The position numbers were made by a program, and so were the translations under genes. Shown piece by piece: positions 1 to 41,507 of a stretch of 41,507 bases of DNA. The notes beneath the pieces are model-generated. The model made no database searches, had not been told where the DNA came from, and saw nothing but the letters and a program-made list of their open reading frames with translations. The DNA is taken from positions 1 to 41,507 of the forward strand of contig JACZTA010000002.1 in the NCBI GenBank assembly GCA_022573915.1. Direction: 5' to 3'. Source of the DNA: Bacteroidota bacterium (GTDB taxonomy: Bacteria; Bacteroidota; Bacteroidia; Chitinophagales; JACZTA01). Position 1 is the stretch's first letter; every line of letters begins with the position of its first letter.

Positions 1-26
1 AAGACACTTTGTTTTTTTATCTAATG

Positions 27-767
27 TTAGACGAAATATAGTAAATTTTCAGCCACAAACCGCAAACCAATCGGTAAAATAAAACTGCCTGATATCAACC
101 CATTTTCTATTTCAAGTATTCTTTTCGTGATATGATATCCAGTTTCATCATCTTTCAAACGGCTGCATATTGATCGGTATAAGTATGCATTTCGCTCTAT
201 CTTGATTACCCCAAAGTTTTCCTCAATTTCTTTAATCATTTCCTTGCCCGAATGCAACGGTGGTTCGTGAGAATGATCTTCTTGCCATGCTTTAAGGGGA
301 TCTTTGATATATTCTGAAAACTTCTCTTCCCGAATGATTGCGGAAAGGATTGAAATCGTATCATAATACCATCGTGTTGTATTTAGATCCACCATTTCAC
401 GATCAAAATCTTCAATGATTAGTTTACCCCCTTTTTTCAGTAATAATTTTGTATGATGCAAAGTTTTTTTAAGATTGTGAATGTGATGAAGTGAGCGCGT
501 AAATAGGATGATGTCAAACGGATCGTCTTTAAATGATAAAAAATCAAGGTGCTTGGCAGGCACACCTTTTTTTATAGCTAATTCAACTGCTTTTGCATCT
601 GTATCCAACGCGGTGAGGGCTATACCAGTTTTTAGTAGCTCATATCCGAGATCACCAGAACCAAAGCCAACCTCAAGAATTCGTAAATCCTTATTTGTAA
701 TAAATTTTTGAACATAGTTGAGAGTTTCTTCATTGAAAACATTAATTTTTGATTTGACCCTTTTCAT
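27..767 (-). CDS. class I SAM-dependent methyltransferase
   Basis: 246-aa ORF. It has the Rossmann motif I 'ILEVGFGSGDLG' followed by the acidic 'ALDTD', and 'KKGGKLIIEDF' typical of Methyltransf_11/25-type enzymes. Confidence 0.8.
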   Translation of the reverse strand: MKRVKSKINVFNEETLNYVQKFITNKDLRILEVGFGSGDLGYELLKTGIALTALDTDAKAVELAIKKGVPAKHLDFLSFKDDPFDIILFTRSLHHIHNLKKTLHHTKLLLKKGGKLIIEDFDREMVDLNTTRWYYDTISILSAIIREEKFSEYIKDPLKAWQEDHSHEPPLHSGKEMIKEIEENFGVIKIERNAYLYRSICSRLKDDETGYHITKRILEIENGLISGSFILPIGLRFVAENLLYFV

Positions 768-818
768 ATTGGTTGTATTTCAGCTAACGGTTTGAATAAA
801 CGCCCGTTTTAATGCGGT

Positions 819-1163
819 TTATTTGTTGTCAGCCTTACTGTTTCTTTCCAATGTCATTACAAATGCAACTGCTTTTCTAGTAAAATCAGCCCATTTGCCG
901 GAATGTTTAAAGGGTAAAGAAACCCATCCTTTCATAGGCTTGTCAGGAGCATAGAGATGCGAAGCCATGCTTGAACCATCCAGCTTTAGTGCTTCCAGCC
1001 GGGTTTTTTCATCCAGTTTGAACAGCATACTATCTTGCCATAAAATGGCAACTGCTTTTCCATTCATGGTTTTAATGCAGGATGCACCAAACATTTTCCC
1101 TGCAACGGCGCCAGGTACTTCATTGACAATTTGATGAAATAGCTCTTCGGATTGGGTCATCAT
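819..1163 (-). CDS. TfoX N-terminal domain-like protein
   Basis: 114-aa ORF. The pattern 'KMFGASCIKTMNGKAVAILWQDSMLFKLDE...MKGWVSLPF' matches my recollection of the TfoX_N fold family (MFGG..l...gkmFa.i.dd.LylK). Recognition is by eye only. Confidence 0.5.
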   Translation of the reverse strand: MMTQSEELFHQIVNEVPGAVAGKMFGASCIKTMNGKAVAILWQDSMLFKLDEKTRLEALKLDGSSMASHLYAPDKPMKGWVSLPFKHSGKWADFTRKAVAFVMTLERNSKADNK

Positions 1164-1209
1164 GAAGCAATTTTCTTATAGTTTCAATGAAGACTATAGG
1201 GTTTTATTA

Positions 1210-3453
1210 TTACAACTTAGGCAATACCCTCTCAAGTTGGTTTCTGAATTGAAACTTCAAATCAGCAATATTTTTGTAGATCGTTCTAAAATGCCCCAAG
1301 TCATCTAGTTTTTTCCTGAAATCTAACAGGCTTTTAATTTCATCTGTTATTTCTTCTGTATTTATTGGAGCATCTTTAAAGTAGGTATAAACCAAAGGCT
1401 TCCCTGTTTTTTTAAATTGACCAAAGGCTGTTTCAAATTCCTCTGCGGTGTACTTACCCACTTTGGTAAAGAACAGGCTTACAAAGATATCTGATTGCTT
1501 CACTACATTATTGTATTCATCTTGTAACCGCGTCTTTGACATCGCATCGATGAAATTTTCCCAAAGTTCCAGTTTTAAGAAAATACCTTCTTCGTAGAGC
1601 CGCTGATTCTCACGGTTAATGAAGATTTCAAATTGCTCTCTGTCTGCCTTAAGTTCTGAGGAAGAGGCCAGAAATATTTTGATGTTTTTTTGCGTTCCCT
1701 GCCGATCTTTGCTTGTAGAATACCCATTCAGGATATCGGTAACAGGAAGATCCTCATCTAACTCATCGTGGTACATTGGTTTGTTTTTTTCTTCCCGATT
1801 AATGAGTTGTAAATAGTCCAACCAATGTTCTTTATAGAGCACCTCCTGCTTGATTGTCATCTCCGGAAATGGCTCATGGAGCCTGCGAAAGGTTTCCCGG
1901 ATGGCATAGAGATAGCTGCGGCTCTCGCCTTTTGTTCCACTTACTTCAACATGAATATAGTTCTTGCGAAAAGTCTGGTAGACTTTTGCCCGGCATGAAC
2001 CATTGGAAATTAGCACACCACTGCGCCATCGATTATCAGCCAGGATGTCCAGGTGCATTTCGACAATAAACCGGGTGATAAATGCATCCGGTGGGAAATC
2101 GTCATAGTTGTAGCGAAAATGCATGGATTTCTTGCTGTCCCATTCAAAATCGGGCTCGATGTCGACAAAAAGATCCGGAATGAAATAAATATCCTGTTGG
2201 TCTTTTGCCCCATAGCAAAGATTGAACTTTTGCATGAGGTTTAAAAGGAAAACATGCCTCGGTTTTGGAAATCGATCACCGGGAAGAATGTCTTCCAGAT
2301 CGTTAATATCCAGGCGGCCCTTATTTTTATCTTTCACAATGGGGTCATTAATGATGGCATAGACGCCATCCATGATCCATTGCGGATTGATCACATTGGT
2401 ATCGATTAGCCGCGGGTCATCCACAAAACTGACCACCGCGCCAATCATGCTGAGCAGTTTCAGGTTGCTTTTACGCTCCTCTGCGGGAAGGTCTTTGATA
2501 AATTCGAGATCTTCATATTCCTGGTAGGTGATAAAATCAGTCCCTTCCGCTTCCAGCTTCTCCAATTGTTCTTTAACCGTAAACCACTCACGCGGGCGCT
2601 GTTCAAAGACACCCGGCATTAGTTTCTTATCACTTACAATTGATGTTATTTTCTTTTTTAGAAGATCGATGGAATCAACGGCTTTAGTATCCTCACAATC
2701 ATGGATACTGGTGCGGACAAAGCCAATGATATTCGGGTAATCGCGCTCAAGGCTTTTTCGATCCAGATCGTGTGGATCCAGGTCTATTTTATTAATGACC
2801 ACCAGAACCGGCGCTTTGTTCCCTAACTGATTGGCCAGCTTGAGCCAATGATTGAGCTCATTTCGTTCCCTGCGGGCAAGTGTAACCAATACGTACAGGG
2901 TTCGCTCCGAGAAAAAAAACTGGTGTGTGCTGCGCATAAATTCCTGCCCGCCAAGATCCCATATATTGAGGCGGATATCCTTGTCTTTATAGGGAATTTT
3001 GATCTGACTGCGCTCTATTCCATGTGTGGTTGTTATATCTCTCTCAATCTCTCCTTTTCTGAGGTATTCAATCAAATGGGTTTTGCCATAATTGCTTTCG
3101 CCGATAAAAATGACTTTGGCTTCATGTATGGGCTGCAAGGTTCCGGCTTTTTGCGCCCTTTGCCATTTGAGTATTTCCTGGATTTGTTCTTTTGGGGGTA
3201 ACTCAAATATTTCAGCGCCGACCTTAAATTGATTGTTATACAAACTAAGCGAGGTCAGATTACTCAGCTTTGAAAAACTCTCCGGCAGGCTGCTCAATTG
3301 ATTGTTTTCTAAATCAAGCATTGTCAGGTTACTCAGCTCACGGATCTCTTTTGGAAGTTTTCTTAGTTGTAATCGCCGCAAATCCAGTCTCTTCGAATTC
3401 TCTTGTTTGGCCTCCTGAATGATCCGCAATGCTTTTTGGTAGTTTTTATCCAT
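1210..3453 (-). CDS. ROCO-family protein: LRR, Roc (Ras-of-complex) GTPase, COR, and a C-terminal TIR/DUF4062-like domain
   Basis: 747 aa. LRRs lie at aa ~22-75 ('LSNLTMLDLENNQLSSLPESFSKLSNLTSLSLYNNQF'). The GTPase motifs are the P-loop 'GESNYGKT' (aa 118-125), switch II 'DLGGQE' (166-171) and 'NKID' (221-224). COR-like motifs include 'REWFTVKEQLE', 'NPQWIMDGVYAIIND' and 'YFIPDLF' (aa ~280-545). The C-terminal aa ~590-700 read 'KIFLASSSELKADRE...SDIFVSLFFTKVGKYTAEEFETA...GKPLVYTYFK'. Confidence 0.8.
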   Translation of the reverse strand: MDKNYQKALRIIQEAKQENSKRLDLRRLQLRKLPKEIRELSNLTMLDLENNQLSSLPESFSKLSNLTSLSLYNNQFKVGAEIFELPPKEQIQEILKWQRAQKAGTLQPIHEAKVIFIGESNYGKTHLIEYLRKGEIERDITTTHGIERSQIKIPYKDKDIRLNIWDLGGQEFMRSTHQFFFSERTLYVLVTLARRERNELNHWLKLANQLGNKAPVLVVINKIDLDPHDLDRKSLERDYPNIIGFVRTSIHDCEDTKAVDSIDLLKKKITSIVSDKKLMPGVFEQRPREWFTVKEQLEKLEAEGTDFITYQEYEDLEFIKDLPAEERKSNLKLLSMIGAVVSFVDDPRLIDTNVINPQWIMDGVYAIINDPIVKDKNKGRLDINDLEDILPGDRFPKPRHVFLLNLMQKFNLCYGAKDQQDIYFIPDLFVDIEPDFEWDSKKSMHFRYNYDDFPPDAFITRFIVEMHLDILADNRWRSGVLISNGSCRAKVYQTFRKNYIHVEVSGTKGESRSYLYAIRETFRRLHEPFPEMTIKQEVLYKEHWLDYLQLINREEKNKPMYHDELDEDLPVTDILNGYSTSKDRQGTQKNIKIFLASSSELKADREQFEIFINRENQRLYEEGIFLKLELWENFIDAMSKTRLQDEYNNVVKQSDIFVSLFFTKVGKYTAEEFETAFGQFKKTGKPLVYTYFKDAPINTEEITDEIKSLLDFRKKLDDLGHFRTIYKNIADLKFQFRNQLERVLPKL

Positions 3454-3613
3454 AGATTTTAATTTTTACTTAGGATTATAAAGTAACCATAATAAATGAT
3501 GTGAAACACATTGATTTTTCCAAAACACTCCTTTGGGATTTGAGATTTGAACCTATCGCTGCACTGTATTGATAAGCTGCGTTTTAAAACACTTATCTTT
3601 TGGTATAACCTGT

Positions 3614-4486
3614 TTAAAATTTGGTAAGTTTTCTTGTTTCTTTGGTCATGTAATCCATAATATAAACCTCAGATTTACCCTCTTTTGCCATAACGAATAG
3701 GATCTCGCGCTGATCCAGCGTCAGCGTATATCATTTGGCGAAAAAGAGGGCAGCATCACATCTTTAAATCCATTTGTCACTTGCTCAACTTTTAAATGTT
3801 CTAAGTCCAGAATATAGAAATCTTGAGAATCGTCAGTATGGTTCGTATAAATAAGTTTGTTTAACTTATTCATCATTGCAGGAGCAACTTGATTTGTATT
3901 GCTTGCAAAGATTCTTACCACATCCGAGCCATCATTTTTCATTCTGAAAAGTTGGTAACTTCCTGATCTTTTGGAGTTGAAATAGATATGCTTGCCATCT
4001 TTGCACCAACTTGGACGAAAAATCATTTGCAGCGTTATTTGTTAAATTTTTGATATTGCCGCCATCAGAGTTCATAATACATAGTTCCCTGGTACCTTTA
4101 AGACGACATTCAAATGTGATTAAACGACCTGAAGGTGAAAATGCACCAGCCCCCAACCTTCCATCCGTATGGGTTAACTTTTTGATTTCAGCGGTTTGTA
4201 AAGTATATTCATAAAGCTGGGAACTGCCATCTCTATTTGAATTGAACAGAATTTTATTTCCATCCGGGGACCATGAAGGTTCACTGTCACCGTTGTCATT
4301 AACAGTGATTTGTCTCATATTAGTACCATCTCTATTGATTGTGTAAATTTCGAAGTCTCCATCATTATTTGAATAAAAAACAATTCTGCTGCCGTCGGGA
4401 GACCATTTTGGGCCGTAACTATTTACCTTTGTCTGCGACAATGTCAGATTTGGAAATAACAAGATTATAAATATTAACTTTTTCAT
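3614..4486 (-). pseudogene. TolB-like PD40 beta-propeller repeat protein, frameshifted
   Basis: A signal peptide 'MKKLIFIILLFPNLTLSQ' starts at 4486. Repeated 'SPDG..I.F.SNRDG..ElY' blades follow. The reading frame breaks at ~4020-4030, where an extra T in a T-run separates 'NNAANDF' from 'RPSWCKDGKHIYFNSKRSG'. It breaks again near 3721, with a final blade 'LDQREILFVMAKEGKSEVYIMD' in a third frame ending at 3614. Confidence 0.6.
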
Positions 4487-4787
4487 GCAGGGGCTTCTTA
4501 AAATTTTGTTGACCTCTTTGAAGTTCTTTGAGTTCTTTCTTCGCCTTATCCAGTAAACCACTCAAATTCCAGCCAATGTCGACTATTTTGCGGAAATAAC
4601 GCTTCGCCAGCTCACGATTTTCCTGTTTGTAGTATTCTCCTGTTAAAGCAAGCGCTTCAACCCAAAACCAGGCTCTTGAATTGTAGTTATCAACATCTGC
4701 GATTCTCTTGTAATATTCTACGGCCTGTGCTTTTTTGATCTTGTGATTGTAATAATTGCCCAGGTATAAATTGGTGTACGGGTCCAA
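4419..4787 (-). pseudogene. TPR-like repeat protein fragment, probably 5'-truncated
   Basis: TPR-like helices 'AQAVEYYKRIADVDNYNSRAWFWVEALALTGEYYKQENRELAKRYFRKI'. No ATG is present, only a TTG at 4787. The open frame continues upstream into the oppositely oriented neuC fragment. The 3' end overlaps the TolB-like signal peptide region. Confidence 0.35.
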
Positions 4788-4808
4788 GCGGTTTTCTGCA
4801 AGAAGCTT

Positions 4809-5156
4809 TTGTCCCAGGTTTTCAATTATTTTATCAACTTCGACCCGGAGGACTATGCGGCGGTTTTGAACAATGCTAAATGTTGCGTTGGAAATTCTTC
4901 TTCCTTTATCCGGGAGGGTGGGTATTTAGGCGTACCGGCTGTTATGATTGGAGACCGGCAAGAGGGCCGGGAGCATGGAGAAAACGTTGTTTATTGCGGA
5001 TATAGTGGAACGGAAATAACCGAAGCCGTTTCACTTCAATCCTCGCACAAGAGGTTTGAATCGAGTAAAAAATATGGAGCAGGTAAAAGTGGAACGAAGA
5101 TAGCTGAGATACTTGTAAGTATTGATCTTGATTTTCGTAAGATGATTACCTATTAA
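4809..5156 (+). pseudogene. neuC: 3' fragment of UDP-GlcNAc 2-epimerase (hydrolysing), NeuC-like; the N-terminal ~2/3 is missing
   Basis: Only ~115 aa remain. 'VGNSSSFIREGGYLGVPAVMIGDRQEGRE' matches the conserved NeuC C-terminal block (GNSSSGiiEap...P.vNIGdRQkGR). No upstream N-terminal epimerase sequence exists, and the fragment abuts a minus-strand TPR fragment. Confidence 0.65.
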
Positions 5157-5179
5157 ACTCCCACGGTCAAAATCATCGT

Positions 5180-5872
5180 ATGAGAATTTTAGCAATTGTT
5201 CCGGCACGCGGAGGTTCAAAGGGGATAAAAGATAAGAATATCATCAGGATCAGTGGAAAACCTCTCATTTCTTATACGATCGATCTTTCAATAGTTCTAA
5301 TAAAGAGAAAACTGATAGCAAAGGCCATTTTATCTTCTGATTCAGAAAAGATCATTCAAGTAGCAAAAAAACAAGGTCTGGAGGTTCCGTTTAGAAGGCC
5401 AAAGAAGTTTGCCTCGGACAGATCCAAAGCAATTGAATATATACTTCACGCGATAGAATATTTCGAAAACAGAGGTGAGAAATTTGATTCAGTTTTGATT
5501 CTACAGCCAACTTCACCTCTGCGAAACGTTCGGGATGTCACCGCAGCAATTAATTTATTTATTAGATCCAGGACAAATTCACTTATTAGCGTTTATAAAG
5601 AAGAGTATATCAATGAGTTAGTGATGTATAAAATGAAAAACAAAGGAAAGGTTGGCGTACCTTTAAATAAAGATCATTCAAAAGGTGTGCGAAGACAGGA
5701 ACATGGTTCGACCTATGTTCGTAACGGTTGCATATACCTGACGAAGGTGAGTTATTTAAAGAGATTCAATCAATTGATCTCACCGAACCCTGTATTGTAC
5801 GAGATGCCGAAGAGGAGATCAATAAATCTGGACACACCAGAGGATCTCAGCATCCTTAAAAAGCTAATATGA
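5180..5872 (+). CDS. acylneuraminate (ulosonic acid) cytidylyltransferase family protein, NeuA-like
   Basis: 230 aa. The N-terminal 'ILAIVPARGGSKGIKDKNI' and 'LQPTSPLR' are hallmark CTP_transf_3 (NeuA/KdsB-type) motifs. Confidence 0.8.
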   Translation: MRILAIVPARGGSKGIKDKNIIRISGKPLISYTIDLSIVLIKRKLIAKAILSSDSEKIIQVAKKQGLEVPFRRPKKFASDRSKAIEYILHAIEYFENRGEKFDSVLILQPTSPLRNVRDVTAAINLFIRSRTNSLISVYKEEYINELVMYKMKNKGKVGVPLNKDHSKGVRRQEHGSTYVRNGCIYLTKVSYLKRFNQLISPNPVLYEMPKRRSINLDTPEDLSILKKLI

Positions 5873-6807
5873 AAATAGGTATTCTGGAATCGAAGAATTT
5901 TTCAGCTGAAGCGACTGCTAGACTCAATAGGTTAGGTGAAGTATTTCATTACACAAAAGGATCTGTTTCAAATTTTATAAGAGACAAGGAAGTGCTTTTT
6001 GTTCGGTTGAAGTATATGCTTGACGAGAAGTTTTTAGGGTATGCAAAGGCTTTAGAATATTTATGTTCTCCCACGACGGGTTTAAATCACATAGATCTCC
6101 GGTACATAGCTAAGAAGAAAATTGATCTTATTTCACTGAATGGAGAACGGCAATTTCTAAATCAAATTAAAGCAACGCCCGAGCACGGACTGGGTTTGAT
6201 CCTTTCCCTGCTTAGAAACTATAAGGATGCTTATTTAGGTAAGCAGAATGACCAATGGGACAGGGAGCGATTTGTTGGTGAAGAGTTGTTTGAAAACAAG
6301 GTTGGAATAATTGGTTTTGGCCGGGTTGGCAGTATTCTGGCTAAATACGTGACCGCAATGGGATCCGATGTTTTATTTTTTGATCCGAATAATAAAATTA
6401 AATATCCGAAAAACGTCAGGAAATCCACAAGCATTGAAAGGTTGATCAACCTTTCAAACATCATCATATTATGCGCCTCATACCGCGCAGGTCAAAAACG
6501 AGTCCTTGATAAAAAGCTTATCAATGCGATGAAGGGAAAATATTTTGTGAATATCGCCAGAGGGGAATTGCTTGATGAAAATCATCTTATCTCCAAAATT
6601 AGCGCAAGCTATTTCAAGGGAATAGCGTTGGATGTGATTCAGGGTGAAAATAGTGAGAAGAACAATCTTAAGAAGTTGATCAGTTTATCCGAAAAAAATA
6701 ATTTGATATTAACTCCACATATTGCAGGAGTGACAGTTGAATCATTCAAGAAAACGGAATTGTTCATTGTGAAGAAATTAGCTAAGAATCTAACGATTTC
6801 GAAATAA
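5869..6807 (+). CDS. D-isomer-specific 2-hydroxyacid dehydrogenase family protein (NAD-binding)
   Basis: 312 aa. Motifs are 'VGIIGFGRVGSILAKY' (GxGxxG), 'NIARGELLDE', 'LDVIQGE' and 'TPHIAGVT'. A 4-nt ATGA overlap with the upstream gene suggests translational coupling. Confidence 0.8.
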   Translation: MKIGILESKNFSAEATARLNRLGEVFHYTKGSVSNFIRDKEVLFVRLKYMLDEKFLGYAKALEYLCSPTTGLNHIDLRYIAKKKIDLISLNGERQFLNQIKATPEHGLGLILSLLRNYKDAYLGKQNDQWDRERFVGEELFENKVGIIGFGRVGSILAKYVTAMGSDVLFFDPNNKIKYPKNVRKSTSIERLINLSNIIILCASYRAGQKRVLDKKLINAMKGKYFVNIARGELLDENHLISKISASYFKGIALDVIQGENSEKNNLKKLISLSEKNNLILTPHIAGVTVESFKKTELFIVKKLAKNLTISK

Positions 6808-6808
6808 G

Positions 6809-8407
6809 ATGACAGCGGAAAAGAAGGTTCTGGTGTGCAACATAGTATCTCCTCATATTGTTTCTTATGCGAGGAAAAAGAATTTTGAAGCAATTCTTAC
6901 ACACGGAATAATGCCGGGATATGACACCACTACTGAAGATTTTAAGATTATTGATACCAATATTTATCGAAAAAAAGGTAGTTGGCGTGCTTATAATGAT
7001 AATAAAGTGATTCTTGATAGATTAAAAGAGAAGTTTCCGAACCTATTCAAACATAATGGTTATGATCTGACAAAAGGGTTATACAAACATGTTTATTGGA
7101 CCAATTACAAGGATGGATATGTCAAAGTTGCAGTAGAAGAAAACGAATTAAGAGACGCAGTTTTAGTTCATTATCATCCAAATTTCCTAAACCGTTTAGT
7201 GAGACGATTTGGACAAATGGTTACATCAGGCCAAGAGAATAAATACCATAAAGCGATGAGACGGCCGCTTAAACCACTTGATAAGATATACGATGTGATC
7301 TTCTTTGTTGATTCCTTGATGACACTTGATAATTGGCAGTTTCTGATCAGGGAGTTTGATCCTTACCGGACCGCCATTTATCATATGGCAGCAAAATCGA
7401 ACAAAATCCTTGAGAAAAGGATTAACGAACTGCCTTTTGATGTCATTAATGAAGGGCCAATATTGTCCAATGCTCCTCTTAGTTATAAGCGTAACGGCTT
7501 GATAGCAGAGGAAGTAATCATGATGCAACAGATTGCCGGAGCACGTTCTAAATTTTTTCATTTTCTCAGGGAGTTTGAATTATTGGCGGAGGCATGTAAA
7601 AAATCGTTTGTTGTAAACGGTTTTGAGAATGATTTTACAGGAAATCTACTACACGAAGTGGCCGCTAAAAAGGGACTTTATGTTTTTAATACAACAAATG
7701 GGACAAGAGCAGGGAATGCTACCTGCGCAGATTCCGAATTTGATGCTTTTCTGATCTGGGATGAGAAAATGAGAACTATTCTTATTGAGGAAGCGAAAAT
7801 TGATTCACGGCAGGTAGTCAACCTTGAAGGTCATTTGTTGGAAGATGTTATGTCGAGACATAGATTTTCAAATTCTCTTGAGCTGGATCTAAGTGATATT
7901 GAGGACAAACGAGTAATCACTTTCGGATCCTGCCAGGGTTTTAGAAAGGATAAGATAGATGCCTTGGATGTTTTATACGGGATGTTAAAGGAAAATAAAG
8001 ACCTGGTACTTTTATACAGGCCGCATCCACGAGAAACGCCGCTTGACTATTATTTGCCGAAGGATGATCAAATACAAGACCGGTTCTTTTTAATAAAATA
8101 TGATGAGGAGAATAATAAAACGACATTGTATGATCAGTTATTTATCACTGACGTAACTGTCGTTCCTACTTCGACGGTTGCTCTGGAATCGAGCTGGGCT
8201 GGCGTTCCTGCAATAACATTTGAACAGAATGATACGCCGTTGTTGTATTGTGTGGATGAAGAAACTATTTTTCACGTGAAGGTCAAAGACCATTTGGCTG
8301 ATAAGGTCAATGAGTTGCTACAACAGCAACCGAAAAAGAATGATAAAGAGGTGACGAATTATGCAAAGGTCTATGCAGATTTTATTAAAGCATTTGAAAA
8401 GAACTGA
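6809..8407 (+). CDS. hypothetical protein; C-terminal half resembles KpsS/KpsC-type (Capsule_synth) or other 'HP-motif' CMP/CDP-sugar-dependent transferases
   Basis: 532 aa. 'LVLLYRPHPRE' (HP motif) is followed by 'VTVVPTSTVALESSWAGVPAITFE', which resembles the '..K.HP...' and 'STvGlEAl..GkPV' blocks of capsule beta-Kdo transferases. The N-terminal ~300 aa are unrecognised. That this is a real CDS is confident; the function is tentative. Confidence 0.45.
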   Translation: MTAEKKVLVCNIVSPHIVSYARKKNFEAILTHGIMPGYDTTTEDFKIIDTNIYRKKGSWRAYNDNKVILDRLKEKFPNLFKHNGYDLTKGLYKHVYWTNYKDGYVKVAVEENELRDAVLVHYHPNFLNRLVRRFGQMVTSGQENKYHKAMRRPLKPLDKIYDVIFFVDSLMTLDNWQFLIREFDPYRTAIYHMAAKSNKILEKRINELPFDVINEGPILSNAPLSYKRNGLIAEEVIMMQQIAGARSKFFHFLREFELLAEACKKSFVVNGFENDFTGNLLHEVAAKKGLYVFNTTNGTRAGNATCADSEFDAFLIWDEKMRTILIEEAKIDSRQVVNLEGHLLEDVMSRHRFSNSLELDLSDIEDKRVITFGSCQGFRKDKIDALDVLYGMLKENKDLVLLYRPHPRETPLDYYLPKDDQIQDRFFLIKYDEENNKTTLYDQLFITDVTVVPTSTVALESSWAGVPAITFEQNDTPLLYCVDEETIFHVKVKDHLADKVNELLQQQPKKNDKEVTNYAKVYADFIKAFEKN

Positions 8408-8409
8408 GA

Positions 8410-9429
8410 ATGTCATTTGTTGGAGGAGAAATATTAGTGGTTGGAGCGGGAAGGATGGGAAGACACCATGTGGTTGGTTTATTGAGCGAAGATGCTGAAA
8501 TGCCAATCACAGTTTGTGATATTGATAAAGAACAGCTGAAACGTCTTGACGAATCTATAGATGATGTGTTCGATAATCTGAAATTCCGGACGCTTGACGA
8601 GGTTCAGGAATCCCACATAAAATATGCCGGAGCGATTATCGCTTCAACCGCTAATAACAGATTGGCTACAATTGAGATGTTGTTAAACAAGGAAGTCAAG
8701 AATCTATTAATTGAAAAGCCTGTCGAGCAATCTTTGGAAAATGTTATTAAGGCAATAGAGTTAGTCAAGCATCACAATGCCAAGGCATTTGTTAACCTCG
8801 TTTTTAGAACCCTCGAACAGTTCCGGGATTTTGAAGTCATGATCAATGACCCTGAATTGTTTGGAGCAATGAAGAACTTTAATTTGATTGGTGGGTCAAT
8901 TGGAATTGCGTGTAATGGAGTACATTATTTAGACATTATTCTAAAAATGACTGGTGCGGATGATTATTCACTTAACGAAGCCTCTATTGATGATGAATTG
9001 ATCGCCAGTCCAAGGGGAACGGAGTTTTTTGATTTTGGCGGCCGAGCTTCCATTGATCTCCTTCGGTCCGGTAAAAAGGTGGCTGAGCTGTTCATAGATT
9101 TATCAGCAACAAGTTCCGCGCTACCTGTACTCGAGATCACTGGAGATAAAGCTAAATTGGCAATTCACTATAAGAAACGTGAGTATACTTTAGTTAAAAG
9201 AATAATGACAAAGAATGATCAAAAAGATGCTGCTAACAAATATACTCCCATTGAATTCTTTGATTTTAAAAAATTCAAGATCACTTCCGGAACTCTCAAT
9301 TGGTTAAACAGTTTCAAGGGCGAACGGGTCGATTTGCCAAAGCTGGAAGAAAATCTTTTAGTGAACCGTCTTATATTTGAATGGTTATCAAGTTCATCAA
9401 AATATCAAAATACATTTCCGATCACATAA
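8410..9429 (+). CDS. Gfo/Idh/MocA-family NAD(P)-dependent oxidoreductase
   Basis: 339 aa. It has the N-terminal Rossmann motif 'ILVVGAGRMGRHH' and the family signature 'LLIEKPVEQSLE' (EKP motif). Confidence 0.7.
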   Translation: MSFVGGEILVVGAGRMGRHHVVGLLSEDAEMPITVCDIDKEQLKRLDESIDDVFDNLKFRTLDEVQESHIKYAGAIIASTANNRLATIEMLLNKEVKNLLIEKPVEQSLENVIKAIELVKHHNAKAFVNLVFRTLEQFRDFEVMINDPELFGAMKNFNLIGGSIGIACNGVHYLDIILKMTGADDYSLNEASIDDELIASPRGTEFFDFGGRASIDLLRSGKKVAELFIDLSATSSALPVLEITGDKAKLAIHYKKREYTLVKRIMTKNDQKDAANKYTPIEFFDFKKFKITSGTLNWLNSFKGERVDLPKLEENLLVNRLIFEWLSSSSKYQNTFPIT

Positions 9430-10616
9430 ATGTAATTTTGGCTGCAAAACTTTCTCATATACTTATCATCCCTTCCTGGTATCCCAACCAATTGCATAAT
9501 AAGGGTTCATTTGTTGAAGATCAGGCGCGAGCCCTTGCGAATTCAGGTTCGAAAATCGTAGTATTCTTGTTCGAAATGATTCGGCCCTTTGACCGGGCAG
9601 TCATTAAATGGAAAAAAGAAGAAGCGCTTGAGTATATCGACGTGAAGTTTCGAAATTGGATTCCTACCCGCCTCTCTGCTGCTCTCTTGAACTTTCAAAA
9701 AAATCTGGTATTGAATAAGATCGGAAGTAGCTTAAAAAAGTATATTAAACTTCACGGGAAACCTGATATTATTCACTTACACAGCATTGTGGAATACGGT
9801 TATGTCACAAAATATTTAAGCGAGCGGTTTAATATCCCCTATGTATTAACCGAACATTATCCCTTTGAAGCAGTTAGCTATGACCCAATTTTTAATGCTT
9901 ATGAAACGATGGCGAATCTTAACGACCTAGTATTGAACGCAAAATCTCGAATTAGCGTAAGTCCTCACTATCAAAGGTTATACTCAGATAAGTTTAATTG
10001 CGAGTTTAATACCATTCCCAACTTAATCCCGATGTTCTTTAGCAAACAAGAAAAGAAGGAAGCTAAGAGAAATGGCAAATTTATATTCTTGAGCGTTGGT
10101 GCACTCATTGCCAGGAAGGGACACGCTTTATTAATTAGAGCTTTTGCTAAAGCGTTCGGTGGAGAGAGCGAATACGTACTCCAAATTGTGGGCAGCGGAA
10201 AACTGTATGATGAACTAATTACCTTACCTCAACATCTGGATATTGAAGGTCAAGTAAATTTCTTAGGTACGCTTGGTAGGGAGGCTATAGTTGACGAATT
10301 TGACCGATGCCGGGTTTCAGTAGTTTCTTCTTCGCATGAAACCTTCAGTATTGTCGTCATTGAATCTTTAATAAGGGGGAAACCGGTTATTTCTACCAAA
10401 TGCGGAGGACCTGAGTCTCTTATTAACGAAACGAATGGGTTATTATGTGAAAATGGTTCGGAAGACGATCTTTGTGCGAAAATGACGGAAATTGTGAAAC
10501 GATACGATGATTTTGATGAAAAGACTATAGTTCAGGATGCACTGGAAAAATATTCGGAAGAGGTTGTGACCGCTAAAATTCAGAAGGTATATACTCGCGT
10601 TTTAGCAAGCATTTAA
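9381..10616 (+). CDS. glycosyltransferase family 4 (GT-B, retaining)
   Basis: 'SSSHETFSIVVIESLIRGKPVISTKCGGPESLI' is the E-x7-E block, and 'FLSVGALIARKG' is also present. The true start may be downstream (for example TTG at ~9438), because the listed start overlaps the previous gene by 49 nt. Confidence 0.8.
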   Translation: MVIKFIKISKYISDHINVILAAKLSHILIIPSWYPNQLHNKGSFVEDQARALANSGSKIVVFLFEMIRPFDRAVIKWKKEEALEYIDVKFRNWIPTRLSAALLNFQKNLVLNKIGSSLKKYIKLHGKPDIIHLHSIVEYGYVTKYLSERFNIPYVLTEHYPFEAVSYDPIFNAYETMANLNDLVLNAKSRISVSPHYQRLYSDKFNCEFNTIPNLIPMFFSKQEKKEAKRNGKFIFLSVGALIARKGHALLIRAFAKAFGGESEYVLQIVGSGKLYDELITLPQHLDIEGQVNFLGTLGREAIVDEFDRCRVSVVSSSHETFSIVVIESLIRGKPVISTKCGGPESLINETNGLLCENGSEDDLCAKMTEIVKRYDDFDEKTIVQDALEKYSEEVVTAKIQKVYTRVLASI

Positions 10617-10640
10617 AGATAAATATCCTCGAATTAAAAG

Positions 10641-11762
10641 ATGAAAAAGATATTTTTTTACCTGAGCATAGTGTTGGTTATAGCGATAATCTTCGAAATA
10701 ATGGTCAGAGGTATGCTACCAAGACCTGGGGAGTTGCAACTTGATCCTCAAAATATCGAAGGATTGTTGAGAAGACATCCACAAAGAAGTTATGCTTACC
10801 AACCGGGCTTCAATGGACGGATTACTACAGATGACTATGATATCGAAGTAGTGATTAATATTGATGGGATGCGCGACAAGCAAGTAGAACCTTCACAAAC
10901 GGTTAAAATTTTGGCGATTGGTGATTCGTTCACCGTGGGCTATGGGGTAGAGAACGAGGAGGCTTGGCCGCATCAACTGGAATTATTGATCAATAGGGAT
11001 ACCGCAGGAGGGTACAAACGAGTATTGAATGGAGGTGTCTCCGGGTATAGTGTGCGGCAAGCAAGAATGGTATACGAGGAATACGACTCCATCTACTTTC
11101 CTAAAATGGTCATACTTGGGCTTTATACTACCAGATATTGGCGACTCAACGATCCATACACATTTTACCATGGGTATGCCATTCAATCTTCTAAGGTAGA
11201 TCAGCTGTTCAAAACCTCGAAGGGTATCATTTATTCGCCATACAGCAATAAAAAGAAGAGAGACCTTGATCTTTGGCTAAAGAGATATTTTTATGTAGGT
11301 GGCCATCTTTCACATCGGTTGGCTGGAGTTTCAATGGGTGAGAAAGAAAAATCAGATATAGCAAACGTACCCATCCGCCCACAAAATTTTGACAAGACGT
11401 TTACTACTCTTGTCCAATTATATGACGAGATCATCAAATTAAATGAGAAACTCTTAGATCGTAATCAAGAACTAATTATTTTATTGATTGAGGACCAAAA
11501 TAAAGATGGTTCGTATGGGGAGTCAGGAAAAAAGTATAATGATCAGGTGGTTAAATTTTGCAAGGAGACAGGTATAAGGGTAATTAATACTATCCCTGAG
11601 TTTGAAAAACTTGCTGAGGGGAAACCGATATTTCGTCTGGGGAACGATCATCATTGGTCTAAAGAAGCGCACAAAGTAGTAGCTTCAATTATTATGGATT
11701 CACTAATTGAATCCAGTGCGAATAATCATTGGATGGAAACCCAAGTCTTACCTGCAAGGTAG
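10641..11762 (+). CDS. membrane-anchored SGNH/GDSL-type protein, AlgJ/AlgX-like with a DHHW motif (putative glycan O-acetyl-transferase or esterase)
   Basis: It has an N-terminal TM helix 'IFFYLSIVLVIAIIFEIMV'. Block I is 'ILAIGDSFTVGYG', block II is 'NGGVSGYS', and the C-terminal motif is 'GNDHHWSKEAH'. Confidence 0.7.
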   Translation: MKKIFFYLSIVLVIAIIFEIMVRGMLPRPGELQLDPQNIEGLLRRHPQRSYAYQPGFNGRITTDDYDIEVVINIDGMRDKQVEPSQTVKILAIGDSFTVGYGVENEEAWPHQLELLINRDTAGGYKRVLNGGVSGYSVRQARMVYEEYDSIYFPKMVILGLYTTRYWRLNDPYTFYHGYAIQSSKVDQLFKTSKGIIYSPYSNKKKRDLDLWLKRYFYVGGHLSHRLAGVSMGEKEKSDIANVPIRPQNFDKTFTTLVQLYDEIIKLNEKLLDRNQELIILLIEDQNKDGSYGESGKKYNDQVVKFCKETGIRVINTIPEFEKLAEGKPIFRLGNDHHWSKEAHKVVASIIMDSLIESSANNHWMETQVLPAR

Positions 11763-11988
11763 ATCCAGTTATTAAGCAAGGTTGATTAATTGCCAGAAAT
11801 GAATCCGGTGCTCTTTGATAATAGCAATGAAAAGTATTACCGTAAAAAAGATTTTAAGGAAGAGTCCATGAAAATTCTACTTGAAAACTTTGCAAAAGGG
11901 ATAGTTGGTGAATATTTATCCACGAGGGGTGAATGAATTGATGAATTTCCAATTATAGAAATCCCAGGGATTAAAGGATATTAAGAAC

Positions 11989-12599
11989 ATGAAAGCCAAA
12001 ATGTATCATTATGTATGTCCGTTCGATGAAGATTTCCCCTATCTTAGGAATCTGGACCAAGAAGATTTTAAAAAACAGCTGCAAGGCAGGAAAACGATGA
12101 CTTCACTTTATTGGTAAAGCGGATTTTAAATTATTTTATATCATACGAATTCAGAGAAGGAGTCATTGATCAGTTGATCGAAAACTTTATACCTGCCGTT
12201 GAAAAGATATTTAAAAGCTATTACGTTAGCCCTGCTGAAATCAAAGAAATGAGTGAGAAAGGGATGCTCATTGGAAGTCATTCGATCGATCATCCGGTTA
12301 TGTCGAGATTAACGAATGAAGAACAGGTCCGGCAAATTTCGGAGTCTTTTAAATTTCTTGAAAGTCTTACTACTAAACATAATAATGTCAAAACTTTTTG
12401 CTATCCATACGGTGGTTTTCATTCTTTTTCAAACGAAACGGAAGCAATCTTAGACTCATTTGACTGCTTATTTTCCTTTAATGTTGAACAACGGGATATC
12501 AGCTTCAATGATGTTTCACAAAGGCCACAGGCACTACCCAGGTATGATTGTAATCAGTTTAAACATGGACAGGTAAAATTGAATCAAACAGGTATTTAA
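11989..12599 (+). pseudogene. polysaccharide deacetylase (NodB-type, CPS-locus family), disrupted by a frameshift and an internal deletion
   Basis: The N-terminal 'MKAKMYHYVCPFDEDFPYLRNLDQEDFKKQLQ' (11989-12117) stops after 42 codons. The C-terminal part resumes in another frame at 12111 ('GMLIGSHSIDHPVMSRL...FCYPYGG...LPRYDCNQF'). The expected 'TFDDG' metal and catalytic block between them is absent. Confidence 0.6.
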
Positions 12600-12641
12600 C
12601 AGATGTTCTCTGCAGAGAGCTGGGAATGAACAAAAGATAGC

Positions 12642-13787
12642 ATGAGCCGATCAAGGTATAAGACAATGCGTGATTATTTTTTTGTGATATTAATCTGCCT
12701 TGTAGTGGCTGAGTTAACTGTCCAGCTATTCGAAAACTACTTAAAATCGGGTAAGGAGAAATTGGTTCATATGTATGTGAGGCATGAGATTGGCAATGGA
12801 ACTTATGAATTGTTGCCCAATCTAAACTTAAAGGCGCGGGTCGAGAATAGAAATGTAACTCTCCGTACGAATTCTAAAGGGATGCCATGGCATGAGGTTG
12901 ACTATAAAAAACCTGCAGGTATTACTCGAATAGCTTTCATAGGTGACTCCTTCACTTTTGGTGAGTGGGCCGATGATAATATACGTGGTGGGTTTGTTGG
13001 AGTTTTTGATTCATTATTGGCTCGTGACGACATTGAGGTGTTAAATTTTGGCGTTCCCGGATATGGTTATTTAGAGATGGCTGTGATGATTCGTGAGAAG
13101 TTATCTAGGTTTGACCCGGATATTTTATTCCTGATGAGTTATGCTGGCAACGATTTCGAAAATACCTGGCAGCAAATTCAATATTACAAGCTGCCATCGG
13201 GTGTTGAAACATCTCCTGTTCACATCATGACTGACACTTCGCAATCTGATGTAAAAATATTGCCATTCAAATTAAAGCTTCATAAATATTTGGGTCTGTA
13301 CCGATTTTACGGGCACGTTGGTAATTACTTTATTATTCGGAAATTAAAAAACTCGAATCCATTTGACATCAAATCAGAGCTTCTTTCTTATCCATTGAAG
13401 TCTTGGTCGAAACCTCCCTATAATGCAGCTGAACAAACAATTGTGGATATATCGCTTAACAAAGTCTCTGAAATTCATCAATATTGCAAGTCGCAGGGCA
13501 TCCGGCTATATATTGTTACCATTCCGGAGGATGCGCAGATTTACAGCGCTGAAATGAGTGGCGATGGTTTTGATATCAACTATCCTCAGGAACTGCTCAG
13601 GAGGTATTGTGCGGACTCCGGTATTGTATATTATGATCTGCTTCCACAACTTCGGGCACATGTGATCAAAAATCAAAGGCATATTTATACTATTTGGAAT
13701 GATCATTTTAATAATGAAGGACATTTCGTGACCGGAAAATATTTGGTGGAGTGGTATCTATCACTCGATAAGAATGGAGCCAACTAA
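12642..13787 (+). CDS. membrane-anchored SGNH/GDSL-type protein, paralog of 10641-11762
   Basis: It has the TM helix 'YFFVILICLVVAELTV'. Block I is 'IAFIGDSFTFGEW', block II 'NFGVPGYG', block III 'SYAGNDFEN' and block V 'WNDHFNNEGH'. Confidence 0.7.
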   Translation: MSRSRYKTMRDYFFVILICLVVAELTVQLFENYLKSGKEKLVHMYVRHEIGNGTYELLPNLNLKARVENRNVTLRTNSKGMPWHEVDYKKPAGITRIAFIGDSFTFGEWADDNIRGGFVGVFDSLLARDDIEVLNFGVPGYGYLEMAVMIREKLSRFDPDILFLMSYAGNDFENTWQQIQYYKLPSGVETSPVHIMTDTSQSDVKILPFKLKLHKYLGLYRFYGHVGNYFIIRKLKNSNPFDIKSELLSYPLKSWSKPPYNAAEQTIVDISLNKVSEIHQYCKSQGIRLYIVTIPEDAQIYSAEMSGDGFDINYPQELLRRYCADSGIVYYDLLPQLRAHVIKNQRHIYTIWNDHFNNEGHFVTGKYLVEWYLSLDKNGAN

Positions 13788-13790
13788 CTT

Positions 13791-14834
13791 ATGAAGAAGA
13801 TATTGGTCATTGTTGGCACTCGTCCTAATTTTATCAAGATAACGCAGTTGCCGAAAGCATTTGAACCATACGCCAAGAGCGTGGAGTTGAAGATCTTACA
13901 TACGGGTCAACATTATGATAAGAATCTCTCCGATGTATTTTTTGAACAATTTAATCTGTGGCCTGATTTTAATTTGGATATAAAACCGGCATCGCCTGTG
14001 ACGCAGATCGCCGAAATGATCATTGCGTTGGAGGCTTTTATTCAAAATGAGTATCAACCGGATTTGCTTGTTGCTGTGGGAGATGTGAATTCTACTCTGG
14101 CTTGCGCGATTGTGGCTACCAAACTGAGTATTAGATTGGCTCATATTGAAAGCGGGCTACGTAGTTACGATAAGACCATGCCGGAAGAGATAAACCGAGT
14201 GATCACAGATGAGATTGCAGACATTTGTTTCGTCACCGAAAAAAGTGGAGAAAATAATTTGTTAAAAGAGGGGAAGTCCGAGGATACATTACATTTTTCA
14301 GGAAACACCATGATTGATACGCTGGTTGCCTTTCAGGAATCTATCGATGGCTCAGATGTACTGGATAACTTGCACCTGCAACCGGCGGATTATGCTTTGA
14401 TCACGACCCACAGGCAAGCCCTCGTTGATAATGAGGATAATATGAAAAGATTGCAGTCTATAATTTATTCAGTAGCCCAAAAGATTGGTCTTGTATATCC
14501 AATACATCCGCGAACCATGAAGCAATTGAAGGAGTTCGGTCTGTACGATAAACTGCAGGCATCTGAACAAATAAAATTAATAGATCCTGCAGATTATTTC
14601 TCAAAGCAAGAGACTTCGCATTATGATATACCCTGCTTAACGTTGAGGCCTAACACAGAACTATTGAGTACACTTGATCCCGGAACAAATGTATTGGTTA
14701 ATCTGGATGAGGATCTCATTAATCAGGAAGTGGAGAAGATTTTTGAAGGAACTTTTAAGTCGGGTGCTACGCCCGAGTATTGGGATGGGAAGGCCTCAGC
14801 AAGGATTGCTGAAAAGTTAAACGAAATTGTCTAG
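13791..14834 (+). CDS. wecB: UDP-N-acetylglucosamine 2-epimerase (non-hydrolysing), WecB-like, with an apparent in-frame deletion of the DSGG-QEE nucleotide-binding block
   Basis: 'ILVIVGTRPNFIKI', 'HTGQHYD' and 'GDVNSTLA' are classic WecB motifs. Around aa 269-275, however, 'DPADYFSKQETSHYDIPCLTLRPNTE' lacks the ~18 residues (..f..L...a..vlTDSGGi) that normally sit between Y and QEE. Confidence 0.75.
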   Translation: MKKILVIVGTRPNFIKITQLPKAFEPYAKSVELKILHTGQHYDKNLSDVFFEQFNLWPDFNLDIKPASPVTQIAEMIIALEAFIQNEYQPDLLVAVGDVNSTLACAIVATKLSIRLAHIESGLRSYDKTMPEEINRVITDEIADICFVTEKSGENNLLKEGKSEDTLHFSGNTMIDTLVAFQESIDGSDVLDNLHLQPADYALITTHRQALVDNEDNMKRLQSIIYSVAQKIGLVYPIHPRTMKQLKEFGLYDKLQASEQIKLIDPADYFSKQETSHYDIPCLTLRPNTELLSTLDPGTNVLVNLDEDLINQEVEKIFEGTFKSGATPEYWDGKASARIAEKLNEIV

Positions 14835-16010
14835 ATGAAGATCATCTATTTCTCTGCTCATCCCCAACTAAATCTCTCTGATAGATCCGGATATGCTACC
14901 CATATGAATGGTATGATAAGGGCATTCGGAAAAAAGGGGCATGAAGTTTTACCAATCATTGCGGGTGGAGCGGTTGAAGGGTTGGGTGCTAAGAGGGATA
15001 AGAAGAATAACCTTAAGGGATGGGCAAAAGCTGTTATTCCCACTTATTTTTGGGAATCTATCAAGGACTATAACCTGCTTAAAAAGAACATTGGTGCACT
15101 TGCTGATCTCACAAAAGGAATAAAGGAATTTAATCCGGACCTAATTTATGAGCGCGCATGTTATTTGAGCTTTGAAGGAATAAAAGCAGCTAACGATTTA
15201 GGTGTAAAACATATATTGGAAGTTAATGCGCCACTTGTTGAAGAAAAGGACGTGTTAGAATCGCGCTCCTATTTTTATGGTGGTGCATTAAAAACGGAAC
15301 GGAGTCAGCTAGGATCAACGTCCAGAATTGTCGTCGTTTCGGAAATCTTACAGGATTATTTTTTAAAGAAGTATGATCTTCCACAGTCTAAGTTCATCGT
15401 TACTCCAAATGCCGTTGATCCATCACGAATAGAGTTTTCGCAGCAAAGACAAGAAGAGATCATCGCAGAATATCGATTGGAAAGCAAAACAGTTATTGGG
15501 TTTGTGGGTTCGTTTTTTAAATGGCACGGATTGAGTATGTTGATTTCAGCTTTTAAGTCTCTCGAAACAGAGTTTTCTAATCTCGCATTGTTCATAGTTG
15601 GAGACGGTGAGGAGTCTAAGGAACTCCAGCTACTAGCAGGTGATTCTCTCAATAACTCCATCCATTTCACTGGAAACGTTGCTCCCGAGGAGGTGTCTGA
15701 CTACATAAATATAATTCACATAGCCACGATGCCGGCATCCAATTGGTATGGATCGCCAATGAAGATCTTTGAATATGGCAGCCTAGGCAGGGCTATTATT
15801 GCTCCCGACGAAGCTCCATTGAAGGAGGTTATGGAGCATAACGTGGATGGCTTGCTTATTAAGCCAGCAGCGGAATCCTTGAAACAAGCATTGCGAGAAC
15901 TGATTAACAACGACCAAAAGAGGATTGAATTAGGAAAAAACTTCCAAAAAAAGGTACTGGACCTGCATACGTGGAATCATAATGTGGATGCAGTACTGGA
16001 AGGATTCTAA
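14835..16010 (+). CDS. glycosyltransferase family 4
   Basis: 391 aa. Evidence is 'GFVGSFFKWHG' and the E-x7-E region 'GSPMKIFEYGSLGRAIIAPD'. The start immediately follows the wecB-like stop. Confidence 0.8.
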   Translation: MKIIYFSAHPQLNLSDRSGYATHMNGMIRAFGKKGHEVLPIIAGGAVEGLGAKRDKKNNLKGWAKAVIPTYFWESIKDYNLLKKNIGALADLTKGIKEFNPDLIYERACYLSFEGIKAANDLGVKHILEVNAPLVEEKDVLESRSYFYGGALKTERSQLGSTSRIVVVSEILQDYFLKKYDLPQSKFIVTPNAVDPSRIEFSQQRQEEIIAEYRLESKTVIGFVGSFFKWHGLSMLISAFKSLETEFSNLALFIVGDGEESKELQLLAGDSLNNSIHFTGNVAPEEVSDYINIIHIATMPASNWYGSPMKIFEYGSLGRAIIAPDEAPLKEVMEHNVDGLLIKPAAESLKQALRELINNDQKRIELGKNFQKKVLDLHTWNHNVDAVLEGF

Positions 16011-16041
16011 TCATCATTCCGGTTCAGGATGCTGGTTGATC

Positions 16042-17310
16042 TTATTTCAACAACTGAATTATTCCTTGAGTTAATTTAGAAATCTCATATTCGGAGATGT
16101 CGAAGTGATCAACAGAGAGTAAAATGTTGTTCTCGTGATGTTCTAATATGTCTAGCAATGATTTTTCAATTTGGTTTTCGTTGAGTGCATATCCTATTTT
16201 ATTTTCAGCAATAAATTCACTCGTCTTTCCTTTTTTTGAAAAGCAAACTATCGGTGTGTCATTGGCAAGATATTCATAGAACTTTGTGCTGAACGAATAG
16301 TTAAGGTCATCTGTCAAGAACAGCATACCCAGATGTGATCTTGCTATTTTATAATGCACCTGATCAAGAGGAATAACGCCTCCGTACCTAATAGCTTCGT
16401 GATTTTGAACAAGGTCAAAGAAACTATCGGGAACATCTCCATAAAAATCAAATTGAAAAATCTTATAAAGATGCGGCGAGTTTTTTTTAATGTTGTTCAG
16501 TGCGCCTATAAATTCCTGAAATAAATGCATTGCCTTGATGTACAATGTTCCGGTAAATATTAATCTCAATTTATCACCGGGGATTTTCTCATTTGTTTTT
16601 TCCGGCAAGTCATGCCTGTCGAAACCGTTTACGATGGTAACAAACTTATTTTTATTCGTGCTGGCGTGATGAGATATGTGTTTGAAATATTCTGTCATGT
16701 TTTCTGATACCGAAATGATATAATCAGCCTTATTAATCACTTTTTTTTCAGCATTGATTTCGAAATTCATTCTTTTTTTCGAGAGTGAAGTAAATCCGTA
16801 GGATGTTTTATTATTCGCCCAGGGATCTCTGAAGTCCACGATAAAATTGATCTCAGGAAATTTATTTTTTAGATTGGATAACAAGTAAGCTTGAATGAAT
16901 GGAGCGCAGGTTACGATCAGGTTATTATACCCATTTGCAATCTCTTTCTCAATAATAGGTATCAACCTTTTACTCCAATGAGCACTACTATCATAGTAAT
17001 TGCCCTTTAGTTTCAGCATCGAATACCATTTTGAAATTCTATAGAGAACTTTCTCTTGAAATGTTCGTGGTTTGATTCCCAAGTATTTAGGATACCCTGA
17101 GTTGATATAGGTGATATTGTTCTTGATAAGTTCCAGGTCATGAAGCCAGGGAGATATTTCGTTCATTTGGTTTATTGCTGCTATTACCTTTACGTCTACA
17201 TTGTTCGTGTTAAGGTATTTCGCAAATTTTACCCACCTTCTTCCGCCTATACCAGGTGCGGGTGGAAAGGTAAAAGAGATAAGTAACACCTTTTTAGTAC
17301 CTGTTGTCAT
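16042..17310 (-). CDS. glycosyltransferase, GT4-like (GT-B)
   Basis: 422 aa. It has the N-terminal 'VLLISFTFPPAPGIGGRRW' and the C-terminal 'FSTKFYEYLANDTPIVCFSKKG'. Confidence 0.7.
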   Translation of the reverse strand: MTTGTKKVLLISFTFPPAPGIGGRRWVKFAKYLNTNNVDVKVIAAINQMNEISPWLHDLELIKNNITYINSGYPKYLGIKPRTFQEKVLYRISKWYSMLKLKGNYYDSSAHWSKRLIPIIEKEIANGYNNLIVTCAPFIQAYLLSNLKNKFPEINFIVDFRDPWANNKTSYGFTSLSKKRMNFEINAEKKVINKADYIISVSENMTEYFKHISHHASTNKNKFVTIVNGFDRHDLPEKTNEKIPGDKLRLIFTGTLYIKAMHLFQEFIGALNNIKKNSPHLYKIFQFDFYGDVPDSFFDLVQNHEAIRYGGVIPLDQVHYKIARSHLGMLFLTDDLNYSFSTKFYEYLANDTPIVCFSKKGKTSEFIAENKIGYALNENQIEKSLLDILEHHENNILLSVDHFDISEYEISKLTQGIIQLLK

Positions 17311-17332
17311 TTATTATTAGCGATAGTCTTAT

Positions 17333-18402
17333 CTAAAAATATCTCTTTAGTGACAATATTCGATTTTCAATAAATTTATACGAAATAATAACTACAGCAA
17401 TTGTAAGAATAATATTTTGAAGAAAGTACTGAATCCATAATTCGCCACCAAGGCCTGTTCTTAAGAATAGGCCTTAATAAGCATATAATCCATATGATAT
17501 TTTTCCAATGTAAGAGAGAACTATATTATCAAGAACCGCTACTAATTTCGTAGACTGGTTATAATAAATCCAAACCAAAAAGAGTGCAACCCCAAATGAT
17601 TGAACTAAGAAATAAAGTTTTAATAATACCATCGCAGATTATAATGGAAACAAATACGAAACCACGGCTATTAACAAAAACCAATACTTATTTTTAAACA
17701 GATAAGACCATTTATCCGTATGTACTGCGTTCAAAATTACCAGGTAACTACCAATAAGAACGGGAGCAATTGCAGGGATGAACCATCTATTAGCTTTAAA
17801 ATTTTTAGTTATTTCAAGATTGGGATATAAATAGACTGCAAAAATGCAAAGAATTATTATTGAGTAAAACACAATGATCATGGCTCGATTACTTCTAACA
17901 TAGTTCAAGATCAGGGGCCGTGTAATATAAACTGTTCCTCTAACGCTAATGATCATGTGTGCCCTAATTCCCTGGTATAATGTAGGTATGGAACGAAGTT
18001 GTATAAATAGAAAAACGAAAGTAGAAGCCCAAACGCGGTGGTTTGAATCATACCAAGTTTCATTAAAATAGCAATGGTAATATAAAATATGAGTAATGGA
18101 GGCAGCAGTCTTAGGAATCTACGGGCATAAAAATTTTTAAAATTGACTCTGCTAAATTTACTTTTTTCTGCTAAAACTATTAAGGTTATTAAGAAACCAC
18201 TTAGTGTGAAAAATAATTGAACTCCTGTTCCCCCCGAGATCAATTTCCAAACCCTAATTTGAAATAAGTCGTTGTCGGGTAAGTATATATAAAGTCCCAG
18301 ATGGGTGAGAAGAACAAACGAGATGGCAATACCGCGCAATGAATCAAATCCTCGTATAAACTTCATTTTAGCACCAGGAGTTGAATTCCCACATTTTTTC
18401 AC
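17333..18402 (-). pseudogene. acyltransferase family 3 (OafA/WecH-like membrane O-acyltransferase), multiply inactivated
   Basis: The N-terminus 'FIRGFDSLRGIAISFVLLTHL' is typical of AT3. The conserved 'H-x-W-S-L-x-x-E-E-Q-F-Y' motif reads 'HT*SLALEEQF', with TGA (17953-17955) where Trp is expected. A 1-nt frame shift follows at ~17926-17933. There are in-frame TAA codons at 17639-17641 and 17474-17476, the latter inside 'IGKISYGLYAY*GLFL'. The total span of ~356 codons equals a full-length AT3. Confidence 0.75.
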
Positions 18403-18434
18403 GCGTTACTGTATAGCGTAGGGCTGGATGTCTT

Positions 18435-19355
18435 TTAATCATCGTGAAACTCTCTTACAATATAGATTGGCCGATTCTGAGACTCCACGAATATTCGGTA
18501 TATGTACTCACCAATTATACCCAGGAACAGTAGCTGGACACTTCCGAAAAAGTAGATGCTAAAAAGTGTGGAGGTCCATCCAGAAATGGCGTCGCCGGTT
18601 AATTTTTTATACAAGACCACACCGCCGGCGATAAGCGAAAAAGTTACACCGATCATTCCTAAATAAACGCAAACCCTAATGGGAATATTTGAAAAAGAAA
18701 ATAGCGCATTCATTGCCAGAGTTGTCAACCTTCCGAACCCCATCTTTGTCTTGCCTGCAGCCCTGGCCGAGCGTTCGTATTCTATGTATGATTGCTTGAA
18801 GCCAATGAAATATCTCAGTCCGGGCAGATACCTGTTTTTCTCTTTTAAATCGATAAAAGAATCCAGCGCTCTTCTATTCATAATGCAAAAGTTCCCCACG
18901 TTAACCGGTGCATTTATATTACTCATCCTGCTGAAAATAGAATGAAATAACTTTATCATTATCTTTTTGAAAAACCCTTCATTTCTCGAAATTCTTTTTC
19001 CAAAAACGATATCCAGGTTTTTAGAATTAAGTTTCACGTACATCTCAGCTATCAACTCGGGAGGATCCTGAAGATCACCATCCATCATCACGACGTAGTC
19101 TCCTTTTGTATGATTTAACCCTGCTGTATAAGCGGCTTGGTGACCAAAATTCCTGGAAAGTGATAAGATCTTGAAATGGTTATCCTGTCTATGCCATTTC
19201 ATAAGCAACTCAAGCGTCGAATCTTGGCTACCGTCGTCTACAATAACGACCTCATAGTCATCCGTAATAGCTGATAATGATGACCTGATACTTTCACAGA
19301 GAGAATCGATCAATTCTTCTTCGTTATATACAGGGACAACAACAGACAGTCTCAT
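18435..19355 (-). CDS. GT2 polyprenyl-phosphate glycosyltransferase (ArnC/GtrB/DPM1-like)
   Basis: 306 aa. Motifs are 'LSVVVPVYNEEE', 'VVIVDDGSQDST', 'SRNFGHQAAYTAGL' and 'MMDGDLQDPPE', plus two C-terminal TM helices as in GtrB/ArnC. Confidence 0.8.
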   Translation of the reverse strand: MRLSVVVPVYNEEELIDSLCESIRSSLSAITDDYEVVIVDDGSQDSTLELLMKWHRQDNHFKILSLSRNFGHQAAYTAGLNHTKGDYVVMMDGDLQDPPELIAEMYVKLNSKNLDIVFGKRISRNEGFFKKIMIKLFHSIFSRMSNINAPVNVGNFCIMNRRALDSFIDLKEKNRYLPGLRYFIGFKQSYIEYERSARAAGKTKMGFGRLTTLAMNALFSFSNIPIRVCVYLGMIGVTFSLIAGGVVLYKKLTGDAISGWTSTLFSIYFFGSVQLLFLGIIGEYIYRIFVESQNRPIYIVREFHDD

Positions 19356-19591
19356 TCGGTGCGCTTTTGAATTTTAGGAAGTGAAAATTATGCATTATTT
19401 ATAGGATTCTATAGAAACAATGTTGGCTGTTGATAAAAGATGAAATGTGCTGCACGGTCAAGATTAACAAAACGGGTATAGATATAGCCGGTGTAAATGT
19501 GCTTGGACTTTTTATGAATTCTGACGATAGTATTTGGACATATTATTTTCTGTAGTAGAATAGAGTTCATAAGGGATATATGAAGGAATAA

Positions 19592-21091
19592 CTAATACGC
19601 GTTACTTGAGTTTTCAAATGTCGTTAGTAGAATTAAGTGACCGTTGGATTTTAAAAAAACTGTGTTTGGTGCTTGGTTTTGATTCACTTTTTGAATTATT
19701 TCTTTGTGCTTTCGTAAATAAAGATTGGTCATTAACGCGTCGGTCCATCCGAAATAGATAATTGTATCTCCGGGTAGATAACGCTTGATTATTTCTTTGG
19801 AAACTTGATAGTGTACATTTTTTTCCCGCGGATTCGTCCGCCATGTATTGGCATCTATATATATACCCGTGATTGAGTATGCCATGATGATAATTTGAGA
19901 TCCAATCAGCGAAAATCCCAAAAGTTTCATCCAGCGTTGCATCTTAAAAAGATGAAAAAATGCTATGGCGTATAGCATGGAAAATAAAGGAGCTGAAAAT
20001 ATTACATACTTGGGATAAAATGAGATGGTATGACCTGAAAAGATAGCAAGTAATATGCTCTGAACAATTGGCCCAAGGATTAGGAACAGGAGCAATAGTT
20101 TCATTCTTTTACCCGGGTAGGCGTTCGTAAATCCAATAAACAGAAGTAACAATGGTATCAACAGAAGTGGAGCAATATAGCGCAGTTTTATACCAAAACG
20201 TGTAAAATAATTACCTGAATAGGGGAGGAATTGACGAGTTGATGCCTGGAACATAAGATAGGAGGTTAACTCTTCGGCAAACAGATTAGGATTCTCGTTT
20301 GTTTCTTGCTCGTAGTGGCTACTGCGCTCATTCATATTTCTCAACCCTTCCATACCTCCTTGATCAAGCCAGAATAAAAATCCACCAAGAAATATAAAAT
20401 ATGAGATAAAAAACCTGTAAAAAGTTTTTTTATTTCTGAAGTAAAAAAGAGAATAAGCAACGTGGCCTATCACAACATAGATGGTAAAATAATGTGTTAA
20501 AGCGGCAGCCAATAGAGTCAATCCATACCAGATATAAATCGCTCTGAACTTTGATTTTTCTTCACCTTGTATAATGCGAATAAAAAAATAGGTGGATAAT
20601 AAGGCAAACGTGGTGGCAGCCGTGTAACCCCTGGCGATATGCGACCATTCAACGAGCAGAGGATGCAGAGCACATAAGGCCATTGCAAGCAAGGCAATTC
20701 GTTTTTTAAACCGGAGCGCAAGAGTAATGAGAAAGACAAGTAGCAGATTGAAAAGATCAAATAAAACAGATAATAATCTAACGGAAAAGTCGCTCGTACC
20801 AAAGGCTTCTATCCAGAAATGAAGCATGACGGTATATAACATCGTATTTCCTCTGTCTATTTCAAGATTTTGTTTGATTACTTCTCGTACGGTATTTTTT
20901 TGCCAGTAATGACTGGAATTAAAACTGTCCGTTGCGTAAGATGAAGGGCCGATAAATGCAATTCCTGTTGCATTTGTGATGGAAATTTTCTCATCACCGT
21001 GAATCCCAAATTTATCCAGCGTGTATATCCTTATTATAAAGGCTGCGAGTACTATTAGAACAAGGATTATAATGCTGGAGAGATTTCTCAT
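19592..21091 (-). CDS. GT-C fold membrane glycosyltransferase (ArnT/PMT, GT39/GT83-like)
   Basis: 499 aa and polytopic. The first loop carries 'GIHGDEKIS' (acidic DE motif), followed by 'MLYTVMLHFWIEAFGTSDFSVRLLSVLF', as in ArnT-like enzymes. Confidence 0.7.
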   Translation of the reverse strand: MRNLSSIIILVLIVLAAFIIRIYTLDKFGIHGDEKISITNATGIAFIGPSSYATDSFNSSHYWQKNTVREVIKQNLEIDRGNTMLYTVMLHFWIEAFGTSDFSVRLLSVLFDLFNLLLVFLITLALRFKKRIALLAMALCALHPLLVEWSHIARGYTAATTFALLSTYFFIRIIQGEEKSKFRAIYIWYGLTLLAAALTHYFTIYVVIGHVAYSLFYFRNKKTFYRFFISYFIFLGGFLFWLDQGGMEGLRNMNERSSHYEQETNENPNLFAEELTSYLMFQASTRQFLPYSGNYFTRFGIKLRYIAPLLLIPLLLLFIGFTNAYPGKRMKLLLLFLILGPIVQSILLAIFSGHTISFYPKYVIFSAPLFSMLYAIAFFHLFKMQRWMKLLGFSLIGSQIIIMAYSITGIYIDANTWRTNPREKNVHYQVSKEIIKRYLPGDTIIYFGWTDALMTNLYLRKHKEIIQKVNQNQAPNTVFLKSNGHLILLTTFENSSNAY

Positions 21092-21124
21092 CTGGCTGAT
21101 TGTAGAATTGTTATGGTACCTAAG

Positions 21125-22609
21125 CTATGAATCTGATTTAATAAGATGGGTCTTTCCAAATAAATAAATCAGAAAGGAGGTAGCAAACAATACAAAAAAC
21201 GGGTATAACGGTACGAAATAACGGAACTCTACATTCCTCAAATAAATAGTGATGATAAATATCAGAGACAAAGGCAACAGTGTAAACAGTATTTGCATCC
21301 TCTTTTTTTGCAAATAGATCAAGATCATTCCCATCAAGCCACAAATAATAATAAAGTAATAATAAATGAAATAGCCACCCTTGACGAGGATTTGATGCCA
21401 GGCCATTTGTCTGAACTCAGGAAATAGGAAATGATCTAACCGGCTTTGAAAGAGAAATTTGGAGGTTAGCTTCATAGGTGCCCAGAAATGGTAATACAGC
21501 GGCTTATTTTTTTTAAAAGATCGGACATATTTTTGGATGATCAGAATTGTCTCTTCTTTATAAATCATCCTCTCTTCCAAACTTAGCTCCGGGTTCATCG
21601 ACCTCCAGTATATTTCTCTAAGTACAATTAGAGAGTCGAAATTAAAATCTTCCGTATAAATATTATTAGGGAACGGGTTTTCCGAAGTAAGTTTCGGAAT
21701 ATACCGGGGAGAGTAGGGCGGCACAAACCATTGCCCCTGCGGCTCCCACTTTTTCCACAAGCCTCCCCACGCACTGATCAGGCTTCTTAATTCCACTGAT
21801 TGTGGTGTGTGATTTGAATGGTATGTGAAACTGTCGGGAGGTTGCAAGGGTATGAATTCATCGAACGCTCTGAAATTACGAATGCTCCAGGCAGTCAGGC
21901 TAAGTGTAACGATCATTCCAAAGACAACAATATTTCGAATTTTAACTGCGATCTTAAATATTCTGGCAGACTTGAAGATATACAGAACAGGTACCACAAC
22001 AAAAAATACAATTAATATCGGCCTGAAAAATACGGCCCAACAAAGCAGGGTACCAGCTATAAACCATGGAAGTACTTTTTCTGTTTTAAGTCCGTCAAAT
22101 ACATAATATAAAGCGAAGATCAGTAAAGATGTTCCAAAACTATCAGCCAAACCATAATGAATAAATATCGAAACATACGAGCTGATACCGTACAAGAAGA
22201 AGGCAATACTGAAAGCTGCCTTTTCATTAAATAGTTTTTCCGCGATCCTTGCCAGTACGTAAATAGAAAGAATAGAAGACAAAAATTGCAGAAAAATGAT
22301 TATTGCTTTCGCAGTATCGCTGCCAAGCAATAAATAAAGTGGTCCGTATACTGGCAGAAATCCAGGCATCCTCCCCGCAAATGCTTTCCGGATGACATGT
22401 CCATCATCATAATGTTCAATACTGTATCCTTTTCCATCCATCAAGGCTTCAATAGGTTGGAAGTAAGCATTGGTGTCACCAATCTTAATGAAGATATGAT
22501 TGATAATCCTCTCAGGACTGTTTTGGGTAAAATTTATATTAAGGTAAATGAATAATGCGAGCTGCATTAAAAACGCTATGGAGATCCATTTTATCGCGTT
22601 TCTTTTCAT
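21125..22609 (-). CDS. polytopic membrane protein, probable GT-C glycosyltransferase
   Basis: 494 aa with >10 predicted hydrophobic helices. The first loop is 'GDTNAYFQPIEALMDGKGY', and 'AGRMPGFLPVYGPLYLLLG' resembles the R.PgyP..l motif of ArnT-like GT-C proteins. No MBOAT 'WHisL' signature is present. Confidence 0.55.
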   Translation of the reverse strand: MKRNAIKWISIAFLMQLALFIYLNINFTQNSPERIINHIFIKIGDTNAYFQPIEALMDGKGYSIEHYDDGHVIRKAFAGRMPGFLPVYGPLYLLLGSDTAKAIIIFLQFLSSILSIYVLARIAEKLFNEKAAFSIAFFLYGISSYVSIFIHYGLADSFGTSLLIFALYYVFDGLKTEKVLPWFIAGTLLCWAVFFRPILIVFFVVVPVLYIFKSARIFKIAVKIRNIVVFGMIVTLSLTAWSIRNFRAFDEFIPLQPPDSFTYHSNHTPQSVELRSLISAWGGLWKKWEPQGQWFVPPYSPRYIPKLTSENPFPNNIYTEDFNFDSLIVLREIYWRSMNPELSLEERMIYKEETILIIQKYVRSFKKNKPLYYHFWAPMKLTSKFLFQSRLDHFLFPEFRQMAWHQILVKGGYFIYYYFIIICGLMGMILIYLQKKRMQILFTLLPLSLIFIITIYLRNVEFRYFVPLYPFFVLFATSFLIYLFGKTHLIKSDS

Positions 22610-23773
22610 CTACTCTTTGTTTAGTCGTTCAGAAAATGAGATACTATTTTTACCTAAAAAATCGGCTAGACATTCTGCCAGTAAACTATCACCTCTTTCA
22701 TTAAAATGAAGTGCAATTTCATTCTTATCATATATTTCTCTGTAAGTTTCAGATTCATATCGTTCTATGATTGCGCTGCCAAAGTTTAATACTAAGATAT
22801 TTTCAGATCTTAGGCTACTGATGAGAGGTTCATACCCCCAAACTTCTTTTTTTCTGAAATATTCAAAATCGTGAAAGTGGGGAATAATCGTAACAACCGG
22901 ATATTGATTTCTTTCTTGCGCCAAGTTTGCAAATTTTTTGCAGATCATGGTGGTGATAAGTAACGGCTCTTCCAAGAAATAATAGCGACGGTAATATTCC
23001 CCTCTCACTCGATTAAATTTAAGTCTGGTTTGAAAGTCGATATTAAAAAGCAATTTTCCCATTGAAATCATGTAAGGGAAAGACAGCAACTCTGGTCCGA
23101 ATTTAGCCCCGGGTGCCAATAGATCATGTTGCAGGTAATCCTTTGGTGCGAATCGAAACTTTTCAAATTCCTCCTCTGTTGCAATCAATGTTAATGGAAG
23201 CAAGTCGAGGCCGTCCTTGTCAGTATTTAAAATAAACCTTGGTTTCATAAAAAAGACCTCACCATGATGCTGCATGAGATTTCTTTTAATATCGTCAACA
23301 AAATGATTCAGCACTACGATACTTGAAGAATCGTAGATGTTCTTCTCATATCTGAGAAACGCCTGATCTGTGCCATAAGCAGCTACGCCGTAGTTTGAGA
23401 CTCTGCATGAAAGCAAATTGGAAAGTAGATTGCTCCATGCTTGCTTTGAATTGAGGGAACTACTTTCTGTGTAAGAATCACCGTAGAGTGAGATGCAAGA
23501 GGAAGATAAATCAGGGTTTGGAAAAGAAGGGATGATTCGTGATCCGGTATGATCATAGTATGAAGAATCGCTCAACGTACTTGCTGTTGGCCAGCCTAAG
23601 AGTGGGTCCATTTGCCTCACCCGTTCAGTGTATTCAATATATGTAAGTTGCGGAACCTGATAAAAAATATTCCTCTTTTGAAGCACTCTCCCGGCAAGAT
23701 AACTGCACAACTCCAATAATATAGTCATCAGGGTAATGATAATAATGTAAAAGACTGGTCGTTTAGATCTCAT
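22610..23773 (-). CDS. membrane-anchored SGNH-like protein, divergent third paralog
   Basis: It has the TM helix 'VFYIIIITLMTILLELCSYL'. Block I is 'ISLYGDSYTES', block II 'NYGVAAYG', and the C-terminal motif is 'ALHFNERGDSL', with His retained and the Asp position apparently Ala. The stop abuts the start of the 21125-22609 gene. Confidence 0.5.
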   Translation of the reverse strand: MRSKRPVFYIIIITLMTILLELCSYLAGRVLQKRNIFYQVPQLTYIEYTERVRQMDPLLGWPTASTLSDSSYYDHTGSRIIPSFPNPDLSSSCISLYGDSYTESSSLNSKQAWSNLLSNLLSCRVSNYGVAAYGTDQAFLRYEKNIYDSSSIVVLNHFVDDIKRNLMQHHGEVFFMKPRFILNTDKDGLDLLPLTLIATEEEFEKFRFAPKDYLQHDLLAPGAKFGPELLSFPYMISMGKLLFNIDFQTRLKFNRVRGEYYRRYYFLEEPLLITTMICKKFANLAQERNQYPVVTIIPHFHDFEYFRKKEVWGYEPLISSLRSENILVLNFGSAIIERYESETYREIYDKNEIALHFNERGDSLLAECLADFLGKNSISFSERLNKE

Positions 23774-23779
23774 ATCCTA

Positions 23780-24934
23780 TCAGGTGGTCCTTTTCTTTAA
23801 TTCTCGGATAAGTTTTTTTATCAGGATGTCCCAAAGAAAATCTTTTTGAATTCGTTTTACGGAATGCTGTCTTAGTTTGTCCAGCTCCTTAGGATCCATT
23901 AACACTGCTTCTGTCAGTGCGTTTTTTAATGAGTGTGCATATGGCTTTTCCAGCAACCAGCCGTTACCATTAACTTGTTTCATTACTGACCCAACGTTAT
24001 TTGCGATTATAGCATTTCCCGTCGCCATCGCTTCTAAAATTACCGTTGGCATTCCTTCAGCATGACTTGGACATACCAGAACTTCTGTTTGTAAGATCAT
24101 TCTGCGAATTTTCTTTTCATCGTTGATTTCACCGTGATATATTATCCGCTTGTCCTTTATTCTTTTGTTTTGAGGTATCGGGCCAATGAAATGAAACTCA
24201 AACGGAGGTAAATCTCCTTTTATGAGCTGTTTTAAAACAGTGGTCAATTCTTCAATTCCTTTCCTTCTTTCAAAACGTCCAACAAATATAAATTTTCTCA
24301 GATTCGAAGTTGTTTTTTTGTATGTACCGAGCCAGGACGCTTCAATCCCTATAGGTAGTTCAATAATTCTTGATTTTGAAACCCCTATGTTATTCAGAAT
24401 TCGAGTGATCTTTCCACCAAAAGAGAACACATGATCCGCATTCACAGATATCCATTTCGCTGTCTTCCTGAATAATTGTTGTTCCAATTTTGCTTTTACG
24501 GTTGGTGCATCCTGAAACATTTCATAGCCGTGGAGGTTCACAAAGATGGGTTTATTGATCAAACCTTTTTTGGCTTTTTTGATAAATGTCCATGCTGTAA
24601 ATCCTTGGGCGTAGATCAGATCAAACTTTTTTAGATCAAATTTTAATTCTTCATAGATCTGGCTGGAGTATATTTTATATTCTTTGACATAATGTCCAGG
24701 TAATTTATTCGTTTTGGGAAATTTAAAAGAACTAAAGGTTATGTTCGAAGCCGAATCTTTAGTCATCTTCAAAACCTCAGCCTCATTTTGTGGAGGTTCG
24801 CCAGTATAGATGCAGTGAACAAGATGGACCTTGATATTATTTTTTGTGAAGTACTTAGCCAGGTAATAAGAGTGCTTTTGAATCCCACCCATCACAAAAG
24901 GATAGACCCCGTCAGTAAGTAATAATACTTTCAT
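23780..24934 (-). CDS. glycosyltransferase family 4
   Basis: 384 aa. Evidence is 'FVGRFERRKG' and 'PSHAEGMPTVILEAMATGNAIIANNVG' (E-x7-E). Confidence 0.8.
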   Translation of the reverse strand: MKVLLLTDGVYPFVMGGIQKHSYYLAKYFTKNNIKVHLVHCIYTGEPPQNEAEVLKMTKDSASNITFSSFKFPKTNKLPGHYVKEYKIYSSQIYEELKFDLKKFDLIYAQGFTAWTFIKKAKKGLINKPIFVNLHGYEMFQDAPTVKAKLEQQLFRKTAKWISVNADHVFSFGGKITRILNNIGVSKSRIIELPIGIEASWLGTYKKTTSNLRKFIFVGRFERRKGIEELTTVLKQLIKGDLPPFEFHFIGPIPQNKRIKDKRIIYHGEINDEKKIRRMILQTEVLVCPSHAEGMPTVILEAMATGNAIIANNVGSVMKQVNGNGWLLEKPYAHSLKNALTEAVLMDPKELDKLRQHSVKRIQKDFLWDILIKKLIRELKKRTT

Positions 24935-24953
24935 CTTTTACTGTTTGAAATCT

Positions 24954-25673
24954 TTAAATCCGCTTCGTAATGAAGAATCTAAGATAGCTTAACATGGTCT
25001 GAAACTTTTTCATCTTGGATTTTCCCTTTCTATCCTTGGTGGATAGTAATAGCGGGACCTCAATAATTTTTGCATTCAGCTTGATAGCCTTAATCAGGAT
25101 TTCAACCATACTGATAAATCCCGGCTCAGCAATTATTACCGGATATTTTGCCTTTATCTGCCTTACAAGATCAATTGAGTATACACGGTAGAAAGAGCTT
25201 AAGGTCAGGACCTTGATAGTGAAGAAAATACGCACAAAAAGATTGGCAAAGAATGACACAAACTTTCTGATGAAGTTGGTCTTTTCAAATCCACCTCCCT
25301 GAGAATATACCGATGCCAAAACGAGATTATATCCCAGCCTGGAGATCTTTATCATATCACTTAGTATATTCAGATTGGAAGTATTATCACCTTCAGTTGT
25401 CACAATTATATCTTCGGTACTGCTCGAATGATCCAGTATCCATTCGAAACCCTTATTAAAAGAATAACCAGGGCCTGAGTTTTTTTCATTTTGCAAAATG
25501 GTCACGTCACCTTCTTCAAAAAGTTTTTTTATTTCATCTTGTGTAGCATCATTGGAGCCGTCATCCACAAAGACGTAATGCTTTTGCTCCTCGCCCAGCA
25601 CCTCGTAGAGATCAGTATGCAGTTTTAAGATGTTCTCTGCTTCGTTGTATACCGGTATGAGGAAATAAACCAT
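24954..25673 (-). CDS. GT2 glycosyltransferase, short soluble polyprenyl-phosphate-sugar synthase-like
   Basis: 239 aa. Motifs are 'FLIPVYNEAENI', 'VFVDDGSNDAT' and 'TTEGDNTS' (DxD-like). Confidence 0.7.
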   Translation of the reverse strand: MVYFLIPVYNEAENILKLHTDLYEVLGEEQKHYVFVDDGSNDATQDEIKKLFEEGDVTILQNEKNSGPGYSFNKGFEWILDHSSSTEDIIVTTEGDNTSNLNILSDMIKISRLGYNLVLASVYSQGGGFEKTNFIRKFVSFFANLFVRIFFTIKVLTLSSFYRVYSIDLVRQIKAKYPVIIAEPGFISMVEILIKAIKLNAKIIEVPLLLSTKDRKGKSKMKKFQTMLSYLRFFITKRI

Positions 25674-25679
25674 AGAATA

Positions 25680-26645
25680 TCAATACTGTGTTTTTTGCCA
25701 TTCAATAGCTAAATCTAACCCATCGCTCAGATTATAGTTAGGTTGATAGCCAAGTGCTGATTTGATCTTGTTGATAGAAGGTACTCGCCGCATCACGTCC
25801 TCATAGTTCCCAAATGTTGCATACGGTACGAAATTAATCATTGGTTCAGAATCTTGTCCGTTGATTTTTCCCCAGATCATTTTTGCCAAATCCGCGATCG
25901 CAATTTCTTCTGTAGGTTCCGAGGCGATATTAAAGATTTGATTATTTGCTTTTTCATTTACTATGCACCTTGTTATTCCATCCACCAGATCATCGATGTA
26001 AGTGAAAGTCCTGGTTTGCGTACCGTCTCCATGAAGGTCCATAGCTTCTTTCTTAATCGCTTTTTCGATAAAAACTGATTGTGGGCCTCCCCACCAGGTT
26101 AAATTTTGATTTGGCCCATAGGAACCAAAGAAACGGCAAATGACATAGGTTAGGTCGAACTCATCGTGGTTGGCGATCAATAATTGTTCGGAAAATATCT
26201 TAGAGGTGGCATAAGCCCATCGCTTTATTGTAGTCGGTCCTAACAACAGGTCTGATTCCTCTGTGTATGGAACATTAGGATTTTTACCATATACATCCGA
26301 AGTAGAAGCAAACACCAGTTTGATATTATCCGTTACGCATGTGTTAATCACATTTTTAACCATCAACGAATTATCGTTTAAGGTGACTAATGCATTTGAA
26401 TAACGGGGAATTTTTTGAGATGCTAGATGAACAAGTACATCGCAATCAAATCCATTCAAGGTCTCGGGATCTCTTATATCTCCTTCCGTAAAATTAAATT
26501 GAGCATTGCTTTGCAGTTCTGCAATGTTTTCTTTTTTTCCATAACTGAAATTGTCAATCCCATAAAGGGTGTGCCCATCGTTTACTAATGATTTTGCTAA
26601 ATTTGATCCTATAAATCCTGCAACTCCGGTAATCAATATGTTCAT
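25680..26645 (-). CDS. NAD-dependent extended SDR epimerase/dehydratase, ArnA C-terminal (UDP-GlcA decarboxylase) or UDP-apiose/xylose synthase-like
   Basis: 321 aa. Motifs are 'ILITGVAGFIGSNL' and the catalytic 'KRWAYATSKIFSEQL' (YxxxK). 'DGTQTRTFTYIDDLVDGI' and 'YEDVMRRVPSINKIKSALGYQP' parallel my recollection of E. coli ArnA ('PRWIYSVSKQLLDRV', 'GGKQKRCFTDIRDGIEAL', 'YQDVEHRKPSI'). Confidence 0.75.
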   Translation of the reverse strand: MNILITGVAGFIGSNLAKSLVNDGHTLYGIDNFSYGKKENIAELQSNAQFNFTEGDIRDPETLNGFDCDVLVHLASQKIPRYSNALVTLNDNSLMVKNVINTCVTDNIKLVFASTSDVYGKNPNVPYTEESDLLLGPTTIKRWAYATSKIFSEQLLIANHDEFDLTYVICRFFGSYGPNQNLTWWGGPQSVFIEKAIKKEAMDLHGDGTQTRTFTYIDDLVDGITRCIVNEKANNQIFNIASEPTEEIAIADLAKMIWGKINGQDSEPMINFVPYATFGNYEDVMRRVPSINKIKSALGYQPNYNLSDGLDLAIEWQKTQY

Positions 26646-26683
26646 TGTCTGGAATTATGTTAAAGTGAGTCAAGCCGGACGGG

Positions 26684-26716
26684 CAAACTTAAGAACTTTG
26701 CTTTTAAGAATTCAAA
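26684..26716 (-). promoter_or_regulatory. candidate Bacteroidota sigma-A-type promoter for the minus-strand operon
   Basis: On the minus strand, 'TAAGTTTG' (26691-26684) is an exact TAnnTTTG -7 element lying 38 nt upstream of the ATG at 26645. 'TTTG' (26716-26713) lies 21 nt further upstream as a -33 element. Confidence 0.35.
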
Positions 26717-26822
26717 TGATTAATTAACACCCTTCATTAATCCGGGAAGGTAATGTTCTTTGTTCTGAGTTATTGCTTATATATTCGCGCATGCTCGTGT
26801 AAAATAAATCATAATCTCTTTA

Positions 26823-28286
26823 ATGAATCGTACTAAGCTGGTTTGGGTTATTTTCATTGCATTATTCATAATTTTCCACACCTATACACTTTCATTTTCA
26901 CCATTACCCTGGATTGACGATACTTGGTATGCCAGTGTCACCTTGTCTTATCTGAATACGGGTGACTATTTTCTCAATGTTGCACCCTTTGCCTATGATT
27001 TTCAGGAGCTGTTAATGCACGGTCCCGTCTTTTATATTTTGCAGAGTAAAATCATTGCTTTTTTTGGGTTTGGAATTTTTCAATTCCGCATATTAGGGTT
27101 GCTTTGCGGATTACTGTTGTTGTTTGTTTTATACAAGATCATTCGCTCACAAGAAGTGCCACGTCGTACGCAAGGTTTGCTCGTAATCCTTGTTGCATTT
27201 GATCCACTCATGCATGCATCTATGCATAATGGACGGATGGATACATTGGCGATGTTGATGGCATTTTCTTCACTTTATATTTTCATAATAGCCCGAAAAA
27301 GACCCGGCGCAAAAGGTCAATTACTCTTCATGGTATTGTCAGGTGTTCTTGGCGCAGGTGCGTTGCTTACCACACTGAGATCCGTTGTGATAATATTTCC
27401 AATTGGGGTGCTCTTATTGGCCCGGTTACTTCAGCAACGGTCGCTTCGGGAACTAGCGCATGTGTTTGGCTGGATCTTACCCATTCTGTCCTTTACTCTC
27501 TTGTGGATATTAATAACCTTTGGAAACCTGAACGATGGTTTAACATATTTTAAAACCTTGCCTGCGGGTTTATCAGGCTCCACTATGTTTGTTCCCTATT
27601 ATCATATTTTATTGGTTAGCCTGGCTGTTCTGTCGGTTTTAACCGGAGTCATCCTTTTCAGAGGATCATTCTTTTCGCAGCTGAATATTATAGGTTTACT
27701 TGCAATAACGATTCATTTTTTATTTATACGCGATGCGGGATCAGCATCAGTTTATATAATTCCATTTTATTATCTGTTCATGGTGAGGATAGTACTTTTG
27801 GTAAATAAGGATTTAATGAAGAAGGTGTCTGTCGCTGCGATATATATCTTATTGATCTTGAATCTTGGTCTGTTTGGAATGAAAACCGCCGTCATATTCG
27901 CAGGTTATGAAGGCAGGTACCCGGTGACTTTTGACGAGTTCATTCAACAGAATATTCCGCGGAGCTCACACGTGATAGGGCATGAAACATTTTATTATTC
28001 AGTTATTAAAGCGGAGTCCGACTTTCAGTATTTTCATTTATATAACTCCGAAGAGGAAATCGTATCGACGTATCAGCGGGATGAATATGATTATGACTAT
28101 TTGATTGTTTCGGAAGAATTTTCTGACAGGGATGATGTAATAATTACTCGCTTAAAGAGGGATAGTCAATTGGAAAAACTCACGGAATACAGTAAAGCGA
28201 AGAGCAGGTTAGATCGCCGGTTGAGTTCGTGGGGTATAAATTATATCGGTTCGTATAACTGTGTGATATACCAGAGGATAAAATGA
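26823..28286 (+). CDS. GT-C fold membrane glycosyltransferase (ArnT/GT39-like)
   Basis: 487 aa and polytopic. The first loop is 'PLPWIDDTWYASVTLSYLNTGDY' (acidic DD motif plus Y...G), and there is a soluble C-terminal ~100 aa tail. Confidence 0.6.
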   Translation: MNRTKLVWVIFIALFIIFHTYTLSFSPLPWIDDTWYASVTLSYLNTGDYFLNVAPFAYDFQELLMHGPVFYILQSKIIAFFGFGIFQFRILGLLCGLLLLFVLYKIIRSQEVPRRTQGLLVILVAFDPLMHASMHNGRMDTLAMLMAFSSLYIFIIARKRPGAKGQLLFMVLSGVLGAGALLTTLRSVVIIFPIGVLLLARLLQQRSLRELAHVFGWILPILSFTLLWILITFGNLNDGLTYFKTLPAGLSGSTMFVPYYHILLVSLAVLSVLTGVILFRGSFFSQLNIIGLLAITIHFLFIRDAGSASVYIIPFYYLFMVRIVLLVNKDLMKKVSVAAIYILLILNLGLFGMKTAVIFAGYEGRYPVTFDEFIQQNIPRSSHVIGHETFYYSVIKAESDFQYFHLYNSEEEIVSTYQRDEYDYDYLIVSEEFSDRDDVIITRLKRDSQLEKLTEYSKAKSRLDRRLSSWGINYIGSYNCVIYQRIK

Positions 28287-28321
28287 GATCTTAGTTTATA
28301 GGGTATCAAATTGAATAAATT

Positions 28322-29629
28322 TTGCTAGTCTTTATTAAGGAATATTATCAGTTTCTGATCTTAATCGCTATTTGGATCATTGTTGGTGTGAACAACATAC
28401 CGGTGGCACTGGTAATTATTCCTCTTTCGATTTTATTATTAAAAGTTAAATCCCGGTATCTGGAGTTATTACTTGGTCTGTTTGTCATCCTGACCATGTC
28501 GGATATGATAGCATTATATCCAAATTTTGGATCAAAAGTAAAGCCAATCTATATTGTCTTATTGGCGATGTTCTTATTCCTGGATAGCAAGCGATTTCAG
28601 CCTATCAATTACCTGGCTCAGCCATTTCTGCTATTTTTTATTATCTCCTTGATCACGATTAGCAATAGCCCGATCTTTGTTACAGCGGCACAAAAAACGT
28701 TTTCCTATATCTTTATGTTTTTGGTCATCCCAAATTTTACGGGTAAACTATTAAGGGAAAACAAGGAAGGATTCCTGCGGGGCATAATTTATGTTGGATT
28801 TTTTATTCTTATCGCTGGTTTTGTCTTGACATATTTTGCTCCTTATCTAACCCATCGGGGAGGAAGATATCAAGGCATTTTTGGTAACCCGAATGGAATA
28901 GGATTGTTTTGTGGGCTCTATTTCATTCTCGCATATCTGATCTATTTTTACAATAAAAAGTTGTTCAGTATATATGAGTTGGTGGGTATTCTGTTGGCTA
29001 TTGTTATAAGTGTCATTCTTTCCGGTTCCCGTAATGCGATTATGACCATTCTTGTATTCCTGATGTTTAGTCGGTTGTACCACCTCTCTCCGTTCTTTGG
29101 CTTTATAATATTTATAACTATTATCATGTTATACCAATTAATATTTGCAAATCTTCCTTTGATATTGGGAGCATTGGGACTTGATGAGTTTCTAAGAACG
29201 GACACTATGGAAGGCGGATCGGGTAGAGATATTGCCTGGAGTTTTGCCTGGCAGGAGATAAAAACGCATTTTATTTTTGGCCGTGGCTTTAGCTATGACG
29301 AGCACCTTTTTACAATATCTTATTTTAAACTTTGGCAGACAGGACATTTCGGCGGAGTACACAGTACTTATCTTTCGATGTGGTTAAATACAGGGCTTAT
29401 TGGATTAATGGCCTTTGTGTATGGCATCGTCAGGATATTTATCAAAGCAAGAAATTATTCCCATTTTGCCTTTCCCGTGATGTTTGCTGTCCTTTTTTCT
29501 ATAACTTTTGAATCCTGGCTAATGGGTTCCCTCAATCCATTCACCATTCAATTTTTGATAATATTAACTTTACTCACAAGTAAAAGTTTTATCTCCAAAG
29601 AGGATGAAGATACTGTTCTTGCACACTGA
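28322..29629 (+). CDS. O-antigen ligase/polymerase family (Wzy_C-like) membrane protein
   Basis: 435 aa and polytopic. 'RGGRYQGIFGNPNGIGLFCG' and the later loop 'GSGRDIAWSFAWQEI...GRGFS' are typical of Wzy/WaaL-type proteins. It uses a TTG start. Confidence 0.7.
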   Translation: MLVFIKEYYQFLILIAIWIIVGVNNIPVALVIIPLSILLLKVKSRYLELLLGLFVILTMSDMIALYPNFGSKVKPIYIVLLAMFLFLDSKRFQPINYLAQPFLLFFIISLITISNSPIFVTAAQKTFSYIFMFLVIPNFTGKLLRENKEGFLRGIIYVGFFILIAGFVLTYFAPYLTHRGGRYQGIFGNPNGIGLFCGLYFILAYLIYFYNKKLFSIYELVGILLAIVISVILSGSRNAIMTILVFLMFSRLYHLSPFFGFIIFITIIMLYQLIFANLPLILGALGLDEFLRTDTMEGGSGRDIAWSFAWQEIKTHFIFGRGFSYDEHLFTISYFKLWQTGHFGGVHSTYLSMWLNTGLIGLMAFVYGIVRIFIKARNYSHFAFPVMFAVLFSITFESWLMGSLNPFTIQFLIILTLLTSKSFISKEDEDTVLAH

Positions 29630-30668
29630 GCTGGCAGGTTATTTTATCGCCTGTATCACACATTTAGCGAAGCACCATGATGTGGAAATACATGTGGTAT
29701 GCAGGCCGGCAGTTAAAGAAGCACCATTTACTTTTGAACTACCGCAAGGAATAAGTTTCTATAAAAGAAAAGAGTTAGACCATGAGCAGCTGGTAGAACT
29801 TGCCGAAAGGATCAACCCCGATATTTTATACTGCGGAGGTTGGAATGATAAATCATATCTCTCATTATCCAAACACTATTTCAACAAGATCCCGACTTTG
29901 ATGGGATTTGATAATCGCTGGGTTAATTCAATTCGTCAGAATATAGCTAGTATAGTAATGCCTGGCCGGTTAAAGAATCGATTTTCACATATATGGATTG
30001 CCGGACTGCCACAGAGAGAATATGTCGGGAAGCTGGGATTTGATAATGAACAAATAATTGAAGGTATTTATTCTGCGGATTATGATAAGTTTAATGCGCT
30101 TTATGATCAATTCAACGAGCAGAAGTCTCGTTCTTTTCCTCATACGTTCTTCTATGTGGGGCGATATGTGAGCCACAAGGGGATCAAGGATCTACTCGAT
30201 GCTTTTAAAGAAATTAAACAAGCACCTGGTAATGATTGGGAACTGTGGTGTATGGGTGCAGGTGAGTTGGAACATGAGATAACAGCAACAGCTGGAGTCA
30301 GAAATATTGGCTTCGTGCAACCGGATAAAATCGATGAATTTGTAGGGCAGGGTGGGGTATTTGTGTTGCCCAGTCATTATGAGCCTTGGGGAGTTGCTTT
30401 ACATGAATTTGCAGCCGCCGGATTTCCAATTATTTGTAGCAAAGCTGTAGGAGCATCTTCGATGTTTGTTGGGGAGGATCAAAATGGCTATCTGTTTGAA
30501 GCAGGTAATAAAGCCAATCTGAAGAAATCGATGGAAAGAATGATTCAGTTGTCTGATTCCGAATTGAATGACATGGGGATGGAGAGTAACAAACTGGCAG
30601 AACGACTAACACCTGAAACCTGGTCGCAATCACTTTTATCTGTACTGGTGAATAAACATGAACTTTGA
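29604..30668 (+). CDS. glycosyltransferase family 4
   Basis: 354 aa. Evidence is 'FYVGRYVSHKG' and 'PSHYEPWGVALHEFAAAGFPIICSKAVG'. Confidence 0.8.
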   Translation: MKILFLHTELAGYFIACITHLAKHHDVEIHVVCRPAVKEAPFTFELPQGISFYKRKELDHEQLVELAERINPDILYCGGWNDKSYLSLSKHYFNKIPTLMGFDNRWVNSIRQNIASIVMPGRLKNRFSHIWIAGLPQREYVGKLGFDNEQIIEGIYSADYDKFNALYDQFNEQKSRSFPHTFFYVGRYVSHKGIKDLLDAFKEIKQAPGNDWELWCMGAGELEHEITATAGVRNIGFVQPDKIDEFVGQGGVFVLPSHYEPWGVALHEFAAAGFPIICSKAVGASSMFVGEDQNGYLFEAGNKANLKKSMERMIQLSDSELNDMGMESNKLAERLTPETWSQSLLSVLVNKHEL

Positions 30669-31813
30669 GTGATAAACCGAAAATACTTGTATTGATTGAT
30701 TGGTATTTGCCGGGCTATAAAGCCGGGGGTACGTTAAGGGCTTGCGCAAATCTTATCGAGAATCTTCAAACCGATTTTGATTTTGATGTGGTGACCAGGG
30801 ACACCGATTATATGGAGTCAGAACCTTATGAAGATATTAAGGCGAATGAGTGGATATTCCACGAAAATAATGTCCGCATCTACTATATTTCAAAGGACAG
30901 ATTGCGTTTAAAAACCATAAAAGAACATCTCAGAATATCGGAATATGAATTTGTGTATCTGAGCGGAATGTATTCGCGGTACTTCACTATTTACCCACTC
31001 TATTATCTTGCCCTGGTAAAGAAATTTCCAAATATCATACTCGCACCGAGAGGCATGTTGGGACTCGGGGCCTGGACAAGAAGGCCCCTATTAAAAAAAA
31101 TGTTTTTGCATTTCTTTAAATTTATTGGGGTTTATAAAACAATTTTATTCCACGCAAGTGGTGAGGAGGAACATGCAGATATAATGAACAGGTTTGGTGT
31201 AAAGACAAATGTTAAGATAGCTGCCGACCTCACAAGTATAAAGGATGCAAATAAATTTCCGGAAAGGGAGAAATTAGAAGGAGAGGCTAATTTTATTTTT
31301 GTGGGCAGGATATCGAAAGAGAAGAATATAAAGTACTTACTTGAAAGACTGCATGGGATAAAAGGCAAACTACACCTCGAAATATATGGGGCAATGTTTA
31401 ACACTGAATACTGGGCCGAGTGCAAACTTATTATTGAAGGTCTTCCTTCAAATGTATCCGTTACATATAAAGGAGAATTTGAATACGGCGAAGTAGATGA
31501 AATACTGAGAAAGCACCATTTTCTGGCTTTGCCATCACCGAGTGAAAACTTTGGACATGCCATTCTCGAGGCACTCTCATCCGCCTGTCCGGTTATTATA
31601 AGCGATAATACACCCTGGAAGGGTTTGAAGAATAAAGAGGTAGGCTGGGATATTCCATTAAGTGATCAGAGCCAATTTGAAAATACGCTCGAAACTTGTC
31701 TTGCTATGGATCAAGAGACGTATCGGCACTGGTCTAAAAAGGCCCGGGAATACGCTATGACTTATTTAAAGGATCGCTCTGCCCGGGATCTTAATAAGGC
31801 TCTTTTTCAGTAA
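30665..31813 (+). CDS. glycosyltransferase family 4
   Basis: 382 aa. Evidence is 'FVGRISKEKN' and 'PSPSENFGHAILEALSSACPVIISDNTP'. The TTG start overlaps the upstream stop. Confidence 0.8.
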   Translation: MSDKPKILVLIDWYLPGYKAGGTLRACANLIENLQTDFDFDVVTRDTDYMESEPYEDIKANEWIFHENNVRIYYISKDRLRLKTIKEHLRISEYEFVYLSGMYSRYFTIYPLYYLALVKKFPNIILAPRGMLGLGAWTRRPLLKKMFLHFFKFIGVYKTILFHASGEEEHADIMNRFGVKTNVKIAADLTSIKDANKFPEREKLEGEANFIFVGRISKEKNIKYLLERLHGIKGKLHLEIYGAMFNTEYWAECKLIIEGLPSNVSVTYKGEFEYGEVDEILRKHHFLALPSPSENFGHAILEALSSACPVIISDNTPWKGLKNKEVGWDIPLSDQSQFENTLETCLAMDQETYRHWSKKAREYAMTYLKDRSARDLNKALFQ

Positions 31814-31940
31814 GGTACGTAATATTGAGCACGGTTGAGCTATTAAAGAATCGACCTGCTTTTTCAGGAAATAGTCAAATTTTTAAAGTCGTCCAGGATC
31901 ATTATGGGTGGTAAATCAAACTAGTTTGTATTTTTGAGCT

Positions 31941-32504
31941 ATGGATGAACGTGAAAAGATTGACCTTTCGAATTATGATCGGAAGTTGTATGATCCGGGA
32001 GTATCATTTATCAAGAGAGCATTCTGGTATTTTATAAGCATCTTCTTTTTTCAAAATTCGCTTGTAGTTTCATCCGGAATCAAGAAATTTTGGATTAGGG
32101 CTTTTGGTGGTAAAGTGGGAAAGGGTGTTGTAATTAAACCAAAGGTGAATATTAAATTCCCATGGAACTTACAAATTGGCAACTACTCGTGGATAGGTGA
32201 AAATGTATGGATTGATAACCATGCTATGGTAGTAATTGGTAATAATGTTTGTTTGTCACAAGGTGCTCTGCTACTAACGGGTAGCAGGTATTATGATCGG
32301 ACCTCTTTTGCCCCATATGTTAAACAGATAACACTTGAAGACGGGGTGTGGATCGCTGCCAAAGCTATTGTATGTAATGGTGTAACTTGTCATTCACATT
32401 CGGTTCTTGGGACATTATCTGTTGCCACGAAGGATATGGAGGAATACAGCATCTATCAGGGAAATCCGGCAGTCCTCAAAAAAGAAAGAGTTATATCCAA
32501 ATGA
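31941..32504 (+). CDS. left-handed beta-helix (hexapeptide) O-acetyltransferase, WcaF-like
   Basis: 187 aa. 'FGGKVGKGVVIKPKVNIKFPWNLQIGNYSWIGENVWIDN...VCLSQGALLLTGS...GNPA' matches the WcaF-type colanic-acid acetyltransferase pattern. Confidence 0.8.
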   Translation: MDEREKIDLSNYDRKLYDPGVSFIKRAFWYFISIFFFQNSLVVSSGIKKFWIRAFGGKVGKGVVIKPKVNIKFPWNLQIGNYSWIGENVWIDNHAMVVIGNNVCLSQGALLLTGSRYYDRTSFAPYVKQITLEDGVWIAAKAIVCNGVTCHSHSVLGTLSVATKDMEEYSIYQGNPAVLKKERVISK

Positions 32505-33265
32505 AAATTTCGATCATAACGGTTTGTAGAAACTGTGTTGGAACAATTGAAGACACGATCAAGTCAATACTTGAGCAGGATTATCCAAGTCTCGAATATA
32601 TTATAATTGATGGCTCGTCAACCGATGGGACTCTGGATATTATCGAAAGGTATAAGGACAGAATAGCCATAGTCGTCTCGGAAAAAGACAGCGGATACTA
32701 TGAAGGCTTGAATAAAGGAATTAGATTATCCACCGGTGATGTAATCGGAAATCTCAATTCTGATGATTTTTATGTCGATTCTCAGGTGATATCGAAAATA
32801 GCTAATCTCTTTGTCGAAAATAATATTGAGTGTGCTTACGCAGATCTTGTGTTCGTGGCTAAGGAAGATATCAACAAAATAATACGTTATTGGCGGTCAA
32901 ACACATTCAAAAAAGGTTCTTTCAAAAAGGGATGGATGCCTTCACATCCAACCTTTTTTACACGAAAGAGAAATTTCGAAAATCATGGATATTATAATAC
33001 GGTAATGAAATATTCTGCTGATTATGAACTTATGTTGCGCTTTTTGCAAAAGAATGAACTTCCTGCTGTTCACCTGGATGAGGTGATCATCAAAATGAGA
33101 ATGGGAGGCTTTGGAAATGTGAGTTGGAAAGCCAAATTAAGAGCAAATATCGAGGATAGAAAGGCCTGGAAAATGAACGGACTGAAGCCGGGGATATTCA
33201 CATTTATACGTAAACCACTATCAAAACTTCATCAATATTTTAATATTAAATCGAAAATGAAGTGA
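32501..33265 (+). CDS. GT2 glycosyltransferase, WcaE-like
   Basis: The start is taken at 'MKISIITVCRNCVG' (ATG 32501, an ATGA overlap with the upstream stop) rather than the listed 32387. 'YIIIDGSSTDGT' and 'NSDD' motifs are present. Confidence 0.8.
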   Translation: MKISIITVCRNCVGTIEDTIKSILEQDYPSLEYIIIDGSSTDGTLDIIERYKDRIAIVVSEKDSGYYEGLNKGIRLSTGDVIGNLNSDDFYVDSQVISKIANLFVENNIECAYADLVFVAKEDINKIIRYWRSNTFKKGSFKKGWMPSHPTFFTRKRNFENHGYYNTVMKYSADYELMLRFLQKNELPAVHLDEVIIKMRMGGFGNVSWKAKLRANIEDRKAWKMNGLKPGIFTFIRKPLSKLHQYFNIKSKMK

Positions 33266-33484
33266 TATTTCTTTGCTTGGTAATGGATGAAGTGAAAATT
33301 AATATTTGACTTTTCTGAATCTATTTGTAATATAGTTTCGTATAGAGTATTAGGATCACAAGCTCGCCAGCTGTATGCACGCCCTACCGGGTGTTTTAGA
33401 ATGTGCATAAATCAATTGTAATAATTTATTTATTCAATTACATTTGCTCGCGCTGCGGGTATCTGTGTTGGCGAAGCCTAAAGA

Positions 33485-34624
33485 ATGGATATACAAAACG
33501 AGCTTTTAAGAGTATTTCCGGCATTTCTTACTGCCGCTCTCATCACATTTCTTTTTGTGAGGTTTATTATCTCCTTTGTAAGAGACGAAAAAATCTATGA
33601 TGAAATTGACTTGAAGGTGTTATACCTGAAAGTCACAGCCATTCTCGGTGGGCTGGGAATCTTCATTGGGTTTGTCTTATCCTATACATTCTGGAGTTCA
33701 ACATTTGGTTTTCATGAGTTTAAATACATACTTACCGGCGTCATTCTACTCTTTTTTATTGGTTTAATTGATGATGTAATTGGATTAACACCTAATAAGA
33801 AGTTGATCGCTCAAATTCTCGCATCAGTCATTATTATCTATTTTGGCGGAATAAGAATTACAGACCTCTATGGAGTATTTGGTATCCACGCACTTCCCGA
33901 ATGGGCGAGCATAGGTATAACATTACTGGCAATAATTGGGATCACCAACTCCTTTAATCTCATAGATGGTATTGATGGCCTGGCAGGTGGAATAGGAATG
34001 ATCATATCTGCTACTTTTGGAATAATCTTTTTTGTTGGAGGAGAATATGCGTTTTCCACATTAGCGTTTGCATTATGTGGTTCATTGGTCGCTTTTCTTT
34101 ATTTCAATTTTCATCCTGCTAAAATATTCATGGGTGATACAGGTGCGTTTATCATCGGCTTCGTGGTTTCTATTTTAGCCGTTAAATTTATCGAGTTCAA
34201 TAGTATGCAACATCTGGAAGCAAACGTGTCTCCCTTGGTATTCTCGGCTCCGGCAGTCGGGATTGGAATATTGATACTTCCGGTGTTCGATACTTTACGT
34301 GTGTTTGTCGTCCGTATAATTAATGGCCACTCACCTTTTACTTCAGATTTGGGCCATATTCATCACCTGCTGCTCGATAAAGGATTTAATCCTCTTCAGG
34401 CATGTGTGATCCTATATGCCGTGAATATCTTTTTCATCTTTGAAGTACTCGCACTTCAAAACATTGGAACCGTTCCATTGCTTTTGTTAGTGGTTGGAAC
34501 TGCGTTGTTCTTCACATTTCTTCTAACAAGATTACCTCATAAGGAATCCATTAGATCGCTGACTAAAGAAGAAATTAAAGAGTACAAAGAGGTTATCAGG
34601 ACCAGGCTCGGACAGAAGATATAG
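33485..34624 (+). CDS. undecaprenyl-phosphate HexNAc-1-phosphate transferase (MraY/WecA family initiating phosphoglycosyltransferase)
   Basis: 379 aa and polytopic. Motifs are 'GLIDDVIGL', 'NSFNLIDGIDGLAGG' and 'FMGDTG'. Confidence 0.85.
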   Translation: MDIQNELLRVFPAFLTAALITFLFVRFIISFVRDEKIYDEIDLKVLYLKVTAILGGLGIFIGFVLSYTFWSSTFGFHEFKYILTGVILLFFIGLIDDVIGLTPNKKLIAQILASVIIIYFGGIRITDLYGVFGIHALPEWASIGITLLAIIGITNSFNLIDGIDGLAGGIGMIISATFGIIFFVGGEYAFSTLAFALCGSLVAFLYFNFHPAKIFMGDTGAFIIGFVVSILAVKFIEFNSMQHLEANVSPLVFSAPAVGIGILILPVFDTLRVFVVRIINGHSPFTSDLGHIHHLLLDKGFNPLQACVILYAVNIFFIFEVLALQNIGTVPLLLLVVGTALFFTFLLTRLPHKESIRSLTKEEIKEYKEVIRTRLGQKI

Positions 34625-34666
34625 AACACTATCCTCCTAAACATTCGAGAATCAAATCGTCTTGGA

Positions 34667-35620
34667 CTAGAACAGGTGAAATCTGTCTTTCTCGTATTTG
34701 GGACAATCTATTCCTGCGGTTTTGATCATATAACCTACGGTGATGACGGTAAAGAAATAAGAATCCAGGTGGTAACCATGACCACGTATCGAGCCCTCGC
34801 CGCATTGAAGCAACCAAAAATTTTCGTTTGTAACTTCATGACATCTTTGAGCAAGTGCAACCGCGGTGGCTCCATCATCTCCATTTCCGTTATTTTGTGC
34901 TATAAGGTTCGGATCTGCATAGACGTTGCTTATGTCATCAATATAATCCGTAAATAACTTGCGCCAGCCTATTTCAAATCCAACTCTGTATTCCTTGTCC
35001 ACTAAATATTGTATCCCAAGCCCCATCGGAATATTAATCGCAACGCGATTATATTTTTCTGTGCAAGTAGCATCATTTGGGGGACACTCATCTACCTGGC
35101 CTTCAGTACCGAATGTCTGGAGGTTGTACCGCACTCCATCAAGTTCTGCAGTCGGATTGAAATGAAATACACCTACGCCCACAAAAGCATATAAGGAACG
35201 TTCAGCGATTACAATGGTTCTTCTAAAATTCTGGCTTAATTCCCTGTAACGAACATTCTTACTGGATAAGAAGTTGTACTCCACCTGTCCCGACAACTCG
35301 AGAATGTTTGTCCTGAAGCTCAGATTCCTTAACCTTCTGGGCCAATAATCAACGAGTTTATCATCTCCACTCAATTGGCCATAAATCAGATTAGCTCTAA
35401 AAGCTAAATTCCCATTCGTATAATACCTTCCGTATAAGCCAAGGCATGCTTTGGTGTATCGTTCTTGAAGGTCAAGAACGAAAGGTCTTTCAGATCCCTT
35501 TCCTGAACCTATATCGCCAAGATAATTGGAGGCACCGAGTGTAACTCCGAGCTCCCAGTTTTGTGCCGAGCTCAGGAACGGAAATAAGAGGATGAATGCA
35601 ATATGTAGTGGGACTCGCAT
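34667..35620 (-). CDS. outer-membrane beta-barrel protein (Bacteroidota DUF6089-like)
   Basis: It has the signal peptide 'MRVPLHIAFILLFPFLSSAQ', the motif 'NWELGVTLGASNYLGDIG', and alternating beta-strand patterns. The family assignment is from memory. Confidence 0.55.
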   Translation of the reverse strand: MRVPLHIAFILLFPFLSSAQNWELGVTLGASNYLGDIGSGKGSERPFVLDLQERYTKACLGLYGRYYTNGNLAFRANLIYGQLSGDDKLVDYWPRRLRNLSFRTNILELSGQVEYNFLSSKNVRYRELSQNFRRTIVIAERSLYAFVGVGVFHFNPTAELDGVRYNLQTFGTEGQVDECPPNDATCTEKYNRVAINIPMGLGIQYLVDKEYRVGFEIGWRKLFTDYIDDISNVYADPNLIAQNNGNGDDGATAVALAQRCHEVTNENFWLLQCGEGSIRGHGYHLDSYFFTVITVGYMIKTAGIDCPKYEKDRFHLF

Positions 35621-35678
35621 CTTAAGGATTGTAAACGAAATTTACGAAATTAAGTTGCTATCTCTTTATACCTTGTTT

Positions 35679-37004
35679 TTATCCGGATAGTTGATTTTCT
35701 TTGATATTGAAGTGCTCAATCAGTTGATCAACAAGATCCAGCTTTTCCCAGGTGAAAAGTTCAACCTCCATTTCAACCGTTTCTCCATTTGTATAAATGG
35801 AAACTCGCTCGATTGAAGAAGCTCTTCCAAAATGCCCATAAGCAGCACTATCCGAATATATAGGCGCTTTTAATTTCAACCTGTTGATGATTGCCTGAGG
35901 CCGCATATCAAACACTTCGCTGGCTTTTTTAGCTATTTCACTGTCGGAAAGGATATTGCCGTTGTCATTCATCGCTTTGGCAGTACCATAGGTATTCATG
36001 TAAATATTTATCGGTTCGGCCACTCCAATAGCATAAGAAACCTGAACCATCAACTCATCAGCAATTCCTGCAGCGACCAAATTCTTTGCAATGTGCCTGG
36101 ATGCATAAGCTGCAGAACGATCCACTTTCGAAGGATCCTTGCCTGAAAAAGCACCTCCACCATGCGCTACTTTGCCACCATAGGTGTCTACGATGATCTT
36201 TCTTCCCGTCAATCCTGTGTCACCATGTGGGCCGCCAATCACGAACCTGCCCGTGGGATTTACCCAAAGTTTGAAGTTGTTATCGAATAGTTGTTGCGTG
36301 GAACTAGGCAGGTTTGATTTCACTCTGGGGATCAGAATATTCCTGATATCGTCAGTAATCTGATCTATCATTTGTTTTTCAGCATCTAGCTTGGATTCTT
36401 CAGAATCGTCCTTAGGCTCAATAAATTCGTCATGCTGTGTTGAAAGAACAATTGTGTGAATACTAAGTGGTTTATGGTCTTCACCATATTTTATCGTGAC
36501 CTGAGATTTTGAATCGGGGCGGAGATAGGTCATCTGCTCTCCTGTTTTCCGGATTGCCGCTAGTTCTCTTAGCAGCATGTGTGAGAGATCCAATGTTAAA
36601 GGCATAAGGTTTTCGGATTCCTTGGTAGCATAACCGAACATCATTCCCTGGTCACCGGCTCCTTGATCCTCATTATTCTTACGTTCTATACCCTGGTTAA
36701 TATCCGGGGACTGCTCCTCTAACTTTACCTCAATCTTGCACGAATCGCAATCAAACAAATATTCCGGTTTTGTATACCCAATTCGACGTATTACATCACG
36801 AGCGATCTTTTCGGCATCCACTGTCGCTGTCGATTTTACTTCTCCGCTGATCATTAAATAATCTGTTGTGACCAAGGTTTCGCAAGCCACCTTCGATTCG
36901 GGATCTTGCGCAAGGTAGGCGTCTAAAATTGCATCCGATACCTGATCTGCAATTTTATCGGGATGTCCTTCTGAAACAGATTCAGAGGTGAATAAATAAG
37001 GCAT
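35679..37004 (-). CDS. metK: S-adenosylmethionine synthetase
   Basis: 441 aa. Motifs are '[25 protein letters not shown]', '[12 protein letters not shown]' and '[19 protein letters not shown]'. Confidence 0.95.
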
Positions 37005-37030
37005 AAATGATATGGTTTAAAGAGATTTGT

Positions 37031-37063
37031 TAAGAAAAGTTCTGCAAAATTAAGGAATTGCAG
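37031..37063 (-). terminator. weak candidate intrinsic terminator downstream of the E1 gene
   Basis: On the minus strand there is a 6-bp stem CTGCAA/TTGCAG (37063-37058 / 37047-42) with a 10-nt loop, followed by 'AACTTTTCTT'. The stem is short and AT-rich. Confidence 0.25.
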
Positions 37064-37077
37064 TCGATAAATATAAT

Positions 37078-39168
37078 TTAATAGTTCAACAGCTCTTGGA
37101 TCAAGGCTTCTACTTTTTCTTCAGAAGGAAGCATCATTTTCTCGAGATTTTCATTCAAAGGTATGGCTGGTGCGTTCTCAGAACCGATCGGTGAAACCGG
37201 CCCATCCAGGGATTCAAAACACTCTTTGGATATTCTTCCGGCCAGACTTTCGGCAAAGGAGTTCGGTAGCTGCTCTTCGGTAAGGACAATACATTTATTA
37301 TGTTTCCTTACAGAATTAAATATCATTTCTTCATCCAGTGGATTAAGTGTTCTGAGGTCCAGTACTTCTATTTGACCGGGAAATTTGGCGGCAGCGTTTT
37401 TTGCCCAATAAACGCCTCTTCCATAGGTTATGATGGTTAGGCTCTCTCCATTCTCTGTCTTTTCAGGATCAGCTTCCAATGCGATCCGTCCTTTACCTAA
37501 AGGAATTATATAATCTTCATCGGGTTCAATGGTTTTGGCTTCTTTTGTTCCCGGTACCTTAGACCAATACAATCCTTTATGCTCCAGCATAACAACCGGA
37601 TTAGGATCATAGAACGCGGCTTTCATCAATCCTTTGAGGTCTGCGGCGTTAGATGGGTAGACAACCTTTATTCCACGTATGTTCAGCAGCACCGTCTCTA
37701 CAGATGACGAATGGTACGGACCACCACTCCCGTAAGCACCAATTGGGATTCGGATCAAGGTTTGAATTGGCCATTTTCCGTGCGAGAGATAGCAAGACCT
37801 GCTTACCTCGGTAAAAAGTTGGTTCAATCCGGGCCATATATAATCAGCGAACTGCACCTCTACGATTGGTTTGCAACCTGCCACAGACATTCCAACCGTG
37901 CTGCCAATGATATATGCCTCCTGGATAGGCGTATTAAACACACGCTGATCACCATATTTTTTTGCCAGTAGAGCAGCCTCTCTGAATACTCCCCCGAGTT
38001 CACCTCCCACATCCTGACCATAGAAAACACTTTCCGGATGCTTCGCCATGATTTCTTTAATTGCATGCAAGGCTGCATCCACCATGACCACCTCTTCGCC
38101 ATTTTCAGGTTTTCTCTGGCCTTTTTCTTCGGTGACCGGGGTGGGTACGAATATATGTTCCATGAGATTATCAGGATCCGGTTCTTGAATCGCTTTAGTG
38201 TAATCCCTTTGAACCGTCTTTTCCGCTTCCGCTTCTATTTTATCCAGTACTTTTTCTTCAATCCCAAATTCTAATAAATGATCTTTGAAAATTGGAATAG
38301 GGTCTCTACTTTCATGTTCCTTCAAATCCTCTTCCGGCCTGTACCATTCTTTTCTCACACCTGATGTATGGTGGCCGAGCAATGGCACTTTAGCATGTAT
38401 TAAAAATGGTCGACGTTCTCTCCGAACTTTATCTATTACTTTTCTAATCGTCGTAAAACTGTCCATAAAATTGCTGCCGTCAACAGAATGAACCTCCAAC
38501 CCTTTAAACCCTTTTGCAAAACCGCTAGCATCCATGGCCCTTACCTCATTCGAATGAGCTGAAATATCCCATTCGTTATCCTGAACCAAATAAATGATAG
38601 GGTAGGTATGAAGCACTGCCATCTGGAACGCTTCCGAAATTTCCCCTTCGGTCAGAGCACCATCGCCCAAGGAGCAAACTACAACAGGTGGTAACTCATC
38701 ACCATAATCGCTTAAATTTTGAGATTCAAGGTATTTTATTCCTTGTGCAATGCCAGTGGTTGGAATGGTTTGCATTCCTGTAGCAGACGATTGATGAGGG
38801 ATCTTGGGCATGTCATCTCTTCGAAGGCTTGGATGAGAATAGTAAGTTCGTCCTCCCGAAAATGGATCATTCTTCTTCGCCAGAAGTTGTAACATTAGTT
38901 CATAGGGCGTCAATCCGATGCTCAACAGAATGGAATCATCACGATAATAGGGTGCAACATAATCTTGTGGCAGCAATTGAAGACCCAGGGCGACTTGAAT
39001 CGCTTCGTGACCTCGTGACGTAGCATGGACATATTTACTTGTGACCTCCTTGTTTTCTTCGTACAGCTCAGCCATTTTCTTAGCCGTTTGCATCAAGCTA
39101 TAACCTTTCAACAAGGTTTCTTTGTCTATGCTTTTCTGATTTGATTTGACGGTACCAGTTCCTGCCAT
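37078..39168 (-). CDS. fused alpha/beta E1 component of a 2-oxoacid (alpha-keto acid) dehydrogenase, TPP-dependent
   Basis: The N-terminal half carries the TPP motif 'GDGALTEGE...NEW'. The C-terminal half is E1-beta/transketolase-like ('FNTPIQEAYIIGSTVGMS', 'QFADYIWP'). The start is taken at ATG 39168 ('MAGTGT'); the listed 39186 is a TTG. Confidence 0.85.
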   Translation of the reverse strand: MAGTGTVKSNQKSIDKETLLKGYSLMQTAKKMAELYEENKEVTSKYVHATSRGHEAIQVALGLQLLPQDYVAPYYRDDSILLSIGLTPYELMLQLLAKKNDPFSGGRTYYSHPSLRRDDMPKIPHQSSATGMQTIPTTGIAQGIKYLESQNLSDYGDELPPVVVCSLGDGALTEGEISEAFQMAVLHTYPIIYLVQDNEWDISAHSNEVRAMDASGFAKGFKGLEVHSVDGSNFMDSFTTIRKVIDKVRRERRPFLIHAKVPLLGHHTSGVRKEWYRPEEDLKEHESRDPIPIFKDHLLEFGIEEKVLDKIEAEAEKTVQRDYTKAIQEPDPDNLMEHIFVPTPVTEEKGQRKPENGEEVVMVDAALHAIKEIMAKHPESVFYGQDVGGELGGVFREAALLAKKYGDQRVFNTPIQEAYIIGSTVGMSVAGCKPIVEVQFADYIWPGLNQLFTEVSRSCYLSHGKWPIQTLIRIPIGAYGSGGPYHSSSVETVLLNIRGIKVVYPSNAADLKGLMKAAFYDPNPVVMLEHKGLYWSKVPGTKEAKTIEPDEDYIIPLGKGRIALEADPEKTENGESLTIITYGRGVYWAKNAAAKFPGQIEVLDLRTLNPLDEEMIFNSVRKHNKCIVLTEEQLPNSFAESLAGRISKECFESLDGPVSPIGSENAPAIPLNENLEKMMLPSEEKVEALIQELLNY

Positions 39169-39324
39169 CGTTTTAAACTCGTGCAACCAGTTACATCCGG
39201 GTTGCGGTTCCGGGAAGTATTATTGATCTGTAATTGAATGTTGCCTTCCTAAAGTACTTCAGAAAGCAAGATTGTGTCATAGAAGTAAAGATAAAAAGAA
39301 TTAGGTGAAAACGTTCCGCCCGTT

Positions 39325-39936
39325 TTATTTGATATTAACCGAGAGAAGTTTTTTATCCATGATGTAGCCTTCCATGAGATCCCCGATCTTCACCGTCCCA
39401 ACCCCAACAGGCGTGCCCGTGTAGAGTAGGTCTCCCATCTTTAATGTAAAGAATTGCGAGACATAACTGATAATATGATCGATACTAAATATCATGTCTG
39501 TTGGTTTAGCTTTTTGTACCAACTCACCGTTCAAGTCGAAGTGGAAGCCTACCTCATCCAGATCAGGAAGATCTGAGATTTTAATGAATTCACCAAAGGC
39601 GGCGCTTTGGTCAAATGCTTTTGCAATTTCCCACGGATGCCCATTTTTTTTACACTCTTCCTGAAGATCGCGCGCAGTAAAATCTATTCCAACCGTTACC
39701 TCGTCGTAATAAGTTTTGGCAAATTCTTCTTTGATATTCTTACCAAGTTTACAAATTTTCAGAACCAACTCTCCTTCATAATGCATCTTCTTTGAGAAAT
39801 CAGGAAGGAAAAACGGCATATCGCTTCGTAGGATAGCAGAATCAGGTTTAAGGAAAATGACAGGTTTCTCCGGAAGAGGATTATTCAGCTCTTTTGCATG
39901 GGCTGCATAGTTACGTGCTACGCAAATTATCTTCAT
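39325..39936 (-). CDS. fumarylacetoacetate hydrolase (FAH) family protein
   Basis: 203 aa. Motifs are 'KIICVARNYAAHAKE', 'HYEGELVLKI', 'GIDFTARDLQ' and 'GDLLYTGTPVGVG'. Confidence 0.85.
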   Translation of the reverse strand: MKIICVARNYAAHAKELNNPLPEKPVIFLKPDSAILRSDMPFFLPDFSKKMHYEGELVLKICKLGKNIKEEFAKTYYDEVTVGIDFTARDLQEECKKNGHPWEIAKAFDQSAAFGEFIKISDLPDLDEVGFHFDLNGELVQKAKPTDMIFSIDHIISYVSQFFTLKMGDLLYTGTPVGVGTVKIGDLMEGYIMDKKLLSVNIK

Positions 39937-39953
39937 CGAGTAAGATTTATGGT

Positions 39954-40511
39954 CTAATTATACCTATTCATCGCACTATTAACGCCTTCTACAGCAAAAC
40001 ATTTCACTGCTTCTGCCGCTTCGCCGATGGCTTTGGAAAGCTCTTTTTGTTCTTTGCTATCCCATTGGCTTAATACATACTGAGATTGAAAACCCTTCGG
40101 GTAATTATTATCTATGCCAAAGCGTAAACGCGCAAACTGGTTTGTCTCCAGCATCTGCATTATACTTGCCAATCCATTATGGCCCCCGTCACCTCCTGAA
40201 TCCTTGATTCTCACCTTACCAAACGGCAGGGAGATATCATCTGAACACACCAGGATATTTTCCACAGGAATCTTTAGCTTTCTTTGCCAATATCGTACAG
40301 CTTTGCCACTTAGATTAACGAATGTAGTTGGTTTTATTAATACCAGAAGACTCCTCTTGAAGCGCACTTCTGTTATGAAGGTATGCCGGCCATCTTCGAA
40401 TTTTCCACCCAGATCATCAGACAAGGCATCGAGGATGTCAAATCCAATATTGTGCCGGGTATTTACATACTCGTCTCCGGCATTTCCCAACCCCGCAATG
40501 AGGTACTTCAA
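39954..40511 (-). CDS. pth: peptidyl-tRNA hydrolase
   Basis: 185 aa. Motifs are 'YLIAGLGNAGDEYVNTRHNIGF' and 'GGHNGL'. Confidence 0.95.
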   Translation of the reverse strand: MKYLIAGLGNAGDEYVNTRHNIGFDILDALSDDLGGKFEDGRHTFITEVRFKRSLLVLIKPTTFVNLSGKAVRYWQRKLKIPVENILVCSDDISLPFGKVRIKDSGGDGGHNGLASIMQMLETNQFARLRFGIDNNYPKGFQSQYVLSQWDSKEQKELSKAIGEAAEAVKCFAVEGVNSAMNRYN

Positions 40512-40560
40512 AGCTTCAGATTAAATGAGAGAAAAAACAACAATAAATAATGGTGATCTT

Positions 40561-41313
40561 TTAACCTTTTGAGTCTCCACCACCTTCATCACCGCCTTCT
40601 TTTGCGTCGCCATCACCCTTATCATCTCCTTCTCCTTCAGCGCCCTCAGCTCCTTCTTCACCTTCAACTGCTTCCTCACCTTCAACTGCTTCTTCGCCTT
40701 CTTCAGCCTCAGCAGCCTCCAAGGCAGCAGCTTCCAGAGCGGCAGCGGCGTCAGCTTCAGCTTGTAATGCAGATCGTGGAATAGCAATGTTCACAATGGA
40801 TATCGTTGGAGAGTGCAGGATCTCAAGATCTTTATACTCCAGTTCACTTATTTTAACGGTATCACCCATTCCCAGATGTTCAACATTGACATCAATGCTG
40901 TCCGGAATATTTTCCGGTAGCCCTTTAACTTTTAAAGTTCTCAGTCGGGGGTTGAGTTTTCCACCCTCTTTCTCGCCCTCCGGCGTTCCAATATACCTTA
41001 TAGGCATCTCGATGGTTATCTCATTACCCGGTACGATTTCCTGGAAGTCCAAATGCTCTATTTCATCTGTCACAGGATGATATTGAACGTCCTTCATAAT
41101 CGCTTTATAGTTCTTGCCATTAAGGGCTATGTCAACCGAATAAACGTTTGAAGTATAAATCAGATTCTTAAATGCCATTTTTGGAGCTGAAAAATGAATT
41201 ACTTCTTCGCCGCCATATAGCACACATGGCACATGGTCTTTTTTCCTTATAGCTTTAGTACCACGCTTTCCTAATTCTTCCCGCGGTTCCGATTGTATCG
41301 TAAGTGTTTTCAT
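40561..41313 (-). CDS. rplY: 50S ribosomal protein L25 / general stress protein Ctc, with an acidic low-complexity C-terminal tail
   Basis: 'GKRGTKAIRKKDHVPCVLYGG' and 'YHPVTDEIEHLDFQ' are present. The last ~65 aa are an A/E/G/D-rich tail. Confidence 0.9.
   Translation of the reverse strand: MKTLTIQSEPREELGKRGTKAIRKKDHVPCVLYGGEEVIHFSAPKMAFKNLIYTSNVYSVDIALNGKNYKAIMKDVQYHPVTDEIEHLDFQEIVPGNEITIEMPIRYIGTPEGEKEGGKLNPRLRTLKVKGLPENIPDSIDVNVEHLGMGDTVKISELEYKDLEILHSPTISIVNIAIPRSALQAEADAAAALEAAALEAAEAEEGEEAVEGEEAVEGEEGAEGAEGEGDDKGDGDAKEGGDEGGGDSKG
40657..40692 (-). repeat. 18-bp tandem duplication inside the L25 tail coding region
   Basis: 'TCACCTTCAACTGCTTC' occurs at 40658-40674 and again at 40676-40692 with a period of 18. 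It encodes 'EEAVEG EEAVEG'. Confidence 0.8.
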
Positions 41314-41507
41314 CTTGTCGTTATTTGATCACCAATAAACAATGAAGATATTGATTGATGTTCATGAATATTTTTAATTGTTTGTGCAAATAGATCAGCA
41401 ACGGTTATAACCCTGATCTTGTCCGAATCTCTTTTTAGAGGAATAGTATCACATACTACCAGTTCTTTCAAACTTGAGTTTTCTATTGTTTCATAAGCGT
41501 CCTTCGA
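41310..41507 (-). CDS. prs: ribose-phosphate pyrophosphokinase, C-terminal part (partial, runs off the window)
   Basis: My own translation of the minus strand gives '...LKELVVCDTIPLKRDSDKIRVITVADLFAQTIKNIHEHQSISSLF...'. This matches the Prs C-terminus (vvvtdTIp....kikvlsva.l.aeaI.ri....S.S.LF). The stop TGA overlaps the L25 ATG (ATGA). The prs-ctc-pth order is a conserved arrangement. Confidence 0.8.
   Translation of the reverse strand, partial: SKDAYETIENSSLKELVVCDTIPLKRDSDKIRVITVADLFAQTIKNIHEHQSISSLFIGDQITTR

Follow-up and report, generated by a model that had tools for sequence, protein, structure and literature searches.

Does a single gene in the 41,507-nucleotide stretch of DNA analysed here (the window) encode a complete immune receptor, in which a Ras-like GTPase takes the place of the ATPase of STAND-type defence proteins? 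The gene is an intact open reading frame (ORF) of 747 aa with an ATG start (Table 1), which the initial annotation read as leucine-rich repeats (LRRs), a Roc GTPase and a COR region fused to a C-terminal TIR/DUF4062-like module. This layout in one gene is borne out by the Pfam matches: an N-cap is followed by three 23-residue LRRs, the Roc GTPase, COR-A, COR-B and a C-terminal module of ~160 aa. The ORF has 1,804 homologs, and a search of the whole window found one ROCO gene and one copy of the C-terminal module. N-terminal truncation of the ORF can be ruled out: it begins with the N-cap helix typical of the family, and no LRR-coding sequence occurs in the 270 bases that precede it. We lean, with modest confidence, towards the view that the protein combines an LRR sensor, a Roc-COR switch and an NAD(P)+/nucleotide N-glycosidase effector in a single gene and acts by abortive infection. 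The in-silico comparisons speak for its earlier reading as a sensor-switch-effector immune candidate, some of them weakly.

Table 1. Features of the ROCO gene and its product, with positions in the window
Feature	Position	Strand	Basis
Whole ORF: LRR + Roc + COR-A + COR-B + DrHyd/DUF4062-like module	1210..3453	(-)	ORF and Pfam
N-cap helix, three 23-residue LRRs and LRR C-cap, aa 1-107 (NQFKVGAEI..LPPKEQIQEILKWQRAQ); putative ligand sensor	3133..3453	(-)	Pfam, homologs
Roc GTPase domain, aa 108-280	2614..3132	(-)	Pfam Roc aa 113-224, 1e-25; solved-structure matches
K124 codon (G1)	3082-3084	(-)	
COR-A, aa 287-429	2167..2595	(-)	Pfam PF16095, 3.8e-31, full-length 1-143/143
COR-B, aa 442-577; the part of COR that dimerises in solved ROCO proteins	1723..2130	(-)	Pfam PF25497, 4.1e-20
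Polar linker from COR-B to the C-terminal module, aa 578-588	1690..1722	(-)	Sequence; lies between COR-B and the PADLOC/Pfam module matches
(beta-alpha)5 module, TIR/DrHyd/DUF4062 superfamily, putative NADase effector, aa 589-747	1213..1689	(-)	AF2, profiles and fold matches
E672 codon, predicted catalytic Glu (Y668-T669-A-E671-E672-F673)	1438..1440	(-)	Conservation and DUF4062 alignment

The switch region identifies the protein as a ROCO protein, with a Ras-like Roc G domain carrying the G1, G3 and G4 motifs and with COR-A and COR-B directly C-terminal to it. The complete Roc G domain reported initially is indeed present: GESNYGKT (G1, residues 118-125), DLGGQE (G3, 166-171) and NKID (G4, 221-224) lie at the residues given and, together with switch I (TTTHGIE), are essentially invariant across 106 homologs. 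The COR-like region had likewise been recognised, and both COR-A and COR-B pass their thresholds; its extent, put at aa ~280-545, needs correction to an end at about aa 577. As a whole, Roc-COR shows 70-90% conservation among homologs from at least five phyla. The core of LRR, Roc, COR-A and COR-B is shared with the solved Roc-COR structures 4wnr ("Leucine-rich-repeat protein"; phmmer 8e-58), which we take to be Methanosarcina barkeri Roco2, and 3dpu/6hlu/8r4b ("Rab family protein"; phmmer about 1e-38 to 1e-37), presumably the Chlorobium tepidum Roco. These alignments span aa 19 to ~586, ending before the C-terminal module; COR-B is covered by the alignment with 3dpu/6hlu, which runs to aa 584.

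The eukaryotic ROCO protein LRRK2 is also matched (4e-19, aa 21-438), and LRRK2, LRRK1 and DAPK1 have the LRR, Roc and COR core in common with the protein described here. The effector in those three proteins is a protein kinase, whereas here it is a DrHyd/DUF4062-like putative N-glycosidase domain; the bacterial protein is related to the core of human LRRK2, with a likely NAD-destroying domain fused on. No STAND-class ATPase (NACHT, NB-ARC) was matched in the ORF, and the Ras-like Roc domain is its only NTPase. The protein falls outside the STAND/NLR-type NTPases (Avs, bNACHT) and may work in an NLR-like mode. With the STAND defence proteins it shares the principle of placing a repeat sensor, an NTPase switch and an effector in a single gene, but they use an ATPase and an N-terminal effector, whereas here a Ras-like (TRAFAC) GTPase and a COR dimeriser stand between an N-terminal sensor and a C-terminal effector.

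The initial annotation counted three or more LRRs at the N-terminus. There are exactly three, each of 23 residues, flanked by the N-cap helix and a C-terminal LRR cap, with Pfam LRR_8/LRR_4 above threshold at aa 21-76. Across homologs, the number of LRRs ranges from 3 to about 15 at a period of exactly 23 residues, and of the complete variants inspected, the three-LRR allele is the shortest. Identity between homologs is 35-65% in the LRR region, the least conserved part, versus 70-90% in the remaining protein. Since it has three LRRs only, the allele in the window may be a contracted, possibly non-sensing variant.

Rapidly evolving N-terminal LRRs of this kind are a trait of AP-GTPase-centred conflict systems (Kaur et al., 2021), as is a variable C-terminal effector slot, and both are present here. 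Relatives with a Roc domain 75-87% identical carry, in place of the module, either EAD11 or an unrelated domain of ~200 aa (AF2 pLDDT 55.7). Conversely, the same module occurs in P0119 on a Roc-COR that is only 31-41% identical. A version split into three genes is carried on a conjugative plasmid. The module takes the effector position in Roc-COR, NB-ARC, NACHT, nSTAND3 and AAA_16 proteins that carry TPR or LRR arrays, is fused to EAD adaptor domains, and is very often a stand-alone protein of ~207 aa. It remains 57-66% identical across these very different architectures, a conservation unusually high for an immune effector.

The idea of such a receptor is not new, and the novelty that the initial annotation implied for the architecture was overstated. 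This very family appears in the catalogue of Kaur et al. (2021; PMC8195603) as LRR+AP-GTPase+COR+DrHyd. They predicted a role in anti-virus immunity and described LRRs that evolve rapidly, an AP-GTPase with COR, and a variable C-terminal slot that can hold any of at least 24 effectors. Two homologs, NOQ25006.1 (P0007, 77% identical) and MBC8374880.1 (P0015, 79% identical), are listed in that catalogue with the same architecture, and the protein described here is a member of this already predicted family, from which the allele in the window differs by its minimal LRR array. That study was purely computational, and our literature search found no experimental paper on any Roc-COR version of the family, in agreement with the earlier statement that no Roc-COR protein with such an effector has been characterised experimentally.

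What, then, is the C-terminal module? It had been described as a beta-alpha-beta unit of ~110 aa, an underestimate of both its size and its complexity. [quoted passage not shown] Its family comprises 6,315 representative clusters. Among 62 members searched against Pfam, 54 matched TIR_2, 53 matched DUF4062 (at E<0.1) and 42 matched NPHP3, all below threshold, and no competing fold family appeared. The best matches of single members reach 1.3e-6 for TIR_2 and 8.7e-5 for DUF4062, and one member has a near full-length NPHP3 match at 3e-6. For the module in the window, the scores are 14.0 bits against a gathering cut-off of 24.7 for DUF4062 (PF13271), which none of the family-member matches inspected passed, and 14.9 bits for TIR_2, whose cut-off of 28 is also missed by P0242 (23.6 bits).

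Other comparisons differ in how sharply they discriminate. An hhalign comparison of the module profile with canonical DUF4062 gave P=0.005 against 0.23-0.55 for the controls, with a probability of 7% over 47 aligned columns; global mode produced no useful alignment, and a single DUF4062 sequence was aligned in the wrong region (probability 0.3). Foldseek named mostly NDT-type and TIR proteins, the best named being BcmB and nucleoside 2'-deoxyribosyltransferases, although against the PDB these NDT, BcmB and TIR matches did not stand out from numerous Ras-like and flavodoxin-like folds, at TM 0.4-0.5. Among PDB sequences, the profile of the module found only spurious ferritin/Dps matches. A protein 61% identical bears the name DUF4062 in RefSeq, and positions 3-167 of the 906-position PADLOC profile PDC-S60 match the module (1.6e-11). 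This candidate system shares the module alone, the remainder of the profile being unmatched, and our literature search found no paper on it. Membership of the TIR/DrHyd (NDT-like)/DUF4062 superfamily is supported by these profiles and by the predicted fold, with a weak link at the sequence level, and the proposed assignment of the C-terminal domain to a TIR/DUF4062-like fold stands: the profile and fold comparisons with TIR, DUF4062 and NDT came out in its favour, partly weakly. Because the module remains below all Pfam thresholds, it is, as judged from its sequence, a distinct and very conserved sister family of DUF4062.

Conservation within the module points to an active site. Of the three acidic residues highlighted initially, all exist, and two are conserved, namely E672 (337 of 338 sequences) and E671 (332 of 338); E674 is variable (236 of 338). 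The hhalign alignment places Y668-T669-A-E-E672-F673 on Y83-T84-H-L-E87-Y88 of the DUF4062 profile ("SYT..E-Y"), so that E672 corresponds to E87, the putative catalytic Glu of Eva01 (preprint 10.64898/2026.06.25.731849). Upstream, F594 (in IFLASS) is conserved in 334 of 337 sequences; it lies outside the local hhalign alignment, though the Pfam DUF4062 match starts there, with profile position 1 on module residue 8. The spacing from F594 to E672 is 78 residues, compared with 76 from F to E in Eva01 (F11). RLQ644-D-E646-Y falls at the helix equivalent to the DUF4062 Q/W/E motif, 2-4 residues before the aligned block and hence in an ambiguous register, and a separate W631-E632 motif reads QWE in some members. 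The invariant polar residues include R605, N616, W631, E632, Q644, E646, Y647, D655, T669, E672, K693 and H721, and so many of them suggest that the module is an enzyme and not an adaptor.

DUF4062 domains are NADases required for phage defence, with E97 of KpSwz and E1008 of TEP1 as the residues concerned (preprint 10.64898/2026.05.01.722283), and likewise E87 of Eva01. The DUF4062 ("NIR") NADases Swarozyc KpSwz, Evangelion Eva01 and human TEP1 share with the module a five-stranded beta/alpha fold class and a similarly spaced "YT..E-aromatic" motif (T669, E672, F673), as well as an effector position beside sensor or NTPase domains; F594 is a candidate counterpart of their N-terminal aromatic residue. 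They differ in having E-Y where the module has E-F plus its own invariant W631-E632, Y647 and H721, and in using an HTH-type AUX domain or NACHT-WD40 where the protein here has LRRs and Roc-COR.

We propose that the protein would act as a single-polypeptide cytosolic NLR-like receptor in which the Roc GTPase and the COR dimerisation domain replace the STAND ATPase. An invader-derived ligand would be bound by the N-terminal LRR solenoid and, by analogy with the Chlorobium tepidum Roco and LRRK2, would alter the nucleotide state together with the COR-mediated monomer/dimer or higher-order state. Through this change, the DrHyd/DUF4062-like modules may come together in an assembly competent for catalysis, as in the oligomerisation-dependent TIR and DUF4062 NADases. 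The module would rely on E672 to break the N-glycosidic bond in NAD(P)+, another nucleotide being possible instead, and depletion of the substrate would abort the infection. A bolder version, which we hold to be unlikely, is that the protein offers the first experimentally tractable immune receptor gated by a small GTPase (Roc-COR), in which the enzymatic output of the module itself reports ROCO activation, with module chemistry possibly other than plain NAD+ hydrolysis and, for instance, a new nucleotide-derived product or a different substrate.

The substrate is where the nearest alternative begins. Perhaps the sensor and switch work as proposed and the module is a deoxyribohydrolase or NDT-type N-glycosidase that, instead of acting on NAD+, cleaves (d)NMPs, (d)NTPs or nucleosides, or strips bases from nucleic acid. 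Kaur et al. label the domain DrHyd, not TIR, and the same group ascribes to DrHyd a broader nucleotide spectrum (PMC9503650); the best named fold matches are the CMP N-glycosidase BcmB and the nucleoside 2'-deoxyribosyltransferases, and E-F in place of E-Y, along with the module's own W631-E632 and H721, would suit a different chemistry. However, among characterised domains the nearest in sequence are DUF4062 and the NPHP3-type domain, both NADases, and DrHyd domains in conflict systems are predicted by those same authors to be NADase equivalents (PMC9503650). We consider a substrate other than NAD+ unlikely.

A second alternative does away with immunity: as a ROCO protein, it could have a signalling or regulatory function, for example in controlling NAD or nucleotide pools in stress or development, or with the module as a nucleotide-binding sensor. 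We know of no physiological function for prokaryotic Roco proteins, which leaves room for such a role, and both the module and Roc-COR are conserved to an extreme degree that resembles housekeeping-level constraint. The gene neighbourhoods also lend it something. Around the homologs lie, for the most part, ordinary genes of metabolism or the envelope; defence genes turn up sporadically (133 proteins included 3 TIR_2 neighbours), and the copy in the window adjoins a polysaccharide cluster. The initial annotation asked whether homologs sit in variable defence islands; the neighbourhoods are variable, but defence-island location as a general property of the family is unsupported, the TIR/NLR-type neighbours being sporadic. 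Strictly conserved housekeeping synteny is equally absent, with only 7 of the 171 locus pairs formed by 19 loci sharing a neighbour homolog.

What makes a non-immune role decidedly unlikely is the behaviour of the family. Homologs 67-83% identical are spread patchily across phyla (Planctomycetota, Bacteroidota, Neomarinimicrobiota, Calditrichia and SAR324), the LRR copy number varies, the effector slot is swapped, and the module not only matches a PADLOC candidate but also occurs in fusions with NACHT, NB-ARC and nSTAND proteins. Such spread, LRR variation, effector swapping and NTPase fusions are hallmarks of conflict systems and are unlike core regulators.

Returning to an immune receptor, the module could also generate a signal, producing a cyclic or modified ADP-ribose messenger for a separate effector elsewhere, as in Thoeris. 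ADPr-derived messengers are predicted or known for TIR and DrHyd domains, and the common stand-alone copies of ~207 aa and EAD fusions imply that the module is able to work within multi-component systems. Against this, no conserved gene lies next to the ROCO gene across the 19 loci, and the characterised DUF4062 enzymes release plain ADPr and nicotinamide. We regard signal generation as very unlikely. The two downstream genes, TfoX_N-like and methyltransferase, had been left as accessory or unrelated; neither recurs at the 18 other loci, and with no conserved neighbour they are unrelated and not accessory. The match of the methyltransferase to PADLOC mad2 probably reflects generic methyltransferase similarity. 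Finally, a non-catalytic homotypic adaptor that recruits stand-alone module proteins, like the adaptor TIRs of animals, would fit the abundance of those proteins and a very high conservation that a precise homotypic interface might impose, but it is highly improbable given the invariant Glu at the catalytic position, the invariant polar cluster, and the lack of a second module gene in the window or beside homologs.

If the mechanism of a Roc-COR-gated NADase-type receptor is true, bacteria would have, besides STAND ATPases, another way to gate a suicide enzyme, namely a Ras-like GTPase with a COR dimeriser, and prokaryotic Roco proteins would gain a physiological function. Structural work on the Parkinson's-disease kinase LRRK2 has long used prokaryotic Roco proteins as models. 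Under the same mechanism, the fused NADase-type domain would be a natural reporter, easy to assay, of Roc-COR activation by GTP state, dimerisation or LRR ligand. Weak second copies of the module were sought offline in multi-domain proteins, with none detected, and no homologs of it were found in a phage collection. Its large family is missed by current Pfam models and is therefore under-counted in defence-system annotation.

The C-terminal module of the ROCO protein belongs to the TIR, DrHyd (NDT-like) and DUF4062 superfamily, within which it forms a distinct sister family, passing the threshold of neither PF13271 nor PF13676. Searches with the module against Pfam, NCBIfam and PDB sequences returned zero matches above threshold, and the window's isolated segment reached only NPHP3 (0.004), TIR_2 (0.038) and DUF4062 (0.058) in Pfam, with no other match; despite this, several independent weak lines agree on the placement. 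Among 62 module-family members, 54 matched TIR_2 (best 1.3e-6), 53 matched DUF4062 (best 8.7e-5) and 42 matched NPHP3, one of them over nearly the full profile (4-154 of 160, 3e-6); PF25022 covers the DUF4062-type domain of human NPHP3 (10.64898/2026.05.01.722283). In PADLOC, the module also aligns with the N-terminal part of the candidate PDC-S60 (1.6e-11), and it is 61% identical over 162 residues to WP_235112701.1, a RefSeq 'DUF4062 domain-containing protein'. An AlphaFold2 model gives a confident (beta-alpha)5 fold (pLDDT 90.4, pTM 0.86), for which a PDB fold search returned the BcmB CMP N-glycosidase, nucleoside 2'-deoxyribosyltransferases and the RPS4 TIR domain; TM-scores of 0.4-0.5 were also reached by many Ras-like and flavodoxin-like proteins, so that the search discriminates poorly. 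In BFVD, NDT-type enzymes predominate among the named matches, taking about 12 of the first 50 places (TMq up to 0.73), besides one CMP hydrolase and two TIR proteins.

Comparison of a profile of 338 module sequences with one of 121 canonical DUF4062 domains gave P=0.005 (score 24, 47 columns), with an HHalign probability of only 7%; the controls gave P=0.55 for reversed DUF4062, 0.23 for Roc and 0.36 for DUF4062 against Roc. In this alignment, D655, Y668, T669, E672, F673 and A676 of the module pair with D62, Y83, T84, E87, Y88 and A91 of DUF4062, which places E672 opposite the Glu of the 'SYT..E-Y' motif in DUF4062. As a sister family, the module has invariant residues of its own, namely W631-E632, Q644, E646, Y647 and H721. 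Taken together, these lines bear out the TIR/DUF4062-like assignment proposed in the initial annotation, although the unit has five strands and spans about 160 aa, and is not a beta-alpha-beta unit of about 110 aa.

The remainder of the protein is a well-defined ROCO chassis (see table), which matches solved Roc-COR structures (4wnr, 8e-58; 3dpu, 6hlu and 8r4b, about 1e-38) and LRRK2 (4e-19). The G motifs lie at the residues first reported; the COR region was also correctly recognised, but ends near aa 577 and not near 545, and the 'three or more' N-terminal LRRs are exactly three, each of 23 residues. These are flanked by the family's N-terminal cap helix and the conserved C-terminal LRR cap. 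A truncated ORF was considered and rejected: no further LRR-coding sequence was found in the 270 bases upstream, which leaves the ORF as a complete variant of minimal length. This three-LRR allele could be a contracted form with poor sensing.

Features of the ROCO protein (residues) and of its surroundings in the window (nucleotides)
Feature	Position	Strand	Remark
LRR_8/LRR_4	aa 21-76		Pfam, above curated threshold
Roc	aa 113-224		Pfam 1e-25, above curated threshold
COR-A	aa 287-429		Pfam 3.8e-31, above curated threshold
COR-B	aa 442-577		Pfam 4.1e-20, above curated threshold
C-terminal module	aa 589-747		
Class I SAM methyltransferase gene	27-767	-	downstream of ROCO gene
TfoX_N-like gene	819-1163		beside ROCO gene
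ROCO ORF	1210..3453	-	intact, 747 aa, start ATG
PD40/TolB-like beta-propeller gene	3615-4561	-	just upstream of ROCO gene; pieces 3932-4561, 3721-4026 and a terminal piece ending near 3615
Epimerase 3' remnant	4809-5156	+	115-aa ORF
Polysaccharide cluster	5180-34624		large, surface O-antigen/EPS-type

When 1.84 billion representatives were searched exhaustively with HMMER, 6,315 clusters fell into the module family at E<=1e-3, and 868 at E<=1e-30. The module occurs in stand-alone proteins of about 207 aa, some with EAD9 or EAD11 adaptor domains, and in fusions to Roc-COR-LRR, to NB-ARC, NACHT, nSTAND3 and AAA_16 NTPases carrying TPR arrays, and to FGE-sulfatase, GUN4 or DUF1508 domains; its identity remains 57-66% between proteins of wholly different architecture from distant phyla. 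This range of partners is the behaviour of an effector module in NLR-like conflict systems. One family member, P0250 (671 aa), combines a canonical DUF4062 domain (9-91, 7.6e-35), a coiled coil, the module (250-408) and a C-terminal GUN4 domain (526-655), so that two putative NADase-type domains, related to each other, would stand in tandem beside a porphyrin-binding-type domain. Stand-alone proteins (P0140, P0200, P0205, P0227 and others, in hundreds of copies) have a common C-terminal tail, LDKLA.(S/T)GFIE(F/L) followed by H(I/V)SHSKNV(V/A)(A/T)G(S/T), to which longer copies add GGG(N/D)FTIGD or GGNVTIGD; this tail may be an adaptor or polymerising segment.

The protein has 1,804 homologs. 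In the close set, identity is 70-90% in Roc, COR-A, COR-B and the module, and 35-65% in the LRR region; between 3 and about 15 LRRs are present, at a period of exactly 23 residues, and because their number varies, homolog lengths form a ladder. Relatives with Roc 75-87% identical end instead in EAD11 or in an unannotated Cys/His-rich domain of about 200 aa, and in P0119 a module 66% identical sits on a Roc-COR only 31-41% identical. The Cys/His-rich domain has no Pfam match (P0060, P0074, P0075, P0080, P0087, P0098; Roc 74-87% identical), carries the motifs YPNIFTLKP, LQLYCSH..CLHPVG, RAYEPR.AT and W.C..H with conserved Cys and His, and gave a low-confidence AF2 model (pLDDT 55.7).

Homologs 67-83% identical occur in anammox Planctomycetota, Sedimentisphaerales, Neomarinimicrobiota, Calditrichia, SAR324 and many Bacteroidota, a fragment with 99% identity comes from a KSB1 bacterium, and distant ROCO relatives lie on plasmids of cyanobacteria, Haliscomenobacter and Spirosoma. 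On the conjugative plasmid pMB06 (MOBF, MPF_T) of Acaryochloris sp. 'Moss Beach', LRR, Roc-COR and module are three adjacent co-oriented genes (3232-6023), the last encoding a protein of 205 aa that is named 'DUF4062 domain-containing protein' and shares 61% identity with the window's module. Housekeeping synteny was absent: across 19 ROCO loci only 7 of 171 pairs had any neighbour homolog in common, with true synteny confined to two Dokdonia genomes. A general defence-island setting was not supported: the 133 nearest neighbours, mostly metabolic or envelope genes, were spread over 171 Pfam families, each represented three times at most; TIR_2 proteins lie near three loci, and PADLOC matched a handful of neighbours, mainly helicases. 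These data indicate a mobile single-gene unit that is not consistently found in defence islands. The TfoX_N-like and methyltransferase genes recur beside no other of the 19 loci, so that a role as accessories was rejected and both are considered unrelated; the methyltransferase matches the PADLOC model mad2 (7e-13), probably through generic methyltransferase similarity.

This analysis shows the architecture, the conserved catalytic motifs of both putative enzymes, the variability of the sensor, exchange in the effector slot, mobility, and that a single gene makes up the system. In the best-supported reading, the LRRs would sense an invader ligand, Roc-COR would turn this into an altered nucleotide and oligomeric state, and the changed state would bring the C-terminal modules together as an active N-glycosidase, most likely a NADase with E672 as catalytic residue, leading to abortive infection. 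As a whole, we lean slightly towards this reading. DUF4062 domains are NADases needed for phage defence in Swarozyc (10.64898/2026.05.01.722283) and Evangelion (10.64898/2026.06.25.731849), and one is active in human TEP1 (10.64898/2026.05.01.722283); action on a different nucleotide substrate, with which the NDT-type and CMP hydrolase fold matches are consistent, is unlikely. A non-immune regulator appears a little less likely still. In its favour, the conservation of the module (57-66%) and of the Roc-COR chassis (70-90% in at least five phyla) is unusually strong for a presumed immune effector and receptor; the module's partner range argues for conflict systems. DrHyd, defined by the group of Kaur et al. 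as the deoxyribohydrolase/NDT-like branch of the TIR-DrHyd-SLOG clade, has been predicted by them to be a NADase or a generator of ADPr signals (PMC9503650); that the module is a signal generator seems to us improbable. A non-catalytic adaptor, which the abundant stand-alone copies might suggest, is very improbable given E672, which is conserved in 337/338 sequences and aligns with the Glu proposed as catalytic in Eva01, E87 (10.64898/2026.06.25.731849). E671 is conserved as well (332/338); E674, also listed initially as conserved, is not (236/338).

AP-GTPase-centred systems have been described in which fast-evolving LRRs stand at the N-terminus, a COR domain is present and the C-terminal effector comes in at least 24 alternatives, TIR and DrHyd among them (Kaur et al. 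2021, PMC8195603). The source data of that study list NOQ25006.1 and MBC8374880.1, both direct homologs of the window's protein, with the architecture LRR+AP-GTPase+COR+DrHyd. The family was thus predicted computationally in 2021, and the biochemistry of its effector superfamily was established in 2026. Our literature search found no experimental study of a Roc-COR-based defence protein, in agreement with the initial annotation, whose observation is real and whose interpretation is sound. The value of the finding lies mainly in the prospect of a first test of a Roc-COR immune receptor, in which ROCO activation could conveniently be read from the fused enzyme.

The ROCO gene lies at the edge of the O-antigen/EPS-type cluster. 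The PD40 gene has two frame changes and is either a pseudogene or an assembly error. The 115-aa ORF aligns with hydrolysing UDP-sugar 2-epimerases (4zht, 7e-13; 5xvs, 3e-11) over no more than their last ~100 residues (positions 269-380), and is a 3' gene remnant at the boundary of the ROCO-bearing segment and the polysaccharide cluster; with the frameshifted PD40 gene, it suggests an insertion or rearrangement junction near 4790-4809. The cluster encodes a cytidylyltransferase, several GT4 glycosyltransferases, a UDP-GlcNAc 2-epimerase, GDSL-like acylhydrolases, a polysaccharide deacetylase, three paralogous ArnT-like PMT_2 glycosyltransferases, a Wzy-type ligase/polymerase and an initiating Glycos_transf_4, and is followed by housekeeping genes for MetK, 2-oxoacid dehydrogenase E1 and ribosomal protein L25.
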